Shown in pieces: positions 1-64,000 of a DNA stretch of 64,000 nt (positions are counted from its first letter, which is position 1; each line of letters opens with the position of its first letter). The notes beneath the pieces were generated by a model. It searched no databases and was not told the origin of the DNA. It worked only from the letters and a program-made list of their open reading frames with translations. The stretch comes from Gekko japonicus. Taxonomy: Eukaryota. Both the position numbers and the translations under genes were made by a program. The stretch is from positions 1,197,502 through 1,261,501 of the forward strand of contig NW_015169783.1 in NCBI RefSeq assembly GCF_001447785.1, given 5' to 3'.

Positions 1-11
1 ATTTAAAAATA

Positions 12-296
12 GAAGAAGACGAAGAAGAGATTGGATTTATACCCCGCCCTTCACTACCCAAAGGTGTCTCAGAGCGGCTTACAAACTCCTTCCCCTCCCC
101 ACAACAGACACCCTTGTGAGGGAGGTGGGGCTGAGAGAGCTCTTGACAGAAACTGCTCTTTTTCAAGAACAGCTCTTATCAGAGCTGCGGCTTGCCCAAG
201 GTCATCCAGCCAGGTGCAAGTGGAGGAGTGGGGAATCAAACCCGGTTCTCCCAAATTAGAGTCCGCGCACTTAACCACTACACCAAACTGGCTCTC
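12..296 (-). mobile_element. tRNA-derived SINE (Squam3-like)
   Basis: Minus strand begins GAGAGCCAGTTTGGTGTAGTGGTTAAG (A box), GGTTTGATTCC (B box); (CTT)n tail. Confidence 0.85.
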
Positions 297-3092
297 ATTT
301 CAGGCGCTCACATTTACTCCAAGAGTTATGACCTGGAAACATCTGATCTGAAATCGTAGCATCTCCATCTGCACCAATTACCCTGGCATTGTTATCCATG
401 TATTAAGAGAACCAAAATAAAAGTTACCATGCTTTCTGTGAAAGATGCACGGTGGTGGGTGGGTGTAAATATCCACTCCTCCCTCCCATAGTCCTTAGAG
501 TGGAATATGCAAAGTATTACTGAGGATGCACAGAATGCCTTTCATTTACCAAGCTCAACTCGCTCCCAACCATTGATCATTCGCCTTCAATAAAATGCTT
601 TGGAACCGGGGTGTGTGTGGAAAGAGCACTGTTTGAAGGATCAAGCTAACTTAAAAATAAACATGATCAAAAATATTTTTTTTGTTTATGGTGTACACAA
701 TAGCAAAAATTGAAAGATTAAAAACTAGCAGCCTGAATGTCAGACTTCACAGAACATCAACAGCATATGCCTGAAATAAGGTTCATACAGAAGCAAATAT
801 ATACATACTGAATCCAGGTGTTGCTTTCTCATATGCTGTGCGGTAGCTGTAAATTTATGGCATAGGCCATGGATAACTTCTCACGGTGACTGCCCATGCA
901 CAACAAAATCTTTGATGATACAATAATCTGGTATGAAACTTCCCAAATGATGTGCATGACATCAACCAAGAATTACAATACAGTCCACTGCCTTTCTTCT
1001 CTCTTTGCATCCTTCAGCAATGCAGTCAGCCGAACCTGGGAGTTGCAAAGGGACTTTCCCTCCCTGCAGACTGCTTGGCAACTCTTTGTCTAGGCAGGAA
1101 AAAGGAGGCGGCTGAGGGAAGCTCTCTCACTCCCCTTCTGCTGCCCCCGCCCCATCCTTTACATAATGGACTCTGTATAACCCAGCCCATAATCCAGCCA
1201 CCGGCTTCTCGGATAGCCAAGTCTTTCCCTCCATCCTGGGGATTTCCCCACTCTCTGCTTTGAGGCAATACTGGAAATTTGCAACACAGACTGAAGTCCC
1301 CCTCATTGCAGAGTCCAGTCAAGATCCACCACCATGGGCGGCAGGAGCCATTTCAGCTACTCTGGGACAGCCTTCCTGCCTTGGCTCCACTTGTTTTGCT
1401 TTGCCTTGGCAGAAGAAGGGATTCCTGCGTCACCCTCATCAGCTGAATTCCTTCACCTAGCTAAACAATGCAGGGTGGAAGAAGGGGGGGGGGAGCGCTA
1501 AACTCTCCCAGGGCCACCGGGGAATCCCCTTGACAGGGAGAGGCATATATCTGGATCCAAAGTACATACAGCTACTGCTGATCAGTGGTCTTGTCCTTCC
1601 TGGACAGGGATCGTGACACCACGCAAACACCATAGTTCTTCTAGCAGCTGTGCCCATGGTCAACATGTGGATTACTTGGATTTTGTTTTAGCTGAACAGG
1701 CAACTAGAAACTCCTCAGCATGCCCCACAAGAATCGGTCTCTGATTCAAGAACAACCTGCTCTGTCTCAGAGAAGCCTGGCAGAGACTGCAAAAAGTTTT
1801 GAAAGCTTGGTTCCCTGAGCTGCTGGAATGCGGCTGAACGTTCTGCTCGAGCTCTGCCAATCTATGTCCAGGGCTTCAGCCTCACAAGTGCCACAGAATC
1901 TATGCAGTCATTGTTTATCTGGTATATTTAAGCAGGTTCACTACATTCTTCCCCACCCTTGGCCTCACCTTCCCCTTCAATGCCCAAGTCAGACTTGCCC
2001 AGCCTATGGGCTCCCACTGGTGCAAGAGGCTTCTCTTTGTTTGCAAACCAGGATTTGATGTGATTTGCCTTCTTTTCCCTTTGCCCCAACAGAGCCTAGA
2101 TACCCTTAACAGCAAAATGGCAATCAAAAATCTATCAAGGGCTCCTTTCCCCTTTATTGCACCTTCAAGTGTGTAAAGGGGGGGGGGGGGAATTTGCCAG
2201 AAGTCAGCAAGCTGTGGCTCAGAGGGAGAGCATTGGCATGTAGAAGGTCCCAGGTTCAATCCCTGGTCTCCAGCAAGGGTCAGGTCATAAGTGATGTGAA
2301 AGACCTCAGCCTAGGACCCTAGGAGTCTGGAATTACTTGGAACAGTTTTCTTTAACTAGAGCTAGTTTCAATCTTTTTGTAGAGAGCATTTTGCCAGCAA
2401 GATTCAGGACTGGCTTGCTCCTAATATAAACGCTTAAGTGGCATTAAGAGGTCTTAATAATATTTAATATTGCTAAAAATTATTCAGTTCCATTCAGCTT
2501 CGTGTTGTTTCTCATTTCAATAACCATGGTTTATTCCAGGATGATAACTCTGATGAAAATAAAATACTACTGAGGTCTGCAGAGAACATTTTGCCAGCCA
2601 AATTCAGAAGGCTTTTGCATCTGTTAAGAGAAAAGGTTAAGGACTGGCTTGCTCCCAGTATAAACACTGAATTGTAACAAGAGGCTGATAACTTTGAAGA
2701 CAATAGGAATCCTCCTGAGGAAGACTGACAAAACGAGCTTACATCCGGGTGCTCGTAGTGACATCATGAGGATGGACTTCTCTTTGTAATATTATTTACT
2801 TCTCTATAATGGGACATAAGATTTATCTATTGATTGTAAAATGTTTTACTAAATATGTTCGCCAGCACATCACAGTGTCTGTATTTTCATAGAGTTGGAA
2901 GGGACCTCCAGAGTCATCTAGTCCAACCCCCTGCACAATGCACGAAATCTCTCAAATAATTCCTCCCACACCCCCAGAGTCCCCTGTTCTATGCCCAGAA
3001 GATGGCAAAAAACCTCCAGGACCCCCAGCCAAACTGGCCTGGAGAAAAATTGTTTCCTGATCCCAAAGTGGCGATCAGCATTTCCTGGTGTA

Positions 3093-6000
3093 TGTTGTGT
3101 ACCCAGAGAAACCGCACATGCGGTCGGGTCCACACGTGGCCATGCAAATGGCCCAAGCTTCGCTTCCAGAGACAATAGCCCGAACGGATCCTATGGCCCT
3201 CTATTGAACGGCTTGGATCCGAGAATTGACCTATGGGACTTGGGTGCACTGTAAATATCCTAGCACGGGTGTGGGTGTGTGTTTGGGTGTGGTTTGCTAC
3301 GGAGATATAAGCCGGCCTCTGGCCCGGCTACTTCATCTCCGTTCTCCTATGTACGAATAAAGTATAAGCTGAAATCACTATGCTATGCCTCAGGCTCAGT
3401 ACTTTATACTGGCGATGAGGATAGGATCCCGTTGAGCGAGCCGGACTCTTCAAACAGCTGTGCCCCGAGCATCGTTCCTTCGGAAGTCACCTCACCCCAC
3501 ATTGCTCATGAGCAGCACTGCACCACACACTGCTCCCCAGGACATCACTCCCCACTTCACGTGAGAGTCATGGCTGTCACTCTGGGACACCTCAAAGTCT
3601 TCGACCCCACACACTCCGAGTTTTGGGAATCGTGGGTGGACCAGCTCACCAGCTAGTTCACCTACCATGAGGTCACCGACACAGTCAAGAAATGGGCCCT
3701 ACTCCTCAGCACATGTGGGGTGGCCACCATTCGCCTGGACAAGGGCCTCCTGGCTTCCAATAAGCTGACCAAGAACACATACGACAAGATCATCACAGCC
3801 CTCACAAAGTACTATGCGCCAAAGCCCACCAAGATGGCCAAGCGCATGGACTTCCAGGCGTACTTCCAGGCGTGCCTCCAGCGGCCCGGTGAAACGGCCC
3901 CTGCTTTCATGGCCGAACTCTGCCAGCAAGCGATGGACTGCGAGTTCCAGGATGTCGAGGACATCATCTTAACCCAATTCGATTGGGGCATCCGGGATGC
4001 CAAGCTTCGCCGCAAACTTGTAGGTACCACAGACCTCAAGTTAGAAGCAGCCCTACAGATGGCCACTGCATTTGAGGGCTCACACCGTGACCATTCACCA
4101 TCATCAACACACCACGTGTTCCCAGCTGCGGCGTCCGACAACTCGGAAGAAGAAGTCCTGCACGTTCGACAGCCCAGCTGCAGGAATCCACGACCCCCGT
4201 AGGGAGCAACAGCACATCCCGAGAAGCTGGCTACCCAAGCATCCTGTGCTAGCTGCGGGGACACACACGAGCGCAAGACATGCCGTTTCTGCGACACCGT
4301 CTGCCGAACATGTGGGAAGCAAGGCCACATCATCCGCGCCTGCCGATCCCGCGGCACCCGGAAGAAGACATCCACTCACCAGGAGGACCTGGATCTGCAT
4401 ACGCTGACCATCAACCAACACCAGGTAATGAATTTGCCCCCAGAAGCCCCTAACAAAATGCATGTTACTGTGTTAATAGAGGGGTCCTCCTGTAGAATGG
4501 AACTGGACACGGGCTTCTTGTTTTCCATAATCTCTGCAGAGACATTAAGTAAACTCTGCCCTGGGGGGGGGGGGGCTCCTAAAGCAGCCACAGGGTCTGT
4601 CCCTCCAGGACTTCCAGAAGAACCCCATGGCCATCAAGGCCTGGGGCAAATTCAGGGTACAATTCAGAGACTTTGATGGCCCTTTAGAATTGCTGGTGGT
4701 GGAAGGGAGACTCACATGCCTGCGGGAACTTGCGTGGTTTGGGCCCCTGGGATTTGCGGTGACGGGCATAAACGCCATACAGCCTCAGAACTTTAATTCG
4801 GTCTGTGAGGAGTTCCTGAGGGTCTTCGAGGGCACGCTTGGCCGCTACTCTGGCACCCCGGTTTTACTTGAACTTGATCCCACGGTGCGGCCCATCCGAA
4901 TGAAGGCCAGGCGGCCCCCGTTAGCATTGCGGCATTGTGGCCCAAGATAGAGTCCAAACTGGACCGCCTGGTGGAGCAGGGAGTGCTAGAACCGGTGCCA
5001 CATGCCCGCTGGAAAACCCCCATCGCCACCCCGGTGAAGCCTAATGGGGACGTCAGAATTTGTGCCGATTATAAGTGTACCATTAACAAGGCACTTCAAG
5101 ACCACGCGTACCCAGTACCGGTGGTCAGTCACGTGTTGATCTCCTTAGTGGGGGCAAGGGTTTTCGGTAAGCTGGACTTGGCCCAGGCCTATCAACAGCT
5201 GCCAGTGGACAACGCCACCGCAGAAGCCCAAACTATAGTAACCCACCGGGGGGCTTTCAGAGTGCGGCGGCTGCAATTTGGGGGTGTTTTTCAAAACATG
5301 ATGGATTGTCTCCTCAAAGGCATCCCAGGAGTCCAGCCGTTCTTCGACAACGTTTTAATTGCGGCTCCGGACAGTGCTCGAGCACTTTGACACTGCCGGC
5401 CTGAAGGTCAAACGGGAGAAATGCCTCCTGGGGGTGCCGCGGATAGAATTCTTGGGGTTTGCGGTAGATGCCCAAGGAATTCACCCTACGCAAGCCATCA
5501 GTCAAGTGCCCACACCCTCATCTAAGTTGAAGTTGCAGGCCTTCCTGGGACTTTAAAATTTTTATCACTCCTTTCTCCCCAACAAGGCCACCATCACTAA
5601 ACCTCTTCACAGACTCCTCGACACGCTCCATGGGTCTGGGGTCCTAAACACACTGCTGCCTTCTGGGTGGTAAATAACTGTTGGTACCCAAAGATGTCCT
5701 CGCCCACTTCAATGAGTCCCTGCCCGTGGTGTTAGCTCGCGACGCTTCTCCCTATGGGGTGGGGGCAGCCCTGGGGCACCGGCTGGCCGATGGCCGTGAG
5801 GTTCCCATGGCTTATTACTCCCGTACGCTGTTGGTAGCTGAGCGCAATTATGTACAAATAGACAAAGAGGCCCTTGCGATCGTGGCCGCTGTGAAAAAAT
5901 TTCACGACTACCTGTATGGCCGGGTCTTCATGATTGTTACCGACCACAAACCCCCTTGGGCCAGATTTTGTCTCCCCGGGTGCTGCGGTGGTCCATCTTC

Positions 6001-7658
6001 CTTGCAGGCTACCAGTACTCTCTGATCCACTGCCCTGGTAAGGCGATGGGCCACGCAGACACCCTGAGCCGCCTCCCGCTGCCTTCCTCTGACCCAGCGC
6101 ACCACATTGCCTTGCTGAAGGACCTGCCCTATCGCCCGGTTCAAGTGGGGGAGATCGCCTCCTCTCTGGGTCCTGGACTGGGTGGGAAGGGGGTGGCCTG
6201 CCGGCTCAGTGGGACCCAAGTTCTCGGCATTCTCGGGCCGCCGCGACAAGTTGTTCTCCCACAAAGGGTGCTTGTTGTGGGGAAGCCGGGTGGTGATACC
6301 GCCACCCCTGCAAGGGCGAGTACTCACCGCCCTACATGAACACCACCCAGGGATAGTCAGAATGAAAGCCTTGGCCCGGAGCGATGTATGGTAGCTGGGG
6401 TTGGACAGTGAGGTTGAGGATACTGTAAAGCGCTGCCAGATATGTCAAGAGTCACAGCCCGAGCTCCCGAAAGCACCAGTGTGACCATGGGAGTCGTCCC
6501 ACAAGCCGTGGGCAAGACTACTTTTGGACTTTGCCGGGCCCTTCCAGGGACAGATCTTCTTTATACTACTCGATGCTTACACAAAGTGGCTCGAGGTGAC
6601 ACCGGTCCCGTCAACCTCGTCCCGGTCAGCCATCCGCGCGATGTGGCGGATCTTTCGCTCCCACAGCATACCTGACTCTTTGGTAACTGACAATGGCACA
6701 CCTTTACCTCCACGGAGTTTCAGGAGTTCGTGCATTATGGTATATGGCACATACGTTCCACTCCCTTTCACCCCGCAACCAATGGCCAGGTGGAGCGCAT
6801 GGTATGGACTACGAAAGAGGCGCTGCGCCGCATGGACCGGGGGGGACTGGGACTACCAGCTGGCCGCCTTTCTATTCAGACAGCGCATGACACCTCACTC
6901 CACCACTGGCCGCAGTCCAGCGGAGCTGCTCATGGGACACCGCCTGACAACCCGGATGGACCGCCTCCATCCAGACTGAGCACCAGAACACAGCACAAGC
7001 TCCGAAGATCAGGGGGCCCTGCGAGGGTTCTTCCTGGAGGAACCCGTGTATGCCAGGAACTACGGCTAGGGTCCCACCTGGGTTCCGGCAAGAGTCGTCC
7101 AGGTGACCGGGCCCCTCTCATATAAAGTCCCCTGTGACGACGGCCAGCTGTAGAGGCGGCACATTGATCAACTGCATCGCCACATCCTACCCACGGCCCC
7201 GGAAGTATCAGATGATGACAACCCTTCTCCTGGGGAACCAGATGCTACCAATCCACCTCATCCAGGGACAAGCGATCTACCCAGGAGGACAGTGGCAACG
7301 TGGAACCAACAGGCAACCTGGAGCCCAGCAGCACACCAGCCCCGGCAGCGACCCCTGTGGCGGAGGTTCCTTCCCCGGAGCCGACAAGAACGGTGCCAGG
7401 GAGCCCAGCCCCAGAAGTCCGCCACTCCACGAGGGAGTGAAGGCATCCCACATACCTCAAAGACTATGTCAGCTAGGGGTAATTTGGACCGGGGGGGGAG
7501 GGGTGCTGTGTATCCAGAGAAACCGCACACCTGGTCGGGTCCGCACATGGCCATGCGAATGGCCCAAGCTTCGCTTCCAGAGACAATAGCTCGAACGGAT
7601 CCTAGGGTGCACCTATCGGATGGCTAGGATCCGAGAATTGACCTATGAGACTTGGGTG
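3093..7658 (+). mobile_element. Decayed Gypsy LTR retrotransposon (Mag-like)
   Basis: 5'LTR 3093-3408 (TGTTGTG...TTTATA); PBS TGGCGATGAGGATAGGAT at 3410 complementary to the tRNA-Ser(GCT) 3' end; gag from ~3570 with Cys/His knuckles; protease LDTG (~4500); RT (ICADYK, KLDLAQAY); RNase H (DASPYG, EALAI, TDHKP); integrase (DFAGPF, TDNG, NGQVER); G-rich PPT ending 7503; 3'LTR 7504-7658, truncated; multiple stops and frameshifts. Confidence 0.95.
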
Positions 7659-7804
7659 ATTGAGCACAAATAAATGTGCACGCACACACAAATACTCTTG
7701 AAAATAAAATTAAAAACTGATCATGTGCAGTATCCCTTACTCTTCCAATGCATCAGAAACATTGACCCTTTTCAATCAATGTATTATTCTTTATTTTACT
7801 TCTT

Positions 7805-8258
7805 GTATGGGTGTGAAAGATGGGACAATCAAGAAAGCTGGCAGGAAGAAAGTTGATTTGTCTGAGATGTGGTGTTGGAGGAGAGCTTTACAGATACCAT
7901 GGGCTGCCAAAAAGACAAATCAGTGAGTTCTAGATCAAATCAAGCCTGACGTCTCCCTAGAAGCTAAAATGGCCGTACTGGGGCCATCCTACCTTAGTCA
8001 CATTATGAGAAGACAAGAGTCACTGGAAAAGACAATAGTGCTAGGAAAAGTTGAGTTACTGGAAAAGACGACAATGCTACGAAAAGCTGAAGGCATCAGG
8101 AAAAGGGGCAGAGCCAACATGAGATGGATTGAGACTCAATCAAGGAAGCCACGACGCCCAGTGCAAGCAAGGCTGTCAACTACAGGGTATTTTGGAGGTC
8201 ATTAATTCATAGGGCCACTGTAAGTCAGAAGCAACTTGACGCTTTAACACACACACAC
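7805..8258 (+). mobile_element. 5'-truncated RTE-type LINE 3' end
   Basis: YGCE.W, EMWCWRR..QIPW, HIMRRQESLEKTI, RKRGR..MRWI remnants; (CA)n tail. Confidence 0.85.
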
Positions 8259-9557
8259 ATATTGGGGGGCGTTCCTGGAGGGGGCGGGGGCATCCCCGAC
8301 ATGATGACATCACATTGTGGACATCCCCCCCCCACCCAATCTTCCCGCGGCGCAGGCTCCCTGCACTTAAATGGGTCCCTTTAAGTGCAGAGAGCTGGCA
8401 TTCCCCCCCCCCCGCGCACCTGACAGAGATCGGGTTAAGTGCAGGAAAAGCTGGCTTCCTGCATTTAAAGGAGCTGGCATCCCCCCCGCGCGCCCCTCTC
8501 CCTCCTCTCTCTCAAGAGAGTTGGGAGAGGGGTGGCTGCGGGTGTTGGGGCTTGGGAGCAGGGCTTCCCTGGCAGCCAGCTGGCCGGCGGCGAGCAGAAG
8601 CCCCAAAAAAGCGGGGGACCCCTGCCAAACCGAGGGGTTTGGCAGCCCTATATGCACAGCACTGGGGAAATATGAAGGACCTTATTTTGAACAACACCAA
8701 GGCAGGCGAATTCATGAATCTGCTTTATTCAGAGCCAGCCTACTAGCCTACCATGGTCAATACTGTCTCCTGTGACTGGCAATGGCGTTCCAGGACTTCA
8801 GGCAGAGGTCTTTCGCGGCTCTGTTCTGCTTTGTGGAGTCAGTGGGAAACAGATACAAGGACGAATAGCAATGAAGCAGCATGCATCACTTACCCTGAAG
8901 ACCCCAGTTTTGCTGAAAGATCAGTGGGAGAAGATCTAGAGAGAGAAAGAAGCAGCATTAATATCTGTGGAGAGTAGGAAAACCCCAGCAACTTCCTGTT
9001 CCCAGGAAATCCCAACCCAAAAGTATCACACCTACCCCAGCTCTCCTCCAAGTCCCACTCCTCACCTACTCATGATGGGCAGGTGTCGCTCTACCCTTTG
9101 GCCTCTACAAAGTTATTACAGAACAGACTGCCAAACTCTGTACAGCGTGGGAGGGAGGGGAAGACTGATTTACTTATTTATATACTTATACCCTGCTTTT
9201 CTCAACAGTGGGGACCCAAAGCAGCTTACAACATTGTTCTCCCCTATTTTATCCTCACAACCACTCTCTGAAGTTAGTAAGGCTAAGAATGGACCAAGGT
9301 TACTCAGCAAGGTTCCACGGCAGAGTGGGGATTTATATTATTTTATGGTGTTTTAAATGGAAATACAAGACCGCATGTGCAGTATCATTTAGCACAAATA
9401 TAACTGATCTCTTTTCAGTGGAATTAAGTTTTCAGACTTAAGAGAACGTGCCCTGCTGAGACAGACCAAGGCAGTCACTAGGTGGTCTCCCAGCAGCCGC
9501 AGATTTACTTTCTTCCTATTCCCTGCTATAAAGAACATATGAATGACAATACCCCTC

Positions 9558-9800
9558 ATAAGAACATAAGGGAAGTCAATGTTGGATCAGGCCAATGGCC
9601 CATCCAGTCCAACACTCTGTCACATGGGGGCCAAAAATACCAAGTGCCATCAGGTGGTCCAGCAATGGGGCCAGGACACTAGAAGCCCTCCCACTGTTGC
9701 CCCTCCCAAGCACCAAGAATACAGAGCATCACTTGCCCTAGATCAAGAGTTCCTATCTATACCTTGTGGCTAATAGCCACTGATGGACCTCCGCTCCATA
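9558..9800 (-). mobile_element. CR1 LINE 3' fragment
   Basis: AAGAACATAAG...GGATCAGGCCAATGGCCCATCCAGTCCAAC; related copies at 18340-18660 (+), 37149-37250 (-), 40960-41235 (+), 42290-42585 (+). Confidence 0.75.
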
Positions 9801-10839
9801 AGAGACTGCACTGGACAGAAAAGAACAGAAGCAGAGTGGATAGGGTGGGGGTGTGTGTCAAATAATTGCCTAACCAATCCCATAACTAAGTCCCTCTAAA
9901 CCAACTGGTGGGTCACCCCAGCAGCAGCACCCCACCAACCTTAGGGGAAGGAAAGGCCTCAGGAAAAGACAGACAGAGACAGCAGCTCAATTCAGACATC
10001 CCATCAAACCCTGGTTTGAACTAACCATGGTTCAAAACACAAGCCATGGTTCAGAGGCAACAGCCTGCTCTCGTTTTCAACATCTTCTTCTTTCTAGCCT
10101 CCAGCTGCCATGGTCTCTAAAGCTGGAGCAATGGCCACAACCATGATTTGCCAAGTCAGATGTTCCACCAAACCCGAGCTGGTTTCTGAAACCACTGCAC
10201 GCCATGGTTTCAGATCCTGGTTTCCCAGCCAACTGCAAGGTGTCACTTCAGACATCATGCCATGGCCATAGTGAAGCCTCCCGGGCACGATGTCCGACCC
10301 ATTCCAGAAGGAAACAGGTCTAGGAAGCTGGATACTGTACAGTCGGGCACAGGCACAATTAACAGTGGATCCCTCTCAGGATTCATGTTGGTGTTAAAGA
10401 CAGGTAAGGAAAGTCTGAAGGCTGCTACCCCCAGACACAAGAGGAAATTTGACAAGTCCCTCCGGAGCCTGCTGTCATCCTGGGTCATGTCCATTTCCCT
10501 AAACCCAGCCACAGTCTGCCCCTTCAGCAATCAGAACTTGCTGCTTCTTCTTTCCAACAGACACAGCCCTGTTCCTTGGAGCCATGGATCTGGGCACTCC
10601 ATGCTCAAACAAATACCCCACCCTGAGAAAAGGTGATGTCTCCCACCCTGTCAATGAGGCCAAAGTGGGTTATTCACTCTGATTCCAGAAGCTACACCAG
10701 CAATTGGAAATCATATGCCCCCCCCTTACAGTCCCAGGCATATCTTTGCAACCATGAGAGCTAGAAACATTCTGCTACGTATAGCAGATGGGTAGCCATG
10801 TGAGTCTGGTACCAAGGCCTGCAACAAACCAAGATGCCA

Positions 10840-11480
10840 GCTTTGCTCTCATATAGATCCTGGCAACACCATCACTGGACCCAGCAACATCAGCCATACC
10901 GCCTCAGGTTCCTATTCCTCCTCATCCTCTAATGTGATTTATGCCACTGCGTGTCAGCAATGCCCTTCCACTCTCTACATTGCACAAACAGGCCAGCCCC
11001 TTCGACAAAGAATTAATGGACATAAGTCTGACATCAGAAACCAGAACATTTAAAAAAAAAAAAACAGTGGGGGAACATTTTAACCATCCAGGACATTCAG
11101 TTGCTGACCTAAAAGTAGCTGTTCTTACAAAGGAATTTCAAAAAGAGATTAGAAAGAGAGACTGCTGAATTGTAACTGATAACGAAGCTCAAGACAATGC
11201 ATCCACCTGGACTGAATCGAGACCTAGGTTTCCTGTCTCATTACCAATGCTGATTTCTCCACCCCTACTACCTCTCTGCATATCAAACCTTCTATTGTCA
11301 GTTGCCTGCTAATGTCATTTGGCATCTCAAATCACTCCACTTTGCGATATGTAGGACAGGTGGGCTCACATTCTAGCTGTATCTGAAGAACTGAGCAGTG
11401 ACTCACGAAAGCTCATACCTTACCACAAATTTTGTTAGTCTTTAAGTTGCTCCTGGACTGTTACTCTTTTCTTCTGCTAT
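10840..11480 (+). mobile_element. Penelope-like element fragment (GIY-YIG remnant plus 3' repeat with hammerhead motif)
   Basis: NVIYA..CQQCP..LYI.QT..LRQRINGHKSDI; VGEHFNHPGHSVADLKVAVL; terminal repeat with CTGAAGA...GAAAGC. Confidence 0.85.
11379..11418 (+). ncRNA. Minimal type I hammerhead ribozyme motif (Penelope-associated)
   Basis: gtat-CTGAAGA-a-ctgag cagtga ctcac-GAAA-gctc-atac. Confidence 0.6.
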
Positions 11481-11689
11481 GTATGTTTAAGAAGGGTTCA
11501 AGATGGCAACCTGCTGCTTTGAAACACATGTTTATTGCACCTCTCCTCTTAAGAGGCTGCAGCCCAGCCATGCTACAGATGCAAACGGAGAAGCTATTTA
11601 TGTATTGCTTTTTATTCCACCCTTCCTTGTAGGAACTCAGGGCAGCATATATGGCTCTCACCTCCTCCAGTCTACCCTGACTTCAACCC

Positions 11690-12075
11690 TGTGAGGTAGG
11701 TTAGGGTGACCCAAGGTCTCCCAATGATCTTCATGTCTGAGCAAGGATCCGAGCCTGGGTCTCCCTAGTCCAACACTCTAACCAATATACACAGCACTGG
11801 CTTTCTTTAGAAAGGGTCTATCCCAAGCCAAGGAAACAGTTCAGATTCATAGTGTAGTGTAGTGGTTAGAGTGTCAGACAAGGATCTGGGAGACCCAGGT
11901 TCGAATCTCCCCTCTGCCATGGAAGTCTGCTAGGTAAACTTGGTCCAGTCACACGGGCTCAGTCCAACATCCCTTAGAGGGCTGTTGTGAGGATAAAATG
12001 GAGGAGAGGAGAATTATGGAAGCCACCCTGGGTCCCCACTGGGGAGAAAGATGAAGTATAAATGAAGTAAATACA
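11690..12075. mobile_element. Two older Squam3/MIR-like SINE copies in head-to-head orientation
   Basis: Minus copy ending ~11805; plus copy starting TGTAGTGGTTAGAGTGTCAGAC ~11857 with GGTTCGAATC B box. Confidence 0.65.
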
Positions 12076-12589
12076 AAATACCAATATCAGAGATAGCCCA
12101 AACATAGAGGGGTTCTGCAGTCCTGTACATCTCTGCTGCAAACTGCAGAAATGTGGGACCAAGACAAACTGGAGGGAGTTACTCTTGTGTTAGCAGTGGG
12201 ATTTGCAGGAGGACGGTCCTTGGTCTGGCTGGATTTTGTCCTAACACATCGATCAGCATCACTCCAGAGAGGAGATGACCCCCATCAGTCTCTGGTCCAA
12301 GCCTGCTAATTCCCCAACAGCAAGCAAATCCTCAGGTGAATCTAAGTTTATAGATGCTGCACCTTGTCTCACCTGTGCTCATTCACTAACCTGATGCCGT
12401 AGAAAGGACAGGCCAACTCACAGCCAGGGTGGGGTACATGGCTGCTGAAACAGCATCTCTTAAGTAACACCAGGAAGAAGACATCAAATGCTGGCCTACT
12501 ACACTTGGGGCTGTGGTTATGCCACAATTCCACAGGAGTACAAAAAGAACTCAGAAGGTGGTATTAGGTGCCAAATTAAGCTTCCTGAG

Positions 12590-12810
12590 AAGTAAAGCTT
12601 CATTAATACTGAGAAACCTGTAAGAGAACACTTCAACCTTTCAGGACATTCAGTGGGGGACCTCAAAGTAGCTGTTTTACTGTGAAGAAATGTCAGAAAG
12701 AGAGTAGAACGGGAGATTGCTGAGTTACAAATTATTACAACACTCAGGACAATGGAACCCCCAGAGCTTAACAGAGATATTGGGTTTCTTATCTCACTAC
12801 ACATGCTAAC
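12590..12810 (+). mobile_element. Penelope-like GIY-YIG fragment
   Basis: EKPVREHFNLSGHSVGDLKVAVL...REIAELQII..L.TM.PP.LNRD.GFLSHY; paralogous to 11060-11250. Confidence 0.75.
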
Positions 12811-13392
12811 ATCATTCAGTTCTTGCATGTGTTTGTAAACTCTTTTATTATGCTATATGATAATTTGCTGCTATTCACAGGTTTTACCAATTGCCTCCAT
12901 CCAGTCTTAGCTGTATTTATTGCTCAGTTACTTATGCATCTTGACTCTAGCTGGCCCAACAAGCATGGCTGCTTGAATGCATATGAGCCATGTCCACTAA
13001 GATCACCTGGAAAGGAGGCTAGAAGATTTCCAGTAGCAGAGACTGGGGACTTCAAAGCACTGCATAATTCCCTCGCCCCACTCCCGGACAAGGAGCACCA
13101 CTACAATACATTATGAAAAGTAGTCAACACCAGGGGATCAGGCCCATTTCTATAGACATCTATGCCAGATTTAGCTTTTCTTGATCAAAAACCTGGATGC
13201 TCTTGGAACAGAATTTTTCATATACTCAGCTTACAGAACTCTTTCTCCCCACTGATCCTTGGCAAGGTGATGAGTGAGGCTCTCTGGCAGTTATAATATG
13301 TGATCTGTGCTGCTACTTTAAAATCATTTACATTTCATTTCTGCTATCTTGAGCATCTTCAGTGGAGTGGGCAGAACAGAAATGGTTGAAGT

Positions 13393-13708
13393 CAGGGGTC
13401 ATTTCGTAGAAAAAGAGGTGCAGGAGCTCATTAGCATAACTCATTAACATAACTTATTTGCATATGCCCCCACCCCCCCCCCCGACATCACCGGAAGTGT
13501 GTAAGAAGGCAACACCCACTGCTCAGGCTCCACTGGATTGTTTTGGATTGCTAGCTAGTGGGGGCGGGCTCTGCAGCTTACCTGGCTGCTTCTTGCTCTG
13601 ATTGAGGGCTGCTGGGAGCAGGGGGCGGGGCTTGTTGCATGCGCCCGCCCCTGGGCTCTTTACTGCCGGAGCTCCGCTCCTGTGCGCTCCTGCAGGAAAT
13701 GACCCCTG
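13393..13708. mobile_element. hAT MITE family B
   Basis: TIR CAGGGGTCATTTC / GAAATGACCCCTG; 8-bp TSD gttgaagt. Confidence 0.9.
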
Positions 13709-14706
13709 GTTGAAGTACAAACAAACAAAAACCGGAAGCACACGCAGTAGCTAGAAAAATGTGGCTTTTGAAAGGAGAAATCACAGTTCAGATTCCCTGC
13801 TCTGGGGTTAATACTCACCAAGTGGTTTTTTGGGAGCGTAATACAGTCACTCAAGAGAACAAAATGGGAGAATGTTATGGTGGCAGAACAGTGTTACCAA
13901 CCTCCAGGTGGGGTCTGGAGTTCTCCCAGAATTCAATGGATCTCCAGACTGCCAATATCAGTTCCCCCAGAAGAAATGGCAGATTCCAAGAATAGATTCT
14001 ACAGCATCACATCACTGCTGAGCTTCCACCCTCCCCAGGCACCGTCCCCAAATCTCCAAGAATTTTCTAAGCTGGAACTGGTGACTCTACAGTACGATGG
14101 TCTCAGCGCTTCAGACAGGAGGTGAAGGATCACATTATGGAAGCTGGAACTGCAACTGTATGGCAGAACAGTCTATCACTTCAGACAGCTGATGAAGGAT
14201 CACATTACGGAATCACATCCCTGCTGAGCTTCCACCTCCCCAGGCACCATCCCCAAATCTCACCATGTTAATAACTGCCTGGAAATAGAAAGCCAGCTGT
14301 CCAAGTAAAGTGCGTGTGGAGGAGCAGAGAAATTTTCTAACTGCTGCGCTAGCTTTCTACTTGCATGGAGTTTTTCCATACAAAAGAATGCAGAACACCC
14401 GTATGAAGCCATTGGTCTATCGAAGTCAGTATTATCCACTCAGACTAGCTGCAAATCTCAGGTGTAACCTTTCACATCGATTGGCTCCTTTCACCTGGAG
14501 ATGTTGAAGCCTGAACCTGGGACCTTCTGCACACCAACGCTCTCCCACTGAATGCTCTCTTCTCCCCTAAATATTCAAGATCGGAATCCCCTGCCCTTAC
14601 AATCAGTACATCCACTTCACCACCTTGGTGTCCTATCAGCTCATTCCCACCTTGTCGTCCTGCACGCACGAATCAGGGCTCATCACTCCCTCAAAAGGGT
14701 TGTTGC

Positions 14707-14870
14707 CACTGTTCCCTCTAAGCTAAGTTAGTGTGAGCTAGCTCACAGTTTTTTAGCCTCCGTCTCACACATTTATGCCGTAGCCAAATAGCTTGCTCAC
14801 AACTTTAGTGCCAGGAGCTCACAAAGTAGAATTTTTGCTCATGAGACTCTACAGCTTAGAGGGAGCACTG
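14707..14870 (+). mobile_element. hAT MITE family A
   Basis: TIR CA(C/G)TGTTCCCTCTAAGCT / AGCTTAGAGGGAGCACTG; 8-bp TSD gttgttgc. Confidence 0.9.
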
Positions 14871-15928
14871 GTTGTTGCCACTCCATTCCTTGGAGGAAGA
14901 CCAGGACAGAAACCTCGAGAGGCGCACAACCACCACCGATCTCTCACCCAGCCCACGGTCTGCAACCTCCGGGAGAGAGAGGAGTTTCGACCAAGAGGCC
15001 CTGAGATTCAACAACAAAGCCCAAAAGAGGAAGTCCGCAACAGATGCACATCCAAGTTTCAGATGCCGAAAAACACGAGAGGGGCGGCTTCCCCCCCCAA
15101 AAAAACGTATCCATGGTTGGCTGCCTCTAGAACCTCATGTCACAAGAGGAGAGAGTTGGCAAAGCTGGGATCCGAGCACAGGCCACCTTCCCCATCCCCA
15201 GCACCCTAAACGCTATGGGATAGTTCAGCCATTTGTAAAGGAAGAAAAAACACCCATCTGCTTAATTGACCCTTTAAAGAGGTGCTGAGATTCAGGCCTC
15301 TCTGCATCACTAACCCCAGGTGCAGAAGACAGTTCCTCAGTACTCTCTGCATGCTCAGAGATAATGCTGATCCCCGCCACTCTGACCCAAGTTTAACACT
15401 TTTATGTACTCTGACACCCTGGGTTGTTTTTATTGGTATGTTTTCACAGAATTGTTTGTATTCTACTTTATTTTATTGACTTGTCTTGTTTTATTGGCAA
15501 GATTTGTTTTTCTTGCCTTGGCCTTTATTTTATTGTTTTCATTGCCAGCCACTTCCAGCAGGCCGGGAGAGACAGCATATAAATTGTCTAAACAGACCGT
15601 GAGCCAAGTTTCACCTGCTCCTTTGTTTAGACATTGGCTAATACCCGAAAGGCCCTGACCTGGATAGCCTGATCTTGTCAGATCTTGGAAGCTAAGCAAG
15701 ACCTCCAAAAAGTACCTGAGTCATGACAGGGAGCCAGGTGATGGCAAACCACCTCTGAACGTCTCTTGCCTTGAAAACCCTATAGAGTTGTCACAAGTTG
15801 GCTGTGACTTGACGGCACTTTCCACCACCAATACCCGGGGTGGGGGGGAGATCCTCAAGCCAACATTTGTGTGAAACATTCCAAGCTGTCCTATGCCGGC
15901 TCACCTAATGCAGCATTGTCGATGCTAC

Positions 15929-16247
15929 TGTTGTGTATCCAGGGAAGTCCGTGCACGCGGTCGAGCCAACACGTGGTCAGGCGAAGGGCCCGAGCTTCGT
16001 GTCCAAAGACAATAGCCAGAACGGATCCTAGCACACACCTATCGGGAGCACACCTAGGATCCTAGAAGGGACCTATGGGTCTAGGGGTGCACTGTAAATA
16101 CCCTATCACGGGTGTGTGTGTGTGTGTGGTGTGATTTGGGACTATAAGCCGGCCTGCGAGCCGGCTAAAACATCTCAAGATCTTAATGTAACTAAATAAA
16201 GTATGAGCTGTAATCACTCTTCAACGCATCAGCCTCAGTACTTTATA
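15929..16247 (+). mobile_element. Solo LTR of the same Mag-like Gypsy family
   Basis: TGTTGTGTATCCAG...CTCAGTACTTTATA, colinear with the 3093-3408 LTR; 5-bp TSD gctac/gttac; internal TATAAG and AATAAA. Confidence 0.88.
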
Positions 16248-18339
16248 GTTACACTGCGGAGTGGGGCACATCCTTCCTTCGTTGGCCCTCTGAGATTCTA
16301 CAACTGGAGATGCTGCAGAGTGAACCTGGGTCCTTCCACCTGTCAAGCAGGTCCTCAACCACTGAGCTATGGTCCCTTCCCAATGAAGCACCTGGACAGA
16401 ACAGCTTAAAAACAGTGAAGGATTCCCTTATGCACCCAGCAATTCAAATCTTGGACCATTAGATTAAGGGCTTTTTTACTGCATGAGCTTGAAGGCACCT
16501 AGGAATCAACCTCAAAGTCTTGGGGGACCACTCCCCCCCCCCAAAAAAAAGAAAATCTCAGCTTTAGGCACACTAATCTATCAGCAGCCACATTTATGGA
16601 GAATAGATTTATGGGGAGGAGGGGAAAAAAGAGGCTGTGTTTTCTTGTTGAGGGATGGAAACGCACCCCGTATGAGCTCAGAAGTCACATCTTGTAGGGC
16701 CAGGGCTCTGCAAATTTTGCCAGCACTTGGTGGCTTGTTTGTTGGTGCAACTGGCCCCACCCCTCCTCCAAGCCTTCGGACACACGCATTTTCTCACTTC
16801 AGAATGGGTTTTGGAGACGCTTGGAGTCAGGCCAGGGAACCTGGCAGAGGATCAAGGCCTGTCTCAGAGAACTCCGGGAAGGGGAGGAGCAAAATCCCTT
16901 GCTGTCCGTTACCCCTAGTCACCCAACAACTATATTTTCGAGACCCCTGAGCAAGGGTTTGGGGGGTGGAATTCTGGCTTGGGTTAAACCCATCAATCTG
17001 CATTTTAAGATGTACAGACAGAGCTAGTCACCAACTCAAGTGGTGCTACCGGGTTTATAATTGAAAAAGAAAATGGAAAAACACACATTCGCTCCCTCCC
17101 TTGGAGCCCTGCTGAAGCAGAGCCAACTCTATTTTGGAACTGGTTCTCTCTTCCCTCTCCGTGTCTCTGGGACACAGAGATACAGAAAATCAAACACCTC
17201 CTGTCCAATACTGTTTTGTTTTCCTGAACAAATATGCATCACTGGTGAGGGTTATACAATACCCCAAAGGGCTGGCATAGAGTGCTCCTATAAAAAGATC
17301 AGAAACGGCTTTTGTATCAGATCTAATCCTCGGGGTTTGTCAAACAGTACCAAAGAAGAGAGAGACTCGGAGCATATGCAGAGACCCTTCTTTCCACCGA
17401 GTAACTGAAGCTTGGCAGTGGCCACTTCTTGGTAGGGCTTCCACTCTGGAGACACAGCTTAGCCCAGAGGGCCCCACCTTGAGTCCTTGGTGCCTCCCTT
17501 GAGACCCACCATCACCAGACAAGGCCTCTGTAATATGAGGCTAGATGGGACACGGGATCCCTACAAGGCAGAGGCAATGCTGGAGTACCAGCTCCTCTCT
17601 GTTAGGAAGGAAGTCGCTCTCCTGCATCCTTCATAAATATGTATGACTTCTCCAGCCAACTGGAGCTGGAAAAAGGGAGCTTTGACCCTCACACCACACA
17701 AACCTTAGAGGTGCTCCCAGACTTGAATGTTGCTCTTCTGCTGCAGACCAACACGGCTACCCTCCAAAACCTTCTCCAGCCAACTGGGGCTCAAAGCTGC
17801 TTACTCTCTCTTCCCCCTTCCCCGCCACTGTCTTGCCTCCAAGTCAAAATTTAAACTGTAAGCTCCTCGGGACAGAGACCAGTCTTTTTTAAAAATTACA
17901 TCACCACTCAGCTCAAATGGTGCCCAGTTTACGGCCACAAATGCATCTCCATGAAACTACATCAAAGAGAAAAATATATATGTCAGAACAGCAAAAACTA
18001 GCAGCTTCCTCTTCTTTCACAATGTAACAACAAAAATGGAACCAACTGAATGTCCATCGGCACAGAAAGACTATTCCCATTTCGCAGAAAAGCTTGGAAT
18101 GCTGGGAGAAGTTTTGCAGTTTGGGAGCCACAACAATTAAGGCCCTGACAGAGAAGGACTTTAGAAAGAATAAAACTTAATTCAGCAACTAGTATGAATC
18201 GGGTATATTTATATCATCTGTTATTTATTCAAGGGTGGTTTTTTTCCAATAATACATAGAAGTAACAGGCACTGACATTCTGGCCCCAGAAATCATACAA
18301 CCACTCTTGATCGGATAGGCCAAGGGCCTAGAATTCACT

Positions 18340-18660
18340 TCCACAGGAAGTGGTGGCGGCTACAAGCATGGACGGCTTCAAAAGGGAATTAGATAAGCAT
18401 ATGGAGCAGAGGTCCATCAGTGGCTATTAGCCACAAGGTATAGATAGGGACTCTGGAGCAAGTGATGCTCTGTCTTCTTGGTGCTAGGGGGGGGGGTCAA
18501 CAGTGGGAGGGCTTCTAATGTCCTGGCCCCACTGGTGGACCTCCTGATGGCACCTGGTATTTTTGGCCACTGTGTGATACAGAGTGTTGGACTGGATGGG
18601 CCATTGGCCTGATCCAACATTGGCGTCTCTACTCTTTGCGACTGAACAACATGTTCTTAT
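18340..18660 (+). mobile_element. CR1 LINE 3' fragment
   Basis: RT C-terminal remnant (FKRELDKHME) and 3'UTR ending ATGTTCTTAT. Confidence 0.75.
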
Positions 18661-20887
18661 CACTCTATTACAACAGACAGCAGGTACAGGGCAGAAGACA
18701 TCTTTTTGGATATGAAACCTCTCTGGACACAGAAAACCAGCAAGACAGATACACCAAGCTGCTCCCCAATTATTTGTTTACTACAAGCAGGGATTTGTTT
18801 TGTTCAAATGGGGACCTTCGGTCCGAAGTGGTACAGTCTTTAATTCAGCCATTCTCAAGCTACCACCTAATTCTGTGACTGTGGATTGGCTCTTCCAAAG
18901 CTGCCTCTCCGGTTTCCAAGATTTCAGTTTGTATTTTCCACACAACTATCTCTGCAGCCATAAGGGTTAGAAACTTTTTTTTAACTCACTAAAATCAAGA
19001 TTCTCAGTAGACTGAATTCTCCACCCTGTTCTGCATTGTATCAAATCATGATGCATGCCCAAACAGCACCCTGAATTGGACTCAGAAGTTGGTGGCAATC
19101 ATTAAAGCTAGTGAGCCACAGGGATTACACTCTCTTTGTTTACTCCTTGCTAAGTGACTTGCCTCTCTGCCTTTTCCAACTCAACATTCACTAGTATATT
19201 TTTATCCTGCCCTTTTTTCAAGGAGCTCGGGGAAGCATAGACAATCCCTCTCATCATCACAACAACCTTGCAAGAGAAAGTGATTGGCCAAAGGTCATCC
19301 AGCAAATTTTGTGTCAACTTTAACCTGGATTCTCATGTACCAGTCTGAGGCTCTGCCCACAATACCATACTGCGTCTCGTCACAGATACAAGGATGCATG
19401 CATGTGACCAAGTGGAAATGCTGGCCTATCAACAGGTAGAAGTTCAGCACACAAATCTGGAGTGTGTTGAGCCAAGCGCTGGAGCAGAAGTGCCTGCCTG
19501 CCCAACAGCAGGTATTGATACATTCTAATACTGCCACCTATAATTATTTGATGCATTTGTTTCTGAAATCATACAGTTGTTTCCCCCCAAAAAATACATT
19601 TCTTACGTGGAGCATCTAAAATGCAGTGAATGTTAACAACTGCAGACTAATTGTGGGTAACAACCAGAATCTCAGAGATATACTAGTGGATACTGACAGC
19701 CACCTACAACAGCCATTTGCCCCCACTTTGGGACATTAACAAATGTCACCTGGGATCATCAGCATTCACATGTAAATGTTAATGACTACATATTTTGGAT
19801 AACAGTGACAGCCACACACATTTCTTTCAAATAAACATATTCTCTGCCCTTTCCTGAAAACCACATTCCTGTTTGAATCTGGCAATAGATATAGGGCAAA
19901 TGAAAGGAAGGACTTCTTCAGAACACTAACATACAGAATTTGTTCCTACAAAGTTGTTCTATGGCTTTGGGTTGCCCCTCTGTATATATGAATATTCCAG
20001 TACAGAAGAACCTTTGAGAGAGCATGTGCGATAATAGGATTTGCTTTATCTCATTGTTACTTGCTACAAAAAATTAAAAATACTTAATGAAAAGACTGTA
20101 ACATGCACACTGCAAGATGTAACAGCAGTCATAAGCACAGTTGGCTGAAAGAAAGGTAATGCTGATTCGCTGATAGATTATCATACTCTACCACCCAAAA
20201 GAAAAGAACTTCCACACTCAAGAGGCAGTCAATCTGCACCAGACACTAAGACAAATGGCGGAGAATAGCAATCTCTATCACACTCCATGAGAGATTGCCT
20301 GACAATCATGCAAATTACCTGTCTTAAGCATGCAGTAGGAGAAAGAATTTTTGTGCCACTTGTACTTTTAAAGGCCAATTCTTCTCCCCCAAGACAACCA
20401 ACAGCACTGAACCCAAGCTGGGAGCCAGATCCTTCTTTCCCTCCTCTAAGCAAGTTAGAGGCATCTACTCAGTGGTGAGAGGGAATCACGCTCCAGAACA
20501 CTCTCTCCTTTATTATTGTTTCCACAGCTAGCACCGGGTATCAAAAGCAGGTGCTGCGGATACTCTACAGTGTACATTAAACTTCAAGGACAGAGGAAAG
20601 ATGCTGAGATGTAAATTGGGAGAAAGTCTGAAGGGTAAGGGCAATTCCCAAGGATGATTACACTGTGGAAGAAACAAAAAGAGGGGTCAAGAGCACCTAC
20701 ACACTATCACTGTCCTCCCAATTCTGACCTGCAACTCAATTCTGCCTGTGCCAGTAACAACCCAAACACTACCACACCCAGCTATCACCTCCGATCCCCC
20801 CCTCGACCCCACAGAATTTCGAAATCAAAAATTCCCTTACCTTCGATAGCAAAATAGCCCCCCGCCCATCCCGGTCCCAAACATTTC

Positions 20888-20903
20888 NNNNNNNNNNNNN
20901 NNN
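20888..20903. other. Assembly gap (16 N)
   Basis: Run of n next to a poly-C tract. Confidence 0.99.
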
Positions 20904-21082
20904 TCCCCCCCCCCCCCCCACTCAGGCCCAGACAATTATTTTTTCCTACATAACTGCGGGGCAACCCCCTTCCCGCAAAGAGGGGGGAGAGAGACCCAAC
21001 TGGGATACGGCAAGGAGAAAGAAAGGCAAGCTGTCACGGATCGGCAACAAAACGGAGGAAGGGAGGGAAGCCCGGCGCTCAC

Positions 21083-21089
21083 CGTCCAT
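21083..21089 (-). CDS. RELA: Probable RELA (NF-kB p65) first coding exon, ATG GAC G
   Basis: Minus strand gaccATGGACG|gtgagc within a CpG island; matches the 7-nt coding exon 1 of human RELA (MD-E), which is divergently oriented upstream of KAT5. Downstream exons not identified in the window. Confidence 0.6.
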
Positions 21090-21560
21090 GGTCGGAGAGG
21101 AGAAGGCGGTCGAGATAGGGGCCAAATGGTCCCCCATGACAGGAAGGAGGAAGTTCAGAAGGGGGGGGAGGCGATAGGAGGATCGGGGCCCAGGTGGGGA
21201 ACCCTTAATCCCTCCCCCTTCCAGCAACAGGAACGGCCGATCGGAGACCGGGGCGGGCGGAGAGGCAGAGGCGCGCCCGACCCGCGGCGGAACTCTGGCT
21301 GCACCGTCTGATTGCCAGGCCAGAGGAAACACCCCGGCCCACGTGACCCGCCGACAGGGGTCTCCCCGCCCCTTCTGAGAAAGCTCCGCCTTGCTCCAAG
21401 ATTCTGCGCCCTTCCACTGGCCCTCCTCCCCGCCGCTCATGCAAATCTCCCCCCCCCCCCCCCTTTGGTGTCGAAGACGTCACGGGAAGAACCCGCGGCC
21501 ATACGAGTTGCGAACTTGCGACCGAGCGCCCACTTGAGCCACTAGGGGGTTTGAGTATGC
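21090..21560 (-). promoter_or_regulatory. CpG island / probable RELA promoter and 5'UTR
   Basis: GC boxes (GGGCGG), CACGTGAC near 21340, GGGAGACCCC (kB consensus, minus, 21357-21366), ATGCAAAT 21439-21446. Confidence 0.6.
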
Positions 21561-21731
21561 ATGTAGCTACGGTAGTTACTTCATTTATAGAAGAAAGTTT
21601 GAGTCCATTGAAGTGGGCGTGCTCACGAAAGCTGGTTACCCAGGAAACATTTTTTGTTGGTCTTAAAGATGCCACTCGACTCAAACTTCGTTTTGCTGCT
21701 TCAGACCAACACGGCTATCCCACCTGCATCT

Positions 21732-24706
21732 TCTTGCTGTTGTTCAGTCACACAGTCGAGTCCGACTCTTCGCGACCCCATGGACCAGATCACGCCAGGC
21801 CTTCCTGCCTTCATCGTTGCATCGATGACACTGTCTAACCATCTCATCCTTTGCCGTCCCCGTCTTCTTTGACCTTCAGTCTTTCCCAGCATCAGGGTCT
21901 TCTCCAGTGAGTGCTTCCTTCTCATTTGATGGCCAAAGTATTTGAGCTTCAGTTTCATTATCTGGCCTTCCAAGGAACAGTCAGGGTTGATTTCTTTTAG
22001 GATTGACTGATTAGATCTTCTTGCAGTCCAAGGGACTCTCAGGAGTCTTCTCCAGCACCATAGTTCAAAAGAATCTATTCTTCGGAGCTCGGCCTTCCTT
22101 ATAGTCCAACTCTCGCAGCCATACATGACAACTGGGAATACCATTGCTTTGACCATGCGGACTTTTGTTGGCAGGGTGATGTCTCTACTTTTTATCATGC
22201 TGTTTAGGTTCGCCATCGCTTTCCTCCCAAGGAGCAGGCGTCTTTTAATTTCATGGCTGCTGTCACAGTCTGTGGTGATCTGGGATCCCAGGAACGTGAA
22301 GTCTGTCACTACTTCCACAACTTCCCCTTCTATTTGCCAAGGAGTGATGGGGCCGGATGCCATGATCTTAGTTTTTTTGATGTTGAGCTTCAAGCCCACT
22401 TTTGCGCTCTCCTCTTTTACCCTGAGCAAGAGGCTCTTTAGGTCCTCTTCACTTTCTGCCATTAGAGTGGTATCGTCTGCATATCTGAGGTTGTTGATCT
22501 TTTCCCCAGCAATCTTAATTCCCGCTTGTGATTCATCCAGGCCAGCATTTCGCATGATGTACTCTGCATATATATTAAATAAGCAAGGCGACAATATACA
22601 TCCTTGTCGTACTCCTTTTCCTATGCTAAACCAATCAGTTGTTCCATATCCAGTTCTAACTGTTGCTTCTTGACCCTTATACAGGTTTCTCAAGAGACAT
22701 GTGAGGTGGTCTGGTACTCCCATCTCTTTAAGGACCTGCCATAGTTTGTTGTGATCCACACAGTCAAAGGCTTTAGCATAGTCAATGAAGCAGAAGTAGA
22801 TATTTTTCTGGTACTCTCTTGCTTTCTCCATAATCCAGCGAATGTTGGCAATTTGATCTCTAGTTCCTCTACCTCTTCGAAACCCAGCTTGTACTTCTGG
22901 CAGTTCTCTATCCACGTACTGTTGAAGCCTAGCTTGTAGGATCTTGAGCATGACCTTGCTAGCGTGTGATATGAGTGCAATTGTGCGATAGTTTGAACAT
23001 TCCTTGGCATTGCCCTTCTTTGGGATTGGAATGTATACTGATCTTTTCCAATCCTGTGGCCACTGTTGCGTTTTCCAAATTTGCTGGCAAATGGAGTGCA
23101 GAACTTTAACAGCATCATCTTCTAAGACTTTGAATAGCTCAGCTGGAATACCATCACCTCCACTAGCTTTGTTGTTAGTAATGCTTTCTAAGGCCCATTT
23201 AACTTCACATTCCAGGATGTCTGGCTCGAGGTCAGTGATTATACCGTCGTGGTTGTCAAGGACATCGAGGTCTTTCTTGTATAGTTCTTCTGTGTATTCT
23301 TGCCATCTTTTCCTAATCTCTTCTGCTTCTGTTAGGTCCCTACCGTTTTTGTCCTTTATCATGGCCAGCTTTGCATGGAACGCTCCCTTGATTTCTCCAA
23401 TTTTCTTGAAGAGATCTCTAGTCCTTCCCATTCTATTGTTTTCTTCTATTACTTTGCACTGTTCATTCAGGAAGGCCTCCTTATCTCTCCTTGCTGTTCT
23501 CTGGAAATCTGCGTTCAGTTGGGTAAATCTTTCCTTTTCGCCTTTGCCTTTCGCTTTCCTTCTTTCCTCTGCTATTTGTAAAGCCTCATCAGAAAGCCAC
23601 TTTGCTTTCTTACATTTCTTTTTCTTTGGGATGGTGGTGATTGCTGCTTCCTGTACAATGTCACGAACCTCTGTCCATAGTTCTTCAGGCACTCTATCTA
23701 TCAAATCCAGACCCTTGAATCTATTCTTCACCTCTACTGTATATTCATCAGGGATGCGATCTAGGTCAAACCTGAATGGCCTCGTGGTTTTCCCAATTTT
23801 CTTCAGTTTAAGTCTGAATTTTGCAATGAGTAGCTCATGATCTGAACCACAGTCAGCTCCAGGTCTTGTTTTTACTGACTGGATAGAGCTTCTCCATCTT
23901 TGACTGCAAATTATATAGTCAATCTGATTTCGGTGTTGCCCATCTGGTGATGTCCATGTGTAGAGTCGCCTCTTAGGTTGTTGGAAAAGGGTGTTCGCTA
24001 TGACCAGTGTGTTCTCTTGACAAAACTCTGTTGTTGAATGGTTTGCCTTGGAATTGGACCAAAATCATTCTGTCATTTTTGAGATTGTATCCCAGTACTG
24101 ACTTTTGCACTCTCTTGTTGACTATAAAGGCCACACCATTTTTTCTATGGGCTTCCTGGCCACAGTAGTAGATATAATGGTCTTCTGAGTTAAATTTGCC
24201 CATTCCTGTCCACTTTAGTTCACTGATTCCTAAGATATCGATGTTCAGTCTTGCCATCTCATTTTTGACCACGTCAAGCTTACCTTGATTCATAGATCTT
24301 ACATTCCAGGTTCCTATGCAGTATTGTTCTTTGCAGCATCGGACTTTCCTTTCACCATCAGACACATCCACAACTGAGCGTCCTTTTGGCTTTGACCCAG
24401 CCGCTTCACTCTTTCTGGGGTTACTTGTACTTGCCCTCTGCTCTTCCTCAGTGGCATATTGGACACCTTCCGACCTGAGGGGCTCATCTTCTGGCATCAT
24501 ATCTTTTAGCCTTTTGATACTGACCATGGGGTTTTCTTGGCAAAAATACTGGAGTGGGTTGCCATTTCCTTCTCCAGGGGATCACGCCTGGTCTGAGTTC
24601 TCTGCTGTGGCCTGTCCATCTTGGGTGGCCCTCCACGGCATAGCCCACAGCCTCATCGAACCACGCAAGCCCCCTCGCCACGACAAGGCAGTGATCCATG
24701 AGGGGG
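21732..24706 (-). mobile_element. Full-length RTE-BovB LINE
   Basis: APE endonuclease start (IGTWNVRSMNQGKL, LGISEL); open RT frame (GVRQGCILSP, LRYADD; ORF 21701-23731); short CAA-like tail; TSD ACCTGCATCT at 21722-21731 and 24707-24716; internal deletion in the endonuclease near 24030. Confidence 0.95.
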
Positions 24707-26187
24707 ACCTGCATCTACTTTATTTATACTCAGACTTTCTCCCCAAGCAGGACCCAACGCAGATTACATCATTTACCTCTCCTCTGTTTTATTCTCACAA
24801 CAACCCTGTAAAGTAGGTTAGGCTGACAGCCTGTAACTGACCCAAAGTCACCCCGCAATTTTCCATAACAGAGTGGGCATTCGAAAACGGAGAAAAAGTT
24901 TTTTTTCCGCCTAGTCTGAAACTGGAATTGCTGCTATAATAAATAAAGAAAATAGTATATCAGTATCTAAAACTCGGCTGGTATAGCATAGTACAGAAGT
25001 CCCCAATGTGCCTGTCGACACCTTTTCTGGCGCCCGCTAATTGTTTTTAGGAAGTGGGTAGGGCAAGGTAAGACTTTTGCGCAATAAGACTTCTGATTGA
25101 CTATAAGAGATTGGCTGTGCAGTTTTTTAAAAAAATATTGCTGCAGCAGCAGCTGTCATCACAGCGCCAGGACGACACTGTGCTACTGCAGTTAAGCTGT
25201 GGCAATCATTGTGTGGCTTGCTCCGCCTCGTAGGGCAACCATTTTGCTGCCATGCCCACCATATTGTGTCAGAATTCCAAATGTGCCCTGCAGGCTCAAA
25301 AAGGTTGGGGACCCCGGCATAGTCGTTATGCTAACTAGGGATGCAGTTATAAACAGGCAAACAGCCTTCTAAATCCATCCAAGATTATAGGCTTCAAAGG
25401 GTATTCGAAGGACTGCAGCGGGAGCTACGAAACTCCCTGTAAGAGTTTGAGTCACCTCTGCCTTCAGTAGCTCCCAGGGAGCATAGGGATGCCAGCCTCC
25501 AGGTGGGGATCCCCTGGAATTACAGGTCATCTCCAGACTACAGAGTTCAGTTTCCCTGGAGAAAATGGCTGATTTGGAGGGTAAACTCTGTGGCATTATA
25601 CCTCACTGAGGTCCACCGCCCCCCAGCTGAGCGCAGACTATCCACAAATTGCCAGTTTTCCAACCTGGATCTGGCAGCCCTACACCCCAATCCGCTGCTA
25701 GTGGCCAGGGGCCATTCTTTCCACTTCACCCTGCAAACCACAGTAATACTGAGTTTCCTTCCTTGGTTTGTTGTTGTGAGGATTAGTTATACATAAGGTG
25801 CATTCTGAATCGCACTGTATATTGAGTATTTGATTAAAATTTATTTGCCTTTCTCATAGAGACTCAATGCAAGTCAATGCAATTAGTAGGACAAGACATC
25901 TAATAAGTTATGGGGGGACTTTAAGAAATTAATTACAAACATTTTCTACATCCTATATATTTAAGTTACTAATGTAACTTTAGTTGGCAATAAAATTGAA
26001 TTTCATTTCTTTTATGTCCTTCATTTATATCCCAACTTTCTTCCCTAGTTCTCCTTTCTCTTATTTAATTCCCACAGCAACCCTGTGAGGTAGGCTAGTG
26101 CAGCTGAAAATGTGATTGACTCAAGGTCACCCAGCAAGTTTTCATGGCAGAGTAGGAATTCAAACCTGGGTCTTTGAGATTCTAGTC

Positions 26188-26265
26188 TTTATTTATTTAT
26201 TTATTTATTTATTCGGGTATTTCTACCCCGCCCTACCCCGCGAACGGGCTCAGGGCGGCTTACAG
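26188..26265 (-). repeat. Short LINE 3'-end insertion with (TAAA)n tail; copies also at ~50848-50915 and ~51247-51310
   Basis: TACCCCGC.AAC.GGCTCAGGGCGGCTTACA core preceded by (TTTA)n in three places. Confidence 0.65.
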
Positions 26266-26699
26266 AGGCCTAAGCCATACATAAAATTCAATAAAATCAC
26301 AATCACAACCAATAACATAACATTAATAATAACAGTGTGCTATAATTCCAAGACACTCTAGCCACACTCTAGACACTCTAGTCTGACACTCTAGCCACAA
26401 CACCACACTAGCTCTCTTTAGATTGCTCAGTGTGCTGCAGGCAGAATAATGAAGATGAGGCTCTGTGCATGCGCAGAGTATCAGTTATTGCCTATGAGGT
26501 TCTCATCGTTTCAAAGGTGTGAGTGGAAAAGAACTGAGGTTTCAGACCAGCATCAGTCCTGAGCAGAGTTGAAGAAAGGAAACAGTGACTCTGTGTAATC
26601 TGAGATTTGCTTTCTCGCCTTCCTTTTGGGATATCTTTGGCAGCTGAAAACTCAGCAGGTACAAGGGAGCTGATCTGTATTTGAATAGGGTAGTATCCA

Positions 26700-26991
26700 A
26701 TCATAAATAGATAACACGTGTAAATAAAGCGCAACAAAAAGGGCCAACATCCGGGTTATTTAAATGAGGCGTATCACGTGACAAGGAGCGCGGACGCCGT
26801 GTGACAGTTACGTCGGTTTTTTCGCTGTCACGTGACAGATGTTCGGCTTTCACCGTCGAGAGGGCGCTTCCTTTTTTTTTTTATAGTCTGATTTTCCTCT
26901 TCGGCTGACACAGGAAGTGGCTCTCGTTGTCTTGGAAGAGATTCATGTAGACGCCGGAAGAGAAGGCCGGGGCCAACGGCGAGGGTCCAAG
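26700..26991 (+). promoter_or_regulatory. KAT5 CpG-rich promoter/5'UTR with E-boxes, ETS and YY1-like motifs
   Basis: CACGTG near 26715, TCACGTGA 26774-26781, CTGTCACGTGACAG 26825-26838; CAGGAAGT/CCGGAAG ETS cores; CAAGATGGCGG (YY1-like) over the start codon; locally CpG-rich. Confidence 0.75.
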
Positions 26992-37520
<10,529 letters not shown>

Positions 37521-38245
37521 GAGTGGAGTCTGACCACTCAAAGTGAAGAGTGACTTTTGGCAGATCCTCCCGTGCCGGGACAATAAGGGCCAGGGCAGAA
37601 TGCTCAAGCACTCCTTCAGAGACATTTTTCTGCCAGCCCTGAACCACAGGCAGTGCTGACCAGACCCAGCTGCTCTTGCCTGCCCGTTTGTATATGATTG
37701 TATAGCTCAGTTTTGTACAGAAATTCTGAAAGCACAGAACAGTGTATCCTCCCTCCCTCCACCCTTCCACTCTTCCTATGCTGTTACTTGATGGAACGGC
37801 GATTTTCTTGCGAAGTGCCAGTGACTGAACTTTGAATCCTGCTTCAGGAGAAAAAAAAGATTCTTAACAGGCTACTTTCCTATAATGCACTGCAGTGGAG
37901 CTGCTGCCGCTGCCACCATTTTTCCAGACAGAACTACGCTGCAGCTCCCAGGTAAAAAAACTGTTCTGCTTTGGCACAGGACCTGAAGGTGAACAGCGAG
38001 GGCTGCTCTTGCTCCGTGAGCCTCGAAGGCAGAAGCAGCCTGCTGAGACCTTGTTGTAGCACAGCTCTGCGAGTAAGTTTTTGGGGAAAAGCCTCCGCCT
38101 TCCACTGCTCTAAAGAAGGAGCATCTACAGCAATGGAGCACCTCTTGGCTGAGGAAAAGGGTTCCTCCGTCACGTCAGCCCAAAACTTCTGTGAAGCAGA
38201 GGTGGGAGAGTTCAGAGGGGGACCCCATCCAGCTCCTGTACGCAA

Positions 38246-38251
38246 AATAAA
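38246..38251 (+). terminator. KAT5 polyadenylation signal AATAAA
   Basis: AATAAA ~725 nt after the KAT5 stop, followed by GT/T-rich sequence. Confidence 0.65.
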
Positions 38252-38423
38252 TTAATGAAGTGTTTTAAAGACTGTGTACATTCTCACCTGTGTATGGTTG
38301 GTTCTTATGTGATTATAATCATGTGTCTTATAAAACCATAGCTATGGTTAAGGTTTTACAAGGTACAGGCCTAAGGAACGGGAATACAATGAAAGGAGAA
38401 CATCAAACACATATTGTAGCACA

Positions 38424-38429
38424 TTTAAT
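38424..38429 (-). terminator. Probable RNASEH2C poly(A) signal ATTAAA
   Basis: tttaat on plus strand, ~450 nt past the RNASEH2C stop. Confidence 0.5.
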
Positions 38430-38878
38430 ACAAAATATGTTCATGTAAGCATTTCAGACCATAACCAGAGACAGCTCAGTGTACACCACAGATTAAGCTA
38501 AAGTGGCTTATAACGAGTCTGTCATAGCTGTCTTCGAGAAATGTATTTCTGTGAACAGGCAGCAACTGTAACAGCTGTCGTACAGACAGATTTGTCAGTT
38601 TAGTCAGAATCCCTTCTGCTCCCAAAGGCATCAGCCTGATGTTGTGTGTATTCAGAATCCAACCCCCCCCCCCCAAAAAGGAAAGCTTTAAAACTATCAG
38701 AGGCCAATAAGAAAGCCAAATTCTGCATAACAGTCCATCCAGGGGGAAAAGTCAGACTGATGAGCGTTGAGCAGCTGTCTCATCCAATTTCTGCTGGGCT
38801 CCTCCGTCCCCAGCAATCTGAACAACCCAAAATCCTGTGCATCTTCCACAGCACTATATGTGTAGCAAGTTGTCCACC

Positions 38879-38908
38879 TTATTCTTCATCCGCCACAGGG
38901 GCATGGAT
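38879..38908 (-). CDS. RNASEH2C: RNASEH2C exon 4
   Basis: ttctag|IHAPVADEE*TAA, homologous to human IHAQVPED. Confidence 0.9.
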   Translation of the reverse strand: MHAPVADEE

Positions 38909-41571
38909 CTAGAAGGATACATCGACCACACTTTACAGCCACATTCCTATCCCTTGTATGCAGAAACAGCCCTTCCATATGAAATTCAAGCTGCTAGTCC
39001 TCAATAAAATCTCTAGTTAACTTAGAAACACCGAGCTGGAAGGGACCTCCAGAGTCAGCCCAACCTCCTGGACAACACAGGAAATTCACAACTACCTCCC
39101 CACCACGCCCCAGTGACCCCTGCTGTATGCCCAGACTTACCAGAGAGGAGGCATCCGGGCTAAAAATTGAAAAGCTGAGCACAGGTGTCCCCAATTACAT
39201 TGCACCTGTGGCACTTTTAGAATTAGAACACAGAGGGTGCTGCCATAAAATAGCTATTGTGGGAGATGGGGCCAATCACAAAATATTGGGAAGTTCCAAG
39301 CATCCTCCTACAATGTGGGCATTGTACTTGCTAGGCACAAAATAAGCCCCAGCCTTCTGGGCAGAATTTCAGACAAACCCACACCCTTTTTAAGTTGGTT
39401 TTTTTTCTGAAGGGGAGGAGGATATCTAGTAGGGAATCTAAATGTGTAATGGCAAAAAAGGAATGCCTGAACAGAGCAGAGAAATATATATGTAATGGGC
39501 CAAAAGAGCAGACTGCCTGTAGATGTGGTGCCTTGAGTGTTGGACTTGGGCCAGGGAGAGCGGGGTTCAAATCTTCACTCAGGTACAAGGCTCAGCAGTC
39601 TTTGGGCATGTTGCTGTTCCTTGAAGATGTTGGCTGGAGGACAACTGGGCAGGGGGTAAAACAAATAGGTCTGGATGGTCCAGGCTAGCATCAGCTCATC
39701 AGATCTGGGACACTGAGCAGGGTTGGCCACGGTTAGTACTTGGATGGGAGACCGCCCGGAAGTCCAGGATGGCTATGCAGAGGCAGGCAATGGCAAAACC
39801 ACCTCTGAACCTCTCTTGCCTTGAAAACCCCACGAGGGGTTGCCAATAAGTTGGCTGGGACTTGATGACACTTTGCACCACCAAAAGAGAGAAAATACTT
39901 ACACTCTCTGCAATCTTTGGCCAGCTGAAGGCCATGAGGATCTCATCACTCTCATTTGGTGCCCGTTCCAGGTTCCACACAGACACTGACTCAAAGGCAG
40001 ACTTCACCTGCACATTCCGCTCCTGAGAAGAAAAAGAGCACTCAGCCAGGATAAGCAACACCCCTCCATGCACCAGTTCAGAGCAAGTCTCTCCCCCCCC
40101 CCCTTACCTCTGATGACAAGTAAGGAGCCACTTCCTCTAGTACCAGTCCCAAGTAACCCTTGGGAACAAGGACTTGTTTCCCCTTTAGCATCCGGCCACG
40201 GAAAGACACAGTTGACTCTGCAGGGAAAAGACACCAAAAATTACAGGACCTGCTGTACTGAAAAAAGGCCACTCCTTTAATGTTCATTGTTCACTTGTCT
40301 TGTTTTTAAAATGTATATGCTGTGCTCTTAGTCAAATTGACTCATGAGGCATCTACCAAGTTACCCAATAAAGCCATCAATTAAAAAAACAAAGTTTGAG
40401 TCCAGTGGCACCTTTAAGACCAAGTTTTATTCTAGATATAAGGTTTTATTCTAGCTATAAGCTATAAGGATGTTATCTGAAGAAGTGTGCGTGCACACGA
40501 AAGTTTATACCCAGAATAAACTTTGTTAGTCTTAAAGGTGCCACTGGACTCAAACTTGGTTCTGCTGCTTCAGATCAACACGGCTACCCACCTCAGTAAA
40601 AATTAGTCACAACCTTTGGTTTGCCTTAGCACATCTGCAGTATTTCAGGATCCCTTTTCCATCCAAGGCATCTATGCAACCAAAAAGGTTAAAGCCAAGT
40701 AACTGAAAGGAGTTAAATGCAAGGCAGGAAAGAGCCCTGGAGTAATCAGGGACTCTGAGGTCTTGTTATAGCAGACCTGCTCAAATTGGTGAAAAAAAAT
40801 GCTGATACAAGTAGATCTTTTTGCAAATCTATAGCAGGCAGGTGAAGCATTAAAAGAAGCACAAAAAAAAGGAATTTGTTGGAAGGAGAGACTGGTTGGA
40901 AAGTAACACTTGGGAAGAAACAATACTAGAATAATACTATGGCACAGATTCAAGACAAGCAAAAGGAAGAACTACTTCAAACAATGGTTGGTTTGTGGAA
41001 CTCACTGCCACAAGATTTAGCAATGACCATTGCCTTAGAAGGATTTCAAAGGGGGTCAAGCTAATGCCCAAAGATAGCTGAATGGGACCTTTGGATACAG
41101 AGGCAGAACGCTTCTGCCTGTCAGATGCTGCTGTGCAGTCAGCAAGTGAAAGCTATCTGGCCACTGCTGGAAACAAGTTGCTAGACTAGACAAACCACGG
41201 GTCTGACCCAGCACTGCCCCCCTCTTATGTTCTTAAGAACATGTGTTCTGCTTCTAGAAGAGGGCAGACATCAAATACAGAGGAAAGAGAGAAGCCGCTA
41301 GGGGAGAAGGCAGCTCAGCAGCACGCCCATTTCAGCCTTGCGCTCTCCCGCCCTCTCCCGGCCACCCAGCCTCCTTTAGCAATCTTCGCCCACCGTCGCC
41401 CGGCTCCGGCTGCTGCGGGCCACGAATGGCCGGCGCGAAGTAGCGCTGGACTGGAGCGCCGCCGTCGTGCTGGACGACGCAGGGCAGGAGATGCAGCCGC
41501 TCGTGCGATGCCTCCGAGCCCTGCAGCGAGCCCAGCGCCAGCCGCACCGGAGAGCGATCCCCCGCAGCCAT
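38879..41571 (-). CDS. RNASEH2C: Ribonuclease H2 subunit C, 4 coding exons, 145 aa
   Basis: Exons (minus) 41571-41394, 40217-40108, 40022-39903, 38908-38879 (438 nt). Translation MAAGDRSPVRLALGS...LHLLPCVVQHDGGAPVQRYFAPAIR...VSFRGRMLKG...WNLERAPNESDEILMAFSWPKIAES-IHAPVADEE*. HLLPC, SFRGR and W-P..A..IHA motifs plus synteny downstream of KAT5. Confidence 0.95.
39903..40022 (-). CDS. RNASEH2C: RNASEH2C exon 3
   Basis: ctcag|ERNVQVKSAFESVSVWNLERAPNESDEILMAFSWPKIAES|gtaagt. Confidence 0.93.
40108..40217 (-). CDS. RNASEH2C: RNASEH2C exon 2
   Basis: ctgcag|STVSFRGRMLKGKQVLVPKGYLGLVLEEVAPYLSSE|gtaagg. Confidence 0.93.
40385..40595 (+). mobile_element. Non-autonomous Penelope-like repeat with inverted termini and hammerhead motif (RNASEH2C intron 1)
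   Basis: Perfect 29-bp inverted repeat 40392-40420 / 40529-40557; CTGAAGA-stem-GAAA at 40477-40502; related copies at 21595-21731, ~17680-17765 and ~52130-52240 (minus). Confidence 0.75.
40474..40510 (+). ncRNA. Minimal type I hammerhead ribozyme motif (Penelope-associated)
   Basis: tat-CTGAAGA-a-gtgtgc gt gcacac-GAAA-gttt-atac. Confidence 0.6.
41394..41571 (-). CDS. RNASEH2C: RNASEH2C exon 1
   Basis: ATG at 41571; HLLPC motif; donor G|gtgggc, phase 1. Confidence 0.9.
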
Positions 41572-41940
41572 CGGCAACCAGCCTTGCTTTCCCGCGCCGC
41601 TACCGCCTATCGCCGCCCTGCCCAGGCGTCCGGAAAAGAAGCAAGTCCGTCCCCCCGGGGAGGCGGAGCGAGCCGCTGACTTCCAAAGAAGCGAAACCGA
41701 TTGCGGTGGACCCGAGTGCCCAAACGAGCGCGCCCTGTCCGGCGAGTCTTTCCTCAGCAGTCACCCCCGCCCGGTGCAGTGGGGCTGACTGACTCCCGGG
41801 GAAGGGCGCAGTGGGGCAGAGCTTCGGTTCTTCTACGTGCCCGTGCGTGGAAGAAAGGCGGCCGGCCTGACGTCTGAGTAAACCTGAGCTACGAGCCGCT
41901 GTGCGCACCGCCCTGAGACTAGACGTACTTCCGTTTAAGC
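41572..41940 (-). promoter_or_regulatory. RNASEH2C CpG-island promoter
   Basis: Dense CpG; ETS core (CTTCCG) and CRE-like TGACGTC near 41868. Confidence 0.65.
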
Positions 41941-42289
41941 AGGCCTACAAGTAAATTTGCCCTGAAGCCAAGAGAATTTATTCTCACCGAAGCGCCTATA
42001 GGGGTCCAGCTCTTGTTCATTTAGGGCCGCTACACTAAATATGTTTACTCAGGAGGAGTAAATCATCCCGATGAATCTTGCTTCCTCTGAGTGCAAATGC
42101 ATAGGTCTAGGATGTATGGATGGGGTTTAAGCAGAAACAAACTTATTTTTAATGGCTCTAATTGGTTTTATAATGTATTTAATTGTTTTGCTGTAAATCG
42201 CCCTGACCCCCATGTAAGCAGGGAAGGGTGGTTAAATCTAATGAAATAAAGTTTCAGTGAAACTTCTCAGGCCTAAAAGCATATGGAGA

Positions 42290-42585
42290 GGTTAAAATGT
42301 GGAATTTGCTGCCAGAGGGTGTAGTGATGACCACAGGAATAAACAGCTTTAAAGGGGGATTAGATAGATACATGGAGGATAGGTCTATTAGTGGCTGCTA
42401 GCCATGGCGACTGAGGGGAACCTCCATGTTCAGAGGCACTTCTGAATCCCAGAGCGAGGGGAGGGCCTGGATCTCTATGCCCTGTTGTTGGCCCTCCAGA
42501 GGAACTGGTTGGTTGCTGTGTGAGACGAAATGCTGGACTAGATGGACCACAGGTATGACCCAGCAGGGCTCTTCTTATGTTCTTA
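42290..42585 (+). mobile_element. CR1 LINE 3' fragment
   Basis: WNLLPEGVV..FKGGLDRYMEDRSI remnant, ending CTTATGTTCTTATG. Confidence 0.75.
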
Positions 42586-44339
42586 TGGAGGTCAATGGAG
42601 ACATACATACCGTAGAAGTCAGAAAAACTGAGTGTGGGCCATTCGTACTGAGCATGCCCAACAGTAGCAACTGAATCTTCCCCTACAATTTGGGCTTCAC
42701 TAAAAAGCAAATTTGCCTATCTGTTTTAAAAGCAAGGAAGAGGGGGAAATCAACTGTAGACCAAAATAGGGCTACCAGCCAGTCATCATTTTAACTTGTT
42801 GGCCCGCTGTTAATAGAGAAGATTGAAAGGTAAAGAAAGAAAACTTCCAGCTGAGTGCTACTTCCCATTAATGTTCAGTGCATGGTGCTATAGCACATGC
42901 TTGTTCACTGAAGCACCACAGACAGTGGAAGGAGGAAACTAAAGCTGCCTTGATAATGTGGTGTGTGTTGCAACCATTCTGGGCCGTGAATGCAAACACA
43001 GGGTACTGGCACACAGAAGTCTGCCCTAGTAGTGTCGCCAATCTCCAGGGGGTGGCTGCAGATCTGGGACTACAACATCTCCAGGCTGTAGAGATCAGTC
43101 CCCCTGGATAAAATGGCTGCTTTGGAAGGTGGACTGGACTCTTTGGCATTATGCTCCATTGAAGTCCCTCCCCTTCCCAACCCTGACCTCCTCAGGCTCC
43201 AATCACCAGTTATTTCCCAATGCAGCTTAACAGGACCATGAAGGCTACTAGCATTTTGCAGAGTGGCAGAGGACCGAGATACGTTCTGGGGGCTCTCAAA
43301 TACCCCAAGGCCTTTCAGCCATGGGGGAGGCAAACCAACCAACCAGCCCTGCTATAGAGGCTAATAGTGCAATTTTAAACACAGTCGCACCTTTCGACGT
43401 CTGTTCAGGTCAGTGGTCTTAAAGGATGTAACTCTGCTTAGCACAGCAGACCTCTCTCACTCATTCAAGAGTCCGCTTACCATCTCAGCCCTGCAGCATC
43501 TGCAGAACCGCTCACTGCAATGCTCTCTTCCCCTTCTGCACATGCTTAGAGACCCTCTTCCCCTGACATCTTTAAAGGGCTTCAACCCACAGAGGATTGT
43601 GCTGCATGAGATCCACTGAGAGCTGTTATAGGCGTTATGACGTTCCAAAGCACACTGATTGCTTGCAAGTTCTGCTTGCAGTACAGTGTCCTGTTATTTA
43701 AGGGGGAAGTGCCCAGTGCTGCTGGCCCTGTGAGACATTACAATCCTGGTGCATCAACTGAGCTCCAAAATATGGGCTTAGCCATTCCGTACAACCTCAC
43801 CAGAAGCTCTATACTATGCACTATCAGTATGCACAGGATTCTACTGGGCCCTCTTACATCAACAGGGGTACAAGTCTTCAGACTGCACAGACCTCTTCGA
43901 TGGAAAGGCGTGGATGGAGAAGGACTGGCAAGTCAGTTCCTGTCATGACTCCGGGGTCCATCAAGCCCTTGTTTTTATGCAAAATTCAACTGCTGCAGAA
44001 AACCCAGGACAATGTACTGCCAGAGGGACTCCCAAGAGACACGATATAATGTAGAACCAAGTGCCAGATTAAGATGAGAGGCAGCTTCAGCGTGCAGCTC
44101 AGTATCAATCCCTTTAAAGGTTTTTGCCCTGTTGAACACATGTAGATACCTTATGCTTGAATCAGACCATCAGGGTGAATACTGTCTACTCAGACCAGCA
44201 GCAGCTCCCCAAGGTCAAAGGCCTTTCACCATCTGCTTCTTAATCCTTTTAACTAGAGACGCCAGCTGTTGAACCTGGGAACTTCTGCATGCTAAGCAGA
44301 TGCCCTACCGTTGAGCCAAGGCCCTTCTTCTCCCTATTA

Positions 44340-44624
44340 AGAAGAAGAATAAGAGGAGATTGGATTTATCCCCCACCCTTCACTACCCAAAGGTGTCTCA
44401 GAGCGACTTACAAACTCCTTTCCCTTCCCCTCCCCACAAGAGACACCCTGTGAGGTAGATGGGGCTGAGAGAGCTCTGACAGAAACGGCTCTTTTTCAAG
44501 AACAGTTCTTATCAGAACCATGGTTTGCCCAAGGTCATCCAGTCAGGTGCAAGTGGAGGAGTGGGGAATCAAACCCGGCTCTCCCAGATTAGAGTCCGCA
44601 CACTTAACCACTACACCAAACTGG
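44340..44624 (-). mobile_element. Squam3-like SINE
   Basis: Close copy of 12-296. Confidence 0.85.
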
Positions 44625-45366
44625 TTTAAAACATGCATGGTAAAAATCCATTTCTTTTATACAAACATAAATAGGAAGCTGCCTGATGCTGAGTCAGAAA
44701 AGATAGAGCCACAGGAACTGTGTAAAGTGCGCTCAATGTTTCTTTAACGATAGCAATAATGTTATAAATATGAAAATTACAAAAGTGATACTAATACATT
44801 TCAAACTGTAAATCCAGTTACATGAGATAGAAGATAACGACGGCGGGACGGTGGTCTCCGGAATGCGGTGCCGTTTCGACAAACTTCTTCTTCTGACCAA
44901 GAATCTATGAGTAGATGATGTGTGGAAAACTGCACTTCAGTAGAAAAGCTACCCGATTCACATGGAGTTCAATAACACTTTCACCTATTTCGTTGCACAA
45001 GTAATGGAGAAAATTTCTCTCAGACGAAATAAAGCTTATAAATAAATAAAGCTGAGTCAGACCATTGATCCACATCTTATTATGTGGATTTATATAGAGT
45101 CATCAGTCTGCATGGATTACAAGGTGATGGGTCCCTGCCCTGAGCAGTTTACAGTCTAAAATTTGGAGAGCGGTAAAGGTGAGGGAAAAAGCTATTAAGG
45201 TGTGTTTTGAAGAATGATTTGAAAGCAGAGAGAGAGGTAGTATCCCATAATTATTGTGAGAGGCCATTCTGGGCACCAGGAGCACCAAGGGAGAGGGGGC
45301 GGGGTTGTCTGAGGGAATGGAAGACCTTCAAGTGGTGAAGCTGAAAAGCAAAGTTGCAGAGCAGGG

Positions 45367-45805
45367 AAGAAGAGTTGGATTTATACCCTGCCCTTCACTC
45401 GGAGTCTCAGAGCGGTTTACAATCTCCTTCCTCTCCCCAAAACAGACGCCCTGTGAGCAGTGTTCCCTCTTAAGCTGAGCTAGTGTGAGCTACCTCACAG
45501 TTTTTTAGCCTCTAGCTCAAAGATTTTTGTCTTAGGAAGGATGGCTCCAGAGCAAACTAATTTATGCAATAGCCAAATCGCTCGCTCACAACTTTAATGC
45601 CAGTAGCTCACAAAGTAGAATTTTTGCTCACAAGACTCCACAGCTTACAGGGAGCATTGCCTGTGAGGTAGGTGGGGCTGAGAGAGCTCTGAGAAAACTG
45701 CTCTTGAGAGAACTGTGACTGACCCAAGGTTACCCAGCTGGCTGCACATGGGGGGAATGGGGAATCAAACCTTGTTCTCCAGATTGGAGTCCGCAGCTCT
45801 TAATA
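45367..45805 (-). mobile_element. Squam3-like SINE interrupted by a hAT MITE
   Basis: SINE halves rejoin across the cctgtgag TSD. Confidence 0.8.
45458..45659 (+). mobile_element. hAT MITE family A nested in a Squam3 SINE
   Basis: Same TIRs; 8-bp TSD cctgtgag. Confidence 0.92.
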
Positions 45806-46177
45806 CTGAGTAAAAGAAATTAGAAGACAGGGACAAGGCCATGGGGCGCTTCGTATGTAAGGACAAGGAATCCACCCTGGACCTGGGAGCAAACAGGAAG
45901 TTCTTTTAACTGGGGATTGAACCTGGGATCTTTGGCAAGCAAAGCAGCTTGTCTACCACTGAGCCCCTTGCAAAAGAGAGACTGTCGTTGGGAGCAGTGA
46001 ACATAAGAAGATACCTTTTACCAGGTCAGGCTATTGTTCCATCCAGCTCGGTACTGTGTACTCTGACTGGCAGCAACTATCAGAATCTTAGGTAGAGAAA
46101 GGCCTTTCCCAATAGCTGCTGCCCAAGGATTATTGAACTGGAGAGGTCCCTGAGGACTGACCCTGGCACAGGAACAG

Positions 46178-46425
46178 GTTGATTTATATCCCGCCCTTCA
46201 CTCAGAGTCTCAGAGCAGCTTACAATCTCCTTCCCTTCCTCTCCCCACAACAGACACCCTGTGAGGTAGGTGGGGCTGAGAGAATTCTGAGAGAACTGCT
46301 CTTGAGAAAAGAGTTTTCAGGGAACTCTGACTGACACAAGGTCACCCAGCAGCTGCATGTGGAGAACTGGGGAATCAAACTCAGTTCTCCCAAATTAGAG
46401 TCCATGCTCTTAACCACTACACCAA
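46178..46425 (-). mobile_element. Squam3-like SINE
   Basis: Homologous to 12-296. Confidence 0.8.
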
Positions 46426-46528
46426 GCAGGAAGCCCTGAGCTAAGTCCCCCCCCCAAAAAAAATATAAAGCTGCCTTATCCCAAATTGAGACCACTGAAT
46501 TGCATAGCCCAATATGGTCAGTACACCC

Positions 46529-47258
46529 TGTGGCATCCTTGCTTATAGGGGAAATGGTTTTACCTTTAAACACTCTCTGTGTATATAAACTTGGTAGTTT
46601 TCTGCTGCCACCAGGAATTAAAAATTCCAATTCTCTCTCTTTTGGTAGTATGACCTATGGTCTGGGCACTTCAGAGGACTACGTGGTCCTAAGGAAGTAC
46701 TGTACTGATTTCTGGGATAAGTTTAAACAAAAATTGATTTATTTAATAAAGAACAAAATAGGTTTCTGGTTATTTTGAACAGTTGCTGAAGAAAGGAACT
46801 TGTAAATATAACTGGCAAAGCTTGGTGCTATGAACAGTCTCTCAAACTTCAAACTCCACTCTGACAGACTTATACACTCATATATATAGCCACACAGACT
46901 AGTCTCTTTGTTTTATTCACACTGAATAGAATCAACTCTCTTAGTCACACAGACTAAACTGTTGAGTCTTATTCACACAGAATTAAACTTAGAATTCCAT
47001 AGTCAAGCTTCACACACAGAAACCTTCATAATTCTCAGTCACACAGACTCTTCAAAATTCTTCCATACTTGTCTCTCTCATATCACAGAATCTCCTCATA
47101 GACACACACACAGAATCCTCTCAAACACCCCTCCTCCCACACTCTCAGTCAGGAGCCAATCAAATCACACTTGTCACCCTCTATCACTCTTCTCATATTA
47201 CTTCATTCAAACTAAACATTTAAAGGAACACCCCCCCAAAAAATATGGAAACATTACA
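46529..47258 (-). mobile_element. Solo LTR related to 61092-61840
   Basis: TG...CA ends; shares the ATTCCTGGTGGCAGC block in inverse orientation; similar length (~730 bp); possible TSD caccc. Confidence 0.7.
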
Positions 47259-47542
47259 CACACACCCAAGGTCTCGGGTACAGAAAGGATTTCCCCAGTC
47301 TCTGCTACCTGACATTCTTTTTAAAGTGAAAATGCCAGAAACGGAACCTGAGCCTTTCTACATTAAATAATGCATTGGGAGCATCTGACCCTCCCAAAGT
47401 CCAAGGCCCCAAAGCTTAAAATAGCATTCCTGGTACAGTTTAGCTTGCCAGGAACTCCTATGTAGATTTCTGGGAGAAGCCTGGAAAGCACTACAAATTA
47501 GACACGGCACACGTGGGATGATTATCTCTGTACCGTTACAGG

Positions 47543-47748
47543 CAGTGTTCCCTCTAAGCTGAGTTAGTGTGAGCTAGCTCACAGTTTGTTAGCCTCCGGC
47601 TCACACATTTTTGTCTTAGCTCAGGAAGGATGGCTCCAGAGCAGACTAATTTATGCAGCAGCCAAACTGCTTGCTCACAGCTTTAATGCCAGTAGCTCAC
47701 AAAGTAGACTTTTTGCTCACAAGACTCCACAGCTTAGAGGAAGCATTG
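47543..47748 (+). mobile_element. hAT MITE family A just downstream of the AP5B1 stop
   Basis: Same TIRs; 8-bp TSD gttacagg. Confidence 0.9.
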
Positions 47749-47955
47749 GTTACAGGCCTTCTTTCCTCTTTAGGGAAACTGTAGAGAAAAGATTGTTGAC
47801 ACTTTAGGTGAGCGGCGCTACGGCCACCACATCCCTTGCCCAACGCTTGGGGATGTTCAGCCTCCGCAGTCCCGTTTCCAACACTCCACCTCACCCAGTA
47901 CCAAACTTCCCTTTCCCCATCCAACTTACATGGCAGCTGACTTGCAAAAAGATTT

Positions 47956-50576
47956 TTATTTTTTGTTAGAACCATTTTTTACAGACCCACATCCCAACCG
48001 GAGTTCAGCCAACAGCCCCCCACCTCCCCCTCCCCCTGCCTCCACCAGACCCAGCAAGTAGCTGTTCAGGGAAGGCAGAAGCTTCCAGTTGTCCGTTCGG
48101 ATGCTCACTCGGGCGGCGTCTTTCACGTGCTGCACTCGCAGCAGGATGTGGTACTGCGGCGGCAGAGCCATGCCGATTTCGTACGAGCCCAGCTGTTCAG
48201 CTAGAATGTACCTGGCGAAATGATCCTGCACCAATTGCCCCAGGGATTGAGGGGCCACAGGCCAGCAGGTGAGGCTTTCAGCACAAGTCCCGTTGCTGTC
48301 CGGGTGAAGCTGGTGCCAAAGAGCACCAAAGAGTTGGCGTCGCTTCTCAGGGGGCCAGGCAGGCAGCGTCAGGGGCAAGAAGAGATCGGGGAAAGCTACT
48401 TCCAACGGCTCCAGCTGGCCGCAGTGGGTAAGGCCCTTCTGCGTTGTATACACAGCAAAGACGTTGACACGCGTGGGGTAGGGACAACGTGGCTGCAGCG
48501 TCAGGGTCACAGTCTGGGGTGGGTGGCCTGCCGAGAGGCAGGGCACACACAGTTCTGGCATGGCCTCATAATGCCGGTCAGAGCACGCGAAACGCAGCAC
48601 CACACAGAGCAGGAGGTCGCTGGGGGGACCCGCGTGGACCAGCCGGTACGTCAAATTCAGCTGCGAGGGGGGCCGCACCTCCAGCAACCACCGGCAATAG
48701 CTGTCCACGTCTTCCTCCGAGTGGGGGGCCGGAGGCACTTCACTGCCATGCCCTACCCTCTCCAACCGCATGGGGGCTCGCTCAGCCGGGTGCACCGTCA
48801 GGGAAGCCACAAAGCTCTCGCTATCGGCCACAAAGGAGGAGGAGAGCGTCCGGGCCTTGACGGGGCCCTGTGGGGCCAGCACAGCCCCGAGTTTCTCATC
48901 GGAGAGGCTGGCCAGCAGGGTATAGTAGAACCGAGCCCGGTCTCGGACGTCGACATCCACGTGGCAGAGGGAGATGGCCTGCAGGAGGTCGGCCAGCTGG
49001 TACGGAGCAGGCAGCGGCTGGAGTTGCATCAAATTGCGGCAGACGCTCAGGAGGATTTGTCCCGAGCGCCAGTCGCCTAGCTGGTCCAAGGCCACCAAGC
49101 GTCTCAGGAACTGCATGGTGCTCCTCTGGGGGATGTCCTTCTCCTTTGCCAACCTGGCCAAGACTTTGAGATGCCAGCTCAGCTCCTTCTCTTGTGAGGG
49201 TAACCCCACAATCAGCTCTTGCAAGGCGTGAGCCAATGAACCGGCCCACCCAGGCTCCTCCGGCACCGCCCACGCTTCATCCAAGAGGTTGATAACATTT
49301 GGCGCCAGAGCACAGTTCTGACGATAGAGATCCAAGAGGCAGCGGGTCAGCTCGGCCATGGGCTGCGCCCGGGAGCCAAAGTACCGGGAAAAAAGGAACG
49401 CTGCTCGGAAAAAGAGCCGGGAGGCCTCCTGCCCACCTTTCCCGGCCACCAGTCCCCCAAGAGCAAGCACGTGCTCCAAGAGGTAGCCCACCCCTTGTTC
49501 GGCAGCAGGCCCCTCACTCTCCATGCACACCAGGCACAGCAAGTTCAGCCGGGCCAAGATGGTGCCCTGATCCTGGAAGAGCCCGGGGAAAAGGCCGGAA
49601 ATTGTGTGAGGCGTGAGCAAAACTGGCAGGCCCTCCTCCGTGCCCGAGCCCAGCGGCCGGTTCTCAGGGAAATGCAAGAGGCAATCCAGATGGAAAAGTT
49701 TCACCGGAGTGGGCAAGGCCGGGTGCTGGGCCATGCCCACCAGGCGGCGAAGCAAGAAAGCCTCATCTTCGGCAGTGAAGAGGCTGTCCGTGAAGAGGGA
49801 CTTGAGTTGCAGGATAGCGTGCAGCAGCGCCACGTCGGCTGTGCCAAAGAGGCGCACCAGCTGGGCTTTGAAGATGGCGGGAGACTCACGGCTTGGGCCA
49901 AGTACCACAGGAGGTGGCTTTGAGCGGCGGGGGACAGAAGATAAGAGCTGTCCAACAGAGCCGAGACCACCGACTTCAGCTCCTTGAGGTCCCCGGAGGA
50001 GGGCATCAGGAGCAGCTGGTCGATAGTCGCCAAGGAGAGGTCACCCAGCTCCTTCGTAGCCCCCCAGACCAGACCCTCGCTGCCGGCCAGAAGCTCCCCC
50101 AGGGTTCCCTGCCCACCCCGTGCAAGTAGCAAGATGGCGTTCCGCAGAGCCAAGCTATAGAGCAAGGTGTAACCCTGATGGGCCAGGGAGGCTTCCTGCT
50201 GCTGCAAGGAACGCAGGGTCTCCAAGCGCCGCGACAGCAAGCCAGGGTGGCAACACTCCACCTCTCTCAGGCACTCACAAGCGGCCACCCGTACGGGCCT
50301 TTCAGCAGACCCCCCATGCCGGTCGTTGAGGTCCGAAGCCAGGTGGAACAGCAGGGAGAGGTACTCGTGGGCGGTCGGGCAGCCCTCGCTGAAGGCCTCC
50401 GTGGCCAGCAGCACAGTCCCCATTGCAAAGAGCAGGTGGCAACGCAGAGACAGCACTTTGGGCGAGGAACCCAGCTGGGCAAAAAGGGACAGCAAGGATG
50501 CCGTGGCTTCTTGCCCAACCTTGGCATCTGGGCACAACAGCGTGGGATATTCCAAGAGGAGCGACAACATGGAGAC
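47956..50576 (-). CDS. AP5B1: AP5B1 large last exon (frameshifted near 49885)
   Basis: 2621 nt (not a multiple of 3); homologous protein switches frame at GCC GTG AGT CT CCC GCC ATC. Confidence 0.9.
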
Positions 50577-53500
50577 CTGCAAGAGGGAAATATAGCTGCT
50601 GTCAGGGAGAGCCAGCCAGAGGGCACTGGGGAGCTGATGAGCCAGGTCCGGTTTCCCTTAACGCCTGCCCTGCTAGGTTCCACCTCCACTCCTGCACAAC
50701 CCCTCCCCACACTGTGACTTCCCAAAAACTGGATTGGCTATCTTCAGATATTAATCTCAAATCCATTATTGTTTATTTTACAACAGGGTTTTTCTTTCAA
50801 GGCAGCATGTCTTAAAAACACAAAACCAGGCTAAGCCTTTTAGAAAATTTATTTATTTATTTATCCATTCACTTTATACCCCACCCTCCCCGCGAACGGG
50901 CTCAGGGCGGCTTACAGCAGTGGCCCACTTGCCAATAAAACCCAATAAAATTTCAAATCAGCTGGAGAAACCCCAGGCCACAAACTGACTTGTGTCAAAG
51001 TGAGATTGGCTTTGACAAGGAGCAGGTCCCTCTCAGCTGTGCAATCAATGGATAACTGCAGTGCAATCCTAAGAAGGCTTTCCTGGGAGTAAGTCCCACA
51101 GTGAACACACCTGAGTAGGATTCTGGGCAGACCTGCTTCAGATGGCGCTCTTTGATCAGCACCCTCTCAGATGGCTAAACACACACAAGGCTCCGATGCA
51201 ACATATCACACTGACTCAGCTGCCCCTTTGTGGCTGGAGACGCCCTATTTTATTTATTTATTAAATTTATACCCTGCCCTACCCCGCAAGCCGGCTCAGG
51301 GCGGCTTACATAATTTCTCTGCTCCCTTGGGTTTGATATTGTTTATATTTTATAGTGATCGTTTTCAATTGTTATTATCTGGGTTTTTAAAAAAAGAATT
51401 CTCAGTGAGTTTTAAAAAAGCATTGTAAGATTGTCTTTGAATATTAACTACTGACTCCTGTTATATCTATATGTTCTGATGGAAAACAAGTCCAGTAATT
51501 TGCCTTGTGTTATAATATTTGAAAAATTAATAAAAATTTATTTTAAAAAAACATTGTAAGCAACTCTGGAATCTCAAATGAAAAGCGGAACAAACGGTTT
51601 TACAAATAAACATCAATGCTATTTCTATAAATAAATTATTTAAAGCAGAACTTACAATTAATTTTTTTAGCTGTCACCCATTGTATAGTAGAAGCAGTAG
51701 TGAGAATATTTTCTGGTGAGAAGAACTGGACTCTGATCAAATTTTGATTCTGGTTCACCATTTATATACCAATGAAAGCTTGTGGTTCTAACCTTTAAAC
51801 AGGCACTTTCCTGCTTATGATTGTTACTGAGTTTTAGCATCATCCGTTATTCCCATTTCACAGAGTGGGAGATTGAGGGGAGGGCACTGACAGAAGACCT
51901 TGCCTGAACATCTCCCAAATCAAAATCCAGTTTTCTAGTCACAAGGTCAAACTTATTCTCAGACTTTTCTGGGATATGCATTCACAGAATCCAACATTTT
52001 TTTAAAAACAGAAGACTTACAATAATGAATTATTTGAGTTTAGGTTTTGGGGGCCCCACATGCTTAGCTACAAAGATGGAATAGGTATCAAGCATACTTG
52101 GGTATCAAATACTCTACAAAGTTTAGTGTAGATCAAGATGGGAAGCTGTGTTAGTCTGTCTGTAGCAGTAGAAAAGAGCAAGAGTCCAGTAGCACCGTAA
52201 AGACTAACAAAATGTGTGGCAGGGGAGGAGCTATGTGACAGAATCCTGAGGGGACGGAGAAGAGTGTACAGATTACAGGGGACACACCCTTTCTGAATGC
52301 TCCCTCATGTAAAAGACTCCCTGCAAGTAAAAAAAAAATAATAATAATAAACTATCACAGCAGGGACAGAGGTTCTAGTCCAGCCTGCTCTGTACCAGTA
52401 TTTTATTGTGAGAAGTTTTTGTTTACAGATTCAGAAATGTTATTTCCCCTCCACTCCACATTTTGAAGTGGAACAATCCGTTCTACAGCCTCATTTCTAA
52501 CCTTTCTAAAGAGCCTGGGACATTGTACACGGTTCTCTCCTCCCTCACATTGATTCTCACAACGAACCTATGAGGTAACTCAGAGGGCTGCGAGAGAAAA
52601 CTGAGAGTGGTAGGCCCAAGGGCATCCGGCTTCATGACTGAGAAAGGGATATAAACCCAAGTAGAGACGTAAAATTCCCAAAAATTTTGAAGCTCGGAAA
52701 AACCCAGAATTTTTTGGAAAAATTGGAAAACAAGCTACATTAGCACTTCTTTTTTCTTTTCCAGATTGAAAGTCATTCTGTTACTTTAGGAACATAAAAT
52801 ATGACTATGGACATTGTTACTTGGCATGAAATGATCACAACTAGCATATTAAAAATATAGTGTATCCAAACAATTACAAACAGAATACCCACCCACATGC
52901 AAAAACAAAACTGAAACCTTTTTCTTTTCTTGTGACAATAGCAACCTCCTAAAGGAAAAAAATGCATTTTGTTCTTGCATTGGAGAGTTCAGTTTATAAT
53001 CTAGGACTTGCTTGTCCTCAGTGCACAGAAATTAGATTAATCTGATACTATACATATTTTTTAGAAATGATTTGGAAAATATTTGAACACCTTATCCTAA
53101 AATATTTTATTCATCATGTTAAAATAAAACATTCCATAATCAATTTTCTTTTCTTTTTTCAATTTTTCCATTTTTTTGCAAAAAAACAAAAAAGCTTCAG
53201 AAAAAACCGGGGGAGGGACTTTTCCCCCTGAATTTTTCCGGTTTTTTCCCAGGCCTTCACATCTCTAAACCCAAGTGCCCCCAAATCATTTTCACCCATG
53301 CCAAAGCTACAAGACAATCACTTCTCACATTTCCCAGCTTTTCCATACTTTTCTCAGCACAGACTAGCACCTCTCCACACACACACACACTCGGTCTCTG
53401 CACATGCAGCTGCCTGTTGATGAAGAGGCTATTATATGACGGAATGTTCACAAACATTCTTAATAGCTGAGACAGAAAGGTTCCAGTACCACAACAACAA

Positions 53501-54011
53501 CATGGCTGTTGTGAGGGAAGTGCATGGATAGTTTGATTGGGGTAAGAAAAAAATCATTCAGAGACTAAAATGGAGATTGCATTTTAGGGAGACTGGGAAA
53601 AGCAAAGTTATGGACAGGAGAGCTAAGAAGGTGATGGAACCTCATACCAGTGGGATGAATTGTCAAGGCAGCATTAGCAGAGGGAACCACCCCCACACCT
53701 TCCAATTCCTGTTGTTTTAACAGAGTATGTCTTGCTTTTTCCACAACAATCCTAAACGTACAACTTGGCCCTTCAAGCTGCTGGAGCGAGGGCCATGATC
53801 TCACCACACACCCTTCTCTGCATCCACTCTAAAAAGTAATGAGTCTCCCCCTCCATACCTTGATCTGCTCCCCCAGACTTTCATTGTGCAGATCCTGCAA
53901 CAGTTCAGCTACAAAGGCATCGCTGGCCCCATAGGCAGAGAGGAAGGCTGTGGGGCACAAACGGAAAGAGGCGACAGCGCTGGTCCAGCCCTCTGCATTC
54001 CTTGGGCTCAT
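47956..54011 (-). CDS. AP5B1: AP-5 complex subunit beta-1; two coding exons, the second with a frameshift near 49885 in this sequence
   Basis: Exon 54011-53859 (MSPRNAEGWTSAVASFRLCPTAFL...LLQDLHNESLGEQIK|gtatgg). Exon 50576-47956 begins cag|VSMLSLLLEYPTLLCPDA, contains ACECLREVE, FKAQLVRLFGT, DVRDRARFYYTLL, IRTDNWKLL. It is split between ORFs 49701-50582 and 47956-49908. Same position as in human, next to RNASEH2C. Confidence 0.93.
52662..53267. mobile_element. hAT non-autonomous element family C (AP5B1 intron)
   Basis: TIR TAGAGACGT / ACATCTCTA; 8-bp TSD aacccaag; AT-rich interior with GGAAAA subterminal repeats. Confidence 0.85.
53859..54011 (-). CDS. AP5B1: AP5B1 first coding exon (51 aa)
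   Basis: caccATGAGC start; resembles human MGPLSRDAWAQRLGAFRASPSAF...SEQTK; donor AAG|gtatgg; splice acceptor ttcgcag 16 nt upstream of the ATG (exon starts 54027). Confidence 0.9.
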
Positions 54012-54167
54012 GGTGAAGACAGTAAGACTGCGAAATAGAAACGAAAAGAGGATATTGAAGACATCGACTGATGCTGGATCTTATGCCCTCATCCCCAACG
54101 TGCTTTGTAGTGATACTGGGATGGCTCTTTTTATGCCTGAACGTCTCTTGCCTTGAAAACCCTATAG

Positions 54168-54695
54168 AAGGGATCCCCAACCTTTTTGAGCCTATGGGCA
54201 CCTTTGGAATTCTGACAGAGTGGTGGACAGACCCACAAAATGGCTGCTTTAGGAGGCGGAGCCAGCCACAAAATGGCTGCTGCATAGGGTTGCCAAATCT
54301 TCTTCCCCCCGCGGCGGGGGAGCGTCGCCGCGGTCCGGGAGTCGGGCGGATGTGCGCCGGAAGTGACGGGCGACGTGCTGACGTTGGGGGCGTAGCTGAG
54401 CTTGTCGGAGGGGAAAACCATATGGTTTTCCCCTCCGACCCGCCCCCCGGCCCGATTTGGCAACCCTACTGCTGCAGCTTACCTTCAGTCACACAGTGAA
54501 GATCCTTGTGCTGTGGAGACAGCTGCTGCCAAAGCAATATTTTTACACCCAATCAAATTTCCAATGGCCAATCAGAAGTCTTGCTGGGCAAAAGCCCCAC
54601 CCAGCCCTGCCTGCTTTCTGAAAACACTTGGTGGGCACCAGGAAAGATGTTGGTGGGCACCATGGAATCCACAGGCCCTGCTTTAGGGACCCTTG
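54168..54695 (+). mobile_element. Older hAT (Charlie-like) MITE; inverted related copy at ~24995-25317
   Basis: GGGATCCCCAACCTTTTTGAGCC start; CAAAATGGCTGC internal repeats; homologous to the reverse complement of ~24995-25317. Confidence 0.65.
54285..54468. mobile_element. CpG-rich hAT MITE family D nested in an older MITE
   Basis: TIR TAGGGTTGCCAAATC / GATTTGGCAACCCTA; 8-bp TSD ctgctgca; internal 36-bp palindrome 54404-54439. Confidence 0.9.
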
Positions 54696-54977
54696 TCCTA
54701 TGTGGTTGGCTGCAACTTGATGGCACTTTCCACCCGCCACCTCCCACATTTCTATCTTACCCTGCTTTAGCAGCCCTTAATAGATAGCAATGTATTATTT
54801 GGGGGGACTGTGGAACCACTCCAGTGAGGTAGGCATTGTCTTGACAGCCAACATGAGGCAGTGGTTAGAGTCTCAGACCAGGAACCAGGACAACCAGGTT
54901 CAAACCTTCACTCTCCCATGGAAGCTCTCTGGGTGACACTGGGCCTGTCACAATCTCTCAGCCTAACCTACCTTACA

Positions 54978-55271
54978 AGAAGAAGAAGAAGAAGAAGAGA
55001 CTGCATTTATACCCCGCCCTTCACTCCCCAAAGGTGTCTCAGAGTGGCTTACAAACCCCTTTCCCTTCCCCTCCCCACAACAGACACCCTGTGAGGGAGG
55101 TGGGGCTGAGAGAGCTCTTGACAGAAACGGTTCTTTTTCAAGAACAGCTCTTATCAGAACTACGGCTTGCCCAAGGTCATCCAGCCAGGTGCAAGTGGAG
55201 GAGTGGGGAATCAAACCCGGTTCTCCCAGATTAGAGTCCACACACTTAACCACTACACCGAACTGGCTCTC
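54978..55271 (-). mobile_element. Young Squam3-like SINE inserted in an older plus-strand SINE (~54850-55380)
   Basis: (GAA)n tail on plus strand; close copy of 12-296; flanking older SINE halves. Confidence 0.82.
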
Positions 55272-56224
55272 ACACCAAACTGGTTACAAGGTGGTTGTTG
55301 TGAAGATACGGTGGAGGAGGGGAGAATAACGTAATAGACCGCTCTGTATTCCATTTAGGGAGAAAAGTGGGATATAAGTTATAAAAAATTCTTAGGAGTC
55401 CTTAGGAAATTCCCTCATGGAAGACAGCCCAAAACTGAAGCCCCCATGGTCTAACATAATATACCTCTAAGTGCCCATTGCAGAGAATCAAACAACAGGA
55501 TCTACTTTTAGGACTCCAAGTGACCACCAGTTGGCCATTGCTGGAAACAAGAATGCTGGGGTATTTATTTCGTTTAAATATAAAGGCCCTATCTTAAAAG
55601 CAGATTACATTAATAAGAATCAGTTTAAAACACTTCATCAATTATTATCACATGCGTTGCCATAAAATGCAACAGAATGTTAAAAACCAGAAGAACAGCC
55701 ACAGAAACAAGCCAATAAAAGCACAGGGATGCCAGCCTCCAGGTGGGGCCTGGGGATCTCCCGCTTTTACAACTCATCTCCAGCTGACAGGGATCAGCTC
55801 CCCTGTAGAAAATGGCTGCTTTGAAGGGGGGACTCTATGGCATTGTACCATGCTGAGGTCTCTCCCCTCCCCAAACCCCACCCTCTCCTGGATCCACCCC
55901 CAAAGTCTCCAGGTATTTTCCAAACCAGACCTGGCAAACCTATAAAAGCAGCAGAGTTTGAAAGTAGATCAGTTAAGCATTATGCCGTATTACAGCAACA
56001 TAAACAAAGGTCAACCCAGAAGCTCACCCCAGCAGAACTGTGTTAAGCAAACTCCAGAAGCCCAAATGGCACCGTGCCTAGCAAGCCTCATTCATTGGAC
56101 AACCTTGGTGCCACCACCAAGAAGGCACTGCCCCATTAAGGCATCCACCAAACCTCTAAAGACTGTGGAACCACAAACAAAGTCTGTCCAGATGACCTGT
56201 GCACAGAGGGACATTCATGCCATA

Positions 56225-56730
56225 GATTCACACAGTTAAGGGCTTGAATGGGGGAAACCAGCACTTTGAACCGGGCCTGAAAACAAGCTGGGAGCCAACA
56301 AAGACACACCCCAATCACATTGTGCAGTAGGCTCAAGATGGACTGTCAGCTGGGTAGCTGCATTTTGATGTGGTTTCCAAGAATATTTCAAAGGCAGCCT
56401 CACACAAAGTGTGCTACATTAGTCCAGCCTGGAACTCACCAGGCCATGTCTAACTGTGGCCAGACCAGGCTTCAACAGGAAAGCCAGCAAATATCAGCCT
56501 AAGCTGATAAAAGGCACTCTTGGTCACTGCTGTCACCAATTCAGGACAATCAAATACCCCAGGGGCATGCCAGATACCCATCTGATACAGGTTGTGCATA
56601 GTTTCCAGGATCATATCTCCTCTGCCCACCTTTGTCTTGTCAGCATTAGGCTTTTTACCCTCATCCAGCCCATTCTGATTTCAGGGACTGGTCTCTTTGG
56701 GATCCATTGAAACAGAGAAGTGGAGCAGCA
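56225..56730 (-). mobile_element. Decayed L2-like LINE RT fragment
   Basis: Minus-strand remnant L.WLP..FQARFKVL typical of L2/CR1-clade C-termini. Confidence 0.55.
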
Positions 56731-57354
56731 CCCACATACTGACAACACCATGCCTCAGACCTCCAGATCAGACCTAGGCAGAGATGCTCCGCTCCATTTT
56801 AACAGTATTACCTGCCTACAGAATCTATATAAATCTAGCAGCTGCACACTGCAGCCTCCCTTTGGAGTTCTTTTGCTGGATAAAGGCGGTTTGTAGGTCA
56901 GCAAGAGAGTCGGGGCTCTGACTGGGATAGCTGGATCTTGTCAGATCTCAGAAGCTAAGCATCATCGGACCCCGTTAGTATTTGGAGAGGAGACCACCAA
57001 GGAGTACCAGGGTTGCTACACGGAGGCAGGCAATGCCAAACCACCTCTGAACGTCTCTTGCCTCAAAAACCACATGAGGTGCCATAAGTCAGCGGCAACT
57101 TGACAGCAATTATTTTTTTAAGAGTCAGTTTAGATGGAATAAGTCTGCATAGGATTCCTTCCTCTGCGGGTAGCCTGGATTTACCTCCCCCGCCCCCCGC
57201 TGTCCCCACCACCACCAGGGTAATTTTAATTTTGTTGGTTTCAGAAGGATATTTTCAGTACTGTTTTATTGTTGTGATCTGCTTAAACTGTACCCCAGTT
57301 ATCCGGGAGAAAGGTGGGCTTATATATGCTTCAATATATATGCTTATATATGCT

Positions 57355-57695
57355 GAGAGCCAGTTTGGTGTAGTGGTGAAGTGTGTGGACTCTAATCTGG
57401 GAGAACCGGGTTTGATTCCCCACTCCTCCACTCGCAGCTGCTGGATGACCTTGGGCAAGCCATTGTTCTGTCAAGAGCTGTTCTCTCTCAGCCCCACCTA
57501 CTTCCCAGGTGTCTGTTGTGGGGAGGGGAAGGGAAAGGAGTTTGTAAACAGCGCTGACTCCAAGTGAAGGGTGGGGTATAAATCCAATCTCTTCTTCTTC
57601 TCTTCTCTCAAGAACAGTTCTCTCAGAGCTCTCTCCATTCCACCTACCTCACAGGGTGTCTGTTGTGGGAATCCAATCTCTTCTTCTTCTTCTTC
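57355..57695 (+). mobile_element. Squam3-like SINE with duplicated 3' part
   Basis: GAGAGCCAGTTTGGTGTAGTGG start; two (CTT)n tails at ~57590 and ~57680. Confidence 0.8.
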
Positions 57696-58388
57696 AAATA
57701 AATAAAGACTGCTCCAATTCAAACGACAGAACCTTGTGGCAACTCATGATTTGACTGGGCATCAGCTTTCATGAGTCAGAGCCCAGACGCTGAACTGGAA
57801 TTGAATCACAACACGCGATTTCATTTGCAAAACAAAGGCAAGAGATTCGGCCCTCACAGAACTTGATGCATTTAAGCAAGAGGAGTGAGATTGCGTTATC
57901 AACAAAGACTCGGATTGCAAAGGGCCTCTCCTTCATCCTATTTAAATTCCACTCGATAACGTCAAGCCTCGAACATCTTGCATCTCACGCTGAGCTATTC
58001 ACAACTTGGAAATCTATGTTTGCCCAACTGGTCTTTTCCCTGCGATGGCCGGACGGCCTCCTAGCACAAGCAACGGGATGGGCGGGGGGTTCTAGAGGTC
58101 CCATAGACGTGCCGGCAGGATTGCCACATACGCACCGTCATGTTCTGGAAAAACGTGTGATGGACGGGGTCGGGGAAGAACTTGGGTCAACCCAAAACGT
58201 GAGAATCTTCTGTGCTGAAACGAAAAACAAGGTATTTGGAGTTGTGTAATGAAAGGGGGTGGAATTCTGTTGGGCCTGAGTTCCCGTGCATGGGGCCAGA
58301 GAGAAACACAAAACAAACCGGGGCCCGTACCAACCCCACTCCATAGCCCTTGGCGAAAATGCAAGGCATTTCTCCCTGCCCCACGTAC

Positions 58389-58700
58389 CTCCCTACCCGC
58401 CCAGTCGCCTCCGGCTTCGACCCCGACTTCCTTTGGCCGCAGCTCAGCTGATCTCCGATCCTTCCTAACAAACCAGCGCTTCCTGCTTCCCTTTGCGACG
58501 ATTTCAGCGGCCGCCACTAGAGGGACACCGAGCAGCGGGCCAACGTGCCGGTCCTTCCCACACCAGCATCCCGGCCTAAGTCCCAGCGGTGAGTTAATGA
58601 AGTGCTGGAGCTCCCGGTTGCCCGAAGCCATTGCCTGCAACGCCTCTTCTCCAAATGGGGGAGGGGGGGGGGGAGAGAAGCGAGGCACCCTGCACGTGCT
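58389..58700 (-). promoter_or_regulatory. Probable AP5B1 CpG promoter and non-coding exon 1
   Basis: CpG-rich block; donor-like GAG|gtacgt at 58389/58388 on minus strand; the first coding exon is preceded by a strong acceptor, implying an upstream exon. Confidence 0.55.
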
Positions 58701-58970
58701 CTGAGATTATTTGTTTTCGGGGAAAGTGCATACTTTTGAACATATGCCACAGTCTATCCTATTGAATATGGTAAAACAATTTAAACCTACAGTTAAAACA
58801 GTGCCAACTGAATCCCTACAAGCCTAGCTGAATTACAGTGCTATCCTAGGATGGCGCTGTAAGGTCTTATCACCTGTCCCCAAAAGAGAGCCCAGAGAAG
58901 AACACCAAGAGAAAGTTCCATAACTCCAGACCCTCCACAGGAAAGTCCCTGCTCCAGTCCTAAGACAGAC

Positions 58971-61900
58971 TATAATGTACTGGGTCCGATGCATGAGTTA
59001 GTGAATCAGCTCATAGTTTATTAGATAGGCAGGGAACAAGACAAAGTGGCCGGCTCGCAGGCTGGTTTATATTCCCAAGGTAAAACCACACCCCACGCAC
59101 ACCCAACACCCGTGGTAGGTTTATTTACAGTGCTAGCAAACCATAGGTTAACTCTAGGATCCTAGACTCCCGATTGGCAGGGGACTAGGATCCGACCGTC
59201 TATTGTCTGTAAGAGCGAAGCTCAAGCTCTTTGCATGACCACGTCTTGCACGCGGTCGGCTAGGACACAACACCCCTCTCCCCAAAGTCCAGAGCACACC
59301 GACACACATAGTCCTGTAGATAGGTCAGTGGCCTTCTCACTCGGGAGGAGCAGCGAAGCTCAGGTGTTACTGGAGCCGGGGGCTGTTTGTGGTGCTGTGC
59401 CAGTGGTGGAGGCGGCAGTGGTGCGGCTGTTTCCATGCTCTCCCCTGCTGTTGCTGGGCTGTTGGTCTTTCGCTGGGGGCCCTGTCGCTTCCGGGAGCAG
59501 CACCGTTAGGGCAGCTTCTTCTGTTGCCTGTGGGGGAGCGTACTCGAAGTCACCCTCCTCTAGATCTATGGGCAGCACTTGGGGGCACAGCTAGTCGATG
59601 TACCGCCGCCAGAGTTGTCCGTCTTCACACGAGACTTCATACGACAGGGGCCCCGTGTCTGACAACTCTAGCGGGGATCCATACGGGGGCCCGGGCATAG
59701 TTCCGGACGTATCCCGGGTCTTTGGGGAAGAACCTCCCCGGGGTGCCACTTGTTCCTCTGGGCCCGTGTCGTGATCCGGGGCCCTGTCCGGATGGAGGCG
59801 ATCCAGCCTGGTCATTAAGCGCCTGCCCAGCAGGAGCTCGGCTGGGCTGCAGTCGGTCATGCTGTGCGGCGTGGTGCTGGGGGCTAGTTTGTAGTTGCAG
59901 TCCCCGGAGTCCATGCACCGCAGCACCTCCTTGGTCATCCTCACCATCCTCTCTGCTTGGCCATTGGTTGCCAGGTGAAACAGGGCCAAGCGGATGTGCT
60001 TGATCCCATAGTACTCCGTGAACTCCTTGAACTTGGCCAAGGTGAAAGCCGAGCCATTATCCGTGACCAAGGAGTCGGGAATGCCTTGGGCACTGAATAT
60101 CTGCCACATGGCCTGGATGGCGGATCGGGAGGAGGTGGAGGGCACTGGGACCACCTCGAGCCATTTGCTGTAAGAGTCTACAAGAATAAAAAACAGCTGG
60201 CCTTGGAAGGGGCCCGCAATGTCTAGGTGTAGTCTGACCCAGGGTTTGTGCGACGATTCCCAAGGGTGCACTGGAGTGTGGGGTGGTGCTGGGTGAGTCG
60301 CCTGGCACGTCTGGCAGCGTTTCACAGTGTCCTCGATATCTCAGTCAATCCCTGGCCACCACACATCCAGACGACCCTGGGATGTGTTTCGTGGAGGGCG
60401 GCAAGAACCCGGTCCTGCAAGGGGGCAGGAATCACCACCCGACCACCTCGCAGTATACACCCCTTGTGACTTGACAGCTTCCGAGAGGCGAACGCCGCAA
60501 AGTCTGCCCCCCCAGGCCCATGGGCCACCCCCTCCCCACCCAGTCCAAGACCCGAGTGAGGACGCGATCCCAGCCCGTGAGGCAGGCCACCTCCACCACC
60601 TGAACCAGCCTGTCCGGAAGGGCCTCCAGAAGGGCAACGTGATGGGCTGGGGCAGGGGCAGGATCAGAGGAGGGAAGCGGGAGGCGGCTCAGCGTGTTGG
60701 CATGGCCCATCGCCTTGCCGGGGCAGTGGACAAGCACATACAAGTACCCAGCCAAGAAAATAGACCAGCTGAGCACCTGGAGCGACAACATGTGCGGGGT
60801 CAGGCATTCGGGAGCCAGGAGCCTCAAGAGTGGCTTATGGTCGGTGATGATCGTGAAGGGCCGGCCATACAAATAATTGTGAAATTTCTTGACCCCCACC
60901 ACAATTGCCAGGCCCTCCTAGTCAATCTGAGTGTAGTTGCGCTCAGCTGGCGACAAGGTCTGTGAATAGTAAACCACCGGGACCTCGTGGCCATCTGCCA
61001 AGCGGTGTCCCAGAACCACCCCCACCCCGTAGGGAGAAGCATCATACGCTAACACCACTGGAAGCTTTTCATCGAAATGGGCGAGCACCTCTGTGGCGAT
61101 TCCTTGTTTTATATGTGTGTGTGTCTCTTTAAAAGTTTGGTTGCATGGTAAATAGACTAGAATGGTTGAAAGAGGCAAGTGTGATGTGACTGGTGATTGA
61201 CAGAGAGGGGGAGGGGTTTTGGAAGTGGTTCCGAGTGGATGAATATGTATGTCTGTCGGGAGTGACAGTTACAGGTTTGACAGTTGATAAAGACAGTTGA
61301 TAGTTCGTTCTGAGGTCTGTGTGAGAAGCAGTCTTGTGTGTGATATAAGAGTTAAGTTCTATGTATGAAGGAAAGTGACAAGCAGTTCTGTGTTGTGGCA
61401 GATAAAAAAGGAACAACTGCAGTTGTTCACCAAAAAGGGAGAGAGAAAACAGAAAAGTTGAATGTCTAGGAAACAGTAAAGAGTTACAAAGTTACCTGAA
61501 AGATCCCTGTCAGTAAGGGAGCAGATCTTGTGTGACACACCAAGCAATTGTTGAAAATATTCACATTACTGGTTACATTGTTCTACCCTTTTATTTATGA
61601 ATTATTTCAATAAATCCTCTTTTATTTAAGTATACCAGCTCGGAAAGAAATACTTCCTCAGTACCACATAGTTCCCCATAAGCCTTACACTCGACCTACC
61701 TACCCAGTAATAGCAAAAGTAAAGTATAAAGGTTTGGAAAGCCTTAAATTTCCTGGTGGCAGCCAGATATACCCTAGTAGAACAAAATAAAGAACACTTT
61801 TAAAGGGAAACCAGTCCTCCCCAGATAAGGGGTCGTCACAACCGCATTCGAAGTCAAGAGTCCTTTAACCGCCCTGAAAGCGGTGTTGTGTGTGGCGTCC

Positions 61901-64000
61901 CAAATCCAAGGGGCGCACTTGTCCAGCAAACTGTAGAGCGGCTCCGCCACCACCACCTTGTGAGGTAAGAAAGAATGATAAAAGATCAGCAGGCCTAAGA
62001 AGGCCTGCAGCTCAGACTTTGAAGTGGGGGCGGGCGCCTGGACAATGGTGCAAATCTTCTCATCCGTAGGATGGATGCCCTGGGCGTCGACAGCAAAACC
62101 CAAGAATTCCACCTGCGGGACCCCAAGGAGGCACTTTCCCCTCTTGACCCAGAGACCGGCAGAATCGAACCGCTGCAGCACCGCCCGGAGCCGGCTGGCT
62201 AAGGTCTCAGTGTCCGGTGCCGCAATCGAGACATCATTTAGAAAGGGCTGGACTCCAGGAATGACATTCAAGAGAGAATCCATAAAACTCTGAAAAACCC
62301 CAGGCGCCACGCTCACCCCAAACTGTAACCTGTGCACCTTAAACGCCCCCTTGTGGGTGACTATCGTCTGTGCCCCTGTCGAAGCCATGTCCACCGGCAG
62401 CTGCTGATAGGCCTGGGCCAAGTCCAGCTTCCCAAAGATCTTCGCCCTCGCTAGGATGGCCAAGACATGGGCAACCACCGGCACAGGGTAAGCATGTGCC
62501 TGAAGTGCCTTATTGAGGGTGCACTTATAGTCAGCACAGATCTGCACGTCCCCATTGGGCTTAACCGGGGTCACAATTGGTATTTCCCACCTTGTATGGG
62601 CGACTGGTTCCAGCACCCCCTGCCCGAGGTGCTCCAGCTCCGCCTCGATCTTCGGCTTCATTGCCAAAGGCGGGTGACGGGCCTTCAGGCGGATAGGCCA
62701 CACTGCCGGATCGAGGTTGAATGTGACGGGGGGACCGGAGTAGCGGCCAAGCGAGCCATCAAAAACCCTGGGGAACTCATCGCAAATCGTGGTGAAGTTA
62801 TGTGCCGTGACCCGGTGCACCCTCGTTACCTCAAACCCCAGTGGCCCAAACCAGGAAAGTCCCATCAAACGTGTGACCCTACCCTCCACCACCAGAAAGT
62901 CAAGGAGCCCCTTGAAATCCTTATGTTTCACCCTGAACTTGCCCCAGCCCTTAATGGCCACTGGTTCTTTTAAAAGTCCCATAGCAACAGTCCCTGGGGC
63001 TTCTGCAGGCGGGGTCCCGCATTAGGGCAAAGCCAACGGAGGGTGTCCACAGAAATAACAGAAAAGGACGACCCAGTGTCTAGTTCCATACGGCATGGGG
63101 ACCCCTCAATGAGCACCGTAGTGTGCAACTTATTAGGGCTGTCAGGGGGCAAGTTCAGTACCTGGTGGTGGTGGGCCGACAGGGTGTGAAGATCTGATGA
63201 CTCCTGATGGACCGATGTCGTCTTGCGGTCTCCTCGGGACCGGCAGACCTGAGTGATGTGCTCCTGCTTCCCACAGGAGCGTCAGACGGCGTCCCTCAGG
63301 CGGCAGGTCCAGCATTCGTGCTCCTCACCACAGCTGGCACAGGATGCAGTGGTCTTCTCGGAAGTTGGGGCTGTTGAAGCTTGGGAGCATGGGGCGCAGT
63401 GAGAGGGCTGGAGAACTTCCTCCTCGTCGGAGACATCGGGGCTCCGGGTCACCGTGGTGTGGTGAATTGCCTGGCCGATCACACCTTTGTGTGCTTTCTC
63501 GTAGGCCATTGCATCCTTTAGCACCTGGTCGAGTGTCAAGTCCTCGTGGCTGGCGAGCTTGCGATGCAGTTTCGGCTCTCAAAGTCCCACGAGGAACTGG
63601 TCGAACAGAGAGTCGTTGAGACTCGGAAACACATATCGGGTGGCCACTCGGCGAAGGCCCGCCAGGAAGTCAGCGGCTGGCTCGTCCGGGCCCTGGACTT
63701 GTGCATAGAAGTCCAGGCGTTCCGCAAACTTCGTGGGCTTGGGCGCAAAGTGATCACTCAGTGCCTTCTTTAGTACATCGAAGGTCTCCTCTTTCGTTTT
63801 CAGGGAGATCAGGTCTTTCAGCAGCCTCAACATGTCGATGCCACAAGCGCTGATCAGGAGGGCCTTTTTTCGGTTGTCTTCCGTCACCACATGGAATTCC
63901 AGGTAGCCTTCCAGGTATTTGAGCCAGCTCACCCACTGCTCAGGGTGGGTGATATCAAACTCGGGAAGGTTACCCTGTGCGGTGGCCATTTTGCGAAGTC
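58971..64000 (-). mobile_element. Decayed Gypsy LTR retrotransposon (Mag-like), 5'LTR outside window
   Basis: gag ATG 63989; protease LDTGS (~63080); RT ORF 61774-62982; RNase H 60800-61090; integrase ORF 59591-60325; PPT then 3'LTR 59272-58971 (TGTTGTG...CAGTACATTATA). Confidence 0.95.
61092..61840 (+). mobile_element. Solo LTR (second family) nested in the Gypsy pol
   Basis: TGTGGCGA...TCGTCACA termini; 5-bp TSD acctc/accgc; AATAAA ~61609; removing it restores pol LLTSNAV-LAHFDEK. Confidence 0.88.

Follow-up and report, generated by a model that had tools for sequence, protein, structure and literature searches.

The question raised by this locus is whether the frameshift that interrupts AP5B1, a gene of lysosomal trafficking, in the Gekko japonicus assembly GCF_001447785.1 belongs to the animal or to its assembly. 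The window analysed comprises 64,000 nucleotides (contig NW_015169783.1, positions 1,197,502 to 1,261,501), and all coordinates given below are those of the window. The original prediction had offered a loss-of-function allele, an incipient loss of AP-5 or an assembly error as explanations; the allele and the error have been kept here, while a species-wide loss was rejected by contigs from other studies. The idea of an incipient loss was worth testing, since repeated losses of AP-5 across eukaryotes are described in the accessible text of PMC3191125. A search of the accessible literature for AP5B1 together with gecko retrieved no paper.

AP5B1 lies on the minus strand, and all four Pfam domains of the protein (AP5B1_N, middle, barrel and C) were identified above their cut-offs, as in the AP5B1/beta-5 proteins of PDB 8YAB (chain B), Gekko kuhli (KAL8184146.1) and Heteronotia binoei (XP_060107561.1). 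The model of the coding exons consists of a first exon at 53859..54011, with the ATG at 54011 (153 nt, 51 codons), a coding intron at 53858-50577, and a large exon at 47956..50576 which contains the four domains. A likely upstream 5' exon was found at 58391..58516 on the same strand, with an 83% match to the stretch of 49 aa by which the G. kuhli model is extended at its N-terminus. Since the codon preceding this match is TAG here and not ATG, the exon is likely to be 5' UTR. The gene resembles its gecko orthologues in sequence (86-95% identity), in the coding intron and in its neighbours: an RNASEH2C-like open reading frame adjoins AP5B1 (E 7e-4, narrowly under the cut-off), and a MYST-domain (KAT5-like) open reading frame also lies nearby. 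The human gene order is AP5B1-RNASEH2C-KAT5. A retrocopy or paralogue was ruled out by the coding intron and the neighbouring genes, and the gene is an ordinary AP5B1 orthologue.

As assembled, the large exon (acceptor 50576 to the TAA at 47956) measures 2621 nt, which is 2 mod 3. The upstream frame ends with ...HLLWYLAQAVS and the homologous frame picks up at SPAIFKAQLVRLFGT, exactly as first described, and recomputation returned the same exon length and the same 342-aa product, which ends at a premature stop (49701..49703, minus strand) after 60 out-of-frame codons. The break sits after residue 282 of about 929. The Pfam matches are divided between the two frames: AP5B1_N and the beginning of AP5B1_middle belong to the upstream frame, and the remainder of middle, with barrel and C, belongs to the downstream one. 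The two pieces match residues 49-296 and 304-876 of human beta-5 (PDB 8YAB).

The size of the gap was obtained by alignment to homologous proteins, as had been proposed for those of related squamates. The homologue set comprised 125 proteins, namely the best 120 of 155 search matches and five from a cluster look-up; closest among the matches listed were G. kuhli (94.7%), a Logan protein (91.6%), Heteronotia (91.0%) and Euleptes (90.0%), which places the window in a gekkonid gecko. Relatives read LAQAVS-VVRTQ-SPAIFK across the site. No gap interrupts the segment in 123 of the 124 proteins scored as covering it, among the 125 examined, and the six named geckos whose proteins are full-length all belong to these; the sole gapped homologue (P0006) begins downstream of the site and is misaligned. 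Exact VVRTQ was present in 30 of 35 covering lepidosaur proteins. Since the relatives carry VVRTQ with no gap, the window is missing five codons and one base. The earlier estimate of about five codons and one nucleotide thus became exactly 16 nt, absent behind 49884 (junction 49884..49885, minus strand), and among the geckos compared the gap is found only in this assembly. Neither the missing 16-mer nor its 12- and 10-mers have another copy within the window. An exact look-up of four proteins derived from the window, including the truncated product, gave no match for any of them, an outcome that carries no information, as the homologues did not include a near-identical protein either (best 94.7%). 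The frameshift is confirmed as a real feature of the assembly.

Whether the deletion is also found in other sequence data of the species was addressed with four of the 24 listed runs, aligned to 47700-50700. These were X1, X2, X10 and X22, from four studies; X1, X2 and X10 are contigs, X10 probably from DNA, and X22 consists of raw RNA reads. A 16-nt insertion behind 49884 was present at full depth in X1 (7.3/7.3), X2 (55.1/55.1) and X10 (87.1/87.1), so that the missing bases were seen directly and the intact sequence was found in 3/3 contig runs, from three studies. The original prediction had itself named reads containing these bases as the observation that would speak against it, and the contigs of the three studies provide it. 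With the 16 nt restored, a frame of 929 aa is open and reads AVSVVRTQSPAIF as in the relatives.

The three contig runs are three haplotype backgrounds, with 0 (X1), 16 (X2) and 32 (X10) letters other than those of the window over the gene pieces listed. In X1 (records 4-8), the gap is the only difference on the five gene pieces listed; six further changes counted for this run are inferred to fall in the repeat at 47700-47760. Since X1 is otherwise identical to the window, the haplotype of the window exists in intact form. Record 7 of X1 and record 24 of X2 leave the window at 50578, the splice acceptor, beyond which 219 and 26 of their letters are unaligned; this would be expected of spliced mRNA (the library type is not on record). 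None of the runs that contain the sequence is recorded as RNA, which speaks neither for nor against. The best-matching run may come from the sample of the assembly itself. If X1 were the assembled animal, it would not be independent evidence, yet the animal would then hold at least one intact allele.

Among the runs labelled as a single species, divergence from the window amounts to 0 in X1, about 0.6% in X2 and about 1.3% in X10, and X10 and X22 have most alleles in common. This divergence between runs suggests deep population structure or cryptic lineages.

The raw reads of X22 cover the exon thinly, and none falls in the intron bin. Depth at the site is 2, and no insertion reads are listed, at a likeness cut of 85% and a read length of 100 nt. 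Reads of 100 nt with a 16-nt gap probably fall below this cut, and the two site reads could be either clipped intact reads or reads of the deletion.

Standards for calling a gene lost were taken from Sharma et al. 2018 (PMC5865188), in the accessible text of which sequencing and assembly errors are described as a source of false gene-loss calls and raw-read validation as the standard. An inactivating change is there expected to lie neither in the first nor in the last 20% of the protein, and residue 282 of about 929 falls within the range so defined. A second criterion is support for the mutation by at least 10 unassembled reads, and X22 gives a depth of 2 at the site. Fixation was contradicted by the intact gene in the contigs. 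Since all three contig runs carry the 16 nt, loss of AP5B1 in the species is rejected, and the deletion is not a species trait. The gecko case resembles the false losses in that text in being a single inactivating change in a conserved gene that fails in independent sequence data; it departs from the standard given there in that the check was made by contigs, which do not separate an error from a private allele.

A loss restricted to the population or clonal lineage of the assembled animal, with the null allele homozygous or locally common as the beginning of AP-5 loss, is very improbable. It would accord with the many losses of AP-5 among eukaryotes noted in PMC3191125 (accessible text) and with the substructure implied by same-species runs lying up to 1.3% from the window (X10). 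However, X1, the run nearest to the window, is intact, the segment is conserved without a gap in nearly all of the vertebrate homologues, and there is no further decay. A second frameshift or stop was not found in AP5B1, and the identity to G. kuhli is equal on either side of the break (94.7/94.7%). Among the differences listed, synonymous codons outnumber non-synonymous ones, both against X10 (15/10, for the 25 of its differences in the reading frame that are listed) and against X2 (9/6). The broader proposition, of a null AP5B1 allele that is either segregating in a single gecko population or fixed there locally, as a natural vertebrate knockout of AP-5, is improbable, if less remotely so.

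The explanation preferred here, at somewhat better than even chances, is that the frameshift is a consensus error of this assembly. The surrounding stretch is rich in GC and CpG, and the 16 nt would probably have been dropped through slippage or mis-joining at a 2-nt AG repeat, either while gaps were being closed or in the small number of molecules or reads from which the consensus was set. In the animal itself, the gene would then code for a complete beta-5 subunit of about 929 aa. This explanation is favoured by the full-depth insertion with an intact frame in X1, X2 and X10, by the intact copy of the window's own haplotype in X1, and by the lack of a second disabling change, with similar identity of both flanks to relatives. 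The composition of the site is also in its favour: GC amounts to 65%, and the missing segment contains 4 CpG per 16 nt, the maximum of the exon (8/2622 windows). A gap of 16 N beside a C run at 20888 may point to an assembly that was gap-closed.

Several observations weigh against an error. The comparison was made with contigs, which drop minority alleles and so prove the presence of a sequence and not the absence of another. The X1 contig bearing the insertion ends at 49816 on one unaligned letter, where X10 and X22 have A>G, and X1 could thus be heterozygous. The two reads of X22, as set out above, could include the deletion. Consensus errors are mostly of 1-2 nt, and a clean loss of 16 nt with short microhomology resembles a natural germline deletion. 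The assembly also appears locally accurate, in that the gaps listed for X1, X2 and X10 include no further one over their coding pieces (48048-50578).

These last observations bear on the main rival, that the deletion is a real, recent and rare null allele of the sequenced animal, probably heterozygous, that was picked into the haploid consensus. This is a serious possibility, although one that falls short of even chances. The size of the deletion and its microhomology fit natural deletions, no other coding indel was seen locally, and the haplotype is otherwise the same as that of X1, as is expected of a young mutation. The microhomology was originally described as two copies of AGT; it is in fact the 2-nt AG (CT on the plus strand, AG on the minus strand), since the intact serine codon is AGC. 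By our own arithmetic with equal base frequencies, about 16% of random deletions would show microhomology of at least 2 nt by chance, which weakens this argument for an allele. Also against it are the absence of the deletion from all three contig runs (0/3), next to a depth of only 2 in X22, and a hairpin energy that is unremarkable at the site. A hairpin as the cause was set aside as a strong argument: the local fold energy is ordinary (rank 186 to 664 among about 2600 windows), and the 10-bp palindrome contained in the missing segment is one of six such in the exon.

The allele, if real, would be null, and the null effect originally predicted for the frameshift is judged right. The accessible text of bioRxiv 10.1101/2024.06.14.598999 assigns residues 1-632 of human beta-5 to the trunk and describes the C-terminal half of this trunk as binding zeta and the SPG11 hairpin, which is in keeping with such an effect. 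Comparable human alleles are known. In the accessible text of PMC12081239, the last-exon loss-of-function alleles p.Leu104TrpfsTer54, p.Arg155Ter and p.Gln288SerfsTer29 of AP5B1 lead to recessive macular dystrophy, and p.Gln288SerfsTer29, from a patient with this disease, was judged a full loss of function. By alignment, p.Gln288SerfsTer29 maps about ten residues upstream of the position that matches the gecko break. The two frameshifts fall almost at the same point of the large terminal exon, and each removes about two-thirds of the protein. However, the human alleles described there were found in patients, whereas the gecko change is seen in a single assembly only, and three runs contradict it.

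A real allele might also be rescued, since the deletion converts GTGAGC of the intact allele to the consensus donor GTGAGT (49884..49889, minus strand) at a codon boundary, and cryptic splicing from this new donor had been suggested as able to alter the outcome. A rescue of the frame in this way is hardly to be expected. The nearest frame-restoring acceptors would yield an intron of 29 nt, an intron of 89 nt, or longer introns with larger losses. An intron of 29 nt is too short for the vertebrate spliceosome, and that of 89 nt uses an AAG acceptor with a weak pyrimidine tract and costs 35 conserved residues, including the FKAQLVRLFG motif. No joint at the GTGAGT donor is listed in the aligned runs, a weak test with low power, as no run was shown to carry the deletion.

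Taken with the consensus error preferred above, the frameshift is most likely not a real biological feature, and at best a private null allele. Any annotation derived from this assembly would list AP5B1 as truncated or lost, while an intact gene is present in the data of the species. A real but rare allele would be one among the many carrier-state nulls of any genome; only if common or homozygous in a population would it provide a natural model of AP-5 deficiency. A true natural knockout would mirror p.Gln288SerfsTer29 and would test how far the gecko retina and nervous system tolerate the loss of AP-5.

Apart from the frameshift, AP5B1 had been described as open throughout, and this is correct; nevertheless, the gene differs from that of most geckos in two further respects. 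The stop codon that follows GLVEAG in geckos (ancestral position 48031..48033, minus strand) is replaced by GGA in the assembly, and 25 more codons are read before the TAA at 47958-47956. The resulting extension of 25 aa is Gly-rich, with an extra G and then GGGGGLLAELRLGCGSVKNGSNKK. The lost ancestral stop is not read as decay, since one relative (P0125) also reads past this position, ending 8 aa later, and the C-terminal tails differ among vertebrate homologues. X10 and X22 may hold about five further differences near 48033, and the site may be polymorphic. In addition, an in-frame gap of three codons (PPS---DLL) was found near residue 704 (about 48640-48620, minus strand) against the full-length geckos compared. 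Since X1, X2 and X10 have no insertion there, this deletion appears to be fixed in the species.

Two Paroedura picta models of AP5B1 (P0005 and P0126) have their C-terminus swapped for sequence matching 40219-39994 on the minus strand, which belongs to the RNASEH2C-like gene, and the swap spans 48211 to 40219 of the window on that strand. On this evidence, they would represent an annotated read-through or a mis-joined model.

The remainder of the window contains several other features. Its only N run, of 16 letters, lies at 20888-20903 beside the C homopolymer, and its equal length to the AP5B1 gap is probably a coincidence. An open reading frame of 787 aa at 21701-24064 on the minus strand contains a reverse transcriptase domain (Pfam RVT_1, E 1.6e-40); it looks like a young, truncated LINE, presumably RTE/BovB-like. 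A degraded LTR-retrotransposon-like element is present at about 3200-7600 on the plus strand, with an integrase core match (Pfam rve) at 6485-6976 that is below the cut-off (E 2.6e-6). A second such element at about 59000-64000 on the minus strand appears to be split by an insert unrelated to it (about 61840-61100). Both are presumably Ty3/gypsy-like.
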